From: Candidatus Dojkabacteria bacterium
GTDB taxonomy: Bacteria; Patescibacteriota; Dojkabacteria; J137
NCBI GenBank assembly: GCA_025999215.1
Contig: AP024679.1
Location: 779,916 to 843,915, forward strand
Length of the DNA stretch: 64,000 nt
Reading direction: 5' to 3'
In this document: in pieces, positions 1 through 64,000 of the stretch
Position numbering within the stretch: the first letter of the stretch is position 1
Layout: every line of letters starts with the position of its first letter
Notes under the pieces: model-generated
Database searches by the model: none
What the model was told of the DNA's origin: nothing
The model's input: only the letters and a program-made list of their open reading frames with translations
Made by a program: the position numbers and the translations under genes

Positions 1-765
1 TTCTTGACCATAATTATTTAATTTTTGACCTTGAGCATCAACCAGATTTTCACCCTGCCTTGCAACCGTATCATATCTACCTTTTAATTTAACCCTTGAT
101 CTTACTTCTGCAATTTTCATCATCAACTCTTCGCTTTTCGCTTTATAATTTGGATCAGACATGTCTAAATTTTCTAACTGAGTTTGCAATAGATTTATTT
201 CTTGCTCTGGGGACAAGCTATTTTCATTTTGAAAATTTTTCGGTTGTTTAGAATTAACGGACTTACTTTCTTCATTCTGAAATTCTTGTGCGTATACTCT
301 TTGAAAATTTTGATCCTTAACTTGATTTTCATCATTATCAGATTGTTGATTGGAGTTTGAAGTCTGAGTTACAAACAGCTTGTCTAGAGGGATCTCAGAA
401 ATATCAATTTTTTTTCTGTTCTTTGCAGCTTGAATTGTTTCTTTATCTGGTTTTACTGAGCTACTTTTATTTAATAGCTCGTAATTGACTTTATCTTTAA
501 TCCAAACATATCTGGGAGATATAAACAAGGCTTTTGTAAAACCTGTTATCCATGTTTGAAAGGTTGGTACCAAAGCGCTTAAAACACCAACCAGTATTGA
601 ACCTGCAACAAAGGGAAATTTCACAAAAAAATTTATTGGAAGTATGAAAAAAAATAATCCTACCATGCAACCAATCAACATCTTTCCAAATTGTTTCAAT
701 GTAAAACTTCCAAAAAGCTTAAACTCTATATCCAAAATATTTTGTGGGACAGGATGAGGTTCCAT
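1..765 (-). CDS. Membrane protein with two N-terminal TM helices and a long Q/N/E-rich low-complexity tail (PrgI-like?). The start codon is at 763..765 and the 3' end runs off the window
   Basis: Hand translation of the minus strand from ATG 765 gives MEPHPVPQNILDIEF..., then two hydrophobic helices (MLIGCMVGLFFFILPINFF / FVAGSILVGVLSALVPTF), then a charged/polar tail. The frame stays open to position 1. It is absent from the ORF track, presumably because it is truncated. Confidence 0.45.
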   Translation of the reverse strand, partial: MEPHPVPQNILDIEFKLFGSFTLKQFGKMLIGCMVGLFFFILPINFFVKFPFVAGSILVGVLSALVPTFQTWITGFTKALFISPRYVWIKDKVNYELLNKSSSVKPDKETIQAAKNRKKIDISEIPLDKLFVTQTSNSNQQSDNDENQVKDQNFQRVYAQEFQNEESKSVNSKQPKNFQNENSLSPEQEINLLQTQLENLDMSDPNYKAKSEELMMKIAEVRSRVKLKGRYDTVARQGENLVDAQGQKLNNYGQE

Positions 766-825
766 AATAATAGTTTACAGCATTATTAAGTTTTTGTAAA
801 AAAGAAGAGTTTTGGAGCTTGAATT

Positions 826-902
826 TGGCGAGGTGGACGGGATTCGAACCCGCAACCTCTCGCGTGACAGGCGAGTGCTCTAACCAATTGAGCTACCACC
901 CC
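826..902 (-). tRNA. tRNA-Asp (anticodon GTC), CCA encoded
   Basis: The reverse complement folds as a cloverleaf: acceptor GGGGTGG/CCACCTC, D arm GCTC..GAGC, anticodon stem CTCGC/GCGAG with loop CTGTCAC, T arm GCGGG TTCGAAT CCCGT, then GCCA. Confidence 0.85.
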
Positions 903-985
903 ATTGATAAGAGATTTTACATTAAACTTTTAACTTTTACAAGTAATCGAGTAATATTGTATAATATTTTGCACATTTTACAAGT

Positions 986-1070
986 GCTGCGGTGGCGGAA
1001 TTGGTATACGCGCAACGTTGAGGTCGTTGTGGGAGTTAATCCCGTGGAGGTTCGAGTCCTCTCCGCAGCA
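986..1070 (+). tRNA. tRNA-Ser (anticodon TGA), type II with a long variable arm; no encoded CCA
   Basis: Acceptor GCTGCGG/CCGCAGC, anticodon stem CAACG/CGTTG with loop TTGAGGT, a long variable arm (GTGGGAGTTAATCCCGTG), T arm GAGG TTCGAGT CCTC, discriminator A. Confidence 0.8.
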
Positions 1071-1078
1071 TTTTTATT

Positions 1079-1783
1079 ATGGTTAAGCTCAAAAACAAAC
1101 AGACACTTTACTTCCCAAAATTAGAAAAATACTTACACCATGGAATCTCATGGAATGCTCCCAACATGAGTTATAAATTTGAATCAAGTGAAATTGTTAG
1201 GAAAAATATTGAAACTTTTCTAATGTTAAATAAAGTTGAAAGTAATAAAAATAAGTTGCATCTTTTATGCGAACATAAGGACAAAATAATTTTTGTAGAT
1301 AAAAGTAAGATTGTTAATAAAAATTCATTTTTTAACGTAGATTGCCTAATTACAAATTCAAGCCAAAACTTAATTTTGGTTAAACCTGCTGATTGTGCTA
1401 TCTCTATAATCTATGCAAAAAACAAAAAAGATGAGTTCGTAACAGTAATGCACGCAGGACGAGCAGGAATAGACTTAGAGCTTCCTAAAAAAACAATTAG
1501 ATTTTTGACTGAAAAATTAAATGTTCAACATGAATCAATTAGAATTGGAATTAGTCCAATGATCTCAAAAGAACACTATTTTATAATGCAAAAAGATTTA
1601 AATCTGATTAAAGAGATTAATAAATGGAAAAATTTTGTGAAATTTAAAAATGAAAAAATTTTTCTAGATTTAAAAGGATATTTACTTAATCAATTTTATG
1701 ATTGTGGAATAGATGAATATCAAATTTATGACTCTAATTTAGATACTTTTACAAATGCACAAATTGGGAAAACATTCTCATAA
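1079..1783 (+). CDS. YfiH/PgeF (DUF152, LACC1) family purine nucleoside phosphorylase / peptidoglycan-editing-factor-like protein. The true start is probably an internal Met
   Basis: Motif ...VKPADCAISIIYA...VMHAGRAGIDLE matches the family pattern tADC.P....vHAGWRG. Confidence 0.5.
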   Translation: MVKLKNKQTLYFPKLEKYLHHGISWNAPNMSYKFESSEIVRKNIETFLMLNKVESNKNKLHLLCEHKDKIIFVDKSKIVNKNSFFNVDCLITNSSQNLILVKPADCAISIIYAKNKKDEFVTVMHAGRAGIDLELPKKTIRFLTEKLNVQHESIRIGISPMISKEHYFIMQKDLNLIKEINKWKNFVKFKNEKIFLDLKGYLLNQFYDCGIDEYQIYDSNLDTFTNAQIGKTFS

Positions 1784-1836
1784 ATTTTCTAAAATGTATA
1801 ATAAAAAAGAAGGTAGAATGCTTATATTTGCAGGTC

Positions 1837-2850
1837 TTAGGTAAATACTTTTGAAAAATTTTCATAAGTAAAAATTCCGTACAAAATTTTTCCTAATTTT
1901 TTGGGATCATGCCTAACCAAGCTTCTTTTTAACTCATCTCCTTTATCTTTTTTAGTTACCTTACTATTTAAAAAATTTGCTCTTATAACTTCATAATTTG
2001 TTTTATCTAAGTCATCTTCCAACACATACTCATTTTCTTCTTTATACCTTTCTATAATTTGAGGATTAATTTTACTCTTGTTGTGTAAAATATAATGAGG
2101 TTTGATTTTGGAATACTTAACAACCTCGTTAACTAAATCGCTAGCTTTCATCCACTGAGTTTGTCCTAATTTAGTCATTAAGTTGGTAATTAAAATTATT
2201 TTCGCTTTAGTTTTCTGTAAAGCCTCACTAATACCATCAATTACCAAATTAGCAAGAGTGCTTGTATACAAATCACCAGGACCAATGATTATAAAATCAC
2301 TATCTAAAATAGCTTTTATAGATTCCTTTGTAGCTTTAGCTTTGGGTTCAACACTTAATTTAACAATTTTAGAGTATTTTAGATCATCGTCTTCAGGTTC
2401 ATCAATTAGGTGTTCACTTTTAATCTTTTTGCCATTTTCATAATGTGCAACCAAAATAGTATTATCCCTCGTTACCGGAATTATATTTCCTTTGACATTA
2501 AACAGTTTAGATAATTTTTTAACAGCTTCAAGCTCACTACCGTAGATATCTGTGAGAGCCATCATCATTAAATTTCCTAATGTGTGTCCACGTAATCCTT
2601 CACCTTTTGAAAATCTATATGTAAACATATCTCGCAGGAGCTTATCATTTGTTTCAGCCAAGGCAATAATTGATTTTCGCAAATCACTCAATGGTAGCAA
2701 ACCAAATTCATCTCGAACAACCGCATTACTGCCACCATCATCAGTCATGTTAACAATAACTGTGAGTTCCAAATCTGGATAATTTTTTAAACCGTTTAAA
2801 ACAGGCATCGTACCAGTTCCTCCTCCTATGACCGTTATTCTTTTTTTCAT
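1837..2850 (-). CDS. YvcK/CofD-like gluconeogenesis factor (UPF0052)
   Basis: N-terminus MKKRITVIGGGTGTMPVLNGLK...; length 337 aa; the family typically carries the GGGTG P-loop-like start. Confidence 0.75.
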   Translation of the reverse strand: MKKRITVIGGGTGTMPVLNGLKNYPDLELTVIVNMTDDGGSNAVVRDEFGLLPLSDLRKSIIALAETNDKLLRDMFTYRFSKGEGLRGHTLGNLMMMALTDIYGSELEAVKKLSKLFNVKGNIIPVTRDNTILVAHYENGKKIKSEHLIDEPEDDDLKYSKIVKLSVEPKAKATKESIKAILDSDFIIIGPGDLYTSTLANLVIDGISEALQKTKAKIILITNLMTKLGQTQWMKASDLVNEVVKYSKIKPHYILHNKSKINPQIIERYKEENEYVLEDDLDKTNYEVIRANFLNSKVTKKDKGDELKRSLVRHDPKKLGKILYGIFTYENFSKVFT

Positions 2851-2903
2851 AAAATTATTTTATCAATTAGTGAGAAAATTTAAAAAAGTAAAACGCAGAG
2901 GAA

Positions 2904-3182
2904 TTATTTTACATCTACTTCATTTGGCAAAACATGCACCTTTTTTAGATGTCTTTTGTAGCCAGTCATCCTAACAAATTTAACCACTCCATTTGCAACA
3001 GCAAACAATGTGTGGTCTCTACCCATTTTTACATTTTTTCCAGGATGAAATTTAGTACCTCGTTGTCTAACAATGATATCACCAGGTTTTACGACTTCTC
3101 CCCCAAACTTTTTGATACCAAGTCGCTTACCTGCTACATCTACATTACGTTTTGCTGCTCCTGATCCCTGTTTATGTGCCAT
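2904..3182 (-). CDS. rpmA: 50S ribosomal protein L27
   Basis: [13 protein letters not shown]...[14 protein letters not shown], 92 aa. Confidence 0.9.
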
Positions 3183-3192
3183 TAATTTCTAT

Positions 3193-3507
3193 TTAAAAAT
3201 TAATTTTGACAACTTCAAATGAAGTTAATTGTTTTCTATGTCCGTGAACTCTTCTATATCTTGATTTTGCTTTATATACAGCTGTTCTAACTTTTTCTCC
3301 TTTCTCATGACCTTTTACATTTATTGTAACTTCAGCTCCTTCCACATTCGGATTACCCAACTTCACTTGTTTTTCATCACCAACCGCTAAAACCTCTGCA
3401 ACTTTATGATTCCCACTCCCTACAGAGAATTTTGGAACTTTATATTCCTTTCCTTCCTCGATAACATATTGTTTAGCACCTAGCTTTACCACCGCAAATT
3501 TTGCCAT
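3193..3507 (-). CDS. rplU: 50S ribosomal protein L21
   Basis: MAKFAVVKLGAKQYVIEEG..., 104 aa, immediately upstream of rpmA. Confidence 0.85.
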   Translation of the reverse strand: MAKFAVVKLGAKQYVIEEGKEYKVPKFSVGSGNHKVAEVLAVGDEKQVKLGNPNVEGAEVTINVKGHEKGEKVRTAVYKAKSRYRRVHGHRKQLTSFEVVKINF

Positions 3508-3579
3508 TTTTCTAAATTAAACACTAATATTTTATACTAAGTAGAATATTTTAACAAGACTCCAGAAAAAAAACAATAT

Positions 3580-5358
3580 TTAAAGCTCTAAACTTTTACT
3601 TTTTATTTTTTCTCCTAGCCTATCGATAAAACTATCAACTTGCATTTCTCCCAAAACCTCTTCAGTTCTAAGTCTAACGTTAACAGTTTGATTTAACCTC
3701 TCTTTCTCACCAAGTATTAACATGTAGGGAATCTTTTTAAGCTGTGCATTTCTAATTTTTTTCTGTATTTTTTCTGATTCGTCCATCAGCTCAATTCTAG
3801 CGTTAGGAATTTTTTCTAAAATCCTATTTTTAATTTCTATTGCATAACCAAGAACTTTATCACTCACTGGTATAATTGCGACCTGCTCAGGATGTAGCCA
3901 CAAAGGAAAACTACCGTTAAACCTTTCAATTAAAAATGCAATAGTTCGCTCTATCGCTCCAACAGATGATCTATGAATCACCACGGCTTCTTCTTCGTTT
4001 CCATCTTGATTAATAAATTTTAACCCAAATCGTTTTGGCATTACAAAATCATACTGAACTGTAAAAGCCGTATCTTCCTTTCCATTAACATTTCTCATCT
4101 GTATATCAATTTTTGGACCATAAAACGCAGCTTCATTCTGAGCCTCAACACTCTTTACTACTCTTTTTTTCAAAACATTTCTCAATACATTTTCTGCATA
4201 ATCCCAAGACTCATCATCTTTATAATATTTTTTATCATCTTGACGGTCTCCTAGAGATAACCTATATGAATAATCTTCGTTAGGTTTTAGACCAAAAAGG
4301 TGACAAATATACTCAATCAATTCAAGAGCATTTTCTATTTCTTGTTCAGCCTTTTCTCTCATGGTTACTATATGGGCATCTGCCAAACAAAAACTTCTAA
4401 CCCTGATTAAACCAGTTAACTCCCCTGATTTTTCATATCTATAAAGCTTTGCAAGTTCTGCAATTCTCATCGGCAACTCTTTGTAACTTCTTGGTCGTGA
4501 TAAATACAACTGAAAATGATGAGGACAAGTCATTGGCCTTAGCATATACTCTTCATCATCTATAGTGATCGGTGCATACATTGAATCTTTGTAGTAAGGG
4601 TAATGCCCTGATTTTCGATACAATTCTAAATTTGCTATGTCTGGAGTGTAAACGTGCTGGTAACCACGTTTTATTTCTTCGTCAACAATGAATCTTTCAA
4701 GTTCTCTTCTGATTACTGCGCCTCGTGGAGTCCAAAGAGGAAGACCACTTCCAACTAGTTCCGAAAAAACAATTAAATCTTGTTCTTTCATAATTTTTTT
4801 ATGATCTCTCTTTTTGGCCTCTTCAAGCATTTCTAAATATTTTGATAAAGCTTCTTTGGTGGGCCAAGCCGTTCCATGAACTCGAGTTAGCATTTCATTT
4901 TTTTCATCACCTCTCCAGTAAGCGCCTGAAATAGATAGTAACTTGAATGCTCCAATTTCCGATGTTCTACTAACATGTGGACCTTTACATAAATCATAAT
5001 ACTGATCTCCAGTCCAATAGATTGTTAGGGTTTTACCAGCTTCTGTATGTTCTTTAATCCATTCTTGTTTGAATGGATTGTCTTTAAACATTTCCATGGC
5101 TTGCTCAAAAGTTACTTCTTGAGCAGTAATTTCTAAATCAGCTTTAATTATCTCATGCATTTTTTTCTCAATTTGCGTTAGCATATCTTCAGTTAACTCA
5201 ATGCTCCATCTAGCATCATTCGAAAACCCTCTCTCAGTTATGTGAGCAACAGCCAAAACGACTTTATCTCCATACAACTCTTTAACAGCCTGCGCAAAAA
5301 TATGTTCAGCTGAGTGATTAATTTTATATAATTCTTCTTCTGAAAAGTTCAAAATCAT
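3580..5358 (-). CDS. thrS: Threonyl-tRNA synthetase (no TGS domain)
   Basis: HSAEH editing-domain motif; class II motifs including RVRSFCLADAHI; anticodon-binding C-terminus; 592 aa. Confidence 0.85.
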   Translation of the reverse strand: MILNFSEEELYKINHSAEHIFAQAVKELYGDKVVLAVAHITERGFSNDARWSIELTEDMLTQIEKKMHEIIKADLEITAQEVTFEQAMEMFKDNPFKQEWIKEHTEAGKTLTIYWTGDQYYDLCKGPHVSRTSEIGAFKLLSISGAYWRGDEKNEMLTRVHGTAWPTKEALSKYLEMLEEAKKRDHKKIMKEQDLIVFSELVGSGLPLWTPRGAVIRRELERFIVDEEIKRGYQHVYTPDIANLELYRKSGHYPYYKDSMYAPITIDDEEYMLRPMTCPHHFQLYLSRPRSYKELPMRIAELAKLYRYEKSGELTGLIRVRSFCLADAHIVTMREKAEQEIENALELIEYICHLFGLKPNEDYSYRLSLGDRQDDKKYYKDDESWDYAENVLRNVLKKRVVKSVEAQNEAAFYGPKIDIQMRNVNGKEDTAFTVQYDFVMPKRFGLKFINQDGNEEEAVVIHRSSVGAIERTIAFLIERFNGSFPLWLHPEQVAIIPVSDKVLGYAIEIKNRILEKIPNARIELMDESEKIQKKIRNAQLKKIPYMLILGEKERLNQTVNVRLRTEEVLGEMQVDSFIDRLGEKIKSKSLEL

Positions 5359-5481
5359 AACAGCATCTTAATATGCTCTAATTCTAACAAATAAAAAGCT
5401 AATTCTCAATAATAGTTGTTTTAAAAAACTTAATGTTTGAAAGATAGTTAAATTAAAATTAAATTCTGTTATACTTTAATC

Positions 5482-7329
5482 ATGTGTGGAATTGTTGGAT
5501 ACACTGGAACCAAATTAGAGGGCATCATTGAAAAAATGAATCAAGCTATCATTCATCGTGGCCCAAATGATAGCGCATACATAAAACACCCAAACTTTCA
5601 TCTGGGTTTTAGAAGATTATCAATAGTTGACCTTTCAAAAAATATTTATCCAATAAAAAATGAATCAAAAAACATTGAACTTTTCCTGAACGGAGAAATT
5701 TATAATTACAAAGAATTAAGAAATCTTTTAGAAAAAAAAGGACATGTTTTTAAAACTAACTCTGACTCAGAAGCAATAGTTCATGGTTACGAAGAGTGGG
5801 GAGAAAATGTTGTTGAAAAATTGAGGGGAATGTTTGCCTTCACACTACTTGATCGAACAAAAAATGAACTTTTCATTGCTCGCGATAGGCTAGGCATAAA
5901 ACCTTTTTATTTTACAAATTTTAAAAATAGAATAATTTTTGCGTCAGAAATTAAAGCCATATTAACAGGCTTTGATATTCAAAGAAAAATTGATGAGCTA
6001 ACTTTGTTTAGATTTTTGACATCAAGGGTGCACGATATTGAAAATGAAACTTTCTTTGAAAATATTAAAAGCCTTCCTCGAGGGCATTACATGAAAATAA
6101 AACCTGATGGAAATTTCACTGTAACTAAGTATTGGCATCCAACCTACAATTCTAATTTTAAATCTAGCAAAAAAGATAGCGAATATGCAAGTGAGTTTTT
6201 GGAAAAACTAACTGAAACTATACGAATTCATTTAATCGGTGATGTCCCGGTCGGTGTTACACTGTCGGGTGGTCTTGATTCGAGTGGAATTACATCTCTT
6301 GCACATAAAATTTATACAGAGGAATACGGCAAAGCTAACATGTTTGCGTTTTCGGCAGTTCATCCAGGAGAAACTGTTGATGAAACAGAATATATTGATT
6401 CCGTTGTCAAAAGTACTGGTGTTGAGTCTGTGAAAATTCAACCAAAAGTTGAAAATTTTTGGAATGATTTAGACTCTTGGATGTACTATCAGGAAGAACC
6501 TGTAATAAGTGGCGCTCCATATGCATACAGTGTTGTAATGAAGGAAGCAAGTAAAAAAGTTACAGTTTTATTAAGCGGTCAAGGTGGAGACGAATTACTC
6601 GCCGGATACATTCCTTATTTTATGTCATATTTTAAGTCTGCGCTAAATTCTGGAAATTACTGGAGCGCGATTAGGGAAATATTCATGGGTGAAGATTTGT
6701 ATTGGGGATTTGCTATAAAAAAATTCATACAAAAATTAAATTTGAAAAATGTGCTCTCCTCTGATTCACTTCTTAATGAAAATTTTTATAAAACATATAA
6801 CGGAAATCAATTTAAATTTAAAAACTTTGATAATTTAAACGCAAGATTGTTTGAAGATGTAACATCAAGCACAACCCCTGCACTTCTCAGGTATGAAGAT
6901 AAAAACTCAATGAGCCATTCGCTAGAATCTCGCGTTCCTCTACTAGATCACGAAATGGTAGAATTTATTTTCAATTTACCAATTGATCAAAAAATTAAAT
7001 TTGGATGGAATAGGTTTGTGTACAGAAATGCACTCAAAGGAATAATCCCAGAAAAAAATAGAAAAAGAAGAAGTAAAATTGGGTTTACAAATCCAGAATG
7101 GGAATGGATAGAAAGGAAAGCCGATAAATTTAGAGAAATTTTTCAATCTGATAGTTTCAAAAGCAGACCTTATTGGAATGCAGAAAATGTTTTAACTAAT
7201 TTTAATTTGATGTTAAAAAATAAAATCTCTGGTGATCCTCTTTATTTTTGGAGAATTTTTATTTCAGAAATTTGGATGCAAAACTACATTGACAATTTTA
7301 ACACTCCAAAAACAATAAAAAGCAATTAA
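5482..7329 (+). CDS. asnB: Asparagine synthetase (glutamine-hydrolysing)
   Basis: MCGIVGY N-terminal nucleophile; SGGLDSS PP-loop; 615 aa. Confidence 0.85.
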   Translation: MCGIVGYTGTKLEGIIEKMNQAIIHRGPNDSAYIKHPNFHLGFRRLSIVDLSKNIYPIKNESKNIELFLNGEIYNYKELRNLLEKKGHVFKTNSDSEAIVHGYEEWGENVVEKLRGMFAFTLLDRTKNELFIARDRLGIKPFYFTNFKNRIIFASEIKAILTGFDIQRKIDELTLFRFLTSRVHDIENETFFENIKSLPRGHYMKIKPDGNFTVTKYWHPTYNSNFKSSKKDSEYASEFLEKLTETIRIHLIGDVPVGVTLSGGLDSSGITSLAHKIYTEEYGKANMFAFSAVHPGETVDETEYIDSVVKSTGVESVKIQPKVENFWNDLDSWMYYQEEPVISGAPYAYSVVMKEASKKVTVLLSGQGGDELLAGYIPYFMSYFKSALNSGNYWSAIREIFMGEDLYWGFAIKKFIQKLNLKNVLSSDSLLNENFYKTYNGNQFKFKNFDNLNARLFEDVTSSTTPALLRYEDKNSMSHSLESRVPLLDHEMVEFIFNLPIDQKIKFGWNRFVYRNALKGIIPEKNRKRRSKIGFTNPEWEWIERKADKFREIFQSDSFKSRPYWNAENVLTNFNLMLKNKISGDPLYFWRIFISEIWMQNYIDNFNTPKTIKSN

Positions 7330-7353
7330 ATATTTTTTGCTATAATCTTTTGC

Positions 7354-8505
7354 ATGAATGAAGAACTATTGAGTCTAAAATTCCCTATTGTAGGTTTATC
7401 TCCGATGGATGGAGTTACTGATACTGCTTTTCGTCAAGTTGTAAAATCAAAAAGTAATCCTGATATTGTTTTTACTGAGTTTGTGCATGTTAGAGCTCTG
7501 ACAGAAGCAACAGGAAATGTAATTAAAATGTTAGATTACGAAGAAATTGAAAGACCAATTTTTGCACAAATTTATGGATCAGATCCCGAATATTTTTACC
7601 ACATTGCTAAGCTTGTTGTGGCGCTTGGTTTTGATGGGGTTGATATAAACATGGGTTGCCCTGCAAAAAATGTAGCAAGCAGCGGGGCAGGGGCAGCTTT
7701 AATAAAAACTCCAATCAAAGCTCAAGACATTATAAAAGCTACAAAGCAAGGCGTTGAGGATTGGGTAAGCAATGGTAAATTAACAGGATTATCAAACAAG
7801 TCATTAGAAATAGTAAAGAGACAAATTGAAAAAAACAGACAAAAATTTTTAAAAATTGAAAAAAGTATAAGTGCAATTTCAAATGGCCAAAAAAATCTTT
7901 TGGGGCTAAGAACTTTAGTACCAGTTACAGTCAAAACTCGTATTGGTTATGATTCAATTGTTACAGAAGAGTGGATTGAGAATTTAGTTAAAGCTAATCC
8001 TTACTGGATTGCTATACATGGAAGAACCTTAAAACAAATGTATAATGGAGAAGCAAACTGGAATGAACTTAAAAAAGCGGTTCAAATTAGCCCAATTCCG
8101 ATCATAACTAATGGTGATGTAAAAACTTTTTTTGATATAGAGCGGATGTTAAATTTTACTGGAAGTAGCGGTGTATTGGTTGGAAGGGCAAGTTTTGGAA
8201 ACCCATGGATATTTCAAAATCCTAAAATGTTGCAAGAAAAAATTAAAAATACTAAACAAGCCTATGAAATTATTAAAAATGTGATAATTGAACATTCTCA
8301 AATCCATACTCAAAGTAAATCTAACCCCAAAGAATTTTTTCAAATGAGAAAACACTTTGGTTGGTACTGTAAAACTTTGCAATCGTGGTTTAATTATTTA
8401 AAGCAAACTCGAGCAAAGGCTGGAAAATTCTCTAGTGTAAAAGACTTAAAAATAGCTTTAATGAAGGTAAGCAGTATTGAAGAAGTTATTGAAATATTAT
8501 CTTAA
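7354..8505 (+). CDS. dus: tRNA-dihydrouridine synthase
   Basis: LSPMDGVTDTAFRQ...; TIM-barrel Dus signature region; 383 aa. Confidence 0.8.
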   Translation: MNEELLSLKFPIVGLSPMDGVTDTAFRQVVKSKSNPDIVFTEFVHVRALTEATGNVIKMLDYEEIERPIFAQIYGSDPEYFYHIAKLVVALGFDGVDINMGCPAKNVASSGAGAALIKTPIKAQDIIKATKQGVEDWVSNGKLTGLSNKSLEIVKRQIEKNRQKFLKIEKSISAISNGQKNLLGLRTLVPVTVKTRIGYDSIVTEEWIENLVKANPYWIAIHGRTLKQMYNGEANWNELKKAVQISPIPIITNGDVKTFFDIERMLNFTGSSGVLVGRASFGNPWIFQNPKMLQEKIKNTKQAYEIIKNVIIEHSQIHTQSKSNPKEFFQMRKHFGWYCKTLQSWFNYLKQTRAKAGKFSSVKDLKIALMKVSSIEEVIEILS

Positions 8506-8509
8506 TTTT

Positions 8510-9865
8510 TTAACCAACACTTCCCTTCATGCTCATCCTTATCAAATCATTCATTTCCATAGCATACTCCATTGGCAGCTCTTTTGCAATTGGTTCCACA
8601 AAACCTGATACTATTAATCCTCCTGCTTCCTCTTCGCTCAATCCTCTACTTGTTAAATAATACAATTGATTTTCTGATATTTTTGAAACGCTTGCTTCGT
8701 GCTCCACTCTACCTGTATTTTCATAAATTTCGTTATACGGATAAGTATCCGTTTGGGAGTCATCGTCAAGTATCAAGGCATCGCAAATTACTTTAGTTTT
8801 TGAATTTTGAGAGCTTTGTGAAACCTTCACTAAACCTCTATAGCTTGTTCTTCCGCCATTTTTACAAATTGATTTTGTAGTAATTACACCTGATGTATTT
8901 TTACCAATGTGAATCATTTTGGCACCACTATCAATGTGTTGCCCGTTGTCGGCCATAGAAACCGAAAGAACTTCACCACGAGCATTATTTCCAACAAGTA
9001 TGACGCTTGGATATTTCATAGTAACTCTAGATCCCAAATTACAATCAACCCATTCAATGACTGCATCCTCATATGCTAAACCTCGCTGAGTAACTAAGTT
9101 ATAAACATTTTTTGACCAATTCTGAACAGTCGTGTATCTAATTCTTGCACCCTTCAGTGCAATCAATTCAATAACCCCTGAGTGTAAAATATCAGAACTA
9201 TATGTTGGAGCGGAACAACCTTCAACATATTGAACCTCTGATCCTTCATCGGCAATTATTAAAGTTCTTTCGAATTGTCCTAAGTTTTGAGTTTGAATAT
9301 AAAAATACGCTTGAAGAGGAACTGTTACTTTTACACCTTTAGGAACATAAACAAAACTTCCTCCACTCCAAGCTGCAGTATTGAGGGCAGCATATTTATT
9401 ATCGGTATAGGGAATCGCTTTTCCAAAAAATTTTTTAAAAATTTCCTCATGTTCCTTAAGGCCAGTGTCTGTATCAGTAAAAATCACACCTTTGCTCTCC
9501 CACTGCTCTTTAATTCGTCCATAAACAACATTTGAATCATACTGAGTTTCTACTCCTGCCAAAAATTTTCTTTCAGCCTCTGGAATTTTTAATTCCTCAA
9601 AAGTTTTTTTCATATCAGTTGGAACTTCATCCCAGTTTCTGTTCTTCTTTGATCCGGGGACTACATAAAACCTTATATCCTCATCTTTTAACTGTGACAA
9701 ATCTGGACCCCACGTTGGAACTTTCCTTGAAACATAATGCTCATAAGCCTTCAATCTCAAATCTCTCATCCAAGTTGGTTCTTCTTTATAAACTGATATT
9801 GCCTCAATGACCTCTCTTGATAAACCAGGATTTTGTAAGATTTTTATTGCTTCGTTTTTGTTCAT
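8510..9865 (-). CDS. sufB: Fe-S cluster assembly protein SufB
   Basis: 451 aa; conserved SufB/D C-terminus ...HEASVSKISENQLYYLTSRGLSEEEAGGLIVSGF. Confidence 0.85.
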   Translation of the reverse strand: MNKNEAIKILQNPGLSREVIEAISVYKEEPTWMRDLRLKAYEHYVSRKVPTWGPDLSQLKDEDIRFYVVPGSKKNRNWDEVPTDMKKTFEELKIPEAERKFLAGVETQYDSNVVYGRIKEQWESKGVIFTDTDTGLKEHEEIFKKFFGKAIPYTDNKYAALNTAAWSGGSFVYVPKGVKVTVPLQAYFYIQTQNLGQFERTLIIADEGSEVQYVEGCSAPTYSSDILHSGVIELIALKGARIRYTTVQNWSKNVYNLVTQRGLAYEDAVIEWVDCNLGSRVTMKYPSVILVGNNARGEVLSVSMADNGQHIDSGAKMIHIGKNTSGVITTKSICKNGGRTSYRGLVKVSQSSQNSKTKVICDALILDDDSQTDTYPYNEIYENTGRVEHEASVSKISENQLYYLTSRGLSEEEAGGLIVSGFVEPIAKELPMEYAMEMNDLIRMSMKGSVG

Positions 9866-9873
9866 AACACAAT

Positions 9874-10980
9874 CTAAATTTCTAGCTGAACTTCAACTTC
9901 ATCCAAAATTGATTCTTGTAGAGTTATTGGATCTTTTTCAAGTAAAATTAAAAAAATGCTACCACTCACTTCATCATCTGTTATTTCAAACTCTTCAACG
10001 AATGTTGGAATTTGACCAGTTACATTTTCAAAAAATATTGATTTTTCTGCGATAGTATTCTCATTCTGATCTACTATTCTAACTAAAATCATTTTATTAG
10101 CAAAATCACTAACTTGGCCTGTTACTAAAATTGGATTTGAAACTACATCCCCACTCTTAGGTAATGTAAAACTTCCTACCGTACTTGTACCAAGGTTCGG
10201 ATTAAACTCTGTATTATTCTCATTAAATAATACAGGTATTCTCTCTAACTCTTGGCTAGAATTAAGATTTCTTACAATTATGTAACCTTGATTAGCTTGA
10301 ATATCATCGGGTAGCGTCAAAGTCACAAACCAATTACTAGTGTTGGAATCATATACTTCTGTATCTAACACAGTTTCTTGTTCATCTGTTAGTGATACTT
10401 CTAAAATTAGTTCCATATTCTTGTTACCTTCAACTTTAAAAGTTCCAAATACAACATCACCGCTTTTCGGTGAAGTAACAGTTATTAAATTATTTTCAAC
10501 TTGATTATTTGAAAATGCATCATCTTCTGTTTGACTATCGTTTGTATTTAAATTAGAATCACTTTCCTTTTCAAAAAAATTTATATATATAAACGCCCCA
10601 ACAATTCCCAACAACACGCAAAATACAAACACAACAAACAGCCTAAAAAATCTACCTAAAAAACCTCCTTTCTTTTCTTTTTTTTGCGTAGGAGGAGTAT
10701 TTAAATTTTGTTCATTAATTAAATTTTGATTAGTATTTACCTTTGAAAAGTTAGGATTAGGTGTAACAACCGGCTGAGCACTTCCAACTTGCGGAGGAGC
10801 CACTGGTTGTGAAAAGTTTGGTTGAAAATTTTGATTTTGCCCTGCCGATTGAGGCGCAACAAAATTTTGTTGAGCTTGTAGGTTGCCATTTTGATTGTTT
10901 AATGATTGATTTCCACCATTCATCATATCTAGCGGGTCATTTGAGTTTGAGGGTTGAGGGTTAAGCTTAGGATCGGCCAT
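9874..10980 (-). CDS. Bitopic membrane protein: Q/N-rich cytoplasmic N-terminus, one TM, two extracellular Gmad2-like Ig-fold repeats
   Basis: About 110 aa of N/Q/P low complexity, then the TM FFRLFVVFVFCVLLGIVGAFIYI, then the repeats ITVTSPKSGDVVFGTFKVEG / FTLPKSGDVVSNPILVTGQVSDF. Confidence 0.5.
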   Translation of the reverse strand: MADPKLNPQPSNSNDPLDMMNGGNQSLNNQNGNLQAQQNFVAPQSAGQNQNFQPNFSQPVAPPQVGSAQPVVTPNPNFSKVNTNQNLINEQNLNTPPTQKKEKKGGFLGRFFRLFVVFVFCVLLGIVGAFIYINFFEKESDSNLNTNDSQTEDDAFSNNQVENNLITVTSPKSGDVVFGTFKVEGNKNMELILEVSLTDEQETVLDTEVYDSNTSNWFVTLTLPDDIQANQGYIIVRNLNSSQELERIPVLFNENNTEFNPNLGTSTVGSFTLPKSGDVVSNPILVTGQVSDFANKMILVRIVDQNENTIAEKSIFFENVTGQIPTFVEEFEITDDEVSGSIFLILLEKDPITLQESILDEVEVQLEI

Positions 10981-11040
10981 AAAATTTTTATAATAATTTA
11001 ATTTTATGAAATATTACCAGAAAAAGTAAGCTTTGAAAAT

Positions 11041-11553
11041 CTAAAATTCATGCAATTTCTTGCCATTTATTTTTAACCAATTTCTTGCGTCTTTGTAAGA
11101 TGGAAATATACTTTCTAACAAATTCCAAAAATGTCTAGAGTGATTCATATGTTTTAGATGCGCAACTTCATGAGCACAAACATAATCTAAAATTTCTTTG
11201 GGAGTAAGCACAAGCCTCCAACAAAAATTTAAATTTCTTTTGGAGGAGCAGCTACCCCACCTTGAAATTGTATCTTTAATGTAAATTTGATTGTAATTTT
11301 CTCCAATCAACTCCGCAAAATAATTAACTCTCTTTTCAATTATTTTTTTTGCTTCTTGCCTAAAATAATTTTCTAAAATTTCACTGTAAGTTTGCACACT
11401 ATCAAAAGCGCGAAAGACTTTAAGTGTTTTACCTGATTTAATTACAAATGACTTTAAAGTGGGAGTTTGAATAAAAGTAATAGTACATTTTTCTCCCAAA
11501 AAACAAATTTCTGAATTGTTTTTAAAATTTATGTTTTTTCTATACCGTCTCAT
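11041..11553 (-). CDS. YgjP/DUF45 (M48/SprT-like) zinc metallohydrolase
   Basis: HEVAHLKHMNHSRHFW motif; 170 aa. Confidence 0.6.
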   Translation of the reverse strand: MRRYRKNINFKNNSEICFLGEKCTITFIQTPTLKSFVIKSGKTLKVFRAFDSVQTYSEILENYFRQEAKKIIEKRVNYFAELIGENYNQIYIKDTISRWGSCSSKRNLNFCWRLVLTPKEILDYVCAHEVAHLKHMNHSRHFWNLLESIFPSYKDARNWLKINGKKLHEF

Positions 11554-13578
11554 TTACCGTCTCATTGACTCAACAAAATAACGAGCTTTTAATTCTTCCT
11601 TAATTAAATTTTCTCTGATTTTTTGATATTTGAAAACTAACTTTATCAAATAATCACGAATATTAGAATTTAAAAGCCCTACAATAAAGATAATTATAGA
11701 CAAAATAATTTGAAACGGCCAAACATAAATCACTGTTCTTTGTTCTATCTCCATTGGTGTTGCTAATTTGTAAAATTCTGGTTCTTTATATGGATTTGAA
11801 CTAATTCCCAAGATTTGTTGTTCTTGATTTTTTTCAATGTATTCGTCTTTTGTGTCTAAAATTAATCCCAAATCACTCGTCTTTCTGGGCATAATTCTTA
11901 AAGATTCATCATACCTAGAAACTATTCCTACAACTCGGATCTTATCTCCTTTTGACTTTTCAAATTCTATATCAGCATTGCTAGATAATTTTACCTTGGT
12001 AACAAATCCATTACTCTCTAAATCAAAACTACTTGAATAATTTTTGGTGATTATTCCTTCAATTTGAACTAATGATCCAATTATTTCATCATCAATAGAA
12101 AAAACTTTTGGAAGATGCAAATTAAATGTAGGTTTTTCATTTAACAAAACTAACTCTTTTGCCTTAATTTCAGTTTCTCTATGATAAGTATTAGTTTCTC
12201 CAATAATTTCTAAATAGTCACCCTCTTTTAAATCTGTATTATTTTCTATTTCTACGCGTATACCCCCAGTGTTATCTTGAATATAAATTCTGTTGGGATA
12301 TAAAACATCTTTTTCAGAGGTTATTATTCCTCTGACTTTAACTAAGCTCTCTTTGCTTTGTTGCTTAACATATTTAACTTCTTTCAACTCAATATTTGGT
12401 TTTTGTGGATTTTGTTGATTGGGTGTAAGTATATTTTGAGATATTAAAAAATTTTCTTTGAAATCATAAGGATAATATAAAATTGCACTATGACCTTTAC
12501 TGGTGTTACCATAACGAACTTCGCTTATTAAACTGCCAAACTTATCAAATATTCCAAGTTGATCACCATTATTGTTTAAAGTTATATTCAAATCATCTAG
12601 CAATAAATATTTTTTAGGTTGTAAAATTGTTTTAGGAAAAAGGTAGGATTTTTCTGCCCAAAATTCATCGTTTTTTTCAGATAATTTCATACCTTCTAAA
12701 TTTATTTCAAAATTAGAATTATTAAAAATCTCCACCCACTCTTTTTCTCCTGATTGTGGTGAAGGATAAACTTCAGTTATATAAATCTCAGGGTAAGCAC
12801 TAATCACTAACCCGTTTGATTCCAAAATTTGATCATTAATTAATGCAGTTATACTTCCTTTAAAAGGCACGTAAAAAGTAAGCGGGAAAGTAACTTCAGA
12901 CCCACCTATGTACCATTTGGCATCTAACTGGTCTTGACCTAAAAATACTTTTGCATCAACTTGAACGGGAGTGTAACTTTCTAAAGATTCTGACCATTCA
13001 TCGCCATCTTTGGTAAATAAAATTTTAGGTTCATTAACAATAGCAACACAATTGTTGTTAAAATGAAAATTTTCTAAACCGGGAGAACTTGATGTTGGAT
13101 GAAATTTTAATTCTGCACACTCCGGATTTTTTTTATAGCCCAATCTTTCTAGACTTTTGCCAGAAACTGTTGATGAATAATTTATACTATCTATTTCAAC
13201 ATCATTTGCATCAATTAAAAATACGCTAGATTCTGAATTAAAGAGATTAATATCATCATCTAATAAAATTAAATTATTTAAACCATTTGCAAAATTATCC
13301 TCATTAGCTAACACAATATATGAATTACCTTCTATAAAAATATTTGGCAAGTTAATCGTTCTTTCTGAATTTGAACTTGAGATGGATTTAATTTTATAGT
13401 TACTTAATTCTAAACTTTCATCACCGTAATTCCAAAGTTCTACCCATTCTTTACCTGAATCGCTTCCATCAGGATTTGGGAAAATTTCGTTAATTACAAT
13501 TGAAGGGGCGTTTTGCTGAGCATAAACAACTATAAAAATATTAAAGAAAATTACAAGAGCTAATATAAACTTTTTCAT
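11554..13578 (-). CDS. Secreted lamin-tail-domain (LTD) protein with two LTDs, two OB-fold-like segments and a C-terminal TM anchor. The likely start is Met 13578; the ORF track extends it to 13656
   Basis: Signal peptide MKKFILALVIFFNIFIVVYAQ; LTD signatures IVINEIFPNPDGSDSGKEWVELWN and YITEVYPSPQSGEKEWVEIFN; C-terminal hydrophobic helix. Confidence 0.6.
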   Translation of the reverse strand: MKKFILALVIFFNIFIVVYAQQNAPSIVINEIFPNPDGSDSGKEWVELWNYGDESLELSNYKIKSISSSNSERTINLPNIFIEGNSYIVLANEDNFANGLNNLILLDDDINLFNSESSVFLIDANDVEIDSINYSSTVSGKSLERLGYKKNPECAELKFHPTSSSPGLENFHFNNNCVAIVNEPKILFTKDGDEWSESLESYTPVQVDAKVFLGQDQLDAKWYIGGSEVTFPLTFYVPFKGSITALINDQILESNGLVISAYPEIYITEVYPSPQSGEKEWVEIFNNSNFEINLEGMKLSEKNDEFWAEKSYLFPKTILQPKKYLLLDDLNITLNNNGDQLGIFDKFGSLISEVRYGNTSKGHSAILYYPYDFKENFLISQNILTPNQQNPQKPNIELKEVKYVKQQSKESLVKVRGIITSEKDVLYPNRIYIQDNTGGIRVEIENNTDLKEGDYLEIIGETNTYHRETEIKAKELVLLNEKPTFNLHLPKVFSIDDEIIGSLVQIEGIITKNYSSSFDLESNGFVTKVKLSSNADIEFEKSKGDKIRVVGIVSRYDESLRIMPRKTSDLGLILDTKDEYIEKNQEQQILGISSNPYKEPEFYKLATPMEIEQRTVIYVWPFQIILSIIIFIVGLLNSNIRDYLIKLVFKYQKIRENLIKEELKARYFVESMRR

Positions 13579-13676
13579 TTGGGTATAGTAAGAATTTAAT
13601 TGAAGATAACACTCAAAGTTAAAAATTTCTTTGTAACTTAATACAAATTGTTTCAAAAAAATTTGCTGGAGATCAT

Positions 13677-14240
13677 TTATTTTTTAAAAGTAATTGTATA
13701 TAGCCTTGGAGGTCTGTATTTGACTTTATTTAAAAACTTTTTGGTTGGTTTAAGCCAATCTTTCTTTTTTACAATTTTATGAAAATTACCTTTGTCGAAA
13801 CTTTCTCCCAATACCAATTCGTATAAATAATGCAGATCATCAATTGTAAACAAATTTCCAAGTAACATTCTAAGAACAATAGGGTTAAATTGCTCAACAT
13901 CAGATTTTAATTCTTGCATTAAGTCACTATCAACATTTTCATCAAATGGTTGAAAAAGCTTAGTTACTTCATCCAAAATATCATCATAATCAATTGTGAT
14001 GTAGTAAGAAATTATCAACTTATTTTTATCTTCTGAAACATCCAAAAGCTTGGAAACAAAATCACCATTTGAAAATTTTGCAACAACCTTCTCTATTGTT
14101 TTTTTTATATCTTTTTTGAAGTTTACGCTCTCGGTATGCGAAACCAAATCGACGCCATCAAAAGACACAATTGTAATTAATAAGCTAACTTTTTTCATTA
14201 TTGTAATATAAACAATAATTAACATTTTTTCAAGAATCAA
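13677..14240 (-). CDS. Hypothetical protein
   Basis: ORF only; overlaps pheA by 11 nt, consistent with co-transcription. Confidence 0.4.
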   Translation of the reverse strand: MILEKMLIIVYITIMKKVSLLITIVSFDGVDLVSHTESVNFKKDIKKTIEKVVAKFSNGDFVSKLLDVSEDKNKLIISYYITIDYDDILDEVTKLFQPFDENVDSDLMQELKSDVEQFNPIVLRMLLGNLFTIDDLHYLYELVLGESFDKGNFHKIVKKKDWLKPTKKFLNKVKYRPPRLYTITFKK

Positions 14241-15090
14241 TATATTCTCCTTTATTGTAAGTTCCTAAAATCTTTAGTTCTCTTACATAGTCTTGTAATT
14301 CTTTAATTGCAAGTTGAGTTTTTTCATTTTCATAACCACTCTCAACATCAATGTAAAATCTATACTCCCAATCTGTATTTAAAATTGGCCTACTTTCAAT
14401 TTTAGATAAAGAAATATCTCTATCAGCAAAGCATCTTAATGATTTATAAAGAGATCCTGGCTCTTCACCGAGCACAAATTGTATAGTAGTTTTTCTTTTG
14501 TCTCCTTTTTTGTTTTCATAATCGGAATTACTTATTGTAGTTAACACAAAAAATCGTGTATAGTTTTTTGGGTTTTCATGAATATTTTCTTTTAAAATAT
14601 TCATTTCATAAATATTTGCAGAAAGTCTACTTGCAGCTGCAGCTGCATGCTTAAGTCCTTTTTTCTTAATCATAGCAACACTTCCAGCTGTATCTGGATA
14701 TTCAAAAAATTTGATTTGTGGATTCTCTTTTTGAAATGATTTTATCTGATTTAATCCCACTGGATGAGTGTACAACTCAGTAATTTCGCTAAATTTTACT
14801 CCTTTGTGAGCAATTAAATGAAAATTTATTCTTACATAAACTTCACCTACTATTCTTAGGTCATAATCTGAAATATTGTCATAATTTTGATAAACTGATC
14901 CATGTGTTGAATTCTCAATTGGCAAAACTGCAAAATCAACCCTATTTTCAACTAAATCTTTACATACCTCATCAAAAGTCTCATGTCCAACGTATTCCAC
15001 TCCATTAAATAAATGTTTCACCGCAATATGTGAGTAAGAGCCAGGTTCCCCTTGAAATGCAACTTTCATACTTTTTATAATAAAATTCAT
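14230..15090 (-). CDS. pheA: Prephenate dehydratase with C-terminal ACT domain
   Basis: VAFQGEPGSYSH..., TRFFVL, ESRP motifs. Confidence 0.85.
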   Translation of the reverse strand: MNFIIKSMKVAFQGEPGSYSHIAVKHLFNGVEYVGHETFDEVCKDLVENRVDFAVLPIENSTHGSVYQNYDNISDYDLRIVGEVYVRINFHLIAHKGVKFSEITELYTHPVGLNQIKSFQKENPQIKFFEYPDTAGSVAMIKKKGLKHAAAAASRLSANIYEMNILKENIHENPKNYTRFFVLTTISNSDYENKKGDKRKTTIQFVLGEEPGSLYKSLRCFADRDISLSKIESRPILNTDWEYRFYIDVESGYENEKTQLAIKELQDYVRELKILGTYNKGEYIDS

Positions 15091-15156
15091 TTTACAAAGA
15101 ATTTTTGATTATACCATATATCACTTTTTTAAAAAATCTGTAGGAAGTTAAAATTT

Positions 15157-16836
15157 TTAAACAGGAATTTCACTATTTTCTATTTTTTTAAACAGAATTT
15201 TTATATCTTTAAATTGCAAATTTGTAATATCAACCTCGCTTGGAGAATAATTATCTTTCCCTAAAACAGGTTCAACAGGTTTCCAGCCTAGCATATGTGA
15301 TAAATTTTTCATAGATTTGTGAAGTATTGGCGTAAGTAAAATTCTTAAATTATTTAAAATGTACAAGCAATCATAAATATTTTGCGATGCTCTAGTCTTA
15401 TCAGTTTTGACTAACTCCCAACTCTTAGAATCATTAAAATACTTATTACCAAAGCTAGAATATTCTAAAATTAAGTTTAGCATTTGAGTAAATTTATGTT
15501 CTTCAATTGCCTTTCTAACTTCAATAAAAGTTTTATTTGTAAACTCAACAACATTTTGGCTTGCATTCAAACCGTCAAAATCTTCATTTGAAAAATTTTT
15601 AGAAGTAAATACAATTACTCTGTTTATGTAGTTTCCAATATTTCCTACCAAATTTTTATTTATAACTTCTTGAAAATGTTTCCAATCCCAATTTGACTCT
15701 TTATTTTCTGGCATTATGGAGATTATGTAAAACTTTACAGCCTCAGTTCCATATTTTTGTGCTACATCCATAGCATCAATAATGTTTCCTCTGCTCTTTG
15801 ATAACTTTAGCCCATTGGCATTTAAAAACTTAACTGCGCTAGGAAGATAAGGCAAAGTATATTCAACATCGGATGCAATCAATTGACCTGGCCAAAAAAT
15901 TGTGTGAAAGGTAACATTATCTTGCCCCATTACATAAAAGTGTCGCGATTTGGGATTTTTCCAGAAAATTTCATAATCTAAATTATTATTTTCGCAAAAC
16001 TCTATAGTTGCAGATAAATAACCAATGACTGCTTCAAACCAAACATAAAATCTCTTTGATTCTATGTTTTCAATCAACATTTTGGTTGGAATTCTATCTT
16101 TTGGAATTTGAATGCCCCAATCAATATCTCTTGTTATTGCTCTGGGCTCTAAACCTTCTTTCAACCATCCCATTGTTTCTTGATATATCCATTTTCTCCA
16201 TCGTTTTTCGCCTGTTTTTGCAAAGTTTAAAATTTTATCCTGCAATTTTGCAAAATCAATAAAATAGTGCTCTGTTTCTTTGAGAATTACTTCAGATTTG
16301 CTAATTTTACTGTATGGGTTGATTAATGTTCCAAAATCTAGAGATCTACCACAATTCTCACATTGATCAGATCTTTGCTCAAGTGCATGACAAATTGGAC
16401 ACTCACCCTCAACATATCTATCTGGCAAAAACCTATTTTCTTGTTCAGAAAAGTATTGTTTGGTTTTCTTTTTAATAATATATCCATTATTTAACAAGCT
16501 GATAAACATGTCTTGTACAACTTTTTTATGATTTTCTGAAACGGTTGAAGAAAAATTATCATAACTAAAATCATAGATTTCTATCAATTTTCTAACCTTA
16601 GGATCATATTCTTCAACTATTTGAACAGGTGTTAAACCTCTTTTGTCTGCTTCAACAGTGATAGGAGTTCCATGACAATCAGTTCCAGAAACAAAAGCAA
16701 CCCTCTTACCTTTCAAACGAAAATACCTTGCAGTTATATCTCCTGGAATAAAATACCCTGGTAAATGCCCAATATGAATATCACCATTAACATATGGCCA
16801 AGCTCCACAAATGAGGATGGTTTCTTCATTTATCAT
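15157..16836 (-). CDS. metG: Methionyl-tRNA synthetase
   Basis: HIGH (GHLPG) and KLSKS motifs; four-Cys zinc knuckle (CPICH...CENCG). Confidence 0.9.
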   Translation of the reverse strand: MINEETILICGAWPYVNGDIHIGHLPGYFIPGDITARYFRLKGKRVAFVSGTDCHGTPITVEADKRGLTPVQIVEEYDPKVRKLIEIYDFSYDNFSSTVSENHKKVVQDMFISLLNNGYIIKKKTKQYFSEQENRFLPDRYVEGECPICHALEQRSDQCENCGRSLDFGTLINPYSKISKSEVILKETEHYFIDFAKLQDKILNFAKTGEKRWRKWIYQETMGWLKEGLEPRAITRDIDWGIQIPKDRIPTKMLIENIESKRFYVWFEAVIGYLSATIEFCENNNLDYEIFWKNPKSRHFYVMGQDNVTFHTIFWPGQLIASDVEYTLPYLPSAVKFLNANGLKLSKSRGNIIDAMDVAQKYGTEAVKFYIISIMPENKESNWDWKHFQEVINKNLVGNIGNYINRVIVFTSKNFSNEDFDGLNASQNVVEFTNKTFIEVRKAIEEHKFTQMLNLILEYSSFGNKYFNDSKSWELVKTDKTRASQNIYDCLYILNNLRILLTPILHKSMKNLSHMLGWKPVEPVLGKDNYSPSEVDITNLQFKDIKILFKKIENSEIPV

Positions 16837-16855
16837 GTTAAGATTATACCAAAAA

Positions 16856-17464
16856 TTATTTTGTGTTAGAATTTTTGTTTTTGATGAAAAAAAGAATTAA
16901 AGCTGCATCAATGGTCAGTAAACCTATTAGTAAGTAGAAGTAATCATATAATTGAAATGATGTATCAGGTAAAACATCATTGGTTACTGTGTAATTCCCA
17001 ACAGTTCCAGTCAAATCGTAAGTATTCGTGCCATCACTCATTTCTGCTGTAGGCCCATATGAAATACTTGCATTGCCAGTTGATTCTCCTTGCACCACGA
17101 AGGAACCAATTTGCTGATTTTGGGCAAAAACTGAAGTTGCTGCAATCGAAAAGCATACCTCATTATCGTTAAAACTTGCTCCACCAGTTGAACACCCAAA
17201 AGAAGTTAAAATATTACCTCCACTAGCAGGTGTCGCGCTTACAACTTTAAGCGGAGAAGGTACCAGCAAATGCACAGTAGCACCATTGGTTCCACTTGGA
17301 TCTGTAACAATAATATTAATCTGTGTTTGTGATGCTGTCGAAAGAGTACCTGAGGAAGGAGATAAAGAATAAGATTGAGCCAATACGCTGTGCAAACCAA
17401 ATAAAGAAAAAATTATAATTAAAATTGGTAAAAACTTAATTGTTTTAAAAATTTTAGCTATCAT
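16856..17464 (-). CDS. Small secreted S/T/G-rich beta-sandwich protein (Ig/cohesin-like?) with a C-terminal anchor: LPDTS, then a hydrophobic helix, then a basic tail
   Basis: Signal peptide; an approximately 140-aa S/T/G-rich domain; C-terminus ...VLPDTSFQLYDYFYLLIGLLTIDAALILFFIKNKNSNTK. Confidence 0.5.
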   Translation of the reverse strand: MIAKIFKTIKFLPILIIIFSLFGLHSVLAQSYSLSPSSGTLSTASQTQINIIVTDPSGTNGATVHLLVPSPLKVVSATPASGGNILTSFGCSTGGASFNDNEVCFSIAATSVFAQNQQIGSFVVQGESTGNASISYGPTAEMSDGTNTYDLTGTVGNYTVTNDVLPDTSFQLYDYFYLLIGLLTIDAALILFFIKNKNSNTK

Positions 17465-17502
17465 ATCTAAATTTTATATTTTATATTATATCTTTGCAAA
17501 TT

Positions 17503-18288
17503 TTATTTTTTTATTTCACTACAATCCAGTTTACCATAAAACAAAGCAAATTTAGACAAATCAATTAAATTTATTACACCATCGTTATTAATATCTTGAC
17601 TTCCGCAAGAAGAGGAAGTGATCTCTTTGCTGTTAGTACATCTTTTGTTGTAACTGTTAGCAAAAGATGCTAAATCAACAAGATCAAGTTTAGAATTACC
17701 ATCTACATCCAAAGGTTTACACTCACCTATATCTACTAGCACAGGTTCTTCAAATGTTGGTGTAATACAAAATTCATTTATAAACTCAGAGTTTGCTGTA
17801 ACTGTTGTATTGGTATAACTAGAATATTTTGTTGTACACAAACCGTTTGGTCCACTATTTGCCGTACCAGGAGGGCATCCAACACACTTTAAACCTTCAG
17901 ATCCTTTACACTGATCCCATCCTTTCTCCCTTTCATATACATTACAAGACGCCCCTATTCCTAGTTCTGAAAAACCTCCTTTATCACAATCACTCGGGCA
18001 ATTATTATGATTTTCACCAGCCTCGCAAAGCCTATTTTTGTTACAGCCACCCTTTGCGCCACCTGAACATTTAGCACATTCCCCCCTCACACATGCATTA
18101 TATCCAGCCACGTAATCACCATTATAGTTTTCACAATTTGGGCCCTCACAACAATTGTTATCCGCTGCTGAGCTGTCGGAAATTTCATTATTTTGCATCA
18201 AAAAAACTGCACCCAAAAAAATCAAAACAATACTTAAATTGACTATAAGCAAAAAAACTATAAAATCTTTAAATTTATATTTTTTCAT
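17503..18288 (-). CDS. Cys-rich secreted protein with a C-terminal type-I dockerin-like tandem repeat
   Basis: N-terminal signal/TM; many Cys (CEAGENHNNCPSDC...); C-terminal DVDGNSKLDLVDLASFANSY and DINNDGVINLIDLSKFALFYG repeats. Confidence 0.6.
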   Translation of the reverse strand: MKKYKFKDFIVFLLIVNLSIVLIFLGAVFLMQNNEISDSSAADNNCCEGPNCENYNGDYVAGYNACVRGECAKCSGGAKGGCNKNRLCEAGENHNNCPSDCDKGGFSELGIGASCNVYEREKGWDQCKGSEGLKCVGCPPGTANSGPNGLCTTKYSSYTNTTVTANSEFINEFCITPTFEEPVLVDIGECKPLDVDGNSKLDLVDLASFANSYNKRCTNSKEITSSSCGSQDINNDGVINLIDLSKFALFYGKLDCSEIKK

Positions 18289-19258
18289 TCAAAAATATTT
18301 TAACTTTTTCTAAAATTTTATATACACTTAATCCATAAAAATCAAGTAGTTCTTGTGCTTTTCCAGACTGTCCAAAACAATCATTCATTCCAATTCTTAA
18401 CATCGGAGTTGGATATTTCTCGCCTAGTACCTCTGCGACAGCTCCTCCCAAACCACCATTAATTTGATGTTCTTCTACTGTAACAACTTTTCTTGTTTTT
18501 TGTGCAGACTTTACAATTGTATCAATATCAATAGGTTTAATGGTATGAACATTGATGACTTCAACTGAATAATCTGCTTTTAGATTTTCTGCTACCATCA
18601 AGGCATTGAAAACCATTGGACCTGTAGCTATTAGGGTTAAATCGTTTCCAGATTTTAAAACTTGAGCTTTACCTATTTCAAAAGTGGTTTTAGAAGTTGT
18701 AAACACTGGGCTAGCTTCTCTTGATAATCGTAAATAACATGGGCCATCATAATTTGCTATAGCTATTGTTGCTTGTCTAGCCTGTTCTGAATCAGCTGGT
18801 GAAATAACAACTAAATTTGGTAAAACTCTAGTTATTGCAATATCTTCTAAAGCTTGATGAGTAGCGCCATCTGGCCCAACTGTTAACCCTGCATGCCCTC
18901 CAACAATTTTTACATTCAAATTTGAATAACACACACTAACCCTTATCTGATCCCAATTTCTACCAGGTGAAAAAACAGCATAGCTAGCAGCAAACGGTAT
19001 TTTACCTTCAAGCGCGAGACCTGCTGCTACTCCAATCAGGTTTTGTTCAGCAACACCCACTTGTATAAATCTTTCTCGAAAATTTTCTGCAAACCAATGC
19101 ATTCTTGTAGATTCAGTTAAATCTGCGCATAAACCAACAATTTTTGAATTTTGTTTGGCAACTTCCAGCAAACCCTGCCCAAAACCATCTCTCGTTGGTA
19201 ATTTTGCTAAATTTGGGTCCGTATAATTTAGTAAAGTATTTTCTAAATCATTAATCAT
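18275..19258 (-). CDS. Transketolase, C-terminal (pyrimidine-binding) subunit
   Basis: 327 aa; split tkt; adjacent to the N-terminal subunit. Confidence 0.85.
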   Translation of the reverse strand: MINDLENTLLNYTDPNLAKLPTRDGFGQGLLEVAKQNSKIVGLCADLTESTRMHWFAENFRERFIQVGVAEQNLIGVAAGLALEGKIPFAASYAVFSPGRNWDQIRVSVCYSNLNVKIVGGHAGLTVGPDGATHQALEDIAITRVLPNLVVISPADSEQARQATIAIANYDGPCYLRLSREASPVFTTSKTTFEIGKAQVLKSGNDLTLIATGPMVFNALMVAENLKADYSVEVINVHTIKPIDIDTIVKSAQKTRKVVTVEEHQINGGLGGAVAEVLGEKYPTPMLRIGMNDCFGQSGKAQELLDFYGLSVYKILEKVKIFLNEKI

Positions 19259-20102
19259 AGACTATTTTACCATCAAGTGTTCTAAGTTGCTCTAATGCTT
19301 TTTGCGCTTCATCTTTGTTTGGTGGTTTACCATGCCATTCTGGTTTAAACTCCATAAAATCTACTCCTTTTCCAGGTATTGTATGAGCAATTATACAAAC
19401 CGGCTTTTCAAATATAGCTCTCGCTTTATGGCATGCATCAATAAATTCTTCTATATTGTGTCCATCAATTTCTATCACATGCCAATTAAATGCTTCATAT
19501 TTTTCTTTTAATGAGTCAAGAGGCATTACTTTTTCAGTATAACCATCAATTTGAATGTTGTTTCTATCGACTATAACTGTTAAGTTGTTTAATTTTTCTT
19601 TTGAAGCTAACATTATGGCCTCCCAAGTTTGACCTTCGTCATGCTCGCCATCACTTGTAATACAAAACACTCTGTAGGTTTTTTTATCCATCCTGCCTGC
19701 CAAAGCACTACCAACTGCTTGAGATAAACCCTGACCCAGTGGACCGCTAGTATTTTCAACTCCAGGGGTATCTAGCCTGTTGGGATGTCCTTGTAATCTA
19801 GAATTTAATTTTCTTAAAGTTAAAAGTTCTGCATTAGGAAAAAATCCCGCATGCGAAAGTGTTACATACCAAACAGGAGCAACGTGACCATTTGAAACAA
19901 AAAGTCTGTCTCTGTCTTCCCATTTTGGATTTGAGCTATCATAATTTAGAATTCTAAAATAAAGCGCTGAAAAAATATCTGCCAACCCAAGTGGACCTGC
20001 TGAGTGTCCAGAGCCAGCATTTTCCAAAGTTAAAATTATATCTTTTCTGATTTGATTAGCTTTCTGATACAGCTGATTTATGGTTAGATTTTGTTTATTC
20101 AT
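19251..20102 (-). CDS. Transketolase, N-terminal (thiamine pyrophosphate-binding) subunit
   Basis: 283 aa; GHSAGPLG..., GDGE...G motif. Confidence 0.85.
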   Translation of the reverse strand: MNKQNLTINQLYQKANQIRKDIILTLENAGSGHSAGPLGLADIFSALYFRILNYDSSNPKWEDRDRLFVSNGHVAPVWYVTLSHAGFFPNAELLTLRKLNSRLQGHPNRLDTPGVENTSGPLGQGLSQAVGSALAGRMDKKTYRVFCITSDGEHDEGQTWEAIMLASKEKLNNLTVIVDRNNIQIDGYTEKVMPLDSLKEKYEAFNWHVIEIDGHNIEEFIDACHKARAIFEKPVCIIAHTIPGKGVDFMEFKPEWHGKPPNKDEAQKALEQLRTLDGKIVYD

Positions 20103-20103
20103 T

Positions 20104-20748
20104 TTAAAAAATTACTGATGATGACTCTGAAAAATTATAAGCTCCTCTGGTGATGATTCCAAAATCCTCTAATGGAAAAAATCTTAAAAAAGCTTTTCCT
20201 TTGATCCAACTTCTTGCGATTAATCCTATTGATCTTGAGTCTCTACTTACAACTCTATTGTCCCCTGCAACAAAATATGTGTTATTTTCAACCAATACAC
20301 TCTCTCCTCCATCTTCTAAAAAAGCTCCTCCGCTTGTATAAGTAGATGGTGGCAAGTATTCTTCATTTAGTTTTTTGTTGTCAATATAAAAAAACCCTTC
20401 TCTCAAAGCTATTCTTTCACCGGGCAGTGCTATAATCCTTTTAATAATCGCTTTTTGTTCAGATGGAGCTTGAAAAATTATTACATCGCCTCTTCCATAA
20501 TTCAAGCCTAAAGTCTTCCCAAAGTCTGTGTGACCAATCCACTGACTTAACTTGTTTGTAAATAATATTTGTCCATCTTCAAAGTTTGGAAGCATTGAAG
20601 GACCATCAACTTGATTTGGTGTTATTACAAACAGGTAAAGCACTATAAACACTGACGTAGCCACAACGATTGTCTGTAGAAATCCCAAAATCGGATGTTT
20701 TTTATCATAGCTTACCGGTTCAAAAAATGGGTTTGCTTCTTCTGGCAT
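20104..20748 (-). CDS. lepB: Signal peptidase I
   Basis: GPSMLPNF (Ser box); GDNRVVSRDSR; 214 aa. Confidence 0.85.
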   Translation of the reverse strand: MPEEANPFFEPVSYDKKHPILGFLQTIVVATSVFIVLYLFVITPNQVDGPSMLPNFEDGQILFTNKLSQWIGHTDFGKTLGLNYGRGDVIIFQAPSEQKAIIKRIIALPGERIALREGFFYIDNKKLNEEYLPPSTYTSGGAFLEDGGESVLVENNTYFVAGDNRVVSRDSRSIGLIARSWIKGKAFLRFFPLEDFGIITRGAYNFSESSSVIF

Positions 20749-20791
20749 AACAATTTAATCAAAAGCTTAAACTTAAATATTTTTAAAAATT

Positions 20792-21328
20792 TTATTCTAC
20801 AATTTCTAACAACTCTACATCAAAAATCAGATCCGTGTTTGGAGGTATCAACTCTCCTGCGTCAGATTCACCATAAGCTAAACTGCTAGGAATTTTTAAT
20901 CGTCTTATCTCTCCAACTTTCATACCCAAAACTCCTTGTGACCATCCATCAATTACCCCACTCCCAACTCTAAAAGTAAATCCTTCATCACCTCTATCAA
21001 AAGATTGGTCAAAAACTACACCATCATTAGCTCTCCAACCAATGTAATTAACTCGAATTAAATTTCCTTGTCGAACTTGAGTTTTAGCACCTTCAATAGA
21101 TTCAATTAAGGTCTCTTTTTGTAATGATTCTATTGGCTCAGAAATAGTCTCCTTTTCATCATTTATCATTTGTTTTAATCGGCTTGATGAAAGTGTTACG
21201 CTTTCATAATCTTCATTTCTAGTTCTCATTAAATCCCTTCTATATGAAAAATTAGATATAAAAACTACCATACCTAGAGTTATTAAAACTAAGGCTACTC
21301 CAAAGAAAAATCTGTAATTCATAAACAA
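20792..21328 (-). CDS. FKBP-type peptidyl-prolyl cis-trans isomerase, membrane-anchored
   Basis: N-terminal TM; GVVFDQSFDRGDE..FRVGSGVIDGW..G..VGE. Confidence 0.85.
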   Translation of the reverse strand: MFMNYRFFFGVALVLITLGMVVFISNFSYRRDLMRTRNEDYESVTLSSSRLKQMINDEKETISEPIESLQKETLIESIEGAKTQVRQGNLIRVNYIGWRANDGVVFDQSFDRGDEGFTFRVGSGVIDGWSQGVLGMKVGEIRRLKIPSSLAYGESDAGELIPPNTDLIFDVELLEIVE

Positions 21329-21385
21329 AATGCTAACTAATTAAATTCTAGCATATTTTAAAAAATTAATGTAAACTGAATAGTT

Positions 21386-21889
21386 ATGGTTGAAGCAAAA
21401 ACGCCACAAAGCGAAAAAAAAGACTCTGAAGTTGAACAGCTAGTAGAAAGTTTTTTTGAAAAAATACCCAATGAAAAAAAATATATAATAAGAAAACTAA
21501 ATATTGCTTTTAATTCACTTTTTGGTGAAAAAAATTCAAATTTTAACACCTTTTATGATTTATTTGAATTTTGGAAAAAAACTTTCAAAGATACTAGACT
21601 AAATATACCTTTTCCTGATAGTAAAATTAGCATTAATACCTCAGTTATTTTAACTAATAGATTAAGAATTTTCTTATTTATATTTTATTACTTAGTTGTA
21701 AGGAAAGATTGTACTATTTTAGAAAGTAGTGAATTTAAAGATGAATTAAAAAATTTATCTTCACTAATTATACTTTATGGTCTTAATCTTTCTTTAGATA
21801 TGTATTTTAATGAAAAAGATGGATCATCTATAAATAGTACTATACTTGAAATTTTAAATAAAATTTTTCCTTTAGATTTAGAAGCATAA
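21386..21889 (+). CDS. Hypothetical protein
   Basis: ORF only; immediately upstream of recO. Confidence 0.35.
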   Translation: MVEAKTPQSEKKDSEVEQLVESFFEKIPNEKKYIIRKLNIAFNSLFGEKNSNFNTFYDLFEFWKKTFKDTRLNIPFPDSKISINTSVILTNRLRIFLFIFYYLVVRKDCTILESSEFKDELKNLSSLIILYGLNLSLDMYFNEKDGSSINSTILEILNKIFPLDLEA

Positions 21890-21907
21890 GCTGATATACT
21901 TAGTAAT

Positions 21908-22621
21908 ATGAAAAGTATTTCAGGTATAATCATAAAAGTCCATGATTCTAATGAAGCCGACAAAATAGTTAAAATAATTACATCAAATGGTGATAAATTA
22001 TCTCTTCTTGCAAAAGGTGTAAAAAAAAGTAAAAGCAAGAAATCTCATGCAATTGAATTAGGCAACCATATAAAAATTCAAACAAACAATAAGTATAGTA
22101 TTCCGATAATAACAGAAATTAAAGTATTAAATGAACCTTTCCACTGGAAAGAATCCTATAGACGATTGATACTTCTTCAGTTGGCTTGCGAAATTTTAGA
22201 TTCTTTAACAGCTGAAGATTTGGAAGATCCCAGATTTTTTTTGTACACTAAACAATTTTTATACATGGAACATAGAAATTTTGATTTGAGCTTTGCAATT
22301 TGGATGCTTTACATGTTGAACGTTTCTGGAAATTTAGGAAATTTAAAAAATTCAGTTATTACAGAAAAAAACATAAAGTTAGAAAGTGTAGCTAAATTGA
22401 CAGATAAAATTGGCTACATTAATCTTAATGAGTCTGAGTTTTCACAAAAAATTGATGCGAAAATCATCAAATCTCAATTATTTGCTTTAAAAACAAATTT
22501 ATATTCGGCCAGTAGAATTAAACTTGACGAAGAGCTAACATCAAAACTTTTTGATATTCACTTAGATTGGATCGAAATTGCAATTGAAAAACAACTTAAA
22601 AGTAAAAAGTTATTGTACTAG
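21908..22621 (+). CDS. recO: DNA repair protein RecO
   Basis: N-terminal OB fold GIIIKVHDSNEADKIVKIITSNGDKLSLLAKGVKKSKSK; 237 aa. Confidence 0.65.
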   Translation: MKSISGIIIKVHDSNEADKIVKIITSNGDKLSLLAKGVKKSKSKKSHAIELGNHIKIQTNNKYSIPIITEIKVLNEPFHWKESYRRLILLQLACEILDSLTAEDLEDPRFFLYTKQFLYMEHRNFDLSFAIWMLYMLNVSGNLGNLKNSVITEKNIKLESVAKLTDKIGYINLNESEFSQKIDAKIIKSQLFALKTNLYSASRIKLDEELTSKLFDIHLDWIEIAIEKQLKSKKLLY

Positions 22622-23385
22622 AAAAGCTCTGATACCCAAAATTTAAAATAATTAAGCATTTCGTTTCTATTTACGATTTCAACAATTTCATATTCAATTG
22701 TTACATCTTGATATTCAATTTTAATCTCAAAATTTTCTTCTAAACTTTTGTATTTTTGTTGAACAACAAAAGTATAAATTAGTGGATTTCTTGATTTCAA
22801 AATAATTTTTGTTATTTTATTTCCATTTTGTTTAAAATAAATATCAAACACTGGTTCAAATTCCACATTTAAATTTTTTATTTCACCGTCCTTAAAGCTT
22901 TTTAAAACATCATTTCTCAACTCATTTTCTAAAACTTCCAAACTCTCGATTTCTACCCTAACATCAAGAATTATATAGCCATCACTTTCAAGTAAAACGT
23001 GATTTTTGTCAAGCAAATTTGCCCATTCATTATAAAATCCAAGCCCAAGTTCTTTTTCCCAGTTATTTTTAGAAAGATTACTATATAAGTTATTTAGATT
23101 TTTTTTGCTTAAAATATCCGAAGATTTGGTGAAATAAGTCAAATACTGAAATTCATCTGAGTTGAAAAGCTCACTATTAGTTATCACCAACCTTTTTCCA
23201 TTAACTTTTTTTAAAATGATTAAATTTTCAACACCTCTAAGCTCAAGTATTTGATTCATTGTAAACAAGATATTATTAGAATACTTTAAGCTCACAAAAA
23301 CGTAAGTAGACAGCATAGACGCCATAAAAAGGCACACCACAACAAAGCACACGAAATACCAACTATTCAAAATTTTAGTCTTCAA
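22618..23385 (-). CDS. Hypothetical signal-anchored membrane protein
   Basis: N-terminal TM; ORF only. Confidence 0.4.
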   Translation of the reverse strand: MKTKILNSWYFVCFVVVCLFMASMLSTYVFVSLKYSNNILFTMNQILELRGVENLIILKKVNGKRLVITNSELFNSDEFQYLTYFTKSSDILSKKNLNNLYSNLSKNNWEKELGLGFYNEWANLLDKNHVLLESDGYIILDVRVEIESLEVLENELRNDVLKSFKDGEIKNLNVEFEPVFDIYFKQNGNKITKIILKSRNPLIYTFVVQQKYKSLEENFEIKIEYQDVTIEYEIVEIVNRNEMLNYFKFWVSELF

Positions 23386-23390
23386 CTTTC

Positions 23391-24689
23391 CTAATCCCTA
23401 ATTTGTAAACTTATCAATTGAGTTTTGCCTTCGTAACTTTCTTGAGCAAGTAATTTGAAATCTGCTTTGTTTTTCAGCATAACCTTAAATGTAGCCTTTC
23501 CATTTTCGTAAGACTCTAATTCAAAGTACTGAAAATTTGCGCCAGCCATGTTAATTGTTTGAGCAATATCTTCAGCAGTTACTCTGGTTAACTTAGCATC
23601 AGGGCTAGCTTGCAAATTCTCTACAGTCCATAAAATATAATTTTGTCCGTTCTCTGTAACTAGTTCTGCATAAGAATTTGGTGTATTTTCTTCACCAGTT
23701 AGCCCATATTGCCCTATGCTAAATTCAAAGAATGATCCTTCATCATAAAAATAATAAGTGTTAAGATAAATTTTATTTTCCTGAAGTTCTGTATTTACAA
23801 TATATTGCTTTTTTTGTGAAAATTCATTGGTAAAGTTATTTTCGTCAAAACTTAAATCATCTTCATTTGGATCAAGCATATTGCTTTCATCGTCAAAAGA
23901 ATCACTATCCTCATCTTCTTCAACATTACTATCAACTGGCTCATCCATAGAGTTTTGTGGTGATTCAATGTTAAGCTCTGATTCAGTTGCAAAATCTATT
24001 ATTAAATCTACTCCTGAAACTTTTACTCTATAAAATATTTCGTCAATCATTTGCAATTGAAACGAATTTTCAACATCATCAAAGAAAATGTTACTTAAAG
24101 TTGTGCCCACACTAGCACCTTGTTTCAAACCTTCAGCCACTGTTACTCCTTGAGGCAATTTAATTGTTAATAGTCTCTTTGTTGTGTCAAGTGTTACCTC
24201 AGTTTTGGGTGTTTGTGTAGCATCAATTCTCAATATAACCCTATTAAAAGTTTCATAATTTCTATATTCGACTTCATTAACCGCTCCGCTATTACTTTGA
24301 ATTCCAACAGTAGTTAAACTTGCATCAGTTAAATCTTCTTTACTCGGAACATCAACTGCTGTTGAATTTAAAAGTTCTGCAGTATTAATGTCATATGCGC
24401 TTACTTCTTGCTTAGTGTCACTTGTTTCATTGTCAATATTGTTTGTTTCATTCTCCGAAATCAATCTCTGAATCCCAAAAGCAGCCCCTGCCCCCAACAC
24501 AACAACCACAAGAAAGTAAACCAAAATTCTAACTGAATTTCCATCGTTTTCATTTTGTTTTCTCTCACTAAACCTAACTTGATCTAATTTTTCTGGATGA
24601 ACTGTACTTTTAATGCCATCAACTGAGTTTGAACCATTTTGTAAAAGTGGGGAAGCTCCTATTTCGTTATTTTTTTTCATTGATTTCAA
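23391..24689 (-). CDS. Hypothetical bitopic membrane protein with an acidic extracellular region
   Basis: Cytoplasmic N-terminus, one TM (ILVYFLVVVVLGAGAAFGI), D/E-rich segment. Confidence 0.45.
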   Translation of the reverse strand: MKSMKKNNEIGASPLLQNGSNSVDGIKSTVHPEKLDQVRFSERKQNENDGNSVRILVYFLVVVVLGAGAAFGIQRLISENETNNIDNETSDTKQEVSAYDINTAELLNSTAVDVPSKEDLTDASLTTVGIQSNSGAVNEVEYRNYETFNRVILRIDATQTPKTEVTLDTTKRLLTIKLPQGVTVAEGLKQGASVGTTLSNIFFDDVENSFQLQMIDEIFYRVKVSGVDLIIDFATESELNIESPQNSMDEPVDSNVEEDEDSDSFDDESNMLDPNEDDLSFDENNFTNEFSQKKQYIVNTELQENKIYLNTYYFYDEGSFFEFSIGQYGLTGEENTPNSYAELVTENGQNYILWTVENLQASPDAKLTRVTAEDIAQTINMAGANFQYFELESYENGKATFKVMLKNKADFKLLAQESYEGKTQLISLQIRD

Positions 24690-24764
24690 AGATAAAATTT
24701 AAAAACTATATTTAACTAACTATTACCAGTGTAATATATTTATTTTTCAAAAGCAATAAAATTG

Positions 24765-25544
24765 TTATTTCAGTTTTCCATTAACCATCTCATGTTCAAA
24801 ATCTAGATTCAAAAATTCTTTTACTCTATCGTAATGAGTAATGATTATAAAAGCTGTTTTAGGATTTTGTTTATGGAATAAAGATAAACCCTTAAATACA
24901 TCTTGGACAGATTCTTTATCTAATCCTGAATCAATTTCATCAAGTAAAACATATCGTGGTTCACAAACCAACATCTGCAAAATTTCTGTTTTCTTTTTTT
25001 CACCTCCACTAAAACCTTCGTTTAAATTCCTCTTTAACAAATGTTCGGGGTAATTAATTAGCCTAGCTCTCTCACTAACTAGTTGTTTAAACTTAAAAAA
25101 AGGCAATTTATCATTTTCTGATTTTCTTACATTATAAATCAAGCGTAAATACTGCATTAAATTAACTCCAGGAATCTCTACCGGATATTGGTTTGCTAAA
25201 AAAACACCTACTAGAGATCTTTCGCTAGGTTCTGCTTCAGTTAAATCAACATCATACTTGCCGTTTGGATTTTTCCTTATAATATAATCTTCTTGGTCTA
25301 AATCTGGAGGACACAACGATTCAACTATGTGCTCAGGATAATCTTCATCAACTATTTCAATCTTACCATCTAAAACTTCAAACTGTGGATTCCCCATGAT
25401 CGTGTTGACTAATGTAGATTTACCACTTCCATTCCTCCCGTTTAAAATATGTATTTCACCAGGATTTACTTCTAAATTAACATCATGAAGGATTATATTT
25501 TCACCCTCACTCAATTTTACTTTTAAGTTTGAAATTTTTAGCAT
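24765..25544 (-). CDS. sufC: Fe-S cluster assembly ATPase SufC with an approximately 45-aa insertion
   Basis: GRNGSGKSTL, FQYPVEIPGV, GFSGGEKKK, ILQM, LDEIDSGLD, IIITHY. Confidence 0.8.
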   Translation of the reverse strand: MLKISNLKVKLSEGENIILHDVNLEVNPGEIHILNGRNGSGKSTLVNTIMGNPQFEVLDGKIEIVDEDYPEHIVESLCPPDLDQEDYIIRKNPNGKYDVDLTEAEPSERSLVGVFLANQYPVEIPGVNLMQYLRLIYNVRKSENDKLPFFKFKQLVSERARLINYPEHLLKRNLNEGFSGGEKKKTEILQMLVCEPRYVLLDEIDSGLDKESVQDVFKGLSLFHKQNPKTAFIIITHYDRVKEFLNLDFEHEMVNGKLK

Positions 25545-25575
25545 AATTTAATTATACATAATTTAAAAATTTAGT

Positions 25576-26460
25576 CTAACAAAAGTCCTTTGGTAGCATT
25601 GATTCTAGTGCAAGTTTTTCACCATTCATTTTTATCAAAGTAATTTTGTGGGCATGTAGCATTAATCTTTTGAATGGCTTGCCACCATACAAAGTATCTC
25701 CGACTATTGGAAACCCTAAGTAAGCTAAATGGCTTCTTATTTGGTGAGTTCTACCTGTAAGAGGTTTTGCCAAAACTAAGGAGTAACCATTTGAAAATTC
25801 TATAAACTCAAAAGTAGTAACTGCTTTTTCACCTTTATCTTTGCTCACTTCATAACTTTTACTTTTAGAATCATTTTTTTTGAAATATTTTAAATAGTTT
25901 CTTACAGTTATTGAAGGATTATTATCTAAAATTCTTCGAAAATCACCTTTCACAACGGCCAAGTATTCCTTTTTAACTTTGTTTTGAGCAAATAAATCAG
26001 AATAGTAGTTGTGAGCTTTCAAATTTTTGGTTGCCAAAATGATTCCAGAAGTATCTTTATCCAAACGATGTAGCAGTCTAATTCTTTGATATTTTTTATC
26101 TTTCAAAAGAAATAATATTCCGTTTAAAACTGTGATTGAGTGATGGGTAGAATCTGGGTGTGATACTATCCCTGCTGGTTTATCTACAGCAATTATATTT
26201 TTATCCTCGTAAATTACTTTTAAATTTAGTTTTACAGGGTTAATTTTATTTTTTGTAAGCTTTTTTGTACTTATATTTTTAAGTGTAATGAAATCACCTG
26301 CTTTAACCTTAGAATTAGGTTTCACTTTTTCATCATTCAGAAGTATTGCTCCATCATAAATTAAATTTTTGATTGTGCTTCTCGAATATTGAGGAAAAAG
26401 TTTCATTGCCTCCAAGTCTAGTCTATTTGGTTTTGAATTTTTAATTTGAAATTTTTTCAT
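25576..26460 (-). CDS. RluA-family pseudouridine synthase (RluD-like) with an S4 domain
   Basis: HRLDKDTSG motif; N-terminal S4-like segment. Confidence 0.8.
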   Translation of the reverse strand: MKKFQIKNSKPNRLDLEAMKLFPQYSRSTIKNLIYDGAILLNDEKVKPNSKVKAGDFITLKNISTKKLTKNKINPVKLNLKVIYEDKNIIAVDKPAGIVSHPDSTHHSITVLNGILFLLKDKKYQRIRLLHRLDKDTSGIILATKNLKAHNYYSDLFAQNKVKKEYLAVVKGDFRRILDNNPSITVRNYLKYFKKNDSKSKSYEVSKDKGEKAVTTFEFIEFSNGYSLVLAKPLTGRTHQIRSHLAYLGFPIVGDTLYGGKPFKRLMLHAHKITLIKMNGEKLALESMLPKDFC

Positions 26461-26510
26461 TGATTAATTTTATCATTTAGTTTTTTAATTTAGTGTAGTA
26501 TAATCAAAAT

Positions 26511-27257
26511 ATGAAGATAACGGTATCGGGTTGGCCTGGCGCAGGAAGCTCAACGCTTACTCTTTTGCTAGCATTTATTTATGAGTTTGAACTTTATCAA
26601 GGAGGAGGAGTGTTTAGGTATCTTTTTGAAAAGTTAGACTTGGGAGAATTTGGATTAGAAAGAATCCAGGCTCAAGAAATGATTCAACCAACTTTTGGAA
26701 AAATCTATGACCAATACATAGACTCCCTTTTGACAAATGCAAATTTCCAAAATTTGATTATTGAGAGCGATATTGCAAGTTTTCGGATTGGTAAAAGGGC
26801 TGATGTGGTTTCAATTTTTTTGAAAGCAGATATAAATACAAGAATTTCAAGAACGCAAGTTGATGGTCGCCCTGCTGATGGTGAAGTGATGAAAGAAATT
26901 GATCTAAGTCACGAAAATGAATATAAAAAACTTCATAACATAAATTTTTACAACGAAGAAGAAATAGATAAAAAACACAGACTGGTTATAGATAATTCTG
27001 ACCTAACGATTGCAGAAGAAATGGAAAAAATTGTTGAGTTTGTCTCAAGAGAATATAGGATTGTTCCACAAATAGATGATTTTGCAGCTCTTGAAAACGA
27101 ATTTTGGAGCAAGGGGAAAAATTATTTTAAAGAAGTTTTAGCTCAAAAAAATTTAATTCCCAAACCAGATACTATTCTCAAAGATATTAAAAACAAATTT
27201 AGAAAAGATGTTGAAAGTTTACCAGAGTTTTTGCAGGAAGTTTTTTCGAAATTATGA
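26511..27257 (+). CDS. P-loop kinase, cytidylate-kinase-like (Cytidylate_kin2-type)
   Basis: MKITVSGWPGAGSSTL...GGGVFR. Confidence 0.45.
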   Translation: MKITVSGWPGAGSSTLTLLLAFIYEFELYQGGGVFRYLFEKLDLGEFGLERIQAQEMIQPTFGKIYDQYIDSLLTNANFQNLIIESDIASFRIGKRADVVSIFLKADINTRISRTQVDGRPADGEVMKEIDLSHENEYKKLHNINFYNEEEIDKKHRLVIDNSDLTIAEEMEKIVEFVSREYRIVPQIDDFAALENEFWSKGKNYFKEVLAQKNLIPKPDTILKDIKNKFRKDVESLPEFLQEVFSKL

Positions 27258-27310
27258 TATAATTATATCTAGTTACCCCCAATATTATTATTAAAAGTTA
27301 ATTTGTATAT

Positions 27311-27793
27311 ATGAGAAAAAACGAACAACAAAACATTACCATAGCCATAATATTCGGTTTAATTACATTTTTGGGAGTTTTGGCTTATCTTTTTATAAAA
27401 GGTGACGCTGAAATCGTAGTTATTAGAACAAATGCAAATATCGAAAATGAATTTGTTGATAATTATATAAACGCATCTGATAGCAAATATGGTGATAAAT
27501 TTATTGAAGATAGCACAAAAGAAGGTAAAAGTGTTATATATTTCTCTTCTAAATGGTGCGGTATTTGTAATGCCTTTAAAAATTCCTTTTACGTTGAATT
27601 TGAAGAAAAGGCACAAACTAAAATAAATTTGATTGAAGCAGATATTAACATTAATTCGTTATCTAGCCAAAAATTCGAAGTAGGCGATGTTCCAACAGTT
27701 GTGTTTATTGAAGATGGAGTTGTTATAAAAAAATATGAAAATTTCAAACTTGATCAGATTCCAGCTATAGTTGCTGAAGTTTTAGAAAACTAA
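27311..27793 (+). CDS. Membrane-anchored thioredoxin-fold protein
   Basis: N-terminal TM; WCGICNAF CxxC motif. Confidence 0.6.
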   Translation: MRKNEQQNITIAIIFGLITFLGVLAYLFIKGDAEIVVIRTNANIENEFVDNYINASDSKYGDKFIEDSTKEGKSVIYFSSKWCGICNAFKNSFYVEFEEKAQTKINLIEADININSLSSQKFEVGDVPTVVFIEDGVVIKKYENFKLDQIPAIVAEVLEN

Positions 27794-27799
27794 AAGATT

Positions 27800-28465
27800 T
27801 TGTTGTACAATGTAGACATGGTAACTTTAACTTTTATCTGCGTTGTTTTGTTTTTGTCGCAACTAATTATTGGAATCAGAGTTTACTTTCAACAAAAAAA
27901 CATTCCATTCAAATTTAACTATCCACTAACAAAGTTACCCGATCCCGCAACTATTTTAGAAAATTATATGAAAATTTATAGAAAAATTGGGATTAAAGTC
28001 AATGCTAAAATTGACGCCCCTGCTCTAGCTAAAGAAGATTTTATTCTAGTTAAAAGAGACACAGTCTATGACAAAGACTTATTTACAAATTTTTATGTAC
28101 TTTTACAACTTGAACTAACAAAAAAAACTTATAATTTTTTAAGAAATTTAAAGTCAATTCAAAACATTCTTTTTTTTTCTAGCATTTTTTTATTTATTTT
28201 AGCTATTGGTTTCAATAATGAAATTCAAAAATTTTTATTAGCAACGACTTTAATACTACAAATTCTTACAATATTTGCTACTATCTTAGGCTACGAGTTA
28301 ATATCTATCGCCCTAGATGAAACTTATGAAGTTGCTAAAGATTTGCTAGATTTAGATGAACTAGAACAAGTTAGAACCCAAAAATTAATGAAAGATTTAA
28401 AATACATGGTGTTCGATTACCCGCTAGATATACCGTTGAAACTATTTTATTTTTTCTCTTTTTAA
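27800..28465 (+). CDS. Hypothetical polytopic membrane protein
   Basis: Several hydrophobic helices; ORF only. Confidence 0.4.
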   Translation: MLYNVDMVTLTFICVVLFLSQLIIGIRVYFQQKNIPFKFNYPLTKLPDPATILENYMKIYRKIGIKVNAKIDAPALAKEDFILVKRDTVYDKDLFTNFYVLLQLELTKKTYNFLRNLKSIQNILFFSSIFLFILAIGFNNEIQKFLLATTLILQILTIFATILGYELISIALDETYEVAKDLLDLDELEQVRTQKLMKDLKYMVFDYPLDIPLKLFYFFSF

Positions 28466-28470
28466 AAACA

Positions 28471-28821
28471 TCAATCAACTTCTTCATCAATCTCAATGTC
28501 GTTCATACCTGAATGTCCAGGAAAACCAAACTTGCCTTTAATTTGCTCCCAACCTTCCTTTGGTTCATTGTAAACCCATGTTAGCATTTTCTTTACAACT
28601 TTATTGTCATTTACAAAATTGTAATAATCACAAACGCCTTTGTAAGGGCAAACATAAGCTTTTTCTTCTACTTCAAGAAAGTTTTTATCAAATTTTAGTG
28701 CACTTGGGCTTACATAATAATTGCCATCAGCTTGAATAATATCCTCACCTAATATTCCACTAGCAACTAGCAATCTTTCTCCATTTTCAGGGTTTTTGAA
28801 ATAGAAACTTAATCTTTTCAT
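28471..28821 (-). CDS. DUF427-like protein
   Basis: CPYKG..DYY and W.YNEP motifs. Confidence 0.5.
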   Translation of the reverse strand: MKRLSFYFKNPENGERLLVASGILGEDIIQADGNYYVSPSALKFDKNFLEVEEKAYVCPYKGVCDYYNFVNDNKVVKKMLTWVYNEPKEGWEQIKGKFGFPGHSGMNDIEIDEEVD

Positions 28822-28847
28822 AAGATTTTCAAAAGTTATAAATTAAA

Positions 28848-29228
28848 TCAAGTCTATTCCCGTAAGCCGGATTCTGTTTTATAGAGTCATTTATCTATGC
28901 CCTTAAATAACAAGGTTGCTCCAGGCAGGGGTTGCCGTGCGTTCTGATGTCACCACCAGAACCGGTGCGCTCTTACCGACTCTAGCAAGCTAGAGCTCAG
29001 CCCAAAACTTAGGCTGACACCGTTTCACCATCTCCTTAGTTTTATCAAACTAAGGAAGTTTGCTTTCTGTTGCCCTTTTCTCCGTAAGCTCGCGCCCACC
29101 TCCTCTCTCAGTTTTTAAAACTGAGTTAAGAGTGCCTATCCCGTTCGAGATTCAACGGGACCGAAATGGAGTCCGGACTTTCCTCTTTCAAAAAACTTTT
29201 GAAAGCGACTCTTCAGAATAGACTCTTG
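28848..29228 (-). ncRNA. rnpB: RNase P RNA, bacterial type A
   Basis: Minus strand carries AGAGGAAAGUCCGGACUCC (P4 5' strand), GGUGAAACGGUG, GGUAAGAGCGCACC, and ACAGAAUCCGGCUUA (P4 3' strand). The 5' AAGAGUCUAUUC pairs with the 3' GAAUAGACUU to form P1. The region is non-coding and more GC-rich than its surroundings. Confidence 0.85.
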
Positions 29229-29277
29229 GAAAATTATAACACAAAGCAAAGCTTACCTACCAGAAACTTTAGAAATT

Positions 29278-31662
29278 TCAAACTACAATGCTAATTATTT
29301 TGTTGGGAACAAAAATTATTTTTTGAGGTTTGTCACTTAAATAGTTTTGAAATTTAGGATTTTTCAATACTTCATTCCAAACTTCATCCTGAGTAGAATT
29401 TGCTCTAACTTGCACTATACCTCTAGATTTTCCATTAATTTGAACCGCAATTTCAATAACTTCATCCACTATTTGAGAATTATCAAAATCAGGCCACTTT
29501 TGTGTATGTATTGAATCTTTATATCCAAGCCGACTCCATAATTCCTCAGATAAAAATGGAGCAGTTGGCGATAAAAGAATTAAAAATTCTTCCCAAACTT
29601 GCTGATTAATTTTTTGACACTTTTGTAAAAAGTTAGAAAATTCCATTAATTTTGCACAATATGTATTAAAACTCATGTTTTCCATGTCTTGAGTTATTTT
29701 TGCTATAAGTTTATTGATTTCAGAATTTTGCTGCGAATCTTCATCCTTACTAACTTTGTATTGAAGATTCCAAACTTTTGATAAAAATCTGTGTACTCCT
29801 GCAACTGCACGATCATTCCAAGCTTTATCTTGCTCAAGAGGTCCCATAAACATAAGGTAAGTTCTTACTGTGTCGGCACCATATTTTTCAATAACATCAG
29901 TGGGATTAATTACATTTCCCCAACGCTTACTCATCTTTCTGCCATCTGGTCCTTTAACTAATCCTTGGTGTCTATGAACTAAAAAAGGTTCATCAAAATC
30001 AATTATACCTTCATCAAAAAGTACTTTTGTGAAAAATCTTGAATACAATAAATGTCCGTTAACATGCTCTGGCCCTCCAAGATAAAAATCAACTGGCATC
30101 CACTTTTTTAGATTTTCTTGAGATGCAAATGCTTCGTCATTTTGTGGATCAATATATCTAAAATAGTACCAACTTGAACACATAAATGTATCAAGAGTAT
30201 CTACTTCTCTTCTCCATCCTTTACCATATTTCTCTTCAACCCCATCTTGAAAGCTTGGAGAGTATGTTAGAGGAGATTGTCCTGTTGGCATAAAATCCAC
30301 ATCATCAGGAAGCAATACAGGCAAATCATCATCCTTGACTGGGTGCGGATTGCCATCTGGATCATAAACAATCGGAATTGGAGCTCCCCAAAACCTTTGC
30401 CTCGAAACTGACCAATCACGAAGTTTGTAAGTTATTTTTGCATATCCTAAGTTATTTTTTTCTAATTCAGCAATAATTTTCTCTTTTGCATCATCTACAC
30501 TCAAACCATTCAAAAAGTCTGAATTAACTAATTTACCATCCCCTTCAAAAGGCAAATCTTGATCTGAATCAATCACCCTTTTAATTAAAAGATTAAATTT
30601 TTGAGCAAATTCAAAATCTCTTTCATCATGCGCAGGCACACCCATAATAGCTCCTGTACCATAACTACTCAAAACATAATCAGCAACAAAAATAGGTATT
30701 TGCTCGCCAGTGAAAGGATGAATTCCATAAATACCTTCAAGTAATACTCCAGTCTTTTCTTTTTGTTGTAATCTCTCTAATTCTGTTTTTTTCAAAGAAT
30801 TTTCAACATAATTTTCTACTTCGTTGTAATTTTTAATATGACCTTTTAATAAATTTGCCACCTCATGTTCTGGAGAGACTACTAAAAAACTGACGCCAAA
30901 TAGCGTATCCGGTCGAGTTGTAAATACCTCAAGATCATAATTTAAAACTTTAAATTTAACTATTGCACCACTGCTTTTACCTATCCAGTCTCGCTGTCGC
31001 TTGATGGTTTCAGCTGGCCAATCAACTTTATCAAGATCATTGTAAAGTCGTTCAGCATAATCTGTGATTTTGAGATACCATTGCTTCATTTTTTTAAGCT
31101 CAACTGTTGCTCCACACCTTTCACATGTGCCCTTTTCAGTAACTTGTTCATTTGCTAATACAGTTTTATCATTTGGGCACCAGTTTACAGTTTGATTTGC
31201 CCTATATGCTAAACCTCTTTTGTACATCAGCAGGAAAAACCACTGTGTCCATTTGTAGTAATCTGGATTGTGTGACCCAACCTCTCTACTCCAATCAACA
31301 GAAATGCCTAAAGATTTAATTTGCTCCCTGAAATTATCAATGGCACTATCTGTATTTTTTCGTGGATGAATGTTTGTTTTTATCGCATAATTTTCAGCTG
31401 GCAACCCAAAAGCATCCCAACCAATTACTTGTAATACATCAAACTTCCTCAACCTTTTGTATCTTGCCAAAATATCGCAACCCGTATAAACCTCAGAATG
31501 CCCCATATGTAATCCCGAACCAGATGGATAAGGTAATTGAGGAAGAATGTAATACTTATTTTTTGGCACAAAATCATTTGGCACCTCATAAATTTTTGAA
31601 TCTTCCCAAATTTTTCTCCACTTATTTTCAAATAACTTTGGGTTGTATTTATCTTTTTCCAT
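29278..31662 (-). CDS. leuS: Leucyl-tRNA synthetase
   Basis: HMGH and KMSKR motifs; 794 aa. Confidence 0.9.
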   Translation of the reverse strand: MEKDKYNPKLFENKWRKIWEDSKIYEVPNDFVPKNKYYILPQLPYPSGSGLHMGHSEVYTGCDILARYKRLRKFDVLQVIGWDAFGLPAENYAIKTNIHPRKNTDSAIDNFREQIKSLGISVDWSREVGSHNPDYYKWTQWFFLLMYKRGLAYRANQTVNWCPNDKTVLANEQVTEKGTCERCGATVELKKMKQWYLKITDYAERLYNDLDKVDWPAETIKRQRDWIGKSSGAIVKFKVLNYDLEVFTTRPDTLFGVSFLVVSPEHEVANLLKGHIKNYNEVENYVENSLKKTELERLQQKEKTGVLLEGIYGIHPFTGEQIPIFVADYVLSSYGTGAIMGVPAHDERDFEFAQKFNLLIKRVIDSDQDLPFEGDGKLVNSDFLNGLSVDDAKEKIIAELEKNNLGYAKITYKLRDWSVSRQRFWGAPIPIVYDPDGNPHPVKDDDLPVLLPDDVDFMPTGQSPLTYSPSFQDGVEEKYGKGWRREVDTLDTFMCSSWYYFRYIDPQNDEAFASQENLKKWMPVDFYLGGPEHVNGHLLYSRFFTKVLFDEGIIDFDEPFLVHRHQGLVKGPDGRKMSKRWGNVINPTDVIEKYGADTVRTYLMFMGPLEQDKAWNDRAVAGVHRFLSKVWNLQYKVSKDEDSQQNSEINKLIAKITQDMENMSFNTYCAKLMEFSNFLQKCQKINQQVWEEFLILLSPTAPFLSEELWSRLGYKDSIHTQKWPDFDNSQIVDEVIEIAVQINGKSRGIVQVRANSTQDEVWNEVLKNPKFQNYLSDKPQKIIFVPNKIISIVV

Positions 31663-31678
31663 AAAGCATTATAGCAGA

Positions 31679-32464
31679 TTAATCTAATTTTGTAATAATT
31701 ATAGGCTCATCATCAACAATAACAGTGTGTTCAAACATTGCTGCTTTTTCACCATCTTTGGTACGTAAACTCCAACCATCACGCTCCAAAATTAACTGGG
31801 CTGATCCTTTTGAAATTTGGTTCTCAACTGTTATAGCTAGTCCTTTTGGAAGTGTTAGTCCAACTCCTTTTTTACCGTAAGATAAAATTTTTGGATCAGC
31901 GTGCAAACCACCATGTTCTTTACGTCCAATACCATGACTTACATAGTTTGTAACATAATTATATCCTTCAAGTTCGGCTATAGTTTGAAGCGCATTGCTA
32001 ATGTCACCCGTTTTGTTTCCAGGTTTAGCTTGTTTTATTGCTGTATCAACACATAATCTTGCTGTTCTAATTAATTTTGCATCCTCTTCTGTAACGTCTC
32101 CAATGCCAAAAGTTACACAATGATCCGTATAAAAACCTTTATAAACAATTCCAAAATCTATTTTTACAACATCACCATCTACAAATTCTTTTTTGGAGAA
32201 AGGAATTGTATGCAGTATAAAGTCATTTACACTGACACAAACATGCCCAGGAAAAGGATTTTTTGGGCCAGGTACGCCATAAAAAGCTGATTGAACACCA
32301 TATTTTTTACAAAGAAATTTTGCTCTTTCATTAATCTCGAAAGGTGTTGAACCTTTAACCGTAATATTTATTAACTCTTTAAGGATTTTTACAGATATTT
32401 CTCCAGCCTTTTTGTATGTGGATATTTCCTTTTGGGAGGTATATACATTTAAAAATTTCCTCAT
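31679..32464 (-). CDS. map: Methionine aminopeptidase type I
   Basis: Pita-bread fold motifs; 261 aa; placed after secY as in the spc operon. Confidence 0.85.
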   Translation of the reverse strand: MRKFLNVYTSQKEISTYKKAGEISVKILKELINITVKGSTPFEINERAKFLCKKYGVQSAFYGVPGPKNPFPGHVCVSVNDFILHTIPFSKKEFVDGDVVKIDFGIVYKGFYTDHCVTFGIGDVTEEDAKLIRTARLCVDTAIKQAKPGNKTGDISNALQTIAELEGYNYVTNYVSHGIGRKEHGGLHADPKILSYGKKGVGLTLPKGLAITVENQISKGSAQLILERDGWSLRTKDGEKAAMFEHTVIVDDEPIIITKLD

Positions 32465-32494
32465 GATTAAAAGTAATTTAAACTCGCTTTAATT

Positions 32495-32731
32495 TTACTT
32501 TTTAGTTAGTAATCCATCAATAGCTTGAGCTAATTCAAAATCTTTTGAAGTTAGCTTTTTTTGATCATGAGTGGTTATTTTTAAAACTACTCTGTTATAA
32601 ACGTTATATATTTCAGGGTGATGATTAAATTTTTCTGCTACTAACGCTACTTGTACGAGAAAAGCAAATGCATCTTTAAAATCGTCAAACTTAAATTCTT
32701 TTTCTAATTTATTAGCCTTTTCTATCCACAT
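32495..32731 (-). CDS. Pterin-4a-carbinolamine dehydratase (DCoH-like)
   Basis: FNHHPEI motif; 78 aa. Confidence 0.7.
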   Translation of the reverse strand: MWIEKANKLEKEFKFDDFKDAFAFLVQVALVAEKFNHHPEIYNVYNRVVLKITTHDQKKLTSKDFELAQAIDGLLTKK

Positions 32732-32733
32732 TT

Positions 32734-34323
32734 TTAATTCTTAATAAACCTTTCATAATTTTTTGAAACTCTCAGAGAGTTGTACTGTCTTACTGTTTCG
32801 AGTATAACACTTACAGCAATTAAAATGCTTGTACCACCGATTCCTGAAAGTAATGCAAGGTTTGTTCCTTCATATCCAACTATGAAATTTCTTGCTATTA
32901 TTGGTAAAAGTGCAACAAATCCTAAAAATATAGATCCTGCGAAAGAAATTCTTAAAAGTACTGAAGAAATATATTTCTCTGTAGATTTTCCTGGTCTGAT
33001 ACCCGGAATAAATGCGCCGGATTTTTGAAGGTTTTCAGCTGTCTCCTCTGGCTTAAGTTGAATAAAAGCATAAAACACTCCAAATAGAACCACCAAAATG
33101 AAATAAAAAATCGTGTAATACAAGTCATTTCTATCCACAACAAATGCTTGATCACCGACAGTTGCATACAAAAAGCTATTTTCAAGCCAGTTAACAATTT
33201 CTTGAGCTCTTTCTTGCCCAATGTTATTAGCCAAAATATCATTTATTAAAGTTGCAAATAATTGAGGTAGCGACATTAAAGCCGATGCAAAAATTATTGG
33301 TAAAACTCCAGTTAGTGTCAATTTAATTGGAAGTGATGATGATTCACCTCCAGCTCCCCTAGATGCGTATTTTATCTGAATGTTTCTTGCCGATTCGTTA
33401 ACAAAAACAATCATAACAACCATTATCAAAGCTCCTAAAATTACTAAAACGATTGATATAAATTGAGGTTCAGTTAGCACATTAAAAGAACCTTGAAGCA
33501 AACCATCAAGAATATTACCTAAATTTAATTGTCCAAAATCTTGCTTAATTAAAGCAGGCATCAGAGATATAATTCCAATGGTAATAATGATGGAAGAACC
33601 GTTACCTATTCCATATTCTGATACTGCTTCTGCTAGCCACACTAGCAACATTGAGCCTGCAGTCAGCACAGTTGCCATAAAAATTATTTTCATTAGTGAT
33701 GGTAAATTAGCCCCTGCTGGTGTATCAATTAAATATAACTCACCTCCGCTTGAAGAAAGATTCGTCTTTGAAATTAAAACTATGTAGCCTGCCGAGTAAA
33801 CAAAACTTAATAATACTGTTAAATATCTAGTATACTGGTTTATAACTGCCATTCCCTGCTGTCCCTCTTTTGATAACTCAGTTAACTTAGGTATTGCAGG
33901 AGTTAATAATTGTAAAATAATAGAAGAATTAATATAAGCTAGAAGTCCCAAACCAACAATGCTAGGTGAATCTAATTGTCCTCCAGTAAATATTGCTAAT
34001 AGGTAAGTTATCTCAGATGTTGAGGAACCTCCAAAAACTTCTCTATAAGCATCCATGTTTATTCCTGGCAAGGGAACAGATGCTAATCCTCTATAAATAA
34101 CAATTATAAAAATCGTAAATAAAATTTTTTGTAAAATGTTCTTATTTGTTACTGTATCTAAAACTAAACTTCCAACTCTGGTCTTAGAAAAAAAGCGAAA
34201 AGGAGTAAAAAAAATTCTAAAAATTTTTCGTAAAATACCTGGCATTTTAAAGCGGTTAGCTTTTTTATTTGAGGAAACTAAGTTGCTAGAATCCAAAAAT
34301 TGAGAATAATCATTCTTTTTCAT
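32734..34323 (-). CDS. secY: Preprotein translocase SecY, with an N-terminal extension or a mis-called start
   Basis: LFTIFIIVIYRGLASVPLPGI...; 10 TM segments; sits at the end of the spc cluster. Confidence 0.9.
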   Translation of the reverse strand: MKKNDYSQFLDSSNLVSSNKKANRFKMPGILRKIFRIFFTPFRFFSKTRVGSLVLDTVTNKNILQKILFTIFIIVIYRGLASVPLPGINMDAYREVFGGSSTSEITYLLAIFTGGQLDSPSIVGLGLLAYINSSIILQLLTPAIPKLTELSKEGQQGMAVINQYTRYLTVLLSFVYSAGYIVLISKTNLSSSGGELYLIDTPAGANLPSLMKIIFMATVLTAGSMLLVWLAEAVSEYGIGNGSSIIITIGIISLMPALIKQDFGQLNLGNILDGLLQGSFNVLTEPQFISIVLVILGALIMVVMIVFVNESARNIQIKYASRGAGGESSSLPIKLTLTGVLPIIFASALMSLPQLFATLINDILANNIGQERAQEIVNWLENSFLYATVGDQAFVVDRNDLYYTIFYFILVVLFGVFYAFIQLKPEETAENLQKSGAFIPGIRPGKSTEKYISSVLLRISFAGSIFLGFVALLPIIARNFIVGYEGTNLALLSGIGGTSILIAVSVILETVRQYNSLRVSKNYERFIKN

Positions 34324-34350
34324 TTACTGTTTTAAATTTTAAATACAATT

Positions 34351-34830
34351 TTATTCTACTTTGCCGCCTGCTTTTTCAACTACCTCTTTTACTTTTTTGG
34401 AAACTTTCACCCCTTTGAAACTGATTTTTTTATCAATGTCTTTATCGAAAAGAATTTTTACATTGCCTCTTTTGTGTGAAAATTTTTTAGTAAATCCAAG
34501 CTCTTTTAATTTGTCAAAATCAACTATCTCACCATCTTTAACCCTTTGAGCAATGTCACTCAACTTAATTTCAACTTTTCTTAATCTAGATTTGAAAAAA
34601 TTAACATTTACATTCTTACCAGCACCACCCAAGCCTCTCAATTTGGGTAATCTTCTAGACAAAGGGTTCTGTCCTCCTTCAAAACCAGGAATTGGTTTTT
34701 TATAACCTGACCTTGCTTTTTGTCCTTTGGTTCCCCTTCCGGTAGTGTGCCCACCTTTTCCAGAACCATAGCCCCTTCCAACTTGCTTGGCTTTCTTTGT
34801 TGTTTTTGGTGATGGTAAATTATTAATCAT
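34351..34830 (-). CDS. rplO: 50S ribosomal protein L15
   Basis: GRGYGSGKGGHTTGRGTKGQKARSG. Confidence 0.85.
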   Translation of the reverse strand: MINNLPSPKTTKKAKQVGRGYGSGKGGHTTGRGTKGQKARSGYKKPIPGFEGGQNPLSRRLPKLRGLGGAGKNVNVNFFKSRLRKVEIKLSDIAQRVKDGEIVDFDKLKELGFTKKFSHKRGNVKILFDKDIDKKISFKGVKVSKKVKEVVEKAGGKVE

Positions 34831-34832
34831 AG

Positions 34833-35360
34833 TTATAATTTTGTTGACCTTAACAATTGTAATGCTTCAATAGTTGCATAAGCGTTAGTAATTTTATTAT
34901 TAGTTCCTAAAATTTTTCCTAACATGTCCTTAATACCCGCTAACTCTGCAATTATACGCATAGATGAACCAGCAACTATTCCAGTTCCAGGAGATGCGGG
35001 TTTAATAATAACTTTAGCTGCTTTCATTTTATGATCAACAGCATGGGGTATTGTGTTACCAACAAGCTGAACATGAACTAAATTTTTCTTCGCTTGCCTT
35101 ATTGCTTTTTGTTGCGCAGCTCTTATGTCTCCAGCTTTTCCTATTCCAATCCCCACTCTACCATTTTTATCTCCAACTGCCACAAATACACTCATTCTGA
35201 GACGTCTTCCACCTTTGTACATCCTAGTTACTCGCCTCACTTCAATGATTCTGTGATCAAAGTTATCTTCAACGTCTTGTTCAGCTTGAACAATGTCTTG
35301 ATCTTTTAGTTTTTTGTTCTCTTCCATATTTTTTACTTTTACTTTATTAATTTCAGCCAT
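34833..35360 (-). CDS. rpsE: 30S ribosomal protein S5
   Basis: RVTRMYKGGRRLRMSVFVAVGD. Confidence 0.9.
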   Translation of the reverse strand: MAEINKVKVKNMEENKKLKDQDIVQAEQDVEDNFDHRIIEVRRVTRMYKGGRRLRMSVFVAVGDKNGRVGIGIGKAGDIRAAQQKAIRQAKKNLVHVQLVGNTIPHAVDHKMKAAKVIIKPASPGTGIVAGSSMRIIAELAGIKDMLGKILGTNNKITNAYATIEALQLLRSTKL

Positions 35361-35374
35361 AAAAAAATTATAAT

Positions 35375-35719
35375 TTAAACTTTAATTCCAGCTTCTCTTA
35401 AACCATCTGCAATAGCTTTAACACGACCATGGTACTTAAAACCACCTCTGTCAAATACCACTGATTTATATTTTTTATCTTGTAATAATTTACCAAATGC
35501 TTTACCAAGTTCAAATGCTCTCTCTGTCTTTGTTCCTTTAAAATTCTTATCTGACATACTTGTTATTACTCTCATTCCTTCATCATCAATTGCCTGAACA
35601 TAATTATACTTGTTAGATTTAAATACCAAAACTCTAGGTCTCTCACTGGTGCCAGAGATTTTTTTTCTAACTCTTAAATGTCTTCTTATTCGGTTTTTAA
35701 TTTTAATTTCTGGTTTCAT
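35375..35719 (-). CDS. rplR: 50S ribosomal protein L18
   Basis: 114 aa; RPRVLVFKSNKY. Confidence 0.85.
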   Translation of the reverse strand: MKPEIKIKNRIRRHLRVRKKISGTSERPRVLVFKSNKYNYVQAIDDEGMRVITSMSDKNFKGTKTERAFELGKAFGKLLQDKKYKSVVFDRGGFKYHGRVKAIADGLREAGIKV

Positions 35720-35734
35720 ATTTTAAAAAATCAA

Positions 35735-36289
35735 TTAAGCTGTAGATTTAGCTGATTTTCTTCTAACATTTTCATCTGAATACCTTATACCCTTACCTTT
35801 GTAAGGTTCAGGTTTTCTAAAACTTCTTATTTTTGCTGCAACTTCACCAACCAACTGCTTTGAAATTCCACTAACTTTTATATTTGTTTGATCATTGATT
35901 TCAACAGTAACTCCTTGTGGAGGTTCATACTCAATTTTGTGCGAAAAACCCAAAGAAAATACTACTTTATTTCCTTGAAGTTCAGCTCTGTAACCAATCC
36001 CAACTATTGTCAATTCTTTGGAGTACCCTTCAGTTACTCCTTGAATCATATTTGCTATTAATGACCTATAAAGTCCATGAAAAGATTTGTTTTGTTTTGT
36101 ATCATTATCTCTTGTAACCTTGACAATATTATCTTCAACAACTACATTAACTCCACGTCTTAAAGATTCTGTTAATGTGCCTTTCGGACCGGTAACTTCA
36201 ACCTCCTTGTAGTAAAATCTACCGCCATCTCTAACCGTTACTGTAACACCATCTGGAACTTTTATTTCTAATCTTCCAATTCTTGACAT
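35735..36289 (-). CDS. rplF: 50S ribosomal protein L6 (start probably MSRIG...; the ORF track extends it to 36322)
   Basis: MSRIGRLEIKVPDGV. Confidence 0.85.
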   Translation of the reverse strand: MSRIGRLEIKVPDGVTVTVRDGGRFYYKEVEVTGPKGTLTESLRRGVNVVVEDNIVKVTRDNDTKQNKSFHGLYRSLIANMIQGVTEGYSKELTIVGIGYRAELQGNKVVFSLGFSHKIEYEPPQGVTVEINDQTNIKVSGISKQLVGEVAAKIRSFRKPEPYKGKGIRYSDENVRRKSAKSTA

Positions 36290-36290
36290 A

Positions 36291-36680
36291 TTAATAAATC
36301 TCACAAATATATTCTCCACCAACTTTTAATTGTTTAGCTTCTTTGTCTGTAATCAACCCTTTTGGAGTTGAATATATCCCAACACCCATGCCATTCTTCA
36401 CAGCTCTAATTTTTCGATATCCTCTATATTTTCTTACACCTGGTTTTGAAATTCTCTTAAGTGCCCGTATTGCTGGCTCTCCATTTACATACTTTAATCT
36501 TAAAACTAGCTCATTCTGTGGCTCTTGCTCAACAACTTCGTAATCAAGTATAAACCCTTCACGCTTCAAAATCTCAGCTATTCCAACCAACATATTAGTT
36601 GAAGGTACTCTAACCTCTTTATTTCTCCTCATGAGAGAATTTCTGATCCTTGTTAAAAAATCTGATATTGTATCATTCAT
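36291..36680 (-). CDS. rpsH: 30S ribosomal protein S8
   Basis: DTISDFLTRIRNS. Confidence 0.9.
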   Translation of the reverse strand: MNDTISDFLTRIRNSLMRRNKEVRVPSTNMLVGIAEILKREGFILDYEVVEQEPQNELVLRLKYVNGEPAIRALKRISKPGVRKYRGYRKIRAVKNGMGVGIYSTPKGLITDKEAKQLKVGGEYICEIY

Positions 36681-36683
36681 AAT

Positions 36684-36896
36684 TTACCAACTAATTTTTT
36701 TAATTCCTGGCAATTCACCAGATAAGGCTTTTTGTCTAAAACAAATTCTACAAAGTTGTACTTTTCTAATATAACCACGAGGTCTACCACACAATTTACA
36801 TCTGTTTCGAAGTCTTACTGGATAGACTTTTGTACTACCTTTCAGCACTCTTTCTCTTCTTTTTTTTTCTTTTGATATTGCTGCTTTACTTGCCAT
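36684..36896 (-). CDS. rpsN: 30S ribosomal protein S14, zinc-binding type Z
   Basis: CKLCGR...CRICFR; 70 aa. Confidence 0.85.
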
Positions 36897-36935
36897 AAAC
36901 TCCTAATTATAAATTTATTTTAAAATATATTCAAG

Positions 36936-37490
36936 TTATTTTGCTTTTCTAAAAGGCATTCCTAACTTTTCTAATAAAATTTTTGCATGTTCATCATTAT
37001 CTGCTGTGGTATTTATAACCACTTGCAGAGATCTAATTTTTTGTAATTTATTTATATCAATCTCCGGAAACACAGTATGCTCTACAATACCTACTGTGTA
37101 ATTACCTCGGCCATCAAATGATTTATCTGAAACACCCCTAAAGTCCTTAACTCTTGGAAAAACTATGTTTACCAATTTATAGTAAAAATCCCACATTCTA
37201 TCTTTTCTCAAAGTCACTTTTACTCCATTTGGCATACCTGCTCTAATTTTAAAGTTAGCTATAGCCTTCTTTGCTTTAGTTACTACTGGTTTTTGTCCTG
37301 TTATTGTTGCTATGATTTCAGACATTTCTTCAATAACACCAGAGTTGTTTTTATATTCTGAACCTATACCAGCATTAACCACTATTTTTTCCAAAGTCGG
37401 CACCGCCATATCATTCTCAATACCCAAAAGCTTTTTGAGCTCAGGCTTTATTTCATTTTCGTATTTTACTTGTAATTCTGACTTATCCAT
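36936..37490 (-). CDS. rplE: 50S ribosomal protein L5
   Basis: 184 aa; spc order. Confidence 0.85.
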   Translation of the reverse strand: MDKSELQVKYENEIKPELKKLLGIENDMAVPTLEKIVVNAGIGSEYKNNSGVIEEMSEIIATITGQKPVVTKAKKAIANFKIRAGMPNGVKVTLRKDRMWDFYYKLVNIVFPRVKDFRGVSDKSFDGRGNYTVGIVEHTVFPEIDINKLQKIRSLQVVINTTADNDEHAKILLEKLGMPFRKAK

Positions 37491-37491
37491 A

Positions 37492-37836
37492 TTATTTATC
37501 TAAAACTTTTCCAGATTTTTTTGATATTCTAAATTTTTTCCCAGTTTTTTCATCTATCTTAAACCCAATTCTTGTTGGTGAATTAACACTTTCATCAAAA
37601 TACATAACATTAGAAATATCAATTGGTTTCTCAATCTCAATTATTCCTCCAGGTATACCAAATTGAGGATTAGGCTTCTGTGCTCTTTTAACTATGTTAA
37701 CTCCCTTAACAACAACTTTCATAACCGAATCACCTTTTTTATTCTTAGTTTTAACAATTTTCAATACCTCCCCTTTCTTTCCAGCGTCTTTACCTCTCAT
37801 AACTTGTACCGTATCTCCAACTTTTATCTTATTCAT
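37492..37836 (-). CDS. rplX: 50S ribosomal protein L24
   Basis: KOW motif KVGDTVQVMRGKDAGKKG. Confidence 0.85.
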   Translation of the reverse strand: MNKIKVGDTVQVMRGKDAGKKGEVLKIVKTKNKKGDSVMKVVVKGVNIVKRAQKPNPQFGIPGGIIEIEKPIDISNVMYFDESVNSPTRIGFKIDEKTGKKFRISKKSGKVLDK

Positions 37837-37861
37837 ATGTTAAATATTTAAACTTCAAATA

Positions 37862-38245
37862 TTATAATACTTCAGGTGCCAATGAAATTAATTTATTAAA
37901 CCCCTTATCTTTAAGTTCTCTTGCAACAGGCCCAAAAACACGAGTTCCAACCGGTTGCAATGAATTTTTGTCAATAATTGCAACAGCGTTTTCATCAAAC
38001 CTAATCCACGATCCATCCTTCCTCCTATACTCTTTTTTTGTTCTGACTACTACCGCATGTACCTTATCACCTTTTTTATAATTCCCATTTGGTAATGCTC
38101 TTTTTACCGAACAACTTAAAATATCTCCAACATAGCCAAATTTTTTAAATGTCATACCTTTTTTTCTTCCTAAAACCTGTATAACCATTACCTCTTTTGC
38201 ACCGGAATTATCTGCAACTTTTAATCTACTTTGTCTCTGAATCAT
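37862..38245 (-). CDS. rplN: 50S ribosomal protein L14
   Basis: [17 protein letters not shown]. Confidence 0.9.
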
Positions 38246-38251
38246 AATCCA

Positions 38252-38518
38252 CTACTTAACTTTTGATATAAATTTCCAAGCTTTTCTTTTTGATACCTTT
38301 GGCATTTCCTCTATCAATACAACAGTACCAACAGGCAAATCTTCAACACTACCTTCATAGTGAGCTAAATAATTTTTGTGCTTCTTAATAATCTTTTCAT
38401 AAAGAGGATGCCTAAACTTTGCCTCAACTCGAACCTTAATAGTTTTAAGGCCTGAGTGTTTCACTACCTCTCCTATCATTCTTCGTTTTTTGCTATTTAC
38501 TTTTTTATCAGCTTCCAT
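38252..38518 (-). CDS. rpsQ: 30S ribosomal protein S17
   Basis: 88 aa; position in the S10 operon. Confidence 0.8.
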   Translation of the reverse strand: MEADKKVNSKKRRMIGEVVKHSGLKTIKVRVEAKFRHPLYEKIIKKHKNYLAHYEGSVEDLPVGTVVLIEEMPKVSKRKAWKFISKVK

Positions 38519-38519
38519 A

Positions 38520-38747
38520 TTATTTCTTTAAGTTTTGTAATGTTAATTTTCTAGCTATCTCTTTTTTAATTTTTTTCAATTTTGATGTATCGTTTTCTAC
38601 ACCTGTTTTTACATCAATATAAAGCTTTTGCAAAGCCTCCCTTAATTTTTGTAGACTCATTTTAGCATATTCATCACCAACTTTAGTATTATCTTTTGTA
38701 GTTTTACTATCTTTATTTTTTTGTTCTTTTGTTTTTTTGTCTGACAT
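38520..38747 (-). CDS. rpmC: 50S ribosomal protein L29 with a K-rich N-terminal extension
   Basis: ...MSLQKLREALQKLYIDV...; position. Confidence 0.7.
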   Translation of the reverse strand: MSDKKTKEQKNKDSKTTKDNTKVGDEYAKMSLQKLREALQKLYIDVKTGVENDTSKLKKIKKEIARKLTLQNLKK

Positions 38748-38750
38748 AAC

Positions 38751-39158
38751 CTATTTCTTAGATATAATTCTTGTTTTTAAAGGAAATTTTTGTGCGCCCC
38801 TTCTGAGCGCTTCTTTTGCAATATCTTCAGGCAAACCTCCAATTTCAAAAATAATCCTTCCTGGTTTAACCACCGCTACATATTCTTTAACTGGACCTTT
38901 ACCACTTCCTCTTGTTACTTCAGAACCTTTCTCGGTAACTGGTTTATGAGGAAATATCCCCAACCACAATTTTCCACGCCTTTTTGTGTATCTAGCTATC
39001 GCCTGTCTGGCTGCTTCAATCTGCCTTCCGTTTACCCAACTTCTTCCCAAAGCTTGTAACGCATAATCTCCATAAGCAATCTCTGTACCTCCTTTTGAGT
39101 TACCTTTCATTCTTCCTCTTTGCTCTTTTTTGTGTTTTGTTTTCTTTGGTTGTAACAT
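38751..39158 (-). CDS. rplP: 50S ribosomal protein L16
   Basis: 135 aa; LGIFPHKPVT. Confidence 0.9.
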   Translation of the reverse strand: MLQPKKTKHKKEQRGRMKGNSKGGTEIAYGDYALQALGRSWVNGRQIEAARQAIARYTKRRGKLWLGIFPHKPVTEKGSEVTRGSGKGPVKEYVAVVKPGRIIFEIGGLPEDIAKEALRRGAQKFPLKTRIISKK

Positions 39159-39168
39159 AATCTAAACT

Positions 39169-39825
39169 TTAATCAATGCTATACGAATTTTTTTCACCTT
39201 TATTAATCCAAACTTTTATGCCATGCTTCCCTGCTGCAGGCACTTGCGCCTCTACAAAAGCATAATCAATATTTTTTCTAATCGTATGCCTCGGCACATT
39301 ACCTTCCTGATACTTTTCTATATTTGCAATTTCAGCTCCTCTAATTCTACCTCTAATCCAAATGGCTATTCCTTCAATTGAATTTGTTGCCATGGCTGCA
39401 TCAATAGCTCTTTGTGCCGCAATTTTAGGCAAAACCCTTCTTTCACATTGCATTGCTATACTTTCTGCTACTAACTTAGCGACAATTTCAGGTTTTTTAA
39501 CCTCAAGTATTTTAATATCAACTGGTTGTTTTGCTACCCTTGATAATTCTGTTCTCAATTTGTTGATTGCTTCACCACCTTTTCCAATTACAACTCCAGG
39601 CCTTGCCACTTCCACATCAATTGAAATCTTGCTCATAGACCTTTTAATAACAACAGACGCAACGCCTGCATTTTTAATTTTTTCTTCGATTACTTTTCTT
39701 AATTCATTGTCACTCAAAAACAGATCGCCATAGTTTGTTCCTTTGGCAAACCATCGAGATTTCCAATTTTTATTAATTCCCAATCTAAATCCAATTGGGT
39801 GTACTTTATGCGCACCTCTTGCCAT
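39169..39825 (-). CDS. rpsC: 30S ribosomal protein S3
   Basis: KH domain; 218 aa. Confidence 0.9.
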   Translation of the reverse strand: MARGAHKVHPIGFRLGINKNWKSRWFAKGTNYGDLFLSDNELRKVIEEKIKNAGVASVVIKRSMSKISIDVEVARPGVVIGKGGEAINKLRTELSRVAKQPVDIKILEVKKPEIVAKLVAESIAMQCERRVLPKIAAQRAIDAAMATNSIEGIAIWIRGRIRGAEIANIEKYQEGNVPRHTIRKNIDYAFVEAQVPAAGKHGIKVWINKGEKNSYSID

Positions 39826-39871
39826 ATAAATTATTTTAAATTTTAAATGAAACTGCCATTGATTATATCAG

Positions 39872-40432
39872 TTATTTATTCGCTTTACTAGTATCAGAAC
39901 CTGTTTTTTTCACACTCTTTTTGCTAACATCTTTCTTACTCTTTGTGCTTGTTTTAACTTTTTTCTTAGCTTCAGATTTCTTTTCTTTCTTAACTTTGAC
40001 TGTACTGGTTGACTCTTTTTTACTCTTTTCACTTTTATCGTTTTCTTTTTTCTCAGCCTGCTTATTATCAACTTCTTTTTGTGATAAAGCCTGAGCATCA
40101 CTACCCCCCAACACAATGCTTAGATGAGAAGTTGGACGTTTAAAAGGTTTATAAGAACCTCTACCACCTGCTTTATACCTTTTTAAAACAATACCCTTAT
40201 CAACCCTTATTTCAACAATCTTAAGCTTACTTGCGTCTAAACCATAATTATTTGTAGCATTTGCAACAGCACTTTTAACTAGTTTATAAAAATCTTTTGC
40301 TGCTTTTTTATACATAAATGGTAATATTTCAAGAGCTTCTAGAGCATTCATACCCCGCAAAATATCTGCGATAATCTTCGCTTTTTGCGGTGAAACTCTT
40401 ACAAATTTTGCTTTAGCACTTACTTTTTCCAT
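39872..40432 (-). CDS. rplV: 50S ribosomal protein L22 with an approximately 75-aa lysine-rich C-terminal tail
   Basis: Core L22 about 110 aa, then KKENDKSEKSKKESTSTVKVKKEKKSEAKKKVKTSTKSKK... Confidence 0.85.
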   Translation of the reverse strand: MEKVSAKAKFVRVSPQKAKIIADILRGMNALEALEILPFMYKKAAKDFYKLVKSAVANATNNYGLDASKLKIVEIRVDKGIVLKRYKAGGRGSYKPFKRPTSHLSIVLGGSDAQALSQKEVDNKQAEKKENDKSEKSKKESTSTVKVKKEKKSEAKKKVKTSTKSKKDVSKKSVKKTGSDTSKANK

Positions 40433-40433
40433 A

Positions 40434-40733
40434 TTATACTCTTCCTGTTGAACCTAACGCTCTGGCTATTTTCCCCTTCTTACTGTGACCTTTAAAAATC
40501 CTTGTCGGAGAAAATTCACCGAGTTTATGTCCAACCATAGACTCAGTAACAAATACTTTATTAAAATATTTTCCGTTGTGCACTTCAAACGTCATACCAA
40601 CCATTTCTGGTGTGATGGTGCACGCTCTAGCCCATGTTTTTATAGGTTTAGTGTTTCCATCTGCTTTTGCTTTTAAAACCTTATTTAAAAGCTTTTGATC
40701 AACATATGGTCCTTTTTTACTACTTCTGCTCAT
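40434..40733 (-). CDS. rpsS: 30S ribosomal protein S19
   Basis: [12 protein letters not shown]. Confidence 0.9.
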
Positions 40734-40742
40734 TTTTTAAAA

Positions 40743-41606
40743 TTAAATTATAGTTTTATATTTTTTAAATTTATTCTTTTCAGGTCTTCTCTTGATAATA
40801 TACTTACTGGTTGGTTTCTTATGTCTTCTTGTTCTCTTACCTTGTTTGACACCAGAATAACTAGTTGCTGGTCCTCCTGTTCCATGTCTTCCACCTTTAC
40901 CTTGTCCACCACCATGAGGGTGACCTAGTGACATTGCAACACCTCGAACCGTTGGTCTCACTCCTTTCAACCTATTTCTTCCTGCTTTTCCTAACTTAAC
41001 ATTTTTTTGATCAATATTACTTACAATGCCAATAGTTGCAATACAATCTTCTTTAACTAATCTATACTCACCACTAGGCATTTTCAATTGAACATAACCT
41101 TTATCCCCTCCCATCACTTGTGCGTTAGTTCCTGCTGATCTTGCAATTATAGCACCACTTCCAGGCCTCAATTCAATAGCATGAACAAACATACCTTGAG
41201 GTATTTTCTTTAATGGCATAGCATTTCCAGTCTTAATAGGAACTTCTAAACCACTAACAACACTATCACCAACATTTAATCCATCAGGTGCAAGAATATA
41301 CCTCCTTTCACCATCTTCATACTTTAACAAAGCGATGAAAGCAGTTCTGTTAGGATCATACTCAATAGCTTCAACTACCGCTGGTATATCAAACTTATCT
41401 CTCTTAAAATCAATAACTCTGTATTTTTTCTTAACTCCTCCACCTTTGTGCCTTGTAGTTATTTTACCTTGATTATTTCTTCCGTTATTTCTTTTAACCT
41501 GAATAGTTAAAGATTTTTCAGGGTCTTTTTTAGATAAAACACTTCTGTCTATCAAAACTGTGTTTCTTTGTCCTGGTGTTGTGGGTTTTAATACTTTTAG
41601 TGCCAT
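40743..41606 (-). CDS. rplB: 50S ribosomal protein L2
   Basis: 287 aa; GGGQGKGGRH. Confidence 0.9.
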   Translation of the reverse strand: MALKVLKPTTPGQRNTVLIDRSVLSKKDPEKSLTIQVKRNNGRNNQGKITTRHKGGGVKKKYRVIDFKRDKFDIPAVVEAIEYDPNRTAFIALLKYEDGERRYILAPDGLNVGDSVVSGLEVPIKTGNAMPLKKIPQGMFVHAIELRPGSGAIIARSAGTNAQVMGGDKGYVQLKMPSGEYRLVKEDCIATIGIVSNIDQKNVKLGKAGRNRLKGVRPTVRGVAMSLGHPHGGGQGKGGRHGTGGPATSYSGVKQGKRTRRHKKPTSKYIIKRRPEKNKFKKYKTII

Positions 41607-41887
41607 TATTGATTAAAAATATCTATTTTGTCTCCATCTTTAAGTTTAAATACCATTATTTTAGATGAACTCTTTCTTGAAACTTTACCAGTTCGCCTAT
41701 TTCTAACAGGCTTACCTAATCTTGTATGTGTCCAACCCTTAACTACTTTAACACCATACAAATTCTCAAGAGCTCTTTTTGCTTGATAGTAATTAGTGTT
41801 CAACGCCACTTCAAAAGTAACCTTGTTTTGGTCTTTATACAAGCTCAAACTTTTTTCAGTAATTATTGGTTTCTTTATGATGATCAT
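41606..41887 (-). CDS. rplW: 50S ribosomal protein L23
   Basis: 93 aa; position. Confidence 0.8.
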   Translation of the reverse strand: MIIIKKPIITEKSLSLYKDQNKVTFEVALNTNYYQAKRALENLYGVKVVKGWTHTRLGKPVRNRRTGKVSRKSSSKIMVFKLKDGDKIDIFNQ

Positions 41888-41892
41888 AAACT

Positions 41893-42531
41893 TTAACTTA
41901 ATTTTTCTTGTAAATACGAAATAGCCTCTTTTTCTATCAAAAGCATTCCTGCGTTCAACACATAATAAGGATTTAAATCCTTAACATATACTACAGACAC
42001 ACCTGGTAAATTATTCGCTCCCTTGATTAATTTTTCATTTAGCTCATTTGTAACCAAAGTATACTTATGATTTTGCTCTTGATTATCAAAGTTACTTAAA
42101 ATATTACTAACTGCTTTGGTTAAAGCCTTATCTGCATCAACACTCAAACTTTCCATTACTCTTACAGAATCTCTATCAAAAACTTTACTTAATGAATGTC
42201 TAAAAGCAACTTTTTTAAATTTTTTATTTAAAGACTTCTTCCAGTTAACAGTGTTTCTTGGTCCGAAAGCAACTCCACCACCTCTCCAGATTGGGTTTTG
42301 TTTGGTTCCGACTCGAGCTCTTCCTGTACCCTTTTGTCTCCAAGGCTTTCTTCCTGATCCAGCAACTTCTGATCTATCCTTGGTATGTGCGTTACCTTGC
42401 CTTTGATTTGAAAGATAAACATAAACATACTGAGATAGAATTGAATCATCAACTTCAGTATCAAAGATACCATCATCTAAAGTAAGCTCACCTACTTCTT
42501 TCGCTTTTTGATCGTATACTTTTACTTTCAT
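41893..42531 (-). CDS. rplD: 50S ribosomal protein L4
   Basis: 212 aa; position. Confidence 0.85.
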   Translation of the reverse strand: MKVKVYDQKAKEVGELTLDDGIFDTEVDDSILSQYVYVYLSNQRQGNAHTKDRSEVAGSGRKPWRQKGTGRARVGTKQNPIWRGGGVAFGPRNTVNWKKSLNKKFKKVAFRHSLSKVFDRDSVRVMESLSVDADKALTKAVSNILSNFDNQEQNHKYTLVTNELNEKLIKGANNLPGVSVVYVKDLNPYYVLNAGMLLIEKEAISYLQEKLS

Positions 42532-43151
42532 TCTTTACTGTGTATTAATACATAAGAACCGTTGAAGCCTGGCACAGGACCTCTGACTGCAATAATTCCA
42601 CTATCATCGACTACACTTTCTATAACTACTCCACTCAATGTAACTTGCTCAAACCCAGATCTTCCAGCCATTTTTTTTCCTTTTAAAACTCTACCTGGAG
42701 TCGTTCCTGAACCAATTGATCCAGGAGCTCTTTCTCTATCTGATTGACCATGTGTTCTTTTTCCACCTTTAAAATTCCACCTCTTCATTACTCCTGTAAA
42801 ACCTTTACCTTTCGATTTTCCTGTTACTTTAACTACGTCACCAACATTAAATACACTTGCCTTAAGTTGAGCTCCTTCTTCAACACCTTCACTATCATGT
42901 ACTTTTACAGCAACTTTAAACTTTGGCACAAAACCTAATTTCTTATAATTCCCCAAGTCAACTTTTCGAGGTTTCTTTTGTCGATCTTTACCTATCTCTA
43001 CATGAGTTACCTGATCACCATTTTTCAAAATCTTTGATACATAATTTTCTGTAACCTCCAAAAGGGTCACAGGAATCATACTTCCATCATCTTTAAAGAC
43101 TTGTGTCATTCCTATTTTTTTTCCAATTAGGGCTTTCATATTTAAACTCAA
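42528..43151 (-). CDS. rplC: 50S ribosomal protein L3
   Basis: 207 aa; ATGA overlap with rplD. Confidence 0.85.
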   Translation of the reverse strand: MSLNMKALIGKKIGMTQVFKDDGSMIPVTLLEVTENYVSKILKNGDQVTHVEIGKDRQKKPRKVDLGNYKKLGFVPKFKVAVKVHDSEGVEEGAQLKASVFNVGDVVKVTGKSKGKGFTGVMKRWNFKGGKRTHGQSDRERAPGSIGSGTTPGRVLKGKKMAGRSGFEQVTLSGVVIESVVDDSGIIAVRGPVPGFNGSYVLIHSKE

Positions 43152-43152
43152 A

Positions 43153-43452
43153 TTACTTAATTACAATATCAACACCAGCAGGTAACTGGATATGAGTTAG
43201 TGCTTCAATAGTCTTACTATTTGGTTCTACAATATCAATTAGCCTTGAGTGCACGACCATACCAAAATGCTCTTTAGATTTGGCATCAATGTGAGGTGAT
43301 CTATGCACTGCGACTTTCCAAACTCGGTTTGGAAGTGGCACAGGTCCCTTCACTTTTGCGCCTGTATCTATCACAGTTCGAGCAATCTGAGCTGTTGCTT
43401 TGTCAACAACTCTATGGTCATATCCTCTGATTTTAACTCTAATTTTTTGCAT
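43153..43452 (-). CDS. rpsJ: 30S ribosomal protein S10
   Basis: MQKIRVKIRGYDHRVVD. Confidence 0.9.
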   Translation of the reverse strand: MQKIRVKIRGYDHRVVDKATAQIARTVIDTGAKVKGPVPLPNRVWKVAVHRSPHIDAKSKEHFGMVVHSRLIDIVEPNSKTIEALTHIQLPAGVDIVIK

Positions 43453-43483
43453 ACCAAATAAAGATCTTAACTAAAATTTAGTC

Positions 43484-44677
43484 TTACTCAATAATTTGAG
43501 TAATCATACCTGCTCCTACGGTAATTCCACCTTCTCTAACAGCAAATGTCATTTGCTCTTCTAGAGCAGCTGGAACCATAAGTTCAACAGTTACCTCTAC
43601 ATTATCGCCTGGCATTACCATTTGGACAGATTCATCTAAGATAATTGTACCAGTGATGTCAGCTGTTCTGATGAAGAACTGTGGTTTGTATCCAGACTGG
43701 AAACCACTCTTTCTACCACCCTCATCTTGCGACAACACATACAATTGTGCTTTGAATTTTGTATGAGGCTTAATACTTCCTTTAGCCGCCAAAACCTGTC
43801 CTCTTCTGATCTCGTCTCTTTTAATTCCTCTTAATAACAATCCAACATTATCTCCAGCTTGACCTTGATCAAGAGATTTTTTAAACATCTCTACTCCTGT
43901 AACAGTAACTTGTTTAATTTCTTTATCAAGACCAACTTGATCCAATACATCATTTACTTTTACGACACCTCTCTCAATTCTTCCAGTAGCTACAGTACCT
44001 CTACCTTCAATAGAAAACACATCTTCTACTGGCATCAAGAATGGTTTATCTAATTCTCTTTGCGGTTCTGGTATTGTTTCATCTAATGCTTTTAACAATT
44101 CTGCAATTGTTTCATCACCATCTTTAATACCTTCAACTCCATACTTTGCGCTTCCAACAACAAAAGGAACTTTTTCAGCATCATATCCATATTTTTTTAG
44201 AGTATCTTTCACATCTTCTTTAATCAACTCTAACATTTCTGGATCTAAATCATCTTGAAATCTATTAATGAAAACTACAATGTGCTTAACACCTACCTGC
44301 TTTGCAAGTAAGATGTGTTCTCTGGTTTGTGGCATAGGACCATCTTGAGATGATACAACCAAAATTGCACCATCCATTTGTGCAGCACCAGTAATCATGT
44401 TTTTAATGTAGTCTTTGTGACCTGGACAGTCAATGTGAGCATAGTGCCTATTTTCTGACTCATATTCTACATGAGCAGAGGAAACAGTAACGATTTTGTC
44501 TGACCCTGCTCTAGCAATACCTCCTTTAGCAATATCAGAATATGATTTTCCTGAATTTTGCCAACCTTTTCTTTGAGAATAAGCAACTAATGCTGCTGTT
44601 AATGTAGTTTTACCATGGTCAATGTGTCCGAGTGTACCTACATTAACATGTGGTTTTGTTCTTGAGAATTCTGCCAT
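43484..44677 (-). CDS. tuf: Elongation factor Tu
   Basis: [20 protein letters not shown] motifs. Confidence 0.95.
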
Positions 44678-44981
44678 AATATTTCTTAATAATAATTAAA
44701 CTAAAATATTTAATAACTGAAGTGAAAAATTATAGCACCTCAGATTAAAGCTTCATAGTATTTTGTGATTACTTTAAACTTCAAACAATTATTACAGCCT
44801 TTTTATCAAAAATCAAGTAACTGCGAACAATTCTTAACACTTTCAAAAGCAATCCCTTAGAGGATAGCATTATTTTTTTTTCTTTTCAATATTTTTTACC
44901 AAAAATTTTTTCAAACTTTTAATTTACATCAAAAGGTTAAATCAGATAAATAATTTTCTCTATCTAATCTTAAAACCAATT

Positions 44982-46184
44982 TCAAACAAATGTATAAACA
45001 CCATCCTCAAATATAACTTTTTTATCCCCGTCTTTGAAATATGCCGTAATTTTTCTATCCTTGGTTGATATTATATCAGTGTGAATAACTGAATCATTGT
45101 AGCCAAGTTCCTCCCATTCTTCGTCGGAAGTTTTAGTTTTATCTCCACTGTAACAGTCATGATAACTCATTCCTAATGCGATATGCGTGTTTCCATAGTC
45201 TCCTCCAAAATTTTCATCATAAAGGGTTTCTGCCATGAACCTATCAATTCTTGAAAATCTTTTGTCTGTCATAGAAAACTCACCAACCTTGTCAGCATTT
45301 TTTTGCTTTATCATTTCTAACAATACTTTTTCATTTTTGGTTGCGCTAGCTTTACTGACTCGCCCATTTTTAAATTCCAATTTAATACCTTCTATTAAAT
45401 TTCCATATCTATAAAGAGGTTGATCAAAGGAAATTGTACCTTCAGTGCCTCGCCAATCAGGTGAAGTAAAAATCTCAAAACTAGGAATGTTTCTACCACT
45501 TCCGCCATTCCAAGCTCGTTTTTCACCCAAAGTAATCCATAAATCAGTACCCTCAGACTCAATGTGCAATTTTGATATTGGCATTTGATTTAGGATATTT
45601 TTGGCTTCTTCAATTTTACTCATTACGCTCTTCCATTCACTTATTGGGTCATCATAATCCAAAAAGCAAGCTTTAATAACCTGATCCCAAGATTCCTTGA
45701 GACTCAACCCTGCTTCTTTTGCTTGACCCTCTGTTGGATAAAGCCCAAGAGTCCATGTAAACTTACCTTCATCTTCTTTTTTATTTATCCAATCTCGGAA
45801 AGGTTTATTGCTTTGTGCTTTTTTCATAATCTTAGCTGGATCAACATCCTCAAGATAATGCGGATCTTCTTCCCCAATAAGTCTGACATAGTGATCAATT
45901 GTGTCTGTTAAGGATTTAGTGAAATCCCTTGGGAAAAAGTTAAGTTGAGATTCATTAGCATCTTGATAAAATAATTTTTCAAAATCTTCATCAGTAAATT
46001 TCATAATTACATGACCATTTGATTTCAAAATTGCTCTATAAATCTCTAATGCAAGTGGCTTTGAAAAGTATGGGACCACCAAATAAACAACATCTCCAGG
46101 CTTAATTCCATTACCGTCGTTTAAAGCAAAATTAATTAAAATTTTTGCATATTTTTCTAAAATATCTTTCTGTGGTGTATACAT
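44982..46184 (-). CDS. M29-family aminopeptidase (AmpS/PepS-like)
   Basis: 400 aa; the N-terminal region resembles thermophilic aminopeptidases. Confidence 0.65.
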   Translation of the reverse strand: MYTPQKDILEKYAKILINFALNDGNGIKPGDVVYLVVPYFSKPLALEIYRAILKSNGHVIMKFTDEDFEKLFYQDANESQLNFFPRDFTKSLTDTIDHYVRLIGEEDPHYLEDVDPAKIMKKAQSNKPFRDWINKKEDEGKFTWTLGLYPTEGQAKEAGLSLKESWDQVIKACFLDYDDPISEWKSVMSKIEEAKNILNQMPISKLHIESEGTDLWITLGEKRAWNGGSGRNIPSFEIFTSPDWRGTEGTISFDQPLYRYGNLIEGIKLEFKNGRVSKASATKNEKVLLEMIKQKNADKVGEFSMTDKRFSRIDRFMAETLYDENFGGDYGNTHIALGMSYHDCYSGDKTKTSDEEWEELGYNDSVIHTDIISTKDRKITAYFKDGDKKVIFEDGVYTFV

Positions 46185-46206
46185 AAAAAAGATTTAAAAA
46201 TTAAAA

Positions 46207-47334
46207 TTATTGTATTGAATTTAGCCAATCAAAAAAGTTTTGACCACTTTCTATGTATTGTTTAGCATTTTCAACACCAATATATCTCCAATGCCATGGT
46301 TCGAACTGATACATACTTTGATTTTGATCTAAAGTTAATACAAAACCATATTTGTAAGCATTGTTGCTTAACCACTTGCCAATTTCAGTTTCTAAAAAAT
46401 TTTGGCTAAAAATATCATTGCCAGTATCAGGGCTATAAAAATCTACGGTTGTGCCTAGTTGATGCTCGCTAAAGCCTGGACGGGCAGAAATTTTATCAGC
46501 TTCATCTTGCCCGTATTTACTAACATTAGACGCATAAGTTTGCACTTGATTGTTAAAAGACCTATAAGCTGACAAAACCGTCAAAGTTTTGCCTGTTTGG
46601 TTTTGTGCATCTAAAATCATTGTACGCAAAGCCTCGCCCGCATCTTTTCTTATTAAAATATCTGGAGTATTTGCATAAAGCAATAAATCAGTGCTTACAT
46701 TTAACAAATCTCCTGGATCATAGTCATCAACTAATTTATGATTTTTATCAACTTGAACCAAAAGATCTGTTGACTCTGCAACCACATATTGAGCATTTTC
46801 CCAATCTTCAATGTAGCTAGCGCCAAAAGGAATAACTCCTTGTACCCTTTTCACCTTAAGCTCAAAACTTTGCTCTGCAAAGGAAGGAATTTCTATATCC
46901 ACATCACCAGGTACATTTTGATAAGCTTCATCAAGTAACTTAAATCTCAAAGTAGATTCTCCAATACCTATGTTATTAAATTCTAAAACATAGTAATAGA
47001 TATTTTCGCGATTCTTTACAAAAAACAACTGTTGTCGATCATTTGGCTCAAGCAATATTGGTTTGTTAGACTTAATTGTAATTGCTGTTTGAGATTCATA
47101 AATTTCTCTGAGAGAATCGTTGAAAGATATCTCTAAAATTCGATCATCCCCTATTTGAAAAGATTTTTCATTTTGCCCTCTTGTTTGGTCTTTCACCCAA
47201 TTCGAAAATTCCTCAAAAGTCATAAGACCCAGAAAATTTGAAATGGTTGCAACAATTGCGACTGACACACCCACAAAGAAAACAATGAAGAAAATAAACC
47301 CAAAAAATTTTCTTAAAAATTTCATTAATTTCAT
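46207..47334 (-). CDS. Membrane-anchored M15B (VanY-like) D-Ala-D-Ala carboxypeptidase
   Basis: SAYRSFNNQ and SEHQLGTTVDF motifs; N-terminal TM. Confidence 0.7.
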   Translation of the reverse strand: MKLMKFLRKFFGFIFFIVFFVGVSVAIVATISNFLGLMTFEEFSNWVKDQTRGQNEKSFQIGDDRILEISFNDSLREIYESQTAITIKSNKPILLEPNDRQQLFFVKNRENIYYYVLEFNNIGIGESTLRFKLLDEAYQNVPGDVDIEIPSFAEQSFELKVKRVQGVIPFGASYIEDWENAQYVVAESTDLLVQVDKNHKLVDDYDPGDLLNVSTDLLLYANTPDILIRKDAGEALRTMILDAQNQTGKTLTVLSAYRSFNNQVQTYASNVSKYGQDEADKISARPGFSEHQLGTTVDFYSPDTGNDIFSQNFLETEIGKWLSNNAYKYGFVLTLDQNQSMYQFEPWHWRYIGVENAKQYIESGQNFFDWLNSIQ

Positions 47335-47354
47335 TTTAACCTTACTTTAATTTA

Positions 47355-48206
47355 CTATAAATCAACAGCCATTTCCAGTGTGAAGTTTCCAATAGCTTTT
47401 CGCTCAAGCTTGTTTAAAAAAACAAATGTTCCAAGCTCATTGGCTAGATCTTTGGCAAACTGCCTTACATAAGTTCCTTTTGAACATGAAAATTCTACAT
47501 CAATAAAATTTACAGGCATTATTTTTTCTAAATTTCTACAATTCTCCTCATTATAGAAATTACCAAAAATCTCTTTTGGTTCATCATATTTCCCATAACT
47601 CAGAACTTTTATATCATAAATTTTCACAGGCCTTTTAGGTAAATTTAATTTTTCACGAAATTTACCATCTAGACTATAAAATAAAACTTCTTTCTTTTCA
47701 CTATCACCAACAATTTCAAAATGTGAGTATGTTCTAGCTAGTTTTCTTAACTTTTTACCGTTTACCTTTACAGAACTAAAAACAGGAACAAATTGATCGT
47801 ATCCACCCGAAAATTTAAGTATCGCTTTTTTTACTTTATCAAAATTAAAATCAAACTTTTTGGCATTTAAGATTTTGCCTTCTACATCTCCAGAATCTGT
47901 ATCTATTCCAAATACTATCCTTGTTTTATAAGTTTTGTCTAATTCCAAAAACTGATTTGATAATGAAGTAGCTTTACCAATCAGCATAATCATCAAACCT
48001 GTAGCAAAAGGATCTAACGCACCGGCGTGACCTACCTTTTTGGTTTGGTATTTTTCTCTAAGTTTATTGACCAGATCATGAGACGTAATATTTACTGGCT
48101 TATTTAAAAGTAAAATTCCGCTTGCTCTACCAAAATCATCAATTTTAACTTCATTTATTTTAAAATTTTTCATACGCAATTCTAACACATTTTTATTTAC
48201 ACTCAT
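47355..48206 (-). CDS. truB: tRNA pseudouridine(55) synthase TruB
   Basis: GHAGALDPFATGLM. Confidence 0.85.
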   Translation of the reverse strand: MSVNKNVLELRMKNFKINEVKIDDFGRASGILLLNKPVNITSHDLVNKLREKYQTKKVGHAGALDPFATGLMIMLIGKATSLSNQFLELDKTYKTRIVFGIDTDSGDVEGKILNAKKFDFNFDKVKKAILKFSGGYDQFVPVFSSVKVNGKKLRKLARTYSHFEIVGDSEKKEVLFYSLDGKFREKLNLPKRPVKIYDIKVLSYGKYDEPKEIFGNFYNEENCRNLEKIMPVNFIDVEFSCSKGTYVRQFAKDLANELGTFVFLNKLERKAIGNFTLEMAVDL

Positions 48207-48246
48207 TTATTAATTTGTTAAAATCCGCGCGTATAAGTTTTAAATT

Positions 48247-48621
48247 ATGGACCCAAAAGCAATTTTGAAATTTAATCAAGAAGAAGAAGCAAAGAAACGC
48301 GCCTTAATGCAAAGCATAGGGATGAGAATTAAGGAAGCTAGAATAGACAAGCGGATTTCACAGCTTCAGTTGGGTGTGAGGCTTGGTGTAACAGATAAGA
48401 CCATCAGCGGATACGAATCAGGAAGAATTGCTCCTCCAATTGACAAGTTGATTAAAATGGCTGAAATTTTTAAAAAACCAATTACTTATTTTTTAGGTGC
48501 TGAAGCTTTTGAAGAGAATATACCTCATAGACTAAAAGCTCTTGAAATGGTTTTAAAAGATATAAAGCAAGAAATTGCAAATTTAAAGAATGTTTATAAA
48601 AATAGCAACAAAAAAAATTAA
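48247..48621 (+). CDS. XRE-family HTH transcriptional regulator
   Basis: ISQLQLGVRLGVTDKTISGYESGR. Confidence 0.65.
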   Translation: MDPKAILKFNQEEEAKKRALMQSIGMRIKEARIDKRISQLQLGVRLGVTDKTISGYESGRIAPPIDKLIKMAEIFKKPITYFLGAEAFEENIPHRLKALEMVLKDIKQEIANLKNVYKNSNKKN

Positions 48622-48676
48622 AAATTGTTGCAATTAAGTTTTATTCTGATATAATTTTAGAGTTTATTGTATAAAA

Positions 48677-49132
48677 ATGAATAACAAAGTTATAGAATTT
48701 GAAACACAAAATGCCAAAAGTGTTCCGCAAGTTCAAATTGGAGATACCGTTGTGGTTCACACAATAATAAGAGATGGCAACAAAACCAGAATTCAAAAGT
48801 TCAAGGGCTTAATAATTGCTATGTCAGGAAAAGGTGTATCAAAAACATTCACTGTAAGAAAAATTAGCTACGGTGTGGGAGTAGAAAAGATATTTCCGCT
48901 TTACTCCACAAATATTGAAAAAATTGAAATTTTGAAACACGCTAAAGTAAGAAGATCTAAACTATACTTTCTTCGAAACCGTGTAGGAAAAAAAGCTATG
49001 AAGCTTAAAAAAGGAGATGTAGTAGAACCACATGAAAATGTAGTTAGTGAGCCATCAAATGAAGAGGTTAAGGAAGTTGAAAATCAAGCAGAAGAAGTTA
49101 CCGAAGAAGCTCAACAAAATACCAACAGCTAA
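48677..49132 (+). CDS. rplS: 50S ribosomal protein L19 with an acidic C-terminal extension
   Basis: FTVRKISYGVGVEKIFPLYS...; acidic tail. Confidence 0.85.
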   Translation: MNNKVIEFETQNAKSVPQVQIGDTVVVHTIIRDGNKTRIQKFKGLIIAMSGKGVSKTFTVRKISYGVGVEKIFPLYSTNIEKIEILKHAKVRRSKLYFLRNRVGKKAMKLKKGDVVEPHENVVSEPSNEEVKEVENQAEEVTEEAQQNTNS

Positions 49133-49289
49133 AAATTAATTTTTCCTAACAATTTAAGTTTACTATTTAGATAAGTATTTCTTTAATCTTTTCAAAGAGA
49201 TTGTTAAAACTTTGTGATTTGTAAATTGAATATTTAGTTTTAAACATTGTGTCGTCAATTTTAAATCAATAAACTAAGAAATTCCAAAA

Positions 49290-49318
49290 TTGTAAAAGTA
49301 CTAAAATATTGGTAACAT
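49290..49318 (+). promoter_or_regulatory. Putative sigma70-like promoter of surface-protein gene A: TTGTAA, a 17-bp spacer, then an extended -10 TGgTAACAT
   Basis: Pattern match about 25 nt upstream of ATG 49343. The same TGGTAACAT also occurs at 51740..51748 in front of rnhB. Confidence 0.3.
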
Positions 49319-49342
49319 ATCGTGAAGTTAAAGTAGTTAATA

Positions 49343-51679
49343 ATGTTTCAAAGAAAGAGTATTTTAAAAATTTGTTTTTTCTTTCTTTTTGTTTTCATTT
49401 TTTTACATCCAGAAAATATTAGTGCAGCCGAGGTTCCCTGCGGTGAACCAGGTAGTGATTGTGGAGGAAGTGGAGGTGGAAGTGGACCTATTTGTGGAAA
49501 TGGAAGCTGTGAAGCTGGAGAAAGTTGTAGTACTTGTTCTCAAGATTGTGGTTCTTGTTGCACACCAAGTTACCCATCAGCGCCTTCTCCATACGCTCCT
49601 AGTAATGGAGCAACAGTAAATTCTTTAACACCAACACTATACTGGAATATGTATGGAACTTTCGGGACTGGATGTCCACAGATTAACGCTTTTAGAGTTT
49701 TTTTATCTTCCAATTGTTCATCATTTTCTGATATTAGTGGAGCATTAAACGAATCTATAAGATCTTTCACTATACCATCAGGTATCCTTCAATGGAATCG
49801 AACTTATTGCTGGTATGTTATAGCAACTAATAATTCATATGGAGCACAGTCTAGTACTTTTAGATTTACAACCCAGCAAGGATCAATGCTTACATCAGAC
49901 ACAGTAACAGGAGATGTTTGCGGTAACGGTATCTCTGGTAGACCTGATCAATCTAATGTTTCTAACCCTGTTACTTTTAATTTTTCTTTTTCTCAAGCTC
50001 CCTCCTCTTCTTTCGTTGAAGCTAGACTCGCTCTTCTACCGGCCTCTGGCCCTTTTGCTGAAAATAGAGATGTTGTTGATTATGCCACCATACAAAACAA
50101 AGTTATTAGTTCTCAATCTTTTGCCGCTCGATATAACTTATCTGATTCTACAGCTCAAATTTTACTTCCTAATGGCCCTTCCTATTCTTGGTCTTCTCCT
50201 TCTTCTTCAGGTTCACTCTCTAATGGCTTTAATAACTCTAGTTTGCTTAATATTAACATTGATTCTTTTGCTACTTCCTCTACTAATTGGAATGCTCAAT
50301 TTAATGTCCGTTTTGAAAACTCTTTTCCTAGCGGTGTTTACAATCTCTATGCTTACGTTCTTTACAATAACGGATCTAATACTCTAACCGCTTATGGTTC
50401 ACCTGGCGTTTACAATTACAAAAAATTATCTACTGTTTGGGTTGTTGATATGGATGCTCCTTCTGCTTCCATCTCTTCTCCTACCGCATATGAAACTAAT
50501 TTATTTGGCGTTAACTGGTCTGCTACTGATACTAATGGCATTCAAAATGTTTTTAGCTACATTTATTCTGATACTAATGGCGCTACCATTAGAGATAGAA
50601 CTAATCCTTCTACTCCTTTTGATATTGTTACTGATGGTAATCCTAAATCTTATCCTGCTGACACCCCTAATGCTGGTATCAATACTCTTAATCTTGGTGA
50701 GCATCTTTACTCTGATCTCACTCCTTCTCTGAATGCTCAATATGTTTTCAGGCTTTATGCTCAGGATAATGCTTGCAATATTTCTGAAACTTCTAGAAGT
50801 GTATCTATCTCTGATCCTTGGGTCTTATCTTATGACAATACCATTTCTGTTAATTCTGGCTTTAATTCTTTATCTATACCTGAAGTTTCTAACTTCACCG
50901 TTCCTTTTACTTCTGATACATCGGGTCCTTTCTTGAATAACTTTGCTACCATTAGCGGCAATTCCAATACTCCTGCTCTAAGAAATTCTAAAATTAATGC
51001 CTACTCTATCAATTATCTTAACTTAGCTACTTCTTTACCTCCTGATTCTTCCTTTTCTTCTTGGTTTAACTATTTACTTAATCTTGTTTCTCTTAACTCT
51101 CCCTCTAGTATTGTTAACTTTAATGTACCTAACAACTCAGTATCTGGTAATCTCTCTCAAATATTTAATGTATCTCCTAACTCCAAATATGTTCTTATTC
51201 AAAGTAACTCTCTTGATTTAAATTTACTTTCTAATTCTGTTTGTGATATTAAAGCTTTAATTTTTTTAAGCGGTAATTTATCTATTCAACCTGACTTAAC
51301 TAAATCTAACCCTAGCAATGGATGTATATTCATAACTGCTGGTAATACGCTAATCGGAAAAGGTTCAGATAAAACTTCTGCTTCTTTGTCTGATTCTAAT
51401 CCTGCTCAATATGACATTGTAGAAGCTGGCATTATTACCAACAACTTAGATATTCCTGTTGATGCTATTGGAGGGGCTACTGCTGAGTACAACAAGTGGG
51501 ATGGTATTTATATTTTTGGTCTTGTTTACTCTTCTAATCTTTCTTTAAATCGCGATCTTAATTCTTTTGCTAACAATTTACAGCCTGCTCATATGTTTAG
51601 GTTTGATCCTTCTTTGCTTATTAATTTCCAAAATGATCTTGCTAAACGCTCTTTCTCTATTAGGGAATTTGTTAAATAA
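49343..51679 (+). CDS. Large secreted Cys-rich/FN3-like S/T/N-rich surface protein (paralog A)
   Basis: Signal peptide; CGNGSCEAGESCSTCSQDCGSCC module; strongly TCT/T-rich codon usage; 778 aa; no TM. Confidence 0.7.
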   Translation: MFQRKSILKICFFFLFVFIFLHPENISAAEVPCGEPGSDCGGSGGGSGPICGNGSCEAGESCSTCSQDCGSCCTPSYPSAPSPYAPSNGATVNSLTPTLYWNMYGTFGTGCPQINAFRVFLSSNCSSFSDISGALNESIRSFTIPSGILQWNRTYCWYVIATNNSYGAQSSTFRFTTQQGSMLTSDTVTGDVCGNGISGRPDQSNVSNPVTFNFSFSQAPSSSFVEARLALLPASGPFAENRDVVDYATIQNKVISSQSFAARYNLSDSTAQILLPNGPSYSWSSPSSSGSLSNGFNNSSLLNINIDSFATSSTNWNAQFNVRFENSFPSGVYNLYAYVLYNNGSNTLTAYGSPGVYNYKKLSTVWVVDMDAPSASISSPTAYETNLFGVNWSATDTNGIQNVFSYIYSDTNGATIRDRTNPSTPFDIVTDGNPKSYPADTPNAGINTLNLGEHLYSDLTPSLNAQYVFRLYAQDNACNISETSRSVSISDPWVLSYDNTISVNSGFNSLSIPEVSNFTVPFTSDTSGPFLNNFATISGNSNTPALRNSKINAYSINYLNLATSLPPDSSFSSWFNYLLNLVSLNSPSSIVNFNVPNNSVSGNLSQIFNVSPNSKYVLIQSNSLDLNLLSNSVCDIKALIFLSGNLSIQPDLTKSNPSNGCIFITAGNTLIGKGSDKTSASLSDSNPAQYDIVEAGIITNNLDIPVDAIGGATAEYNKWDGIYIFGLVYSSNLSLNRDLNSFANNLQPAHMFRFDPSLLINFQNDLAKRSFSIREFVK
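49891..51679. repeat. Copy 1 of an approximately 1.8-kb direct repeat: about 98% identical to copy 2 over the first 1.1 kb and about 90% over the last 0.7 kb
   Basis: Direct visual alignment of 49891.. with 54106.. at a constant offset of 4215. Confidence 0.9.
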
Positions 51680-51753
51680 CTTGAGATCTTGAAGTAAATG
51701 AGATAGAAACTAATTCTACGTAGTGTGAAAGTAAAAATGTGGTAACATTGAAT

Positions 51754-52362
51754 ATGGGTTTACTACCTGATTTTGAAAAGGAAATTTTACTTAATTCTCA
51801 TTATGAAAGAATAGTTGGCATAGATGAAGCCGGACGTGGATGCTGGGCTGGTCCTGTTGCTGTTGGCGCATACATACTAGATTTGAATTCGCAAATTTTT
51901 GATAGAGTTAATGATTCAAAAAAATTATCTACAGCTACAAGAAACGCCTTATTTAAAAATTTAAAACCACAAAATTTTGTAATTAAATTTGGATCTAACA
52001 CAGAGATTGATACCAAAGGAATAACTACAATCATCATTGATAAAATTTATCAAGTAATTCAACAATTTAGGGATGGTAAAACTCTATTTTTGATTGATGG
52101 TAGACATAACTATAATTTTGGAGTAGATTGTTTACAAGTTCTCAAAGGTGATAGCAAGTTTTATTCAATTGCACTAGCTTCAATTGTTGCCAAAGTAAGT
52201 AGAGATAACTTAATGATTGACTTATCAAAAACATACAAAGATTATAATTTTGCTAAACACAAAGGATATGGGACCAAGTCTCACCTTGATGAATTAAAGC
52301 AATTTGGTGCCTGTGCAATTCATAGAAAAAGTTTTAAACCTGTTTTAGAATTTTTAAAATAA
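51754..52362 (+). CDS. rnhB: Ribonuclease HII (ATG 51754 is the likely start; the ORF track starts at GTG 51739)
   Basis: GIDEAGRGCWAGPV. Confidence 0.85.
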   Translation: MGLLPDFEKEILLNSHYERIVGIDEAGRGCWAGPVAVGAYILDLNSQIFDRVNDSKKLSTATRNALFKNLKPQNFVIKFGSNTEIDTKGITTIIIDKIYQVIQQFRDGKTLFLIDGRHNYNFGVDCLQVLKGDSKFYSIALASIVAKVSRDNLMIDLSKTYKDYNFAKHKGYGTKSHLDELKQFGACAIHRKSFKPVLEFLK

Positions 52363-52904
52363 TGAAAAGAAAATTACTAACAATATTTACCTTCATACTT
52401 ATAGTTACATTAGGATCACTTCTTGCTGCACAAGTATTTTTCTATATTTCAGAAAAGAATAGATTTAATCAAGATACATTTTCAAAAGAACTTTGGTTTG
52501 CGCCATACAATGAAAATATAGAAAATATTTACTTTATAGAAACTTTTTATGGAAAAATAATAGAAACCAAAACAACTGAAAACGAAATGAGTATTAGAGT
52601 CAAACTTGCCAAGCCTATTAAAACCCCTGATCCTAACAAACCTCTAGAGTTTACTGATGAAGAACTTACATTTATTTTTCCTGCTAATCCCAAAGATATA
52701 GAGTTAATAGTAGTTGATAACTTGTTCGACTTAAATTATATTTTAAACCCAATACGAAGCGACATAACTAGTTTCATATCAGATTATAGGTTGGTTTTAA
52801 TTGAAACAGAAAGAAGTTTAACTTGTAATTTTACCTGTAAATCCGAGCTGGATTTAGAAAATCTAAAAATTAGAAAAATATTTATTACAAAAGATAGATT
52901 CTAG
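52362..52904 (+). CDS. Hypothetical signal-anchored protein
   Basis: N-terminal TM; ORF only. Confidence 0.4.
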   Translation: MKRKLLTIFTFILIVTLGSLLAAQVFFYISEKNRFNQDTFSKELWFAPYNENIENIYFIETFYGKIIETKTTENEMSIRVKLAKPIKTPDPNKPLEFTDEELTFIFPANPKDIELIVVDNLFDLNYILNPIRSDITSFISDYRLVLIETERSLTCNFTCKSELDLENLKIRKIFITKDRF

Positions 52905-52908
52905 TCTT

Positions 52909-53292
52909 ATGAAAAAAGCATTGGTTTTAATAACTATCATTATACTAATTTTAACTAATATTTGGTTTTATCGTGGGTATGTTAGGTTTAGTGTATCTAG
53001 GTATTCTAATTTATCAAAAGCCTCAATCGAATATGTTTTTACAATTGAAGATTTTACATTTGCTTATTCAGAAAAATTGGAAAAACTAACCATCCAAAAA
53101 ATTAACAAAATAGATATTGATATTAAAAAACAAGATGCAAATTTCCTGCTATTTGATTGGAAAAAAATTGAGACTGATAATGTTTATACTGAATTGATAC
53201 CTCCTAAAACTTGTAAAAAGTTTGTAATTGGTCATGAGATAGATAATTTAAATTTGCAAGGCCAAAAATGGAGTTTATTAAAATGTGTTTAA
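52909..53292 (+). CDS. Hypothetical signal-anchored protein
   Basis: N-terminal TM; ORF only. Confidence 0.4.
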   Translation: MKKALVLITIIILILTNIWFYRGYVRFSVSRYSNLSKASIEYVFTIEDFTFAYSEKLEKLTIQKINKIDIDIKKQDANFLLFDWKKIETDNVYTELIPPKTCKKFVIGHEIDNLNLQGQKWSLLKCV

Positions 53293-53362
53293 AGGATAAT
53301 TTGATTTTCTACAAAAACTTGCTAGCATTAATTGTAAACTACCTAACTTTACATTTAAGTTT

Positions 53363-55895
53363 ATGAAAAAAAAATCTATAAATATTTTTTTCTTGTTTAT
53401 TTTTTTGTTTATATTTTTTGGATTATTTAGTAGTTTACAATTTCCAACAATAAAAATTCCAAACGTTTACGCATATAATGTTGGTATAAAAACCTATTAC
53501 GTTTGTTGTACTCCACGTAATGGATATGCAGCACAGTTTGGAAAAACCTGTTATTATTCCGAGACAACTGGTGAAGAAGTATATTGTGAAAGCGATGATT
53601 ATCAAATAAGTGGATGTGTGCATTATAGACCTGATATTTGTTCCGCTGGCGGTGGCGGTGGAGGCGGTGGTGGGCCTATTTGCGGTGATGGTTGGTGTGA
53701 AGGAACTGAAAACTGCAACAATTGTGTGGCTGATTGTGGACAATGTTGTAATCCAATTGAACCTTTACCTGTCAATTTGATTGGGCCTGCTAACAATAGC
53801 ATTGTGAATTCAACCACAGTAACTTTTTCATGGGATAATTCTCCTAGTTGGAGAGATTGTGGTTGGACACCAAGGTATTTAAGTTTATGGTTATCATCCA
53901 CTTGTCAACCTGGTAGCTATAGCTACATTGCTGCTACACCTGATATACCTGCTGGTTCAAATTTTGGACCTAATTCTTCGAGTTTTACTTATTCAGGATT
54001 ATCTTGGAATACAACTTATTGTTGGTATGTGAGAAGATTAAATGGTGGAAATAAATCTGCTCATACACCAATATGGCAATTCACTGTATCTAATCAGTCT
54101 TTACTTACATCAGACACAGTAACAGGAGATGTTTGCGGTAACGGTATCTCTGGTAGACCTGATCAATCTAATGTTTCTAACCCTGTTACTTTTAATTTTT
54201 CTTTTTCTCAAGCTCCCTCCTCTTCTTTCGTTGAAGCTAGACTCGCTCTTCTACCGGCCTCTGGCCCTTTCGCTGAAAATAGAGATGTTGTTGATTATGC
54301 CACCATTCAAAACAAAGTTATTAGTTCTCAATCTTTTGCCGCTCGTTATAACTTGTCTGATTCTACAGCTCAAGTTTTACTTCCTAATGGCCCTTCCTAT
54401 TCTTGGTCTCCTCCTGCTTCTTCAGGTTCACTCTCTAATGGCTTTAATAACTCTAGTTTGCTTAATATCAACATCGATTCTTTTGCTACTTCCTCTACTA
54501 ATTGGAATGCTCAATTTAATGTTCGTTTTGAAAACTCTTTTCCTAGCGGTGTTTACAATCTCTATGCTTACGTTCTTTACAATAACGGATCTAATACTCT
54601 AACCGCTTATGGTTCACCTGGCGTTTACAATTACAAAAAATTATCTACTGTTTGGGTTGTTGATATGGACGCTCCTTCTGCTTCCATCTCTTCTCCCACT
54701 GCATATGAAACTAATTTATTTGGCGTTAACTGGTCTGCTAGTGATACTAATGGCATTCAAAATGTTTTTAGCTATATTTATTCTGATACTAATGGCGCTA
54801 CTATCAGAGATAGAACTAATCCTTCTACTCCTTTTGATATTGTTACTGATGGTAATCCTAAATCTTATCCTGCTGACACTCCTAATGCTGGTATTACTAC
54901 CAGCAATCTTGGTGAACACTTTTACTCTGATCTTACTCCTTCTCTGGATGCTCAATATGTTTTTAGGCTTTATGCTCAAGATAGTGCTTGCAATATTTCT
55001 GAGACTTCTAGAAGCGTATCTATTTCTGATCCTTGGCTTTTATCTTATGACAATACCATATCTGTTAATTCTGGCTTTAATTCTCTATCTATACCTGAGG
55101 TTTCTAACTTTACCGTTCCTTTTACCTCTGATACATCTGGTCCTTTTTTGAATAACTTTGCTACCATTAGTGGTAATTCCAATACTCCTGCTACTTAGAA
55201 ATTCTAAAATTAATGCTTACTCTACCAACTACCTTAACTTAGCTACTTCCCTACCTCCTGATTCTTCCTTTTCTTCTTGGTTTGATTATTTACTTAATCT
55301 TGTTTCTCTTAATTCTCCCTCAAATATTGTTAACTTTAACGTACCTAATAACTCAGTATCTGGTAATCTTTCTCAAATCTTTAATGTTTCTCCTAATTCT
55401 AAATATATCCTTATTCAAAGTAATTCTAGTGATCTAAATTTACTTCCTAACACTGTTTGTGATATTCAAGCTCTAATCTTTCTAAATGCAAACTTATCTA
55501 TTCAACCTAATTTGATCAAATCTAACCCTAGCAACGGTTGTATATTCATAACTGCTGGTAATACTCTAATCGGTAAAGGTACTGATAAAACTTCTGCTTC
55601 TTTGTCTGACTCTAACCCTGCTCAATATGACATTGTAGAAGCTGGCATTATTACCAACAACCTAGATATTCCTATTGATGTTGTTGGAGGGGCAACTGCT
55701 GAATACAACAAATGGGATGGTATTTATATTTTTGGTGTTGTTTACTCTTCTAATCTCTCTCTAAATCGTGACCTTAATTCTTTTGCTAACAACTTACAGC
55801 CTGCTCACATGTTTAGATTTGACCCTTCTATTCTTATTAATTTTCAACATGATCTTGCTAATCGCTCTTTCTCTGTTAGGGAAATTGTTGAGTAG
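53363..55895 (+). pseudogene. Paralog B of the surface protein, with a distinct N-terminal domain and a poly-Gly linker. It is interrupted by a +1 frameshift and TAG at 55196..55198, then continues in another frame to 55895
   Basis: Track ORFs 53363..55198 and 55158..55895 together align to gene A. There is a 1-nt indel (gctacttag versus gctctaag) at the identity breakpoint. Confidence 0.6.
54106..55895. repeat. Copy 2 of the approximately 1.8-kb direct repeat
   Basis: See copy 1. Confidence 0.9.
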
Positions 55896-55934
55896 GTTTA
55901 TAAGTGTTAAAATGTACAAGTTACTTTATTAATC

Positions 55935-56384
55935 TTGAAACAAACAGAAATTATTTTTAACAAAGAAAATATTGAGTTTGAGATAAATGATGATACTGAA
56001 ATATTTAGCCGCCTTAAACTATCAGGTACAGAATCCATAAAAGCCAACTTAAGATTTATACACAATAAACCTCACACAAAATCGCGGATAAATATCAAAG
56101 CTGTTCTTTTTGATGAAGCAAGGTTAGATATTGAAGGGATGCTTGTAATAAATTCAAACGCTAACCAAACAGACACTTATTTAAAAATGGATTGTCTGAT
56201 TATGAGTCCAAACGCTTATGCAAGACTTGTGCCAGGCTTGGAAATTAAAGCTTCTGAAGTTAAAGGTGGTCATGGTGCTACTATAGGGTATATAGATCCT
56301 GAAATTCTTAACTATTTACAATCAAGAGGGCTCAATAAGAAAACATGTGAGAATTTAATTGTGGATGCTTTTTTGGAAAAATAA
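55935..56384 (+). CDS. Mini SufD-like protein (SufB/D C-terminal domain only)
   Basis: GHGATIGYIDPEILNYLQSRGLNKKTCENLIVDAF aligns to the sufB C-terminus in this same window; 149 aa. Confidence 0.55.
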   Translation: MKQTEIIFNKENIEFEINDDTEIFSRLKLSGTESIKANLRFIHNKPHTKSRINIKAVLFDEARLDIEGMLVINSNANQTDTYLKMDCLIMSPNAYARLVPGLEIKASEVKGGHGATIGYIDPEILNYLQSRGLNKKTCENLIVDAFLEK

Positions 56385-56396
56385 TTTGCATTCAAG

Positions 56397-56425
56397 TTGC
56401 TATTGTTATAAAATTTTGTTATTAT
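56397..56425 (+). promoter_or_regulatory. Putative promoter of fusA: TTGCTA, 17-bp spacer, TATTAT
   Basis: Pattern match only, in an AT-rich background. Confidence 0.25.
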
Positions 56426-56474
56426 TGCTTGCTAAGTACGTAAGTAAGTTAGCTTTTTCATTTATTTCTTAAAA

Positions 56475-58628
56475 TTGAAAAGAATGGCAGGAACAGATTA
56501 TCAACTAGTTAAAGATATAAAATTATATAGAAATATAGGTATTATCGCTCATGTAGATGCAGGTAAAACCACAACTACAGAAAGAATTTTATTTTACACT
56601 GGTAAAAAACATAAACTTGGAGAAGTGCATGAAGGTGCTGCAGAAATGGATTTCATGGATCAAGAAAGAGAAAGAGGTATTACCATACAATCAGCTGCTA
56701 CAACAGCTTTTTGGAAACTTAATGATGAACTTTATAGAATAAATATTATTGACACACCGGGGCACGTTGATTTTACAGCAGAGGTTGAGAGATCTCTAAG
56801 AGTTTTGGATGGAGCTGTGGTTGTGTTTGACGGTAAAATGGGTGTCGAGCCACAATCTTCAAAAGTTTGGTTTCAAGCTGAGAAGTATCTGGTTCCTAGA
56901 ATTTGTTATATTAATAAACTTGATAACATTGGTGCAGATTTTTACAAATCATACGAATCCATAGTTGAACATCTATCTGATAAAGCTACACCTATTAATA
57001 TCCCAATTGGTATAGAAAATGATTTTAACGGGTTGATAGATTTAGTTGCTATGAAGGCATACATTTATCATGATGAATTAGGCAAAGACATTGAAATCAC
57101 AGATATTCCATCAGAGTATCAAACAAAAGCTCAAGAATATAGAAGCAAATTAATTGAGTTGGTAGCAGATGCAGATGATGAAATTGCTATGAAATATTTG
57201 GAGGGTGAGGAAATAAGTGAAGAAGAATTAGTTGCAGGTATTAGAAAAGCTACATTATCGATGAAATTATTCCCAGTTTTGGGTGGATCATCCTTAAAAA
57301 ACAAGGGAGTACAAATTCTACTTGATAATGTTTGTAGATACTTACCTTCACCTGTAGAAAAAGACTACATTTATGTTGATCCAGAAACAAAAGAAGAAAA
57401 AAGATTTGTTGGTAAAATTCCGGGAAATCACCCAAAAACCAATGAATTAATTACTCGAGAATTAAGTGAGAATGAGTCATTTTGTGGTCTTATTTTCAAA
57501 TTGGCAGTCGATCAACACGTTGGTAATCTAGCATTTTTTAGAGTATATTCTGGAAAATTAAAAGCAGGTTCATATATTTACAATAGCACGAGTGGTACCA
57601 AAGAAAGAGTGGGAAGAATTGTTATGATGCATGCAAATTCCAGAGAAGACATTGAAGAGGTGAGAGCTGGAGATATTGCAGCAATTGTAGGTCTAAAAAG
57701 CAGTATGACTGGAGATACTTTATGTGATGAAAATAATCCTATTGTGCTTGAAGGTATTGACTTTCCAGAGCCAGTGGTTAAATTTGCAATTGAACCAAAA
57801 ACTAAATCTGATCATGATAAACTAGCTGAGGCTTTGGCAAAATTAACATCTGAAGATCCAACTTTCAAAGCTCAAACAGACACTGAAACAGGTCAAGTTA
57901 TAATTGCGGGAATGGGAGAACTACACTTAGAAATCAAAATTGATATTTTAAAAAGAGAATATAAACTTGAAGTTAACAAAGGAAATCCTCAAGTTGCTTA
58001 CAGAGAAACAGTTACAACAGAAGCAAGGCATAGAGAATTACTCAAGAAGCAATCTGGAGGTGCTGGACAATATGCTGATATTGACATGATTATTCGACCA
58101 CTTAAACGTGGTGAAGGTTATAGGTTTGTAGATAGTATCAAAGGAGGAGCAATTCCAAGAGAATATATTCCAGCAATTGACAAAGGGTTTAGAGATTCAA
58201 TGAACAATGGGCCTCTGGGAGGATATCCTGTTGTTGATATTGAAATGGAAATTGTAGATGGAACTTATCACGAAGTTGACTCAAATACCGATACTTTCAA
58301 AACAGCTGCATTTTATGGGTTAAAAGAAGCTATGAAAAAAGCTAACCCTGTGTTGTTAGAACCTATCATGCTTGTAAATATAAACGTTCCAGAAGAGCAT
58401 GTTGGAGCTGTTACTGGTTATCTTTCAAGTAAAAGAGGCATTATTAAAAACATGATAGACAGAGGAAAGACAAAAGAAATTATTGCTGAAGCACCTCTTG
58501 CAGAACTTTTTGGTTATGTATCTGATTTGAGAAATTTGACTAGCGGTACTGCTGTTCCGTCAATGGAGCCTTCACATTATCAAGAAGTACCCAAGAACAT
58601 TCAGGAAGCTGTGCTAGGTGATAAATAG
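56475..58628 (+). CDS. fusA: Elongation factor G
   Basis: AHVDAGKTTTTERILFYTG...GITIQSAATTAFW; 717 aa. Confidence 0.9.
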   Translation: MKRMAGTDYQLVKDIKLYRNIGIIAHVDAGKTTTTERILFYTGKKHKLGEVHEGAAEMDFMDQERERGITIQSAATTAFWKLNDELYRINIIDTPGHVDFTAEVERSLRVLDGAVVVFDGKMGVEPQSSKVWFQAEKYLVPRICYINKLDNIGADFYKSYESIVEHLSDKATPINIPIGIENDFNGLIDLVAMKAYIYHDELGKDIEITDIPSEYQTKAQEYRSKLIELVADADDEIAMKYLEGEEISEEELVAGIRKATLSMKLFPVLGGSSLKNKGVQILLDNVCRYLPSPVEKDYIYVDPETKEEKRFVGKIPGNHPKTNELITRELSENESFCGLIFKLAVDQHVGNLAFFRVYSGKLKAGSYIYNSTSGTKERVGRIVMMHANSREDIEEVRAGDIAAIVGLKSSMTGDTLCDENNPIVLEGIDFPEPVVKFAIEPKTKSDHDKLAEALAKLTSEDPTFKAQTDTETGQVIIAGMGELHLEIKIDILKREYKLEVNKGNPQVAYRETVTTEARHRELLKKQSGGAGQYADIDMIIRPLKRGEGYRFVDSIKGGAIPREYIPAIDKGFRDSMNNGPLGGYPVVDIEMEIVDGTYHEVDSNTDTFKTAAFYGLKEAMKKANPVLLEPIMLVNINVPEEHVGAVTGYLSSKRGIIKNMIDRGKTKEIIAEAPLAELFGYVSDLRNLTSGTAVPSMEPSHYQEVPKNIQEAVLGDK

Positions 58629-58715
58629 ACTCTTTTCTTGAGTGGGCTTTATTTGCAAGGAGAGGGATTCGGACGCAACACAAAATTATTATGTTTAAAC
58701 AAATACGCGTGTTAG

Positions 58716-59525
58716 CTATGCTACTAGATAGTTATTATTATTAGGAGATACAAGGATAAGTATATTTGCTTGTGCTTGTGGCGTTCCTTTTTCACCAGCT
58801 TCACCAGTTATTTGCACAAGTACTGGAAAATATCTGATAACTTTTGCAATTATCTGACCATTTACTACAATTTCTCTTCCTAAGACATTTTGTGGATCGG
58901 TTTTTAGTTTTAATTCTATTCCTAAATAATCCTCACCAAAAAAATTTGTAAAACAGTTTACAATAATAATCGCATTAGGATTTTTTTCAAAGACTTTTTT
59001 TACATAATTCATGAACTCATCACTCATTTGTCCTTGTTGAGGGTAACAAAAAACAATGTCCGGATAATCAAAACCATCACCTATTATAGTACCAAAACTG
59101 AAATTTAGTCCATAAAACAGCTCTTCTTCTGGATTATTAAGTTTATTAAATAACTCCTTTGCTTGTTCGATTGCTTTAGTATCAATATCAAAACCTCTAA
59201 CTGTAATTTCGCGATTTTCATTGTTTTTTTGTAATTCCATTACTACGGAGGCTATAATAGCAAGAGGGACACCAAGCCCACACCCAAAATCTACAATTTT
59301 TTTTATCCTTGATACATCAATTTTTAAATCTTGTAGAATATGTAGTAAGCCATACCATAATGCTATGGGGTTTGTTGGAGTATTGTTAATGCTCTCAAAG
59401 AAATAAGGATCAACACTTAGAAGTATTTCTAAAATTTTCATTAATTTTTCTGGTAGACTTGATATTTTAATAATCATAAAAGAAGGTTCTATTGATGAAA
59501 TTCGTGGTTCTAATTCAGGGCTCAT
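58716..59525 (-). CDS. Putative class I SAM-dependent methyltransferase
   Basis: VDFGCGLG motif I, GFDID. Confidence 0.45.
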   Translation of the reverse strand: MSPELEPRISSIEPSFMIIKISSLPEKLMKILEILLSVDPYFFESINNTPTNPIALWYGLLHILQDLKIDVSRIKKIVDFGCGLGVPLAIIASVVMELQKNNENREITVRGFDIDTKAIEQAKELFNKLNNPEEELFYGLNFSFGTIIGDGFDYPDIVFCYPQQGQMSDEFMNYVKKVFEKNPNAIIIVNCFTNFFGEDYLGIELKLKTDPQNVLGREIVVNGQIIAKVIRYFPVLVQITGEAGEKGTPQAQANILILVSPNNNNYLVA

Positions 59526-59553
59526 ATGTACATTATAACAAATTTAATCTAAA

Positions 59554-61572
59554 TTACCAACCTCCTGCGCTACCACCGCCACCTCCTCCACCACTAAACC
59601 CACCAAAAGACGATCCTCCACTCCATCCTCCACCTCGCGAACTGCTAGTTTGTGGGCTAGTGGCTGAAACTGTTTGATTAGTAAAAGAATTTAGCATTGA
59701 AGCAAAAATTATAGGATCGCTAATGCTTCCTGACCCCTCGTACCAACTTGGGGTTTGGTTATATATATCTTTAAATTTTTGAGCCCATTTTTTTTCTATG
59801 CCAAACACAATTGCATAAGATAAATATCTTTCAAAATCTTCAGGCTTTAGATTTTGTAAAGAGTACCTCTCGGCTGTCTCCAAATACATCTTAAACCCTA
59901 AAATTTTCGCAAATACTTCACTACCCTTAGATGTTTTGCTAGGCATATATCTTGAAATTAACAATAGCCCAAATCCAAAGAGTAAACTAGGAAGAGGCAG
60001 ACTAAAAAATATAGGGAAATTAGTAATAAATGATAAAATCAGTGTTCCCAAAAATATAAATCCAACAGATGCAACCAAAATCGCATTTGATATAAAAATA
60101 TATTTTAATCGTGTTTTGTTGGGAGACTCTTTAAAATATCCTCTTTGCTTCATCTCTTCATAAATTTTCTTTACAATAAAATGGTATTTGAGTGGAAATG
60201 TATATCTTATAGAATCCAAATTTACTTCATTATTATTGTTTTGAAATATTGCATTCATAATATCTTGTTCTGCATCACTCAAGTCTGAAATATCATCTTT
60301 AAGCTTAATTAATTTATATTTTTTCGGGCTTGTTTCTTTAATCTTGATATAACCTCTGTAAGCTAAATCGATAATTGAGCCTACAACATCTTTCTTATCC
60401 ACTTTTTCATCTTTAAGCGAACCTAGTAGATATGGAGGCAGATTTTCTGGCGGAACAAACTCAGGAATGATAGTTTTTGGCATATTTTTATCTCTGCCTT
60501 TTTTCCTATACAAATAAATCAACAAAAGAATACCTAATGGTGTAAAAATCAATCCAATACCACACATCAAAATTGAAATATAAAAAACAATTTCAGATAA
60601 AAATGTTCTTTCCATTCTTACCTCTATTTCAAAATTTTCACCGGGTTGCAGATCTAAATTTACCGAATAATCTTCAAATCCATTAGCTTGAAATAACAAT
60701 TTATGTTTACCTGCAGGAATTCCCTCAAGCACTCCATCAAAACCTGAATCCATTTTTATTCCATCCAACAAAACCCTTGCCAAAAGAAGAGGTCCTCTAA
60801 TTGAATAAGTTACACTCGCTGGTCTTACGATTTCATTATTTCTAAATTCATAGGCCACAGTAAAATCTCCAAATTTTCCCAGGTTTTTTTGTAAGTTTAA
60901 TGTTAGTTTATTGGTATTTTTATCAAAACTTTGCTCAAAACTATAATCACTGAAAACCTTGAATCTATTTTGAGAAAATTTTACAGAATCAGGGAATTTT
61001 ATTTGAACAGATGCATTTTGAATATTTCCAGCTCTCTCTTCCGGTATCGCGTTCCAGTAAAAATAAGGAACTAATGTTTCTGTTTTGTTTGATGTAATTC
61101 CTCCTTCTTTCAGCCAATTAAGTGATCCTAGTAACAGGTACCTTATTTTCCAAGTTACAACTGTATCTTTTTGATATTCTTCATCCCAAATCTTCCATTC
61201 AAATCTTAAGTATTCAGTTCCATTACTATCTGTAACTTCATATTTTCTAAACCCATCCTTTATGCCAAGTTCGTTGCCATCTTTGTCATAAACACCCAGT
61301 AGTATAACTTGAGAAAAACCTCCACACACAAGGTTATTTTGTTCACAAAATTGCTTTTTTTGTGGATTATTTAATGTCAAATCCCTTCTAGCACCATTGC
61401 TAACGCCATTAAACCTTTGAGTTATAGTCTCTTCAACTATAACAGCGGAATCGTTTTTTATTTCTATGAAAACATCGTAATTTGGATAATCAATTCGAGG
61501 TGCAGCTTCAGCTGCAGAGGTAAAAAATAACCCTGCAAATAACACCAATAAAAAAATAACTAATTGCCTCAT
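59554..61572 (-). CDS. DUF2207-like membrane protein with a Gly-rich C-terminal tail
   Basis: Signal peptide, extracellular domain, TM cluster, ...SSSRGGGWSGGSSFGGFSGGGGGGGSAGGW. Confidence 0.5.
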   Translation of the reverse strand: MRQLVIFLLVLFAGLFFTSAAEAAPRIDYPNYDVFIEIKNDSAVIVEETITQRFNGVSNGARRDLTLNNPQKKQFCEQNNLVCGGFSQVILLGVYDKDGNELGIKDGFRKYEVTDSNGTEYLRFEWKIWDEEYQKDTVVTWKIRYLLLGSLNWLKEGGITSNKTETLVPYFYWNAIPEERAGNIQNASVQIKFPDSVKFSQNRFKVFSDYSFEQSFDKNTNKLTLNLQKNLGKFGDFTVAYEFRNNEIVRPASVTYSIRGPLLLARVLLDGIKMDSGFDGVLEGIPAGKHKLLFQANGFEDYSVNLDLQPGENFEIEVRMERTFLSEIVFYISILMCGIGLIFTPLGILLLIYLYRKKGRDKNMPKTIIPEFVPPENLPPYLLGSLKDEKVDKKDVVGSIIDLAYRGYIKIKETSPKKYKLIKLKDDISDLSDAEQDIMNAIFQNNNNEVNLDSIRYTFPLKYHFIVKKIYEEMKQRGYFKESPNKTRLKYIFISNAILVASVGFIFLGTLILSFITNFPIFFSLPLPSLLFGFGLLLISRYMPSKTSKGSEVFAKILGFKMYLETAERYSLQNLKPEDFERYLSYAIVFGIEKKWAQKFKDIYNQTPSWYEGSGSISDPIIFASMLNSFTNQTVSATSPQTSSSRGGGWSGGSSFGGFSGGGGGGGSAGGW

Positions 61573-61620
61573 TTCGAAAATTAATTTACAATATTTTAAC
61601 TTTTTTATTAAAATAAGTCT

Positions 61621-62163
61621 ATGATTCTTTCAGATAAAACACTCAAAAATTATATCGACAATAAAATAATCGAAATTTATCCACTCGGTCCAAATGCCAT
61701 CCAGCCTGCTTCCATTGATTGCAGACTTGGCGATCATTTCTTGATTGCCGATGATACGCAAATGCAAGTTATATCAATGTCTGAGCCTCTTGTTTATAGA
61801 GAAATCAAAGCACAAGAAATTACTATACCTCCAAGATCTTTTATTTTAGGTACAACCATGGAGTATTTGAAAATTCCAGATGATATTGTTGTTTTCATTG
61901 AAGGCAGAAGCTCAGTTGGTAGAATGGGTTTATTCATTCAAAATGCTGGCTGGGTTGATCCCGGATTTGAAGGACAACTAACTTTAGAGCTTTACAACGC
62001 TAGTTCCTTACCCATCAGATTAGAAGCAGGAAGAAGGATTTGTCAATTTGTATTTGCCAAAATGGATGCAAAAGCTGAAACACCATATAAAGGAAAATAC
62101 CAGGGCCAAAAAAATGCCGTAGGAACCAAAATTAATGAAGATGATGAAGTCAAAAAATCTTAA
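61621..62163 (+). CDS. dcd: dCTP deaminase
   Basis: ASIDCRLGDHF, EGRSSVGRMGLF, PGFEGQLTLELYN. Confidence 0.85.
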   Translation: MILSDKTLKNYIDNKIIEIYPLGPNAIQPASIDCRLGDHFLIADDTQMQVISMSEPLVYREIKAQEITIPPRSFILGTTMEYLKIPDDIVVFIEGRSSVGRMGLFIQNAGWVDPGFEGQLTLELYNASSLPIRLEAGRRICQFVFAKMDAKAETPYKGKYQGQKNAVGTKINEDDEVKKS

Positions 62164-62181
62164 AAATTATGGTATAATTTT

Positions 62182-62451
62182 TTGATGTCAGATTTTGCAC
62201 AAAAAATCAAAAAATTAGAAAACGAAATTTTCATTTTAAGATCCAAAATTTCAAATTTAGAAAATAACAAAAGAGAGCTTAATTATTTTTTGAAATTTTT
62301 AATAAAGAGTTTATCAATATTTTTCACTTTTAATGTAGTTTTTTACTTGATGGATAGAGATGATTTTTTACAATTATCTCTGGTTTTAGTTGTGGGATAT
62401 ATTTTTAGCGAAGTCATTTTAAAAATTGCTAAAATATTTTTTATAAAATAA
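62182..62451 (+). CDS. Hypothetical small membrane protein
   Basis: ORF only; coiled N-terminus and a TM. Confidence 0.3.
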   Translation: MMSDFAQKIKKLENEIFILRSKISNLENNKRELNYFLKFLIKSLSIFFTFNVVFYLMDRDDFLQLSLVLVVGYIFSEVILKIAKIFFIK

Positions 62452-62455
62452 CTTT

Positions 62456-62935
62456 ATGAATATTCATACCCAAAATCCTAAGTACCCTTACCACGTATCT
62501 GCAGGGGCTGTAGTTTTAAATTCTAAAAATCAAGTTGCATTACAATATTTCAAACATAATGCCGGTCATGATAATGTTTATTATCTAATGCGAGAAAGCT
62601 TGGAAAACAATACCACAATTGAAGAGACTCTAGCTAATGGCTTAATGAAAGAAATGGGTATAACTGCACAAATCAGACACTTTGTTGGATCAAGAGTGAC
62701 GACCTTTCTTGACGCCGATGGAAATGAAATAACCAAAACGACAATTTATTATCTTTGTGACTTAATCTCAGTTGACGAATCCAAAAAAGACCCTGAAAAT
62801 CCTGAAGGCTCATCTGAGGTCAAGTTTTTTGATCTCAGTGATGCAATTAAAATCACCCAAGACCAGCTCAAAAGAACTAATTACCTAGACATTTGTGAAT
62901 TTGATATATTGCAGAATGTGGCGAAATTAATTTAA
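62456..62935 (+). CDS. Hypothetical protein, weakly Nudix-like
   Basis: Weak G..E.....E.GI resemblance to the Nudix box; not convincing. Confidence 0.3.
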   Translation: MNIHTQNPKYPYHVSAGAVVLNSKNQVALQYFKHNAGHDNVYYLMRESLENNTTIEETLANGLMKEMGITAQIRHFVGSRVTTFLDADGNEITKTTIYYLCDLISVDESKKDPENPEGSSEVKFFDLSDAIKITQDQLKRTNYLDICEFDILQNVAKLI

Positions 62936-63988
62936 ATAAACCCCAAAAAGTGGTATTAGCGTAATTTGGGAATCTGAAGAAAACATTTTGTATTCCATAG
63001 GGTATGATACCAACGAAACGGGAATATCTTTATACTCAAGAATTTCATTGTTAGTAACCAGAATAAATTTTTCATTTATTTCAAAAACAAACTTAGTTTG
63101 GTTTTCTGTTTCAAAAATCTTCTCATCATTGTAAAAAACCTTTTCATTGTTTATTACTAAAAAATTATTTTTATTCAAGAAAACCTTTTCAGAAAAATCA
63201 ACATTGATATCCTCAATATATTTATCATTTTCCAAATCGTAGATTTTGTAATTATTTAATATAAATTTATTTGTTAAGTTAGATAATTCTTCACAATTTT
63301 TAGAGACGATATTTTTATTTACAAAAAACACCTCCCAGCATCCCTTTTTGTCTAAAATTTCTAAAGATTTACCATCTAAACTCCAAAAAACTGGGTAATT
63401 TAAATTGAAAGTAGAAATATCCAATGTCCAATAATTATCAACACTTAAAGGTAAGCTCAAAAGTCTATTTTGGGTCAATATATAAATAATTTTATTTACT
63501 TCATCATAAAATAAATCCGTTGGAGCGTCATTAATTGGTAATTCATTTTTTAAAATTCCATAAGTTCCATCATTATTTAAAAATCCAAGTGAATCATTTT
63601 GGATGAACAAAAAAGAATTATCTTTAAAACGCTTTATCACATCCACTTCATTAGAGAGTACAAAACGAATATCAAACTTATCATCAATTTTACCTATTAA
63701 TAAATTTTCTCGATTTTTTACTGCTACCCAACTCGAATCTTCATAATCAATAATAGAATTTAATCCTGACCAGAAGTTATAATTTTTTATTTCAAATTTT
63801 GTAAGACTTGTTAGCTCAATAGGGGAATTATATTCAATTTGTTTCTCATCATTTGTGCTTAAATTTTCATTGTCTAAAAGTAATAATATAACACCACGAA
63901 AAACTAAAATTACCCCAACCCCCATAACAAGAATCGCAATAGAAATTTTAAAAAGGTAGTTTCTGGTATTTTTTTTATTTTTTTTCAT
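62927..63988 (-). CDS. Hypothetical signal-anchored membrane protein
   Basis: N-terminal TM; ORF only. Confidence 0.4.
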   Translation of the reverse strand: MKKNKKNTRNYLFKISIAILVMGVGVILVFRGVILLLLDNENLSTNDEKQIEYNSPIELTSLTKFEIKNYNFWSGLNSIIDYEDSSWVAVKNRENLLIGKIDDKFDIRFVLSNEVDVIKRFKDNSFLFIQNDSLGFLNNDGTYGILKNELPINDAPTDLFYDEVNKIIYILTQNRLLSLPLSVDNYWTLDISTFNLNYPVFWSLDGKSLEILDKKGCWEVFFVNKNIVSKNCEELSNLTNKFILNNYKIYDLENDKYIEDINVDFSEKVFLNKNNFLVINNEKVFYNDEKIFETENQTKFVFEINEKFILVTNNEILEYKDIPVSLVSYPMEYKMFSSDSQITLIPLFGVYLN

Positions 63989-64000
63989 TGATTTTGATAA

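Follow-up and report, generated by a model that had tools for sequence, protein, structure and literature searches.

Two adjacent genes on the minus strand

The window analysed here, that is, the whole 64-kb stretch of DNA from a Candidatus Dojkabacteria bacterium, contains two adjacent open reading frames (ORFs) of 261 and 202 aa. Their positions and shared direction agree with an earlier note on this DNA, which had left out that both lie on the minus strand. Only 38 nt separate the two co-directional ORFs. The dockerin gene begins 14 nt before the gene of the transketolase C-terminal subunit ends, the MetRS gene begins 19 nt beyond the 202-aa ORF, and no terminator-like sites were found between these genes on the minus strand. 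The 202-aa protein is 100% identical to P0001 of Candidatus Dojkabacteria bacterium KatS3mg085. The features of the locus, in positions of the window, are the following.

17503..18288, minus: dockerin cargo gene, 261 aa (ORF; GenBank BCX14245.1, 'hypothetical protein', by exact-sequence match)
18163..18288, minus: N-terminal signal or transmembrane (TM) segment, aa 1-42, ending between DSSAA and D, as read from the sequence
17722..18162, minus: Cys-rich cargo domain, aa 43-189, with 16 Cys including the knot-like motif CEAGENHNNCPSDC
17506..17721, minus: dockerin module, aa 190-261, two Ca-loop/helix repeats bracketed by C190, C217, C228 and C256
17674..17709 and 17560..17595, minus: 12-residue Ca loops of the dockerin repeats (loop pattern match)
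16856..17464, minus: putative cohesin-like surface anchor gene, 202 aa (ORF; GenBank BCX14244.1, 'hypothetical protein')
17378..17464, minus: Sec signal peptide, aa 1-29, with predicted cleavage between VLA and QS, as read from the sequence
16976..17377, minus: cohesin-like beta-sandwich, aa 30-163 (AF2 model), with the Cys pair C91/C104
16859..16972, minus: C-terminal sorting signal, made of LPDTS (16958..16972), a hydrophobic helix and the basic tail KNKNSNTK

The dockerin module of the 261-aa protein

The C-terminal module of the 261-aa protein is a dockerin by both sequence and fold. The two repeats that the earlier note had called canonical, DVDGNSKLDLVDLASFANSY and DINNDGVINLIDLSKFALFYG, are found verbatim in the ORF and show the tandem architecture of a type I-like dockerin, with two repeats of about 22 residues that each consist of a 12-residue loop followed by a helix. 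Both loops (DVDGNSKLDLVD and DINNDGVINLID) carry D or N at all five calcium-ligand positions (1, 3, 5, 9 and 12). A dockerin-loop regular expression run over the six-frame translation of the whole 64 kb found two sites only, both of them in this ORF, and the match is therefore not a compositional artefact. The Pfam check proposed in the note gave a positive result, since residues 194-245 score 23.1 bits (E=8.7e-5) with PF00404 (Dockerin_1), a margin of only 0.2 bits over the gathering cut-off of 22.9; the equivalent modules of loci L011 (25.4 bits) and L005 (23.1 bits) also pass this threshold. The top PDB sequence match of the protein is a dockerin, 2y3n_B (E=1.3e-3), and the model of the module matches the same structure in fold (TM 0.70, prob 0.96). 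In the AF2 model the dockerin part has a pLDDT of 72-83 and two helices, at residues 203-211 and 241-248.

The bracketing cysteines are strongly conserved: none of the nine dockerins compared, which come from six independent protein types, lacks C190, C217 or C228, and C256 is present in the eight that reach that position, the dockerin of L012 ending at a contig edge. We also observed EF-hand proteins among the weak PDB sequence matches, as well as weak EF-hand Pfam matches for the equivalent module of L011.

The Cys-rich cargo domain and its predicted export

Ahead of the dockerin lies what had been described as a Cys-rich secreted domain, and its composition bears out this description, with 16 Cys in residues 43-189 and a signal or TM segment at the N-terminus. 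Together with the four in the dockerin, this makes 20 Cys past the predicted signal cleavage site, and all 16 of the cargo domain are invariant across homologues. Five full-length homologues share 42-78% identity with the 261-aa protein, a sister MAG has a 95%-identical copy that is split into two ORFs, and the whole cargo family, profile search included, amounts to only seven members. Pfam and NCBIfam gave no match for the cargo domain, nor was any CAZyme or CBM found in it. The AF2 model is unreliable in this part (pLDDT of about 50), and the fold search was usable for the dockerin part alone.

The N-terminal hydrophobic segment, of about 23 residues, is closer to a membrane anchor than to a signal peptide. 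Residues D38, S39, S40, A41 and A42 are invariant in the cargo family, and a comparable post-TM motif, [DS]xS[AV]A, occurs in unrelated dockerin proteins of L005, L012, L015, L010 and L011. Judging from the sequence, the junction between DSSAA and D is probably a signal peptidase I site, at which the segment would be cut off. Were the segment to stay in place, a cohesin tether would be in part superfluous.

A cohesin-like fold in the 202-aa protein

The neighbouring gene had been read as encoding a small, S/T/G-rich secreted domain with a beta-strand pattern, a reading that holds: S, T and G make up 40% of the mature domain, the predicted structure is all-beta over residues 31-161 with a helix at 172-199, and a signal peptide precedes it, the AQS at its end being conserved among close homologues. 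The AlphaFold model has a pLDDT of 91.7, with 87-98 per 10-residue block over residues 31-160, and forms a 130-aa beta-sandwich, which fits a cohesin fold of about 140 residues. The top six Foldseek matches in the PDB are cohesins (2xdh, 2vo8, 2w1n, 5nrm_A, 3ul4_A and 2jh2_C), as are the majority of the top 36, so that the non-cohesin fold by which the note proposed to refute its reading was not seen. Cohesin matches have target-normalised TM-scores of 0.45-0.73, or 0.57-0.73 against single-module cohesin targets; 2w1n is a two-module construct. The YcnI and CLIPPER folds obtain Foldseek scores nearly equal to those of the cohesins.

The Pfam Cohesin check had a mixed outcome: the 202-aa protein has no Pfam match at E<=1, PF00963 (Cohesin) included, and PF00963 does match two of the 68 members of its family (best E=3.2e-5). 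A search of PDB sequences with the family profile found no cohesin, and an hhalign comparison of this profile with the near-threshold Pfam-cohesin protein of L015 was negative. Because these sequence-level searches are negative, the relatedness of the 202-aa protein to cohesins rests on fold. The L015 protein in question, of 192 aa, scores 23.3 bits on Pfam Cohesin, near threshold. Of the 68 family members, 90% or more keep C91 and C104. The family comprises at least 67 representative clusters, is unannotated, and is recognised by none of the Pfam and NCBIfam models at their curated cut-offs.

The sorting signal

At the C-terminus of the 202-aa protein, the earlier note had pointed out an LPxT-like motif, a hydrophobic helix and a basic tail, and we found the same tripartite sorting signal, consisting of LPDTS, YFYLLIGLLTIDAALILFFI and KNKNSNTK. 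A full LPxT[A/S/G] signal is carried by 41 of the 68 family members, and the motif occurs in 43 of them as against 5.1 expected from shuffles, an 8-fold excess. At position 5 of the pentapeptide, the 41 full-signal members have A (20), S (14) or G (7); the 202-aa protein has Ser instead of the canonical class A Gly. Variants without G serve other sortase classes. The 27 members that lack the full signal have a TM helix only, with a longer cytoplasmic tail, and LPXTG-anchor models of NCBIfam and Pfam give weak, below-cutoff matches within the family. With respect to the 'anchored scaffold' of the note, the anchor architecture is present, but the word scaffold is too strong for a single-module anchor, as opposed to a multi-cohesin scaffoldin.

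In line with the note, no sortase was detected in the 64-kb window by phmmer (with S. aureus SrtA as query), by a scan for the TLxTC motif or by Pfam scans of 30 further ORFs of the window and both ORFs of the pair. According to the literature, over half of CPR genomes encode a sortase family (PMC6744442).

Gene linkage across loci

Genes of the cohesin-like family adjoin genes for four-Cys dockerins in eight of nine assessable genomic contexts. The dockerin gene precedes the cohesin-like gene in L001 and L004, which are syntenic, and the same order is kept in L002, L003 and L009 despite different flanking genes, which indicates that the pair moves as a unit. Even distant family members (about 30% identity) have the same Cys-bracketed dockerin next to them, carried on unrelated cargo. 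In L005, three tandem cohesin-like genes are followed by a 757-aa beta-helix-dockerin protein and a 152-aa dockerin-only protein, while the adjacent dockerin protein is a 437-aa Kazal-dockerin in L011 and, in L012, a Cys-repeat protein longer than 641 aa; in L015, a 1491-aa Kazal protein with a dockerin lies directly upstream of a 394-aa cohesin-like gene. L011 also has a natural protein, P0087, that unites a cohesin-like module, a TM segment, a Kazal part and a dockerin in one chain.

Over the window and 15 loci, all matches of a dockerin profile fall within three genes of a cohesin-like gene, in a scan that is partly circular since the profile was built from the same nine dockerins. The window itself has exactly one dockerin, adjoining its only cohesin-like gene. 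Dockerins abundant without any partner association, which according to the note would speak against a pair, were thus not encountered: there is one in the window, and in relatives the two genes travel together. One Dojkabacteria relative, P0023 in L013, is without a dockerin within 10 kb, and pattern scans of genome and metagenome contigs found no further loci. As far as gene order can tell, linkage with changing cargo supports a real receptor/ligand pair.

Proposed mechanism and alternative explanations

Given the identified domains, the cohesin-like fold, the sorting signal and a gene linkage that is conserved between loci, we infer that the two genes probably encode a cohesin-fold surface anchor and a secreted Cys-rich protein that docks onto it via its dockerin. 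A minimal, non-cellulosomal display pair of the cohesin-dockerin type is the best explanation of these data, and one that we hold with somewhat more confidence than doubt. The 202-aa protein would be exported via Sec as a single cohesin-fold beta-sandwich and retained at the cell surface by its LPDTS signal, either through covalent wall attachment by a sortase whose gene lies outside the window or, at a minimum, through the C-terminal TM helix. The 261-aa protein would likewise be exported, probably cut by signal peptidase between SAA and D, which would free it of the hydrophobic segment at its N-terminus, and oxidised into a disulfide-rich fold (16 + 4 Cys). Its calcium-binding dockerin would then let the anchor capture it and the Cys-rich domain would be displayed outside the Dojkabacteria cell, where it would most plausibly bind something external, for example host cells, polymers or proteins.

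The same domains could also work with membrane anchoring only, LPDTS remaining unprocessed, be it that a cognate sortase is missing from the 862-kb genome or that the motif departs from the canonical form, and the 202-aa protein, held as a type I membrane protein by its C-terminal helix, still capturing the dockerin protein. The lack of a sortase in the 64-kb window, the 27 of 68 family members with a TM helix and longer cytoplasmic tail in place of the full signal, and a motif that ends in S and not G are all in line with this reading, which we nevertheless consider rather unlikely: the motif is 8-fold above chance and placed exactly as in sortase substrates, and class D sortases of Bacillus use signals of the LPDTS/LPDTA type. 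Sortases are, moreover, widespread in CPR (PMC6744442). Gene adjacency could further be explained by co-regulation without direct binding, if the 202-aa protein were a generic Ig-like or beta-sandwich protein anchored by sortase (e.g. an adhesin or wall protein) and the dockerin bound another partner, such as a cohesin encoded elsewhere in the genome or a host-cell ligand. The 202-aa protein indeed has no sequence-level cohesin signal, the YcnI and CLIPPER folds come close to the cohesins in score, related loci contain further cohesin-type modules (the 192-aa protein of L015 is one), and for many dockerins of non-cellulosomal organisms we know of no cohesin partner. Cohesins do, however, rank first by fold, and the linkage survives a complete change of cargo and flanks, as is expected of interacting modules rather than of co-regulated unrelated proteins, which makes this explanation distinctly improbable.

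It would be more surprising still if the C-terminal module were only an EF-hand-like calcium binder that stabilises a secreted effector rich in disulfides (for example a toxin, a bacteriocin or an inhibitor) and the neighbour an immunity or maturation factor. The weak EF-hand matches in Pfam and PDB, the Kazal inhibitor domains in the cargo of relatives and a Cys-rich domain with no assigned fold are compatible with such an effector, but the arrangement in two repeats, their spacing and the top database matches are those of a dockerin in particular, and an exported beta-sandwich with a wall-sorting signal does not have the architecture of an immunity protein; we regard this possibility as very slight.

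A cellulosome was rejected, since the window has one cohesin-like module and one dockerin, with neither CAZymes nor a multi-cohesin scaffoldin. A sortase-assembled pilin was set aside for the 202-aa protein, in which no YPKN-type motif was seen by eye and whose fold matches cohesins and not CnaB/Ig pilins.

With their tiny genomes, CPR bacteria, Dojkabacteria among them, probably live attached to other cells. Few details are known of the way in which such cells build and arm their surface, and most of their surface proteins carry the annotation 'hypothetical'. Should the display pair work as proposed, a C-terminal four-Cys dockerin would offer a simple, testable rule for recognising displayed secreted proteins, and a family that spans at least 67 clusters of proteins would gain a function. 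The cohesin-dockerin principle would then extend beyond polysaccharide degradation, into a lineage for which the searchable literature holds no description of it, and this small, disulfide-stabilised pair might find a use in protein display. More tentatively, and with more doubt than conviction, the pair could be seen as the type case of a modular system for surface display in Dojkabacteria and related low-GC lineages, in which a sequence-divergent cohesin-fold family with LPxT[A/S/G] signals would act as a universal socket for a distinct, disulfide-locked four-Cys dockerin subtype, the plug, with interchangeable cargo (Cys-knot, Kazal or beta-helix), used by small-genome, probably episymbiotic cells to attach to or attack their hosts.

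Comparison with known systems

The sortase-dependent surface proteins of the EF2685/EF0750 family (NCBIfam NF053819) are likewise small, secreted and equipped with a sortase signal at the C-terminus, and the model of this family weakly matches eight of the 68 members of the cohesin-like family. The 202-aa protein scores 22.4 bits (E=1.3e-4) against a cut-off of 47 and is therefore not a member; the match covers chiefly its C-terminal part, sorting signal included.

The best structural match of the 202-aa protein is the Archaeoglobus fulgidus cohesin 2xdh (E=4.3e-5, at an identity of only 11%). A. fulgidus likewise has cohesin and dockerin modules in the absence of a cellulosome, with little or no carbohydrate-degrading apparatus, but its modules are recognisable by Pfam and, to our knowledge, are not arranged as an anchor with a sortase signal and an adjacent cargo gene. 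Non-cellulosomal cohesin and dockerin modules were reportedly surveyed by Peer et al. in 2009. The second, third and sixth fold matches (2vo8, 2w1n and 2jh2, with target-normalised TM up to 0.73) come from Clostridium perfringens, where a non-cellulosomal pairing also assembles extracellular proteins (secreted glycosidases and toxins); the cohesins there are, however, internal to large multi-domain enzymes and not stand-alone anchors.

The closest analogue is ScaE, the sortase-anchored single-cohesin protein of Ruminococcus flavefaciens. ScaE is small, is linked to the envelope by sortase via an LPXTG-type signal, and captures dockerin-bearing proteins, among them the non-enzymatic adhesion protein CttA (PMC5301203). 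This anchoring scaffoldin, with its dockerin partners CttA, ScaB and group-4 dockerins, resembles the present pair in being a single-cohesin anchor with a sorting signal and in the clustering of the genes. We take cttA to lie directly upstream of scaE in the R. flavefaciens sca cluster. The Dojkabacteria pair differs from ScaE in that its cohesin-like module is unmatched by PF00963 and contains a conserved disulfide, while its dockerin lacks an X module and has four bracketing Cys. Its sorting signal reads LPDTS, its cargo is a 16-Cys domain with neither CAZyme nor CBM, a multi-cohesin scaffoldin is missing, and the host is a CPR bacterium with a genome of 862 kb. The docking principle is already known, and what the Dojkabacteria locus probably presents is a divergent and hitherto unannotated form of it.

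Gene setting of the pair

The 202-aa and 261-aa proteins are 100% identical to BCX14244.1 (KatS3mg085_776) and BCX14245.1 (KatS3mg085_777), respectively, both recorded as 'hypothetical protein' on an 862,240 bp contig of a Candidatus Dojkabacteria bacterium MAG. The Dojkabacteria are part of the Candidate Phyla Radiation (CPR). The window is low in GC (~31%), and the pair sits on its minus strand among tightly packed housekeeping genes, in the order FKBP, signal peptidase I, transketolase N and C subunits, dockerin gene, cohesin-like gene, MetRS and prephenate dehydratase. Because the dockerin gene overlaps the transketolase gene end by 14 nt, lies 38 nt from the cohesin-like gene, with MetRS starting 19 nt past the pair, and because no terminator-like site was found on the minus strand of this gene run, co-transcription of the two genes is likely.

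17503..18288, minus strand: dockerin-bearing protein (261 aa), whose N-terminus is basic, then hydrophobic for ~23 residues; next come the invariant motif DSSAADNN, a region holding 16 Cys (all invariant) and a two-repeat C-terminal module with loops DVDGNSKLDLVD and DINNDGVINLID
16856..17464, minus strand: cohesin-like protein (202 aa), with a classical signal peptide (predicted cleavage VLA|QS), an all-beta domain rich in S/T/G (40%), and a C-terminus in which LPDTS leads into a hydrophobic helix, with KNKNSNTK as the tail

The dockerin protein

Our analysis bears out the earlier note's description of a Cys-rich domain followed by two dockerin calcium-binding repeats. In both loops, Ca-ligand positions 1, 3, 5, 9 and 12 are D/N, and the loop pattern matched nowhere else in six frames over all 64 kb. 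The protein scores 23.1 bits against Pfam Dockerin_1 (cut-off 22.9), and its top PDB sequence match is a Bacteroides cellulosolvens dockerin (2y3n_B, E=1.3e-3), which is also the sole meaningful fold match (TM 0.70, probability 0.96) of an AF2 model that is poor overall (pLDDT 61.7), with the dockerin at 72-83 and folded as two helices. Since the two repeats are nearly symmetrical (L-V at positions 10/11 of one, L-I in the other), a dual binding mode is possible. The Cys counts are even (16 + 4) and compatible with full disulfide pairing. The Cys-rich domain includes the motif CEAGENHNNCPSDC, and similar motifs occur in two large secreted paralogues of the window and in the cargo (the part outside the dockerin) of relatives.

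This family is small, consisting of five full-length homologues (42-78% identity) and a split copy in the sister MAG KatS3mg086, where the 95% identical orthologue (locus L004, 6001..6787) is divided into ORFs of 153 aa (GIW58834.1) and 112 aa (GIW58835.1), a frameshift or assembly error in that MAG.

A cohesin-like fold outside the sequence profiles

The cohesin assignment of the 202-aa protein stood for the predicted fold and failed for Pfam, where no family was matched at E<=1. No PDB sequence relative was found by phmmer or by family profile, and hhalign to a protein of a related locus that falls near the Pfam-cohesin threshold was negative. An exhaustive phmmer search (E<=1e-3) gave a family of 67 representative clusters of 180-313 aa, and AF2 on its alignment predicted a beta-sandwich over residues 31-161 (pLDDT 91.7), in agreement with the S/T/G-rich beta domain noticed earlier. 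The six top Foldseek matches in the PDB are all cohesins: the non-cellulosomal cohesin 2xdh of A. fulgidus, 2vo8, 2w1n and 2jh2 of C. perfringens, and the type I cohesins 5nrm_A and 3ul4_A. Their target-normalised TM-scores are 0.45-0.73, or 0.57-0.73 for the five single-module targets, 2w1n being a two-module construct of 228 residues. Type II cohesins make up most of the next thirty matches. Between the cohesins, at slightly lower scores, come YcnI and a CLIPPER domain. Because sequence searches are negative but the predicted fold matches cohesins, we call the protein cohesin-like by structure, and not a cohesin by sequence. Its family lies outside the coverage of current profile libraries, with just 2 of the 68 members individually matched by Pfam Cohesin (E=3.2e-5 at best). 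What marks the family out are the C-terminal signal and the Cys pair C91/C104, which is nearly invariant.

Gene linkage across relatives

We compared 15 loci (L001-L015, each with its own coordinates) around homologues in related genomes or contigs. In every case (L001, L002, L003, L004 and L009) the cohesin-like gene lies directly downstream of the 261-aa-family gene. Housekeeping synteny is as in the window in L001 and L004; the pair moves as a unit, because the flanks of L002, L003 and L009 differ entirely from the window while the pair stays. Distant cohesin-like members (~30% identity) likewise have dockerin neighbours:

L005/L006: three tandem cohesin-like genes with two dockerin-bearing neighbours, one a beta-helix protein of 757 aa (Pfam Dockerin_1 23.1 bits), the other a dockerin-only protein of 152 aa
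L011: cohesin-like P0014 beside a protein of 437 aa in which a cohesin-like module, TM segments and a Kazal domain occur together with a dockerin (25.4 bits)
L012: cohesin-like P0016 beside a Cys-repeat protein of >641 aa with a dockerin at its end
L015, 6963..11438, minus strand: 1491-aa Kazal protein with degenerate dockerin, its gene lying directly upstream of a 394-aa cohesin-like gene

Three invariant Cys bracket the repeats in all nine dockerins, and a fourth is found in all eight that reach that far, the L012 dockerin ending at a contig edge. The earlier note had considered that dockerins might be abundant with no partner association; instead, all profile matches in the window and the 15 loci lie within three genes of a cohesin-like gene, a scan that is partly circular because the profile was made from those same nine dockerins. 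The sole exception to linkage among the contexts judged (L008 and L010 were too short and left out) is P0023 (L013 10001..10639, Candidatus Dojkabacteria GCA_020429495.1). This cohesin-like gene, which encodes an LPNTA signal, stands alone: the genes on either side are for a Na/H exchanger and an M3 peptidase, and within 10 kb there is no dockerin. Linkage that outlasts complete turnover of cargo and flanks is what is expected of interacting modules, and it is the strongest functional evidence for the pair. The receptor/ligand-type interpretation is supported by these sequence comparisons and predicted structures.

Some loci hold further modules. The 437-aa L011 protein (P0087, 692..2005, plus strand), whose dockerin is Cys-bracketed and which also has two GxGxCExGE Cys motifs, naturally joins the putative socket and plug in one chain. 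In L002 (923..1351) and L003 (1035..1385) a small TM-anchored Cys-containing protein (142 and 116 aa) precedes the dockerin gene, with the common motif ECVxAGxPxxESYPExC; the window has none at that position. In L015, a 192-aa protein (633..1211, plus strand) beside protein P0015 scores 23.3 bits against Pfam Cohesin (cut-off 24.1), and the 1491-aa protein has by eye a seeming cohesin-like stretch near its N-terminus, which neither profile confirms. Such loci hold cohesin-type modules of more than one kind.

Proposed export, oxidation and anchoring

In the window and the loci compared, all dockerin-bearing proteins, and a truncated Cys-rich secreted protein neighbouring the L010 cohesin-like gene, share an extended hydrophobic segment and, 6-12 residues beyond it, a motif of the type [DS]xS[AV]A[DA] (DSSAAD, DDSAAA, DSSAS, TSAAA, VSAAD, VSVAD); in L011 the motif comes after an internal TM segment.

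Proteins with the motif: window 18163..18288, minus strand; L005 9286..; L012 2721..; L015 ..11438; L010 751..; L011 692..

Its conservation is striking. Probably signal peptidase cleaves there; another secreted protein of the window has a signal peptide that closes with 'ISAA|E'. We propose that both proteins would be exported, the cargo probably released at SAA|D and then oxidised, as the even Cys counts and a TM-anchored thioredoxin (WCGIC) 9 kb off may indicate, and that the dockerin would bind the surface-anchored cohesin-like module. This thioredoxin-domain protein (27311..27793, plus strand; 160 aa, N-terminal TM helix) could be an extracytoplasmic disulfide oxidoreductase acting on many-Cys secreted proteins; the adjoining 221-aa membrane protein has no Pfam match.

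As for anchoring, the LPDTS, helix and basic tail pointed out earlier are present, and such a sorting signal is characteristic of the family: 41 of the 68 members have [LIV]PxT[A/S/G], an uncharged stretch and a basic residue (position 5 being A in 20, S in 14 and G in 7), and 43 members have the motif itself, where shuffling predicts 5.1 (maximum 11). A few members weakly match Gram_pos_anchor, TIGR01167, an 'LPxTATN sorting signal' model and the EF0750 sortase-dependent family. Sortase-type wall attachment is plausible because of this signal and because a sortase family is reported from more than half of CPR genomes (Meheust et al. 2019, PMC6744442), yet no sortase gene was detected in the 64-kb window, as the earlier note had stated; membrane anchoring via the C-terminal helix is the fallback.

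Other secreted or surface proteins of the window

49343..51679, plus strand: large secreted protein, 778 aa
53363..55895, plus strand: its paralogue, split into 611-aa and 245-aa ORFs
11554..13656, minus strand: 700-aa protein near the pair, with hydrophobic segments at both termini

Both paralogues lack Pfam matches. Each opens with a signal peptide, and each has at its start the motif CGNGxCExGExCxxCxxDC, which resembles the one inside the dockerin protein. Identity between their repeat blocks is 98% and 88%, and the block spacing shifts by one, 4215 to 4216 nt; the second copy is thus frameshifted by a 1-nt indel and is either a pseudogene or an assembly error. The 700-aa protein is another large surface protein; it carries a pair of lamin-tail domains (LTD, E=6.9e-29) and matches DUF5689/OB fold below cut-off (28.0 vs 28.6 bits).

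Comparison with known systems

Cohesin and dockerin domains have been counted across MAGs as a polysaccharide-degradation marker (PMC7038595); we reject a cellulosome reading here, the cargo being non-CAZyme. The other papers in the searched library that combine dockerin, cohesin and 'Candidate Phyla Radiation' do not address such a pair in title or abstract. The functional analogue is ScaE of Ruminococcus flavefaciens, a single-cohesin protein covalently linked by sortase to the envelope via an LPXTG motif; among the dockerin proteins that it captures is CttA, which is non-enzymatic (PMC5301203). By structure, the A. fulgidus and C. perfringens non-cellulosomal cohesins are nearest. Unlike known systems, the pair combines a cohesin-like module that PF00963 misses and that has its own disulfide, a four-Cys dockerin without X module, an LPDTS signal (LPxTA in the family) and a non-CAZyme cargo, in a CPR bacterium.

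Follow-up and report, generated by a model that had tools for sequence, protein, structure and literature searches.

Two tandem paralogous genes for secreted proteins in the window (the whole 64,000-nt stretch of Candidatus Dojkabacteria DNA that we analysed) share a 3′ tract whose identity falls in steps. This pattern is best explained by gene conversion between the paralogs, an exchange of ~8.6 kb between two lineages that ends inside the downstream gene (copy B) and an unrelated, recent insertion of a single nucleotide. We put the probability of this overall account at roughly 0.6. The locus is a case of ordinary gene-family evolution rather than of a new mechanism.

The window derives from KatS3mg085, a circular metagenome-assembled genome (MAG) of a tiny hot-spring bacterium (habitat temperature, 52 °C) built from HiFi reads with metaFlye. 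Both copies are also present in KatS3mg086, a sister MAG recovered from the same metagenome. The two lineages, hereafter 085 and 086, share one hot spring and are 10–30% apart outside the block described below. Both MAGs came out of one single metaFlye assembly (read N50, 10.5 kb), with coverages of 10.8x for 085 and 5.9x for 086, the latter being a low-quality bin of 226 kb.

Copy A lies between rplS and rnhB (Table 1). As an earlier note on this DNA had described, rnhB and two small proteins separate the copies; each of the small proteins has a hydrophobic helix at its N terminus. We found no third copy within the window and no inverted repeats flanking the locus. That note had called the paralogs giant; the two paralogs are real, but the term is too strong for proteins of 778–843 aa.

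Table 1 Features of the locus, in window coordinates
Feature	Position	Strand	Remarks
Block common to window and KatS3mg086	45673..54270	.	2 mismatches in 8598 nt
Copy A	49343..51679	+	Intact ORF, 778 aa
Copy-A-specific N-terminal module	49343..49888	+	Signal peptide, Cys-rich segment, FN3-1
Shared tract in copy A	49889..51673	+	1785 nt
rnhB (RNase HII)	51739..52362	+	Pfam RNase_HII PF01351, E=8.6e-33
small1, 180 aa	52362..52904	+	N-terminal hydrophobic helix; first gene of the small1-small2-large cassette
small2, 127 aa	52909..53292	+	N-terminal hydrophobic helix; second gene of the cassette
Copy B 5′ ORF, 611 aa	53363..55198	+	Ends at premature TAG; NCBI BCX14294.1
Copy-B-specific N-terminal module	53363..54103	+	Identical in sister MAG KatS3mg086
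Tier 1 of copy B tract	54104..54270	+	0 mismatches vs copy A
Tier 2 of copy B tract	54271..54879	+	2.8% mismatch vs copy A; dS 0.074, omega 0.09
Tier 3 of copy B tract	54880..55889	+	9–10.5% mismatch vs copy A; dS 0.36–0.40, omega 0.08–0.12
Insertion, adjacent substitution and in-frame TAG	55193..55198	+	1-nt insertion placed at 55193; TAG at 55196–55198; corresponds to copy A codon 546
Copy B remainder, +1 frame	55197..55895	+	Encodes beta-solenoid domain; mechanical ORF from TTG 55158, 245 aa
SufBD-core protein, 149 aa	55935..56384	+	Conserved neighbour downstream of copy B; marks copy B's ancestral position

The N-terminal parts of A and B are homologous yet far diverged, at ~50% nucleotide and 34–38% amino acid identity, in agreement with the earlier note. 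At 49889/54104, nucleotide identity rises from ~50% to 100% within a few nucleotides, and the alignment then runs without a gap to 51673/55889 except for one extra base in B. Over the 588 residues that follow the N-terminal module the two proteins are 94–100% identical, compared with 59% to the nearest ortholog. This contrast, together with the 086 tract described below, bears out recombination or gene conversion between the paralogs.

Within the shared tract, mismatches between A and B numbered 0 of 167 at positions 49889–50055, 17 of 609 (2.8%) at 50056–50664, 29 of 313 (9.3%) at 50665–50977 and 73 of 696 (10.5%) at 50978–51673. These values, which form three tiers, do not bear out the ~98% identity over ~1.1 kb stated in the earlier note. 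A likelihood change-point placed the drop at 50665 in A, equivalent to 54880 in B (2-lnL support, 50641–50682), ~313 nt upstream of the indel that the earlier note had put precisely where identity falls. Forcing the change-point to the indel was 12 lnL units worse, and mismatch density did not differ across it (Fisher p=0.57).

Comparison with 086 suggests a different origin for the steps. The block common to both assemblies contains an M29 peptidase gene, VanY, TruB, HTH, rplS, copy A, rnhB, small1, small2 and the 5′ third of copy B. Its flanks are ~88–92% identical, falling to ~70% past EF-G, and identity is a patchwork at its left edge (43850–45672). At the right, identity between the lineages ends inside the copy B tract, from 54271 onward, and the 98%-to-90% step between the paralogs of the window coincides with this end. 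Tier 3 runs smoothly into the downstream flank with equal inter-lineage divergence of ~10%, and its dS resembles that of flanking orthologs between the two lineages (0.13–0.68). This is what exchange between lineages, or a chimera of strains in the assembly, would give; a conversion tract that stops at the indel fits less well. As lineage identity ends inside copy B, the stepped identity (0%, 2.8%, ~10%) would largely reflect inter-lineage exchange, superimposed on paralog gene conversion. The copy B N-terminal module is not convertible from A and yet is identical between the lineages, so an inter-lineage event is needed in any case.

Paralog conversion is clearly seen in 086. There, A and B match perfectly over 1785 nt, sharply bounded and corresponding to 49889–51673, followed by B-type terminal codons and B-type flank; the 3′ edge of the tract lies 6 nt ahead of the stop codon. 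The copy A tract of the window is 100% identical to this 086 copy B tract and 93.3% identical to the copy B tract of the window, as are the copy B tracts of the two lineages to each other. Paralogs are therefore closer than orthologs in 086, whereas this does not hold for tier 3 in 085.

From these observations we propose that copy A was inserted as an extra copy between rplS and rnhB in this Dojkabacteria lineage, and that the 3′ 1.8 kb of A and B would have been made uniform by gene conversion while the N-terminal modules stayed deeply diverged, a history read from only two distinct tract sequences. Lineages 085 and 086 would then recently have exchanged the ~8.6-kb block, probably as a true biological event. 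With the block ending inside copy B, the window copy would be a chimera. Its 5′ third equals 086, and with it copy A over the part that the two have in common; its middle is of intermediate divergence, and its 3′ kilobase differs as much as the lineages ordinarily do. The 2.8% tier could stem from an older conversion within 085 or from an older exchange between the lineages. Independently of this, copy B would very recently have been cut short before its beta-solenoid by a 1-nt insertion that lies 313 nt into the diverged part.

The indel creating a TAG in copy B is present as the earlier note had reported. Copy A reads GCT CTA AGA, and copy B, with its extra base at 55193 beside a substitution, reads GCT ACT TAG. 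What the truncated product lacks is the beta-solenoid; signal peptide, Cys-rich segment and all three FN3-like domains are still present. Downstream of the lesion there is no further stop or indel, and removing base 55193 restores an ORF of 843 aa, the length of the intact 086 copy B. Omega is unchanged across the lesion (0.12 versus 0.084, p=0.48). All orthologs read through the site, none is split there and the C terminus is conserved. The site itself (GCTACTTAG) is neither a homopolymer nor a short tandem repeat, as a phase-variable switch would need. With no repeat, no slippery sequence, no second lesion and an unchanged omega, we read the frameshift as probably real, a fresh pseudogene or truncation, and less likely a consensus error.

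Assembly artefacts nevertheless have to be weighed, because metaFlye can merge or cross-connect related strains, so that consensus building could have produced the 1-nt insertion, the 100%-identical block or the ends of that block. A collapsed repeat, as the earlier note had considered, is ruled out by the unique flanks of each copy in two HiFi assemblies and by the read N50. We think it unlikely that the insertion is a consensus error of the ~11x assembly and that copy B is truly intact, giving two functional paralogs. The low coverage, the single lesion, an omega as low past the lesion as ahead of it and the intact sister copy would all suit such an error, but the base lies outside a homopolymer (GCT[A]CTT), homopolymers being the usual context of HiFi errors, and it is the sole net frame-disrupting indel across the ~18.2 kb of coding sequence over which the two assemblies were aligned. 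The sister copy is, moreover, uninformative at this site, as its tract is A-type. We likewise doubt that metaFlye threaded 085, 086 or both contigs through the other lineage, leaving a mosaic copy B that exists in neither genome. The origin of both MAGs in one low-coverage assembly, an identical block in two contigs, its abrupt return to ~10% divergence and the patchwork at its left edge are what such threading would produce. However, in the 086 contig the change from A-identical tract to 086-specific flank takes place within 6 nt, a junction that real reads must carry; reads of ~10 kb do not overlap at 10% divergence, which implies a near-identical multi-kilobase stretch in both genomes; and separate polishing of the contigs is evident from the two mismatches in the block.

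Among biological alternatives to conversion combined with inter-lineage exchange, the model of the earlier note, in which all three tiers arise by A/B conversion inside the window genome, appears rather improbable. Such conversion clearly occurs, as the perfect 086 tract attests, and it could account for tier 2. It does not predict that identity between window and 086 stops within the tract, that tier 3 has ortholog-like dS and passes smoothly into the diverged flank, or that the copy B N-terminal module is also identical between lineages. Programmed antigenic or adhesin variation, with copy A as expression site and copy B as silent donor or with a phase-variable switch, is very improbable. 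Tandem secreted-protein paralogs with a converted tract, one of them truncated, do recall pilE/pilS of Neisseria, vlsE of Borrelia and msp2 of Anaplasma, in which segments are likewise exchanged by conversion. In those systems, promoterless truncated cassettes that have neither start codon nor signal peptide replace a variable exposed segment. Copy B, by contrast, starts with an ATG and a signal peptide of its own; it is the ancestral member of the operon, and in 086 it is unbroken. All this speaks against the silent cassette that the earlier note had considered, and copy B is a single partner rather than an array. Conversion here homogenises the conserved part and spares the variable N-terminal modules, the opposite of cassette-based variation, and there is neither a simple-sequence repeat at the frameshift site nor a pair of inverted repeats around the locus. 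Least credible of all is full-length synthesis of copy B by programmed +1 ribosomal frameshifting, or production of two functional polypeptides. Purifying selection acts on the downstream frame, which is open, but GCT ACT TAG A is unlike the CUU-UGA slippery motif of prfB, the upstream sequence contains no Shine-Dalgarno-like stimulator and the shift is absent from all orthologs; a separate C-terminal fragment would be without a signal peptide.

Conversion with inter-lineage exchange has close counterparts elsewhere. Concerted evolution of paralogs is known from the duplicated tuf genes of enterobacteria and from outer-surface protein paralogs. Similar here are the sharply bounded tract of near or complete identity beside far more diverged sequence, the 086 paralogs being 100% alike whereas copy B is ~90–98% identical to its 085 ortholog, and the discordant relationships of the N-terminal (34–38%) and C-terminal (94–100%) segments. 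The locus differs in that only part of the gene is homogenised and an inter-lineage exchange, ending in the tract, is overlaid. A block of 8.6 kb with 2 differences, patchy edges and a 10–30% background likewise resembles the mosaic genomes that arise by recombination of co-resident lineages, although here it is known from two low-coverage contigs of one metagenome assembly, in which an artefact is possible. Diversity-generating retroelements are a poor match, as the A/B repeat is 1.8 kb long and the mismatches (87 transitions, 32 transversions) are not adenine-specific: copy A has an A at 22 of the 119 mismatched sites, and copy B at 20 of the 119.

Both paralogs are best placed in a widespread but uncharacterised family of secreted proteins (~800 aa). 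The family is normally single copy, its gene coming third in a small1-small2-large cassette. Copy B sits in the ancestral slot of this conserved cassette; copy A is extra and specific to the lineage, and its N-terminal module differs deeply. The cassette is single-copy in four other loci, two of which share the same synteny with the large gene at the position of copy B. Each of the two N-terminal modules has closer relatives in other lineages than in its paralog; that of A is nearer to the orthologs L003 (49%) and P0012 (48%) than to copy B.

In copy A, a signal peptide is followed by a Cys-rich linker (residues ~30–72), three FN3/Ig-like beta-sandwiches (~80–180, ~183–342 and ~358–488), an extended beta region (~490–570) and a helix with a beta-solenoid (~574–778). 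Foldseek matched FN3 triplets at E~1e-7, and a profile match to Dscam FN3 was found at E=1.8e-6, so that the FN3-like label of the earlier note stands at fold and profile level; Pfam, by contrast, is blind to it, as fn3 (PF00041) matched neither copy and gave weak matches in 9 of 50 relatives. Signal peptide and fold point to a surface or adhesion role. A signal peptide with three tandem beta-sandwich domains is shared with multi-FN3/Ig-like adhesins; unlike in these, no recognised wall-anchor or sorting motif was detected, and an adhesin role is putative.

A tentative extension, which we consider possible but doubtful, sees the locus as a modular system by which an episymbiotic CPR bacterium attaches to its host. 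Conversion would keep a conserved FN3-FN3-beta-solenoid scaffold uniform beneath interchangeable N-terminal Cys-rich/FN3 specificity modules, and the whole locus would be a hotspot at which two co-resident Dojkabacteria species have very recently exchanged DNA. If true, it would be direct genomic evidence for ongoing inter-species recombination of surface-protein genes in Patescibacteria, between species otherwise 10–30% diverged.

The C-terminal domain, a beta-solenoid with a flanking alpha-helix, has the IBP-1 fold of ice-binding proteins (ColAFP 3wp9, AnpIBP 7bwx, FfIBP 5uyt and SfIBP_1 6bg8). Unlike these, the family showed no sequence-level match to DUF3494 (PF11999) in Pfam (50 family members), NCBIfam or a PDB profile search, and ice binding is implausible given the habitat temperature. 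Relatives of the small cassette genes were also found: small1 is weakly similar to L005_142 (E=0.004) and its slot is the same in L003, L005, L008 and L009, and small2 is similar to L005_141 (E=5e-5), which L003_129 also matches (E=5e-7).

The two large secreted-protein genes in the window are a real paralog pair whose sequences reflect both gene conversion and inter-lineage exchange, and one copy has lately been frameshifted, away from any recombination breakpoint. These are known processes in an understudied phylum rather than a new mechanism, and the locus defines a widespread CPR surface-protein family that lacks annotation, together with its cassette. The earlier note described the core of the locus correctly, because the tandem paralogs, the intervening genes (rnhB and two small proteins) and the single extra base that creates a TAG in copy B were all found as described. 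Both copies lie on one strand, and their alignment from 49889/54104 to 51673/55889 is gap-free except for one extra base in copy B at 55193, which adjoins a substitution (GCT CTA AGA in copy A, GCT ACT TAG in copy B). Removing this base in silico opened copy B into one ORF of 843 aa, free of further stops. Within the window, we found neither a third copy of the gene nor inverted repeats around the locus.

Features of the locus, segments of the shared 3' tract and predicted protein regions
Feature	Position	Description
Copy A	49343..51679	Same strand as copy B; intact ORF, 778 aa
rnhB	between copies A and B	Pfam RNase_HII, E = 8.6e-33
Two small ORFs (small1, small2)	52362..53292	Between the copies; N-terminal hydrophobic helices
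Copy B, 5' ORF	start 53363	611 codons, then TAG at 55196-55198
Copy B, remainder	up to 55895	+1 frame; open after the TAG
Tract segment (copy A coordinates)	49889-50055	0/167 mismatches (0%)
Tract segment (copy A coordinates)	50056-50664	17/609 mismatches (2.8%)
Tract segment (copy A coordinates)	50665-50977	29/313 mismatches (9.3%)
Tract segment (copy A coordinates)	50978-51673	73/696 mismatches (10.5%)
Predicted N-terminal helix		Signal peptide; AlphaFold2
Predicted disordered stretch	residues 23-69	Cys-rich; AlphaFold2
Three predicted beta-sandwiches	residues ~80-180, 183-342, 358-488	AlphaFold2
Predicted extended beta region	after third sandwich	AlphaFold2
Predicted helix, then short regular strands	residues 574-585, strands through 753	AlphaFold2

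Copy A is 100% identical to BCX14290.1/GIW58787.1 ('MAG: hypothetical protein KatS3mg085_822 [Candidatus Dojkabacteria bacterium]'), and the 611-aa product of copy B is KatS3mg085_826. The MAG was recovered from sediment of the Katase hot spring (52 C), where a metagenome of PacBio HiFi reads with an N50 of 10.5 kb was assembled in metaFlye 2.8.3 (PMC9671151). KatS3mg085 (085) is a circular contig of 862,240 bp at 10.8x coverage; its sister from the same metagenome, KatS3mg086 (086), belongs to the same GTDB order, J137, and is a bin of low quality with 6 contigs, 226 kb in total and 5.9x coverage.

Divergence between the copies rises in steps along the tract, which does not bear out the earlier description of ~98% identity for 1.1 kb followed by 90% from the indel onwards. 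A two-rate likelihood scan placed the change-point at 50665 in copy A, equivalent to 54880 in copy B (2-lnL support 50641-50682); a change-point at the indel was 12 lnL units worse, and mismatch density was the same on either side of the indel (Fisher p = 0.57). The frameshift lies ~313 nt within the diverged part of the tract, and therefore the proposed coincidence of the TAG with the drop in identity does not exist. The densest mismatch cluster of the tract directly follows the change-point, with 10 A/B mismatches within 26 nt (50680..50705 / 54895..54920; ...NTLNLGEHLY in A, ...TTSNLGEHFY in B).

The contig of 086 that carries the locus (L007) has the same layout of rplS, A, rnhB, small1, small2, B, SufBD and EF-G. 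Its copy B is intact (843 aa, GIW58783.1), and the 3' 1,785 nt of this gene match 49889-51673 of copy A at 100% identity. Identity stops 6 nt ahead of the stop, where L007 has the B-type GAG TAG, not AAA TAA, and continues into B-type downstream sequence. The perfect A/B match in 086 is a bounded conversion tract and not a collapsed repeat. Between the two lineages, the window differs from L007 at 2 of 8,598 positions over 45673-54270, with ~88-92% identity on both sides of this block and only ~70% beyond EF-G. Rightward of the block, the two first differ at 54271, within the A/B tract, and each position at which A and B of the window disagree also separates 085 from 086, because copy B of 086 equals copy A across the tract. 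The ~10% tier has a dS of 0.36-0.40, within the range of flanking orthologs compared between 085 and 086 (EF-Tu 0.21, S10 0.38, L2 0.46, L3 0.64, SufBD 0.68), and the divergence level passes evenly from the gene end into the downstream flank; dS in the 2.8% tier is 0.074.

The simplest account of these patterns would require at least two events, namely an A/B gene conversion, seen in its perfect form in 086, and the exchange, between lineages 085 and 086, of a block with one end in copy B. A third, older event accounts for the 2.8% tier and, judged from two sequences, may have been either a conversion in 085 or a previous inter-lineage exchange. Of the recombination between paralogs proposed in the earlier note, the conversion itself is retained, given the perfect bounded tract in 086, and the breakpoint at the frameshift is dropped.

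Several other explanations bear on this mosaic. Strain chimerism introduced by metaFlye may still explain exactly where the shared block ends. In the 086 contig, however, the A-identical tract gives way to 086-specific flank within 6 nt, and because real molecules must carry this junction, the near-identity of the two lineages at the locus is very likely biological. A collapsed repeat, which had been suggested before, is excluded by unique flanks of both copies in two HiFi assemblies. A simple recent whole-gene duplication does not fit N-terminal modules (signal peptide, Cys-rich segment and first FN3-like domain) at 34-38% identity between A and B versus 94-100% for the C-terminal parts. A DGR is excluded, as transitions predominate among the mismatches, adenines are not favoured and the repeat spans 1.8 kb. 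Each of three further models, namely phase variation, programmed frameshifting and the silent-cassette system once proposed for copy B, fails a defining feature. The frameshift site holds neither a repeat nor a prfB-like slippery motif, orthologs are not split, and copy B has an ATG and a signal peptide of its own. Recoding of TAG was rejected too, since TAG is also the natural stop of copy B and the frame past the lesion is shifted anyway. More generally, a conversion-like mosaic in one MAG can stem from recombination or assembly at the strain level, and not from an intragenomic event.

The frameshift in copy B probably arose very recently, as an inactivating or truncating mutation; a consensus error, given 11x coverage, is the less likely reading. 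At this site, codon 546 of copy A, all orthologs are unshifted and the downstream region is conserved. Omega is 0.12 past the lesion versus 0.084 just ahead of it (p = 0.48), and the point estimate for the unconstrained share of divergence time is at most ~4%. The insertion is the sole net frame-breaking indel in ~18.2 kb of coding sequence aligned between 085 and 086. The 086 assembly cannot settle whether the frameshift is real, because its tract is of the A type; in a search for a third strain, an 18-mer beside the indel gave 25 matches in public metagenome contigs, all 25 attributable to chance with no wider similarity. The frameshift removes precisely the domain of a helix and short strands, and retains the signal peptide and three FN3-like domains.

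Each of four other loci has just one copy of the large gene, behind two small ORFs with N-terminal hydrophobic helices. Two of these loci (L003 and L008) share the order rplS, rnhB, small, small, large, SufBD, EF-G, and the neighbourhoods of the others (L005 and L009) are unrelated. Because single-copy loci place the large gene after two small ORFs, we conclude that copy B occupies the ancestral slot and that copy A was inserted later, between rplS and rnhB. Similarity among the small2 proteins is detectable (E = 5e-5 to 5e-7), and that among the small1 proteins is marginal (E = 0.004). The small ORFs always precede the large gene, usually overlapping it, even where genomic context is unrelated (window, 52362..53292; L003, 8773..9608; L005, 8604..9454; L008, 7121..8004; L009, 7043..8016), and small1-small2-large looks like a conserved three-gene module. 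The L003 ortholog P0003 (9590..12076) has an open frame of 828 aa with a signal peptide and Cys-rich start that overlaps the end of small2; its JGI gene call (691 aa) is truncated at the N terminus. Each N-terminal module is closer to modules of other lineages than to its paralog's (A-L003 49%, A-P0012 48%, B-L003 41%), and the C-terminal parts are 59% identical to L003, a mosaic that favours scaffold homogenisation by concerted evolution, or a module swap. Directly downstream of the large gene, at 55935..56384, lies a 149-aa ORF, conserved in L003 and L008, whose match to the SufBD core domain is confined to the C-terminal half (profile positions 109-232).

Neither copy nor the small proteins matched a Pfam or NCBIfam family above threshold, tblastn against phage records gave no match, and copy A hit only two weak, irrelevant Bacteroidota sequences among genome contigs (L001 and L002). 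A word-index search returned only 3 homologs, and an exhaustive profile search returned 2,177 cluster representatives at E <= 0.001, of which at least 168 reached E <= 1e-30; the full-length architecture of ~800 aa is common to many of them. The first FN3-like module (profile positions ~44-155) recurs up to ~34 times in giant proteins of 1,300-5,200 aa, which in public data include P0077, P0078, P0080, P0100 and P0142. With 5 sequences, AlphaFold2 modelled the C-terminal part poorly (pLDDT 60), and the model used here comes from a 50-sequence alignment (mean pLDDT 88.5, pTM 0.67). Foldseek matched the sandwiches to FN3 triplets (E ~ 1e-7), the family profile matched Dscam FN3 (E = 1.8e-6), and 9 of 50 relatives gave weak Pfam fn3 matches. 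In the literature, we found neither this family nor any DUF3494-like domain described for surface proteins of Patescibacteria, and a promoter and terminator scan stayed at background level. CPR bacteria (Patescibacteria) are believed to grow while attached to hosts, and to our knowledge their surface proteins are almost entirely uncharacterised. The locus offers a small, clean example of surface-gene evolution by duplication, N-module divergence, scaffold homogenisation, inter-lineage exchange and rapid loss of one copy, and a family with a confident predicted architecture and a three-gene cassette is a reasonable experimental target.

Divergence between 085 and 086 is very uneven, because identity is ~70% at 58716..61572, ~90% in the EF-G and ribosomal flanks and 100% at 45673-54270. 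The first of these regions encodes, on the minus strand, a 269-aa ORF and a 672-aa DUF2207-like ORF. At the left edge of the shared block (43850..45672, EF-Tu and M29 peptidase genes), 250-nt windows mix 100% and 91-96% identity, with 31 mismatches grouped at 45459-45672. In the L22 gene, six small indels relative to 086 with zero net frame change (39998..40060) suggest that this rplV segment is evolving fast.
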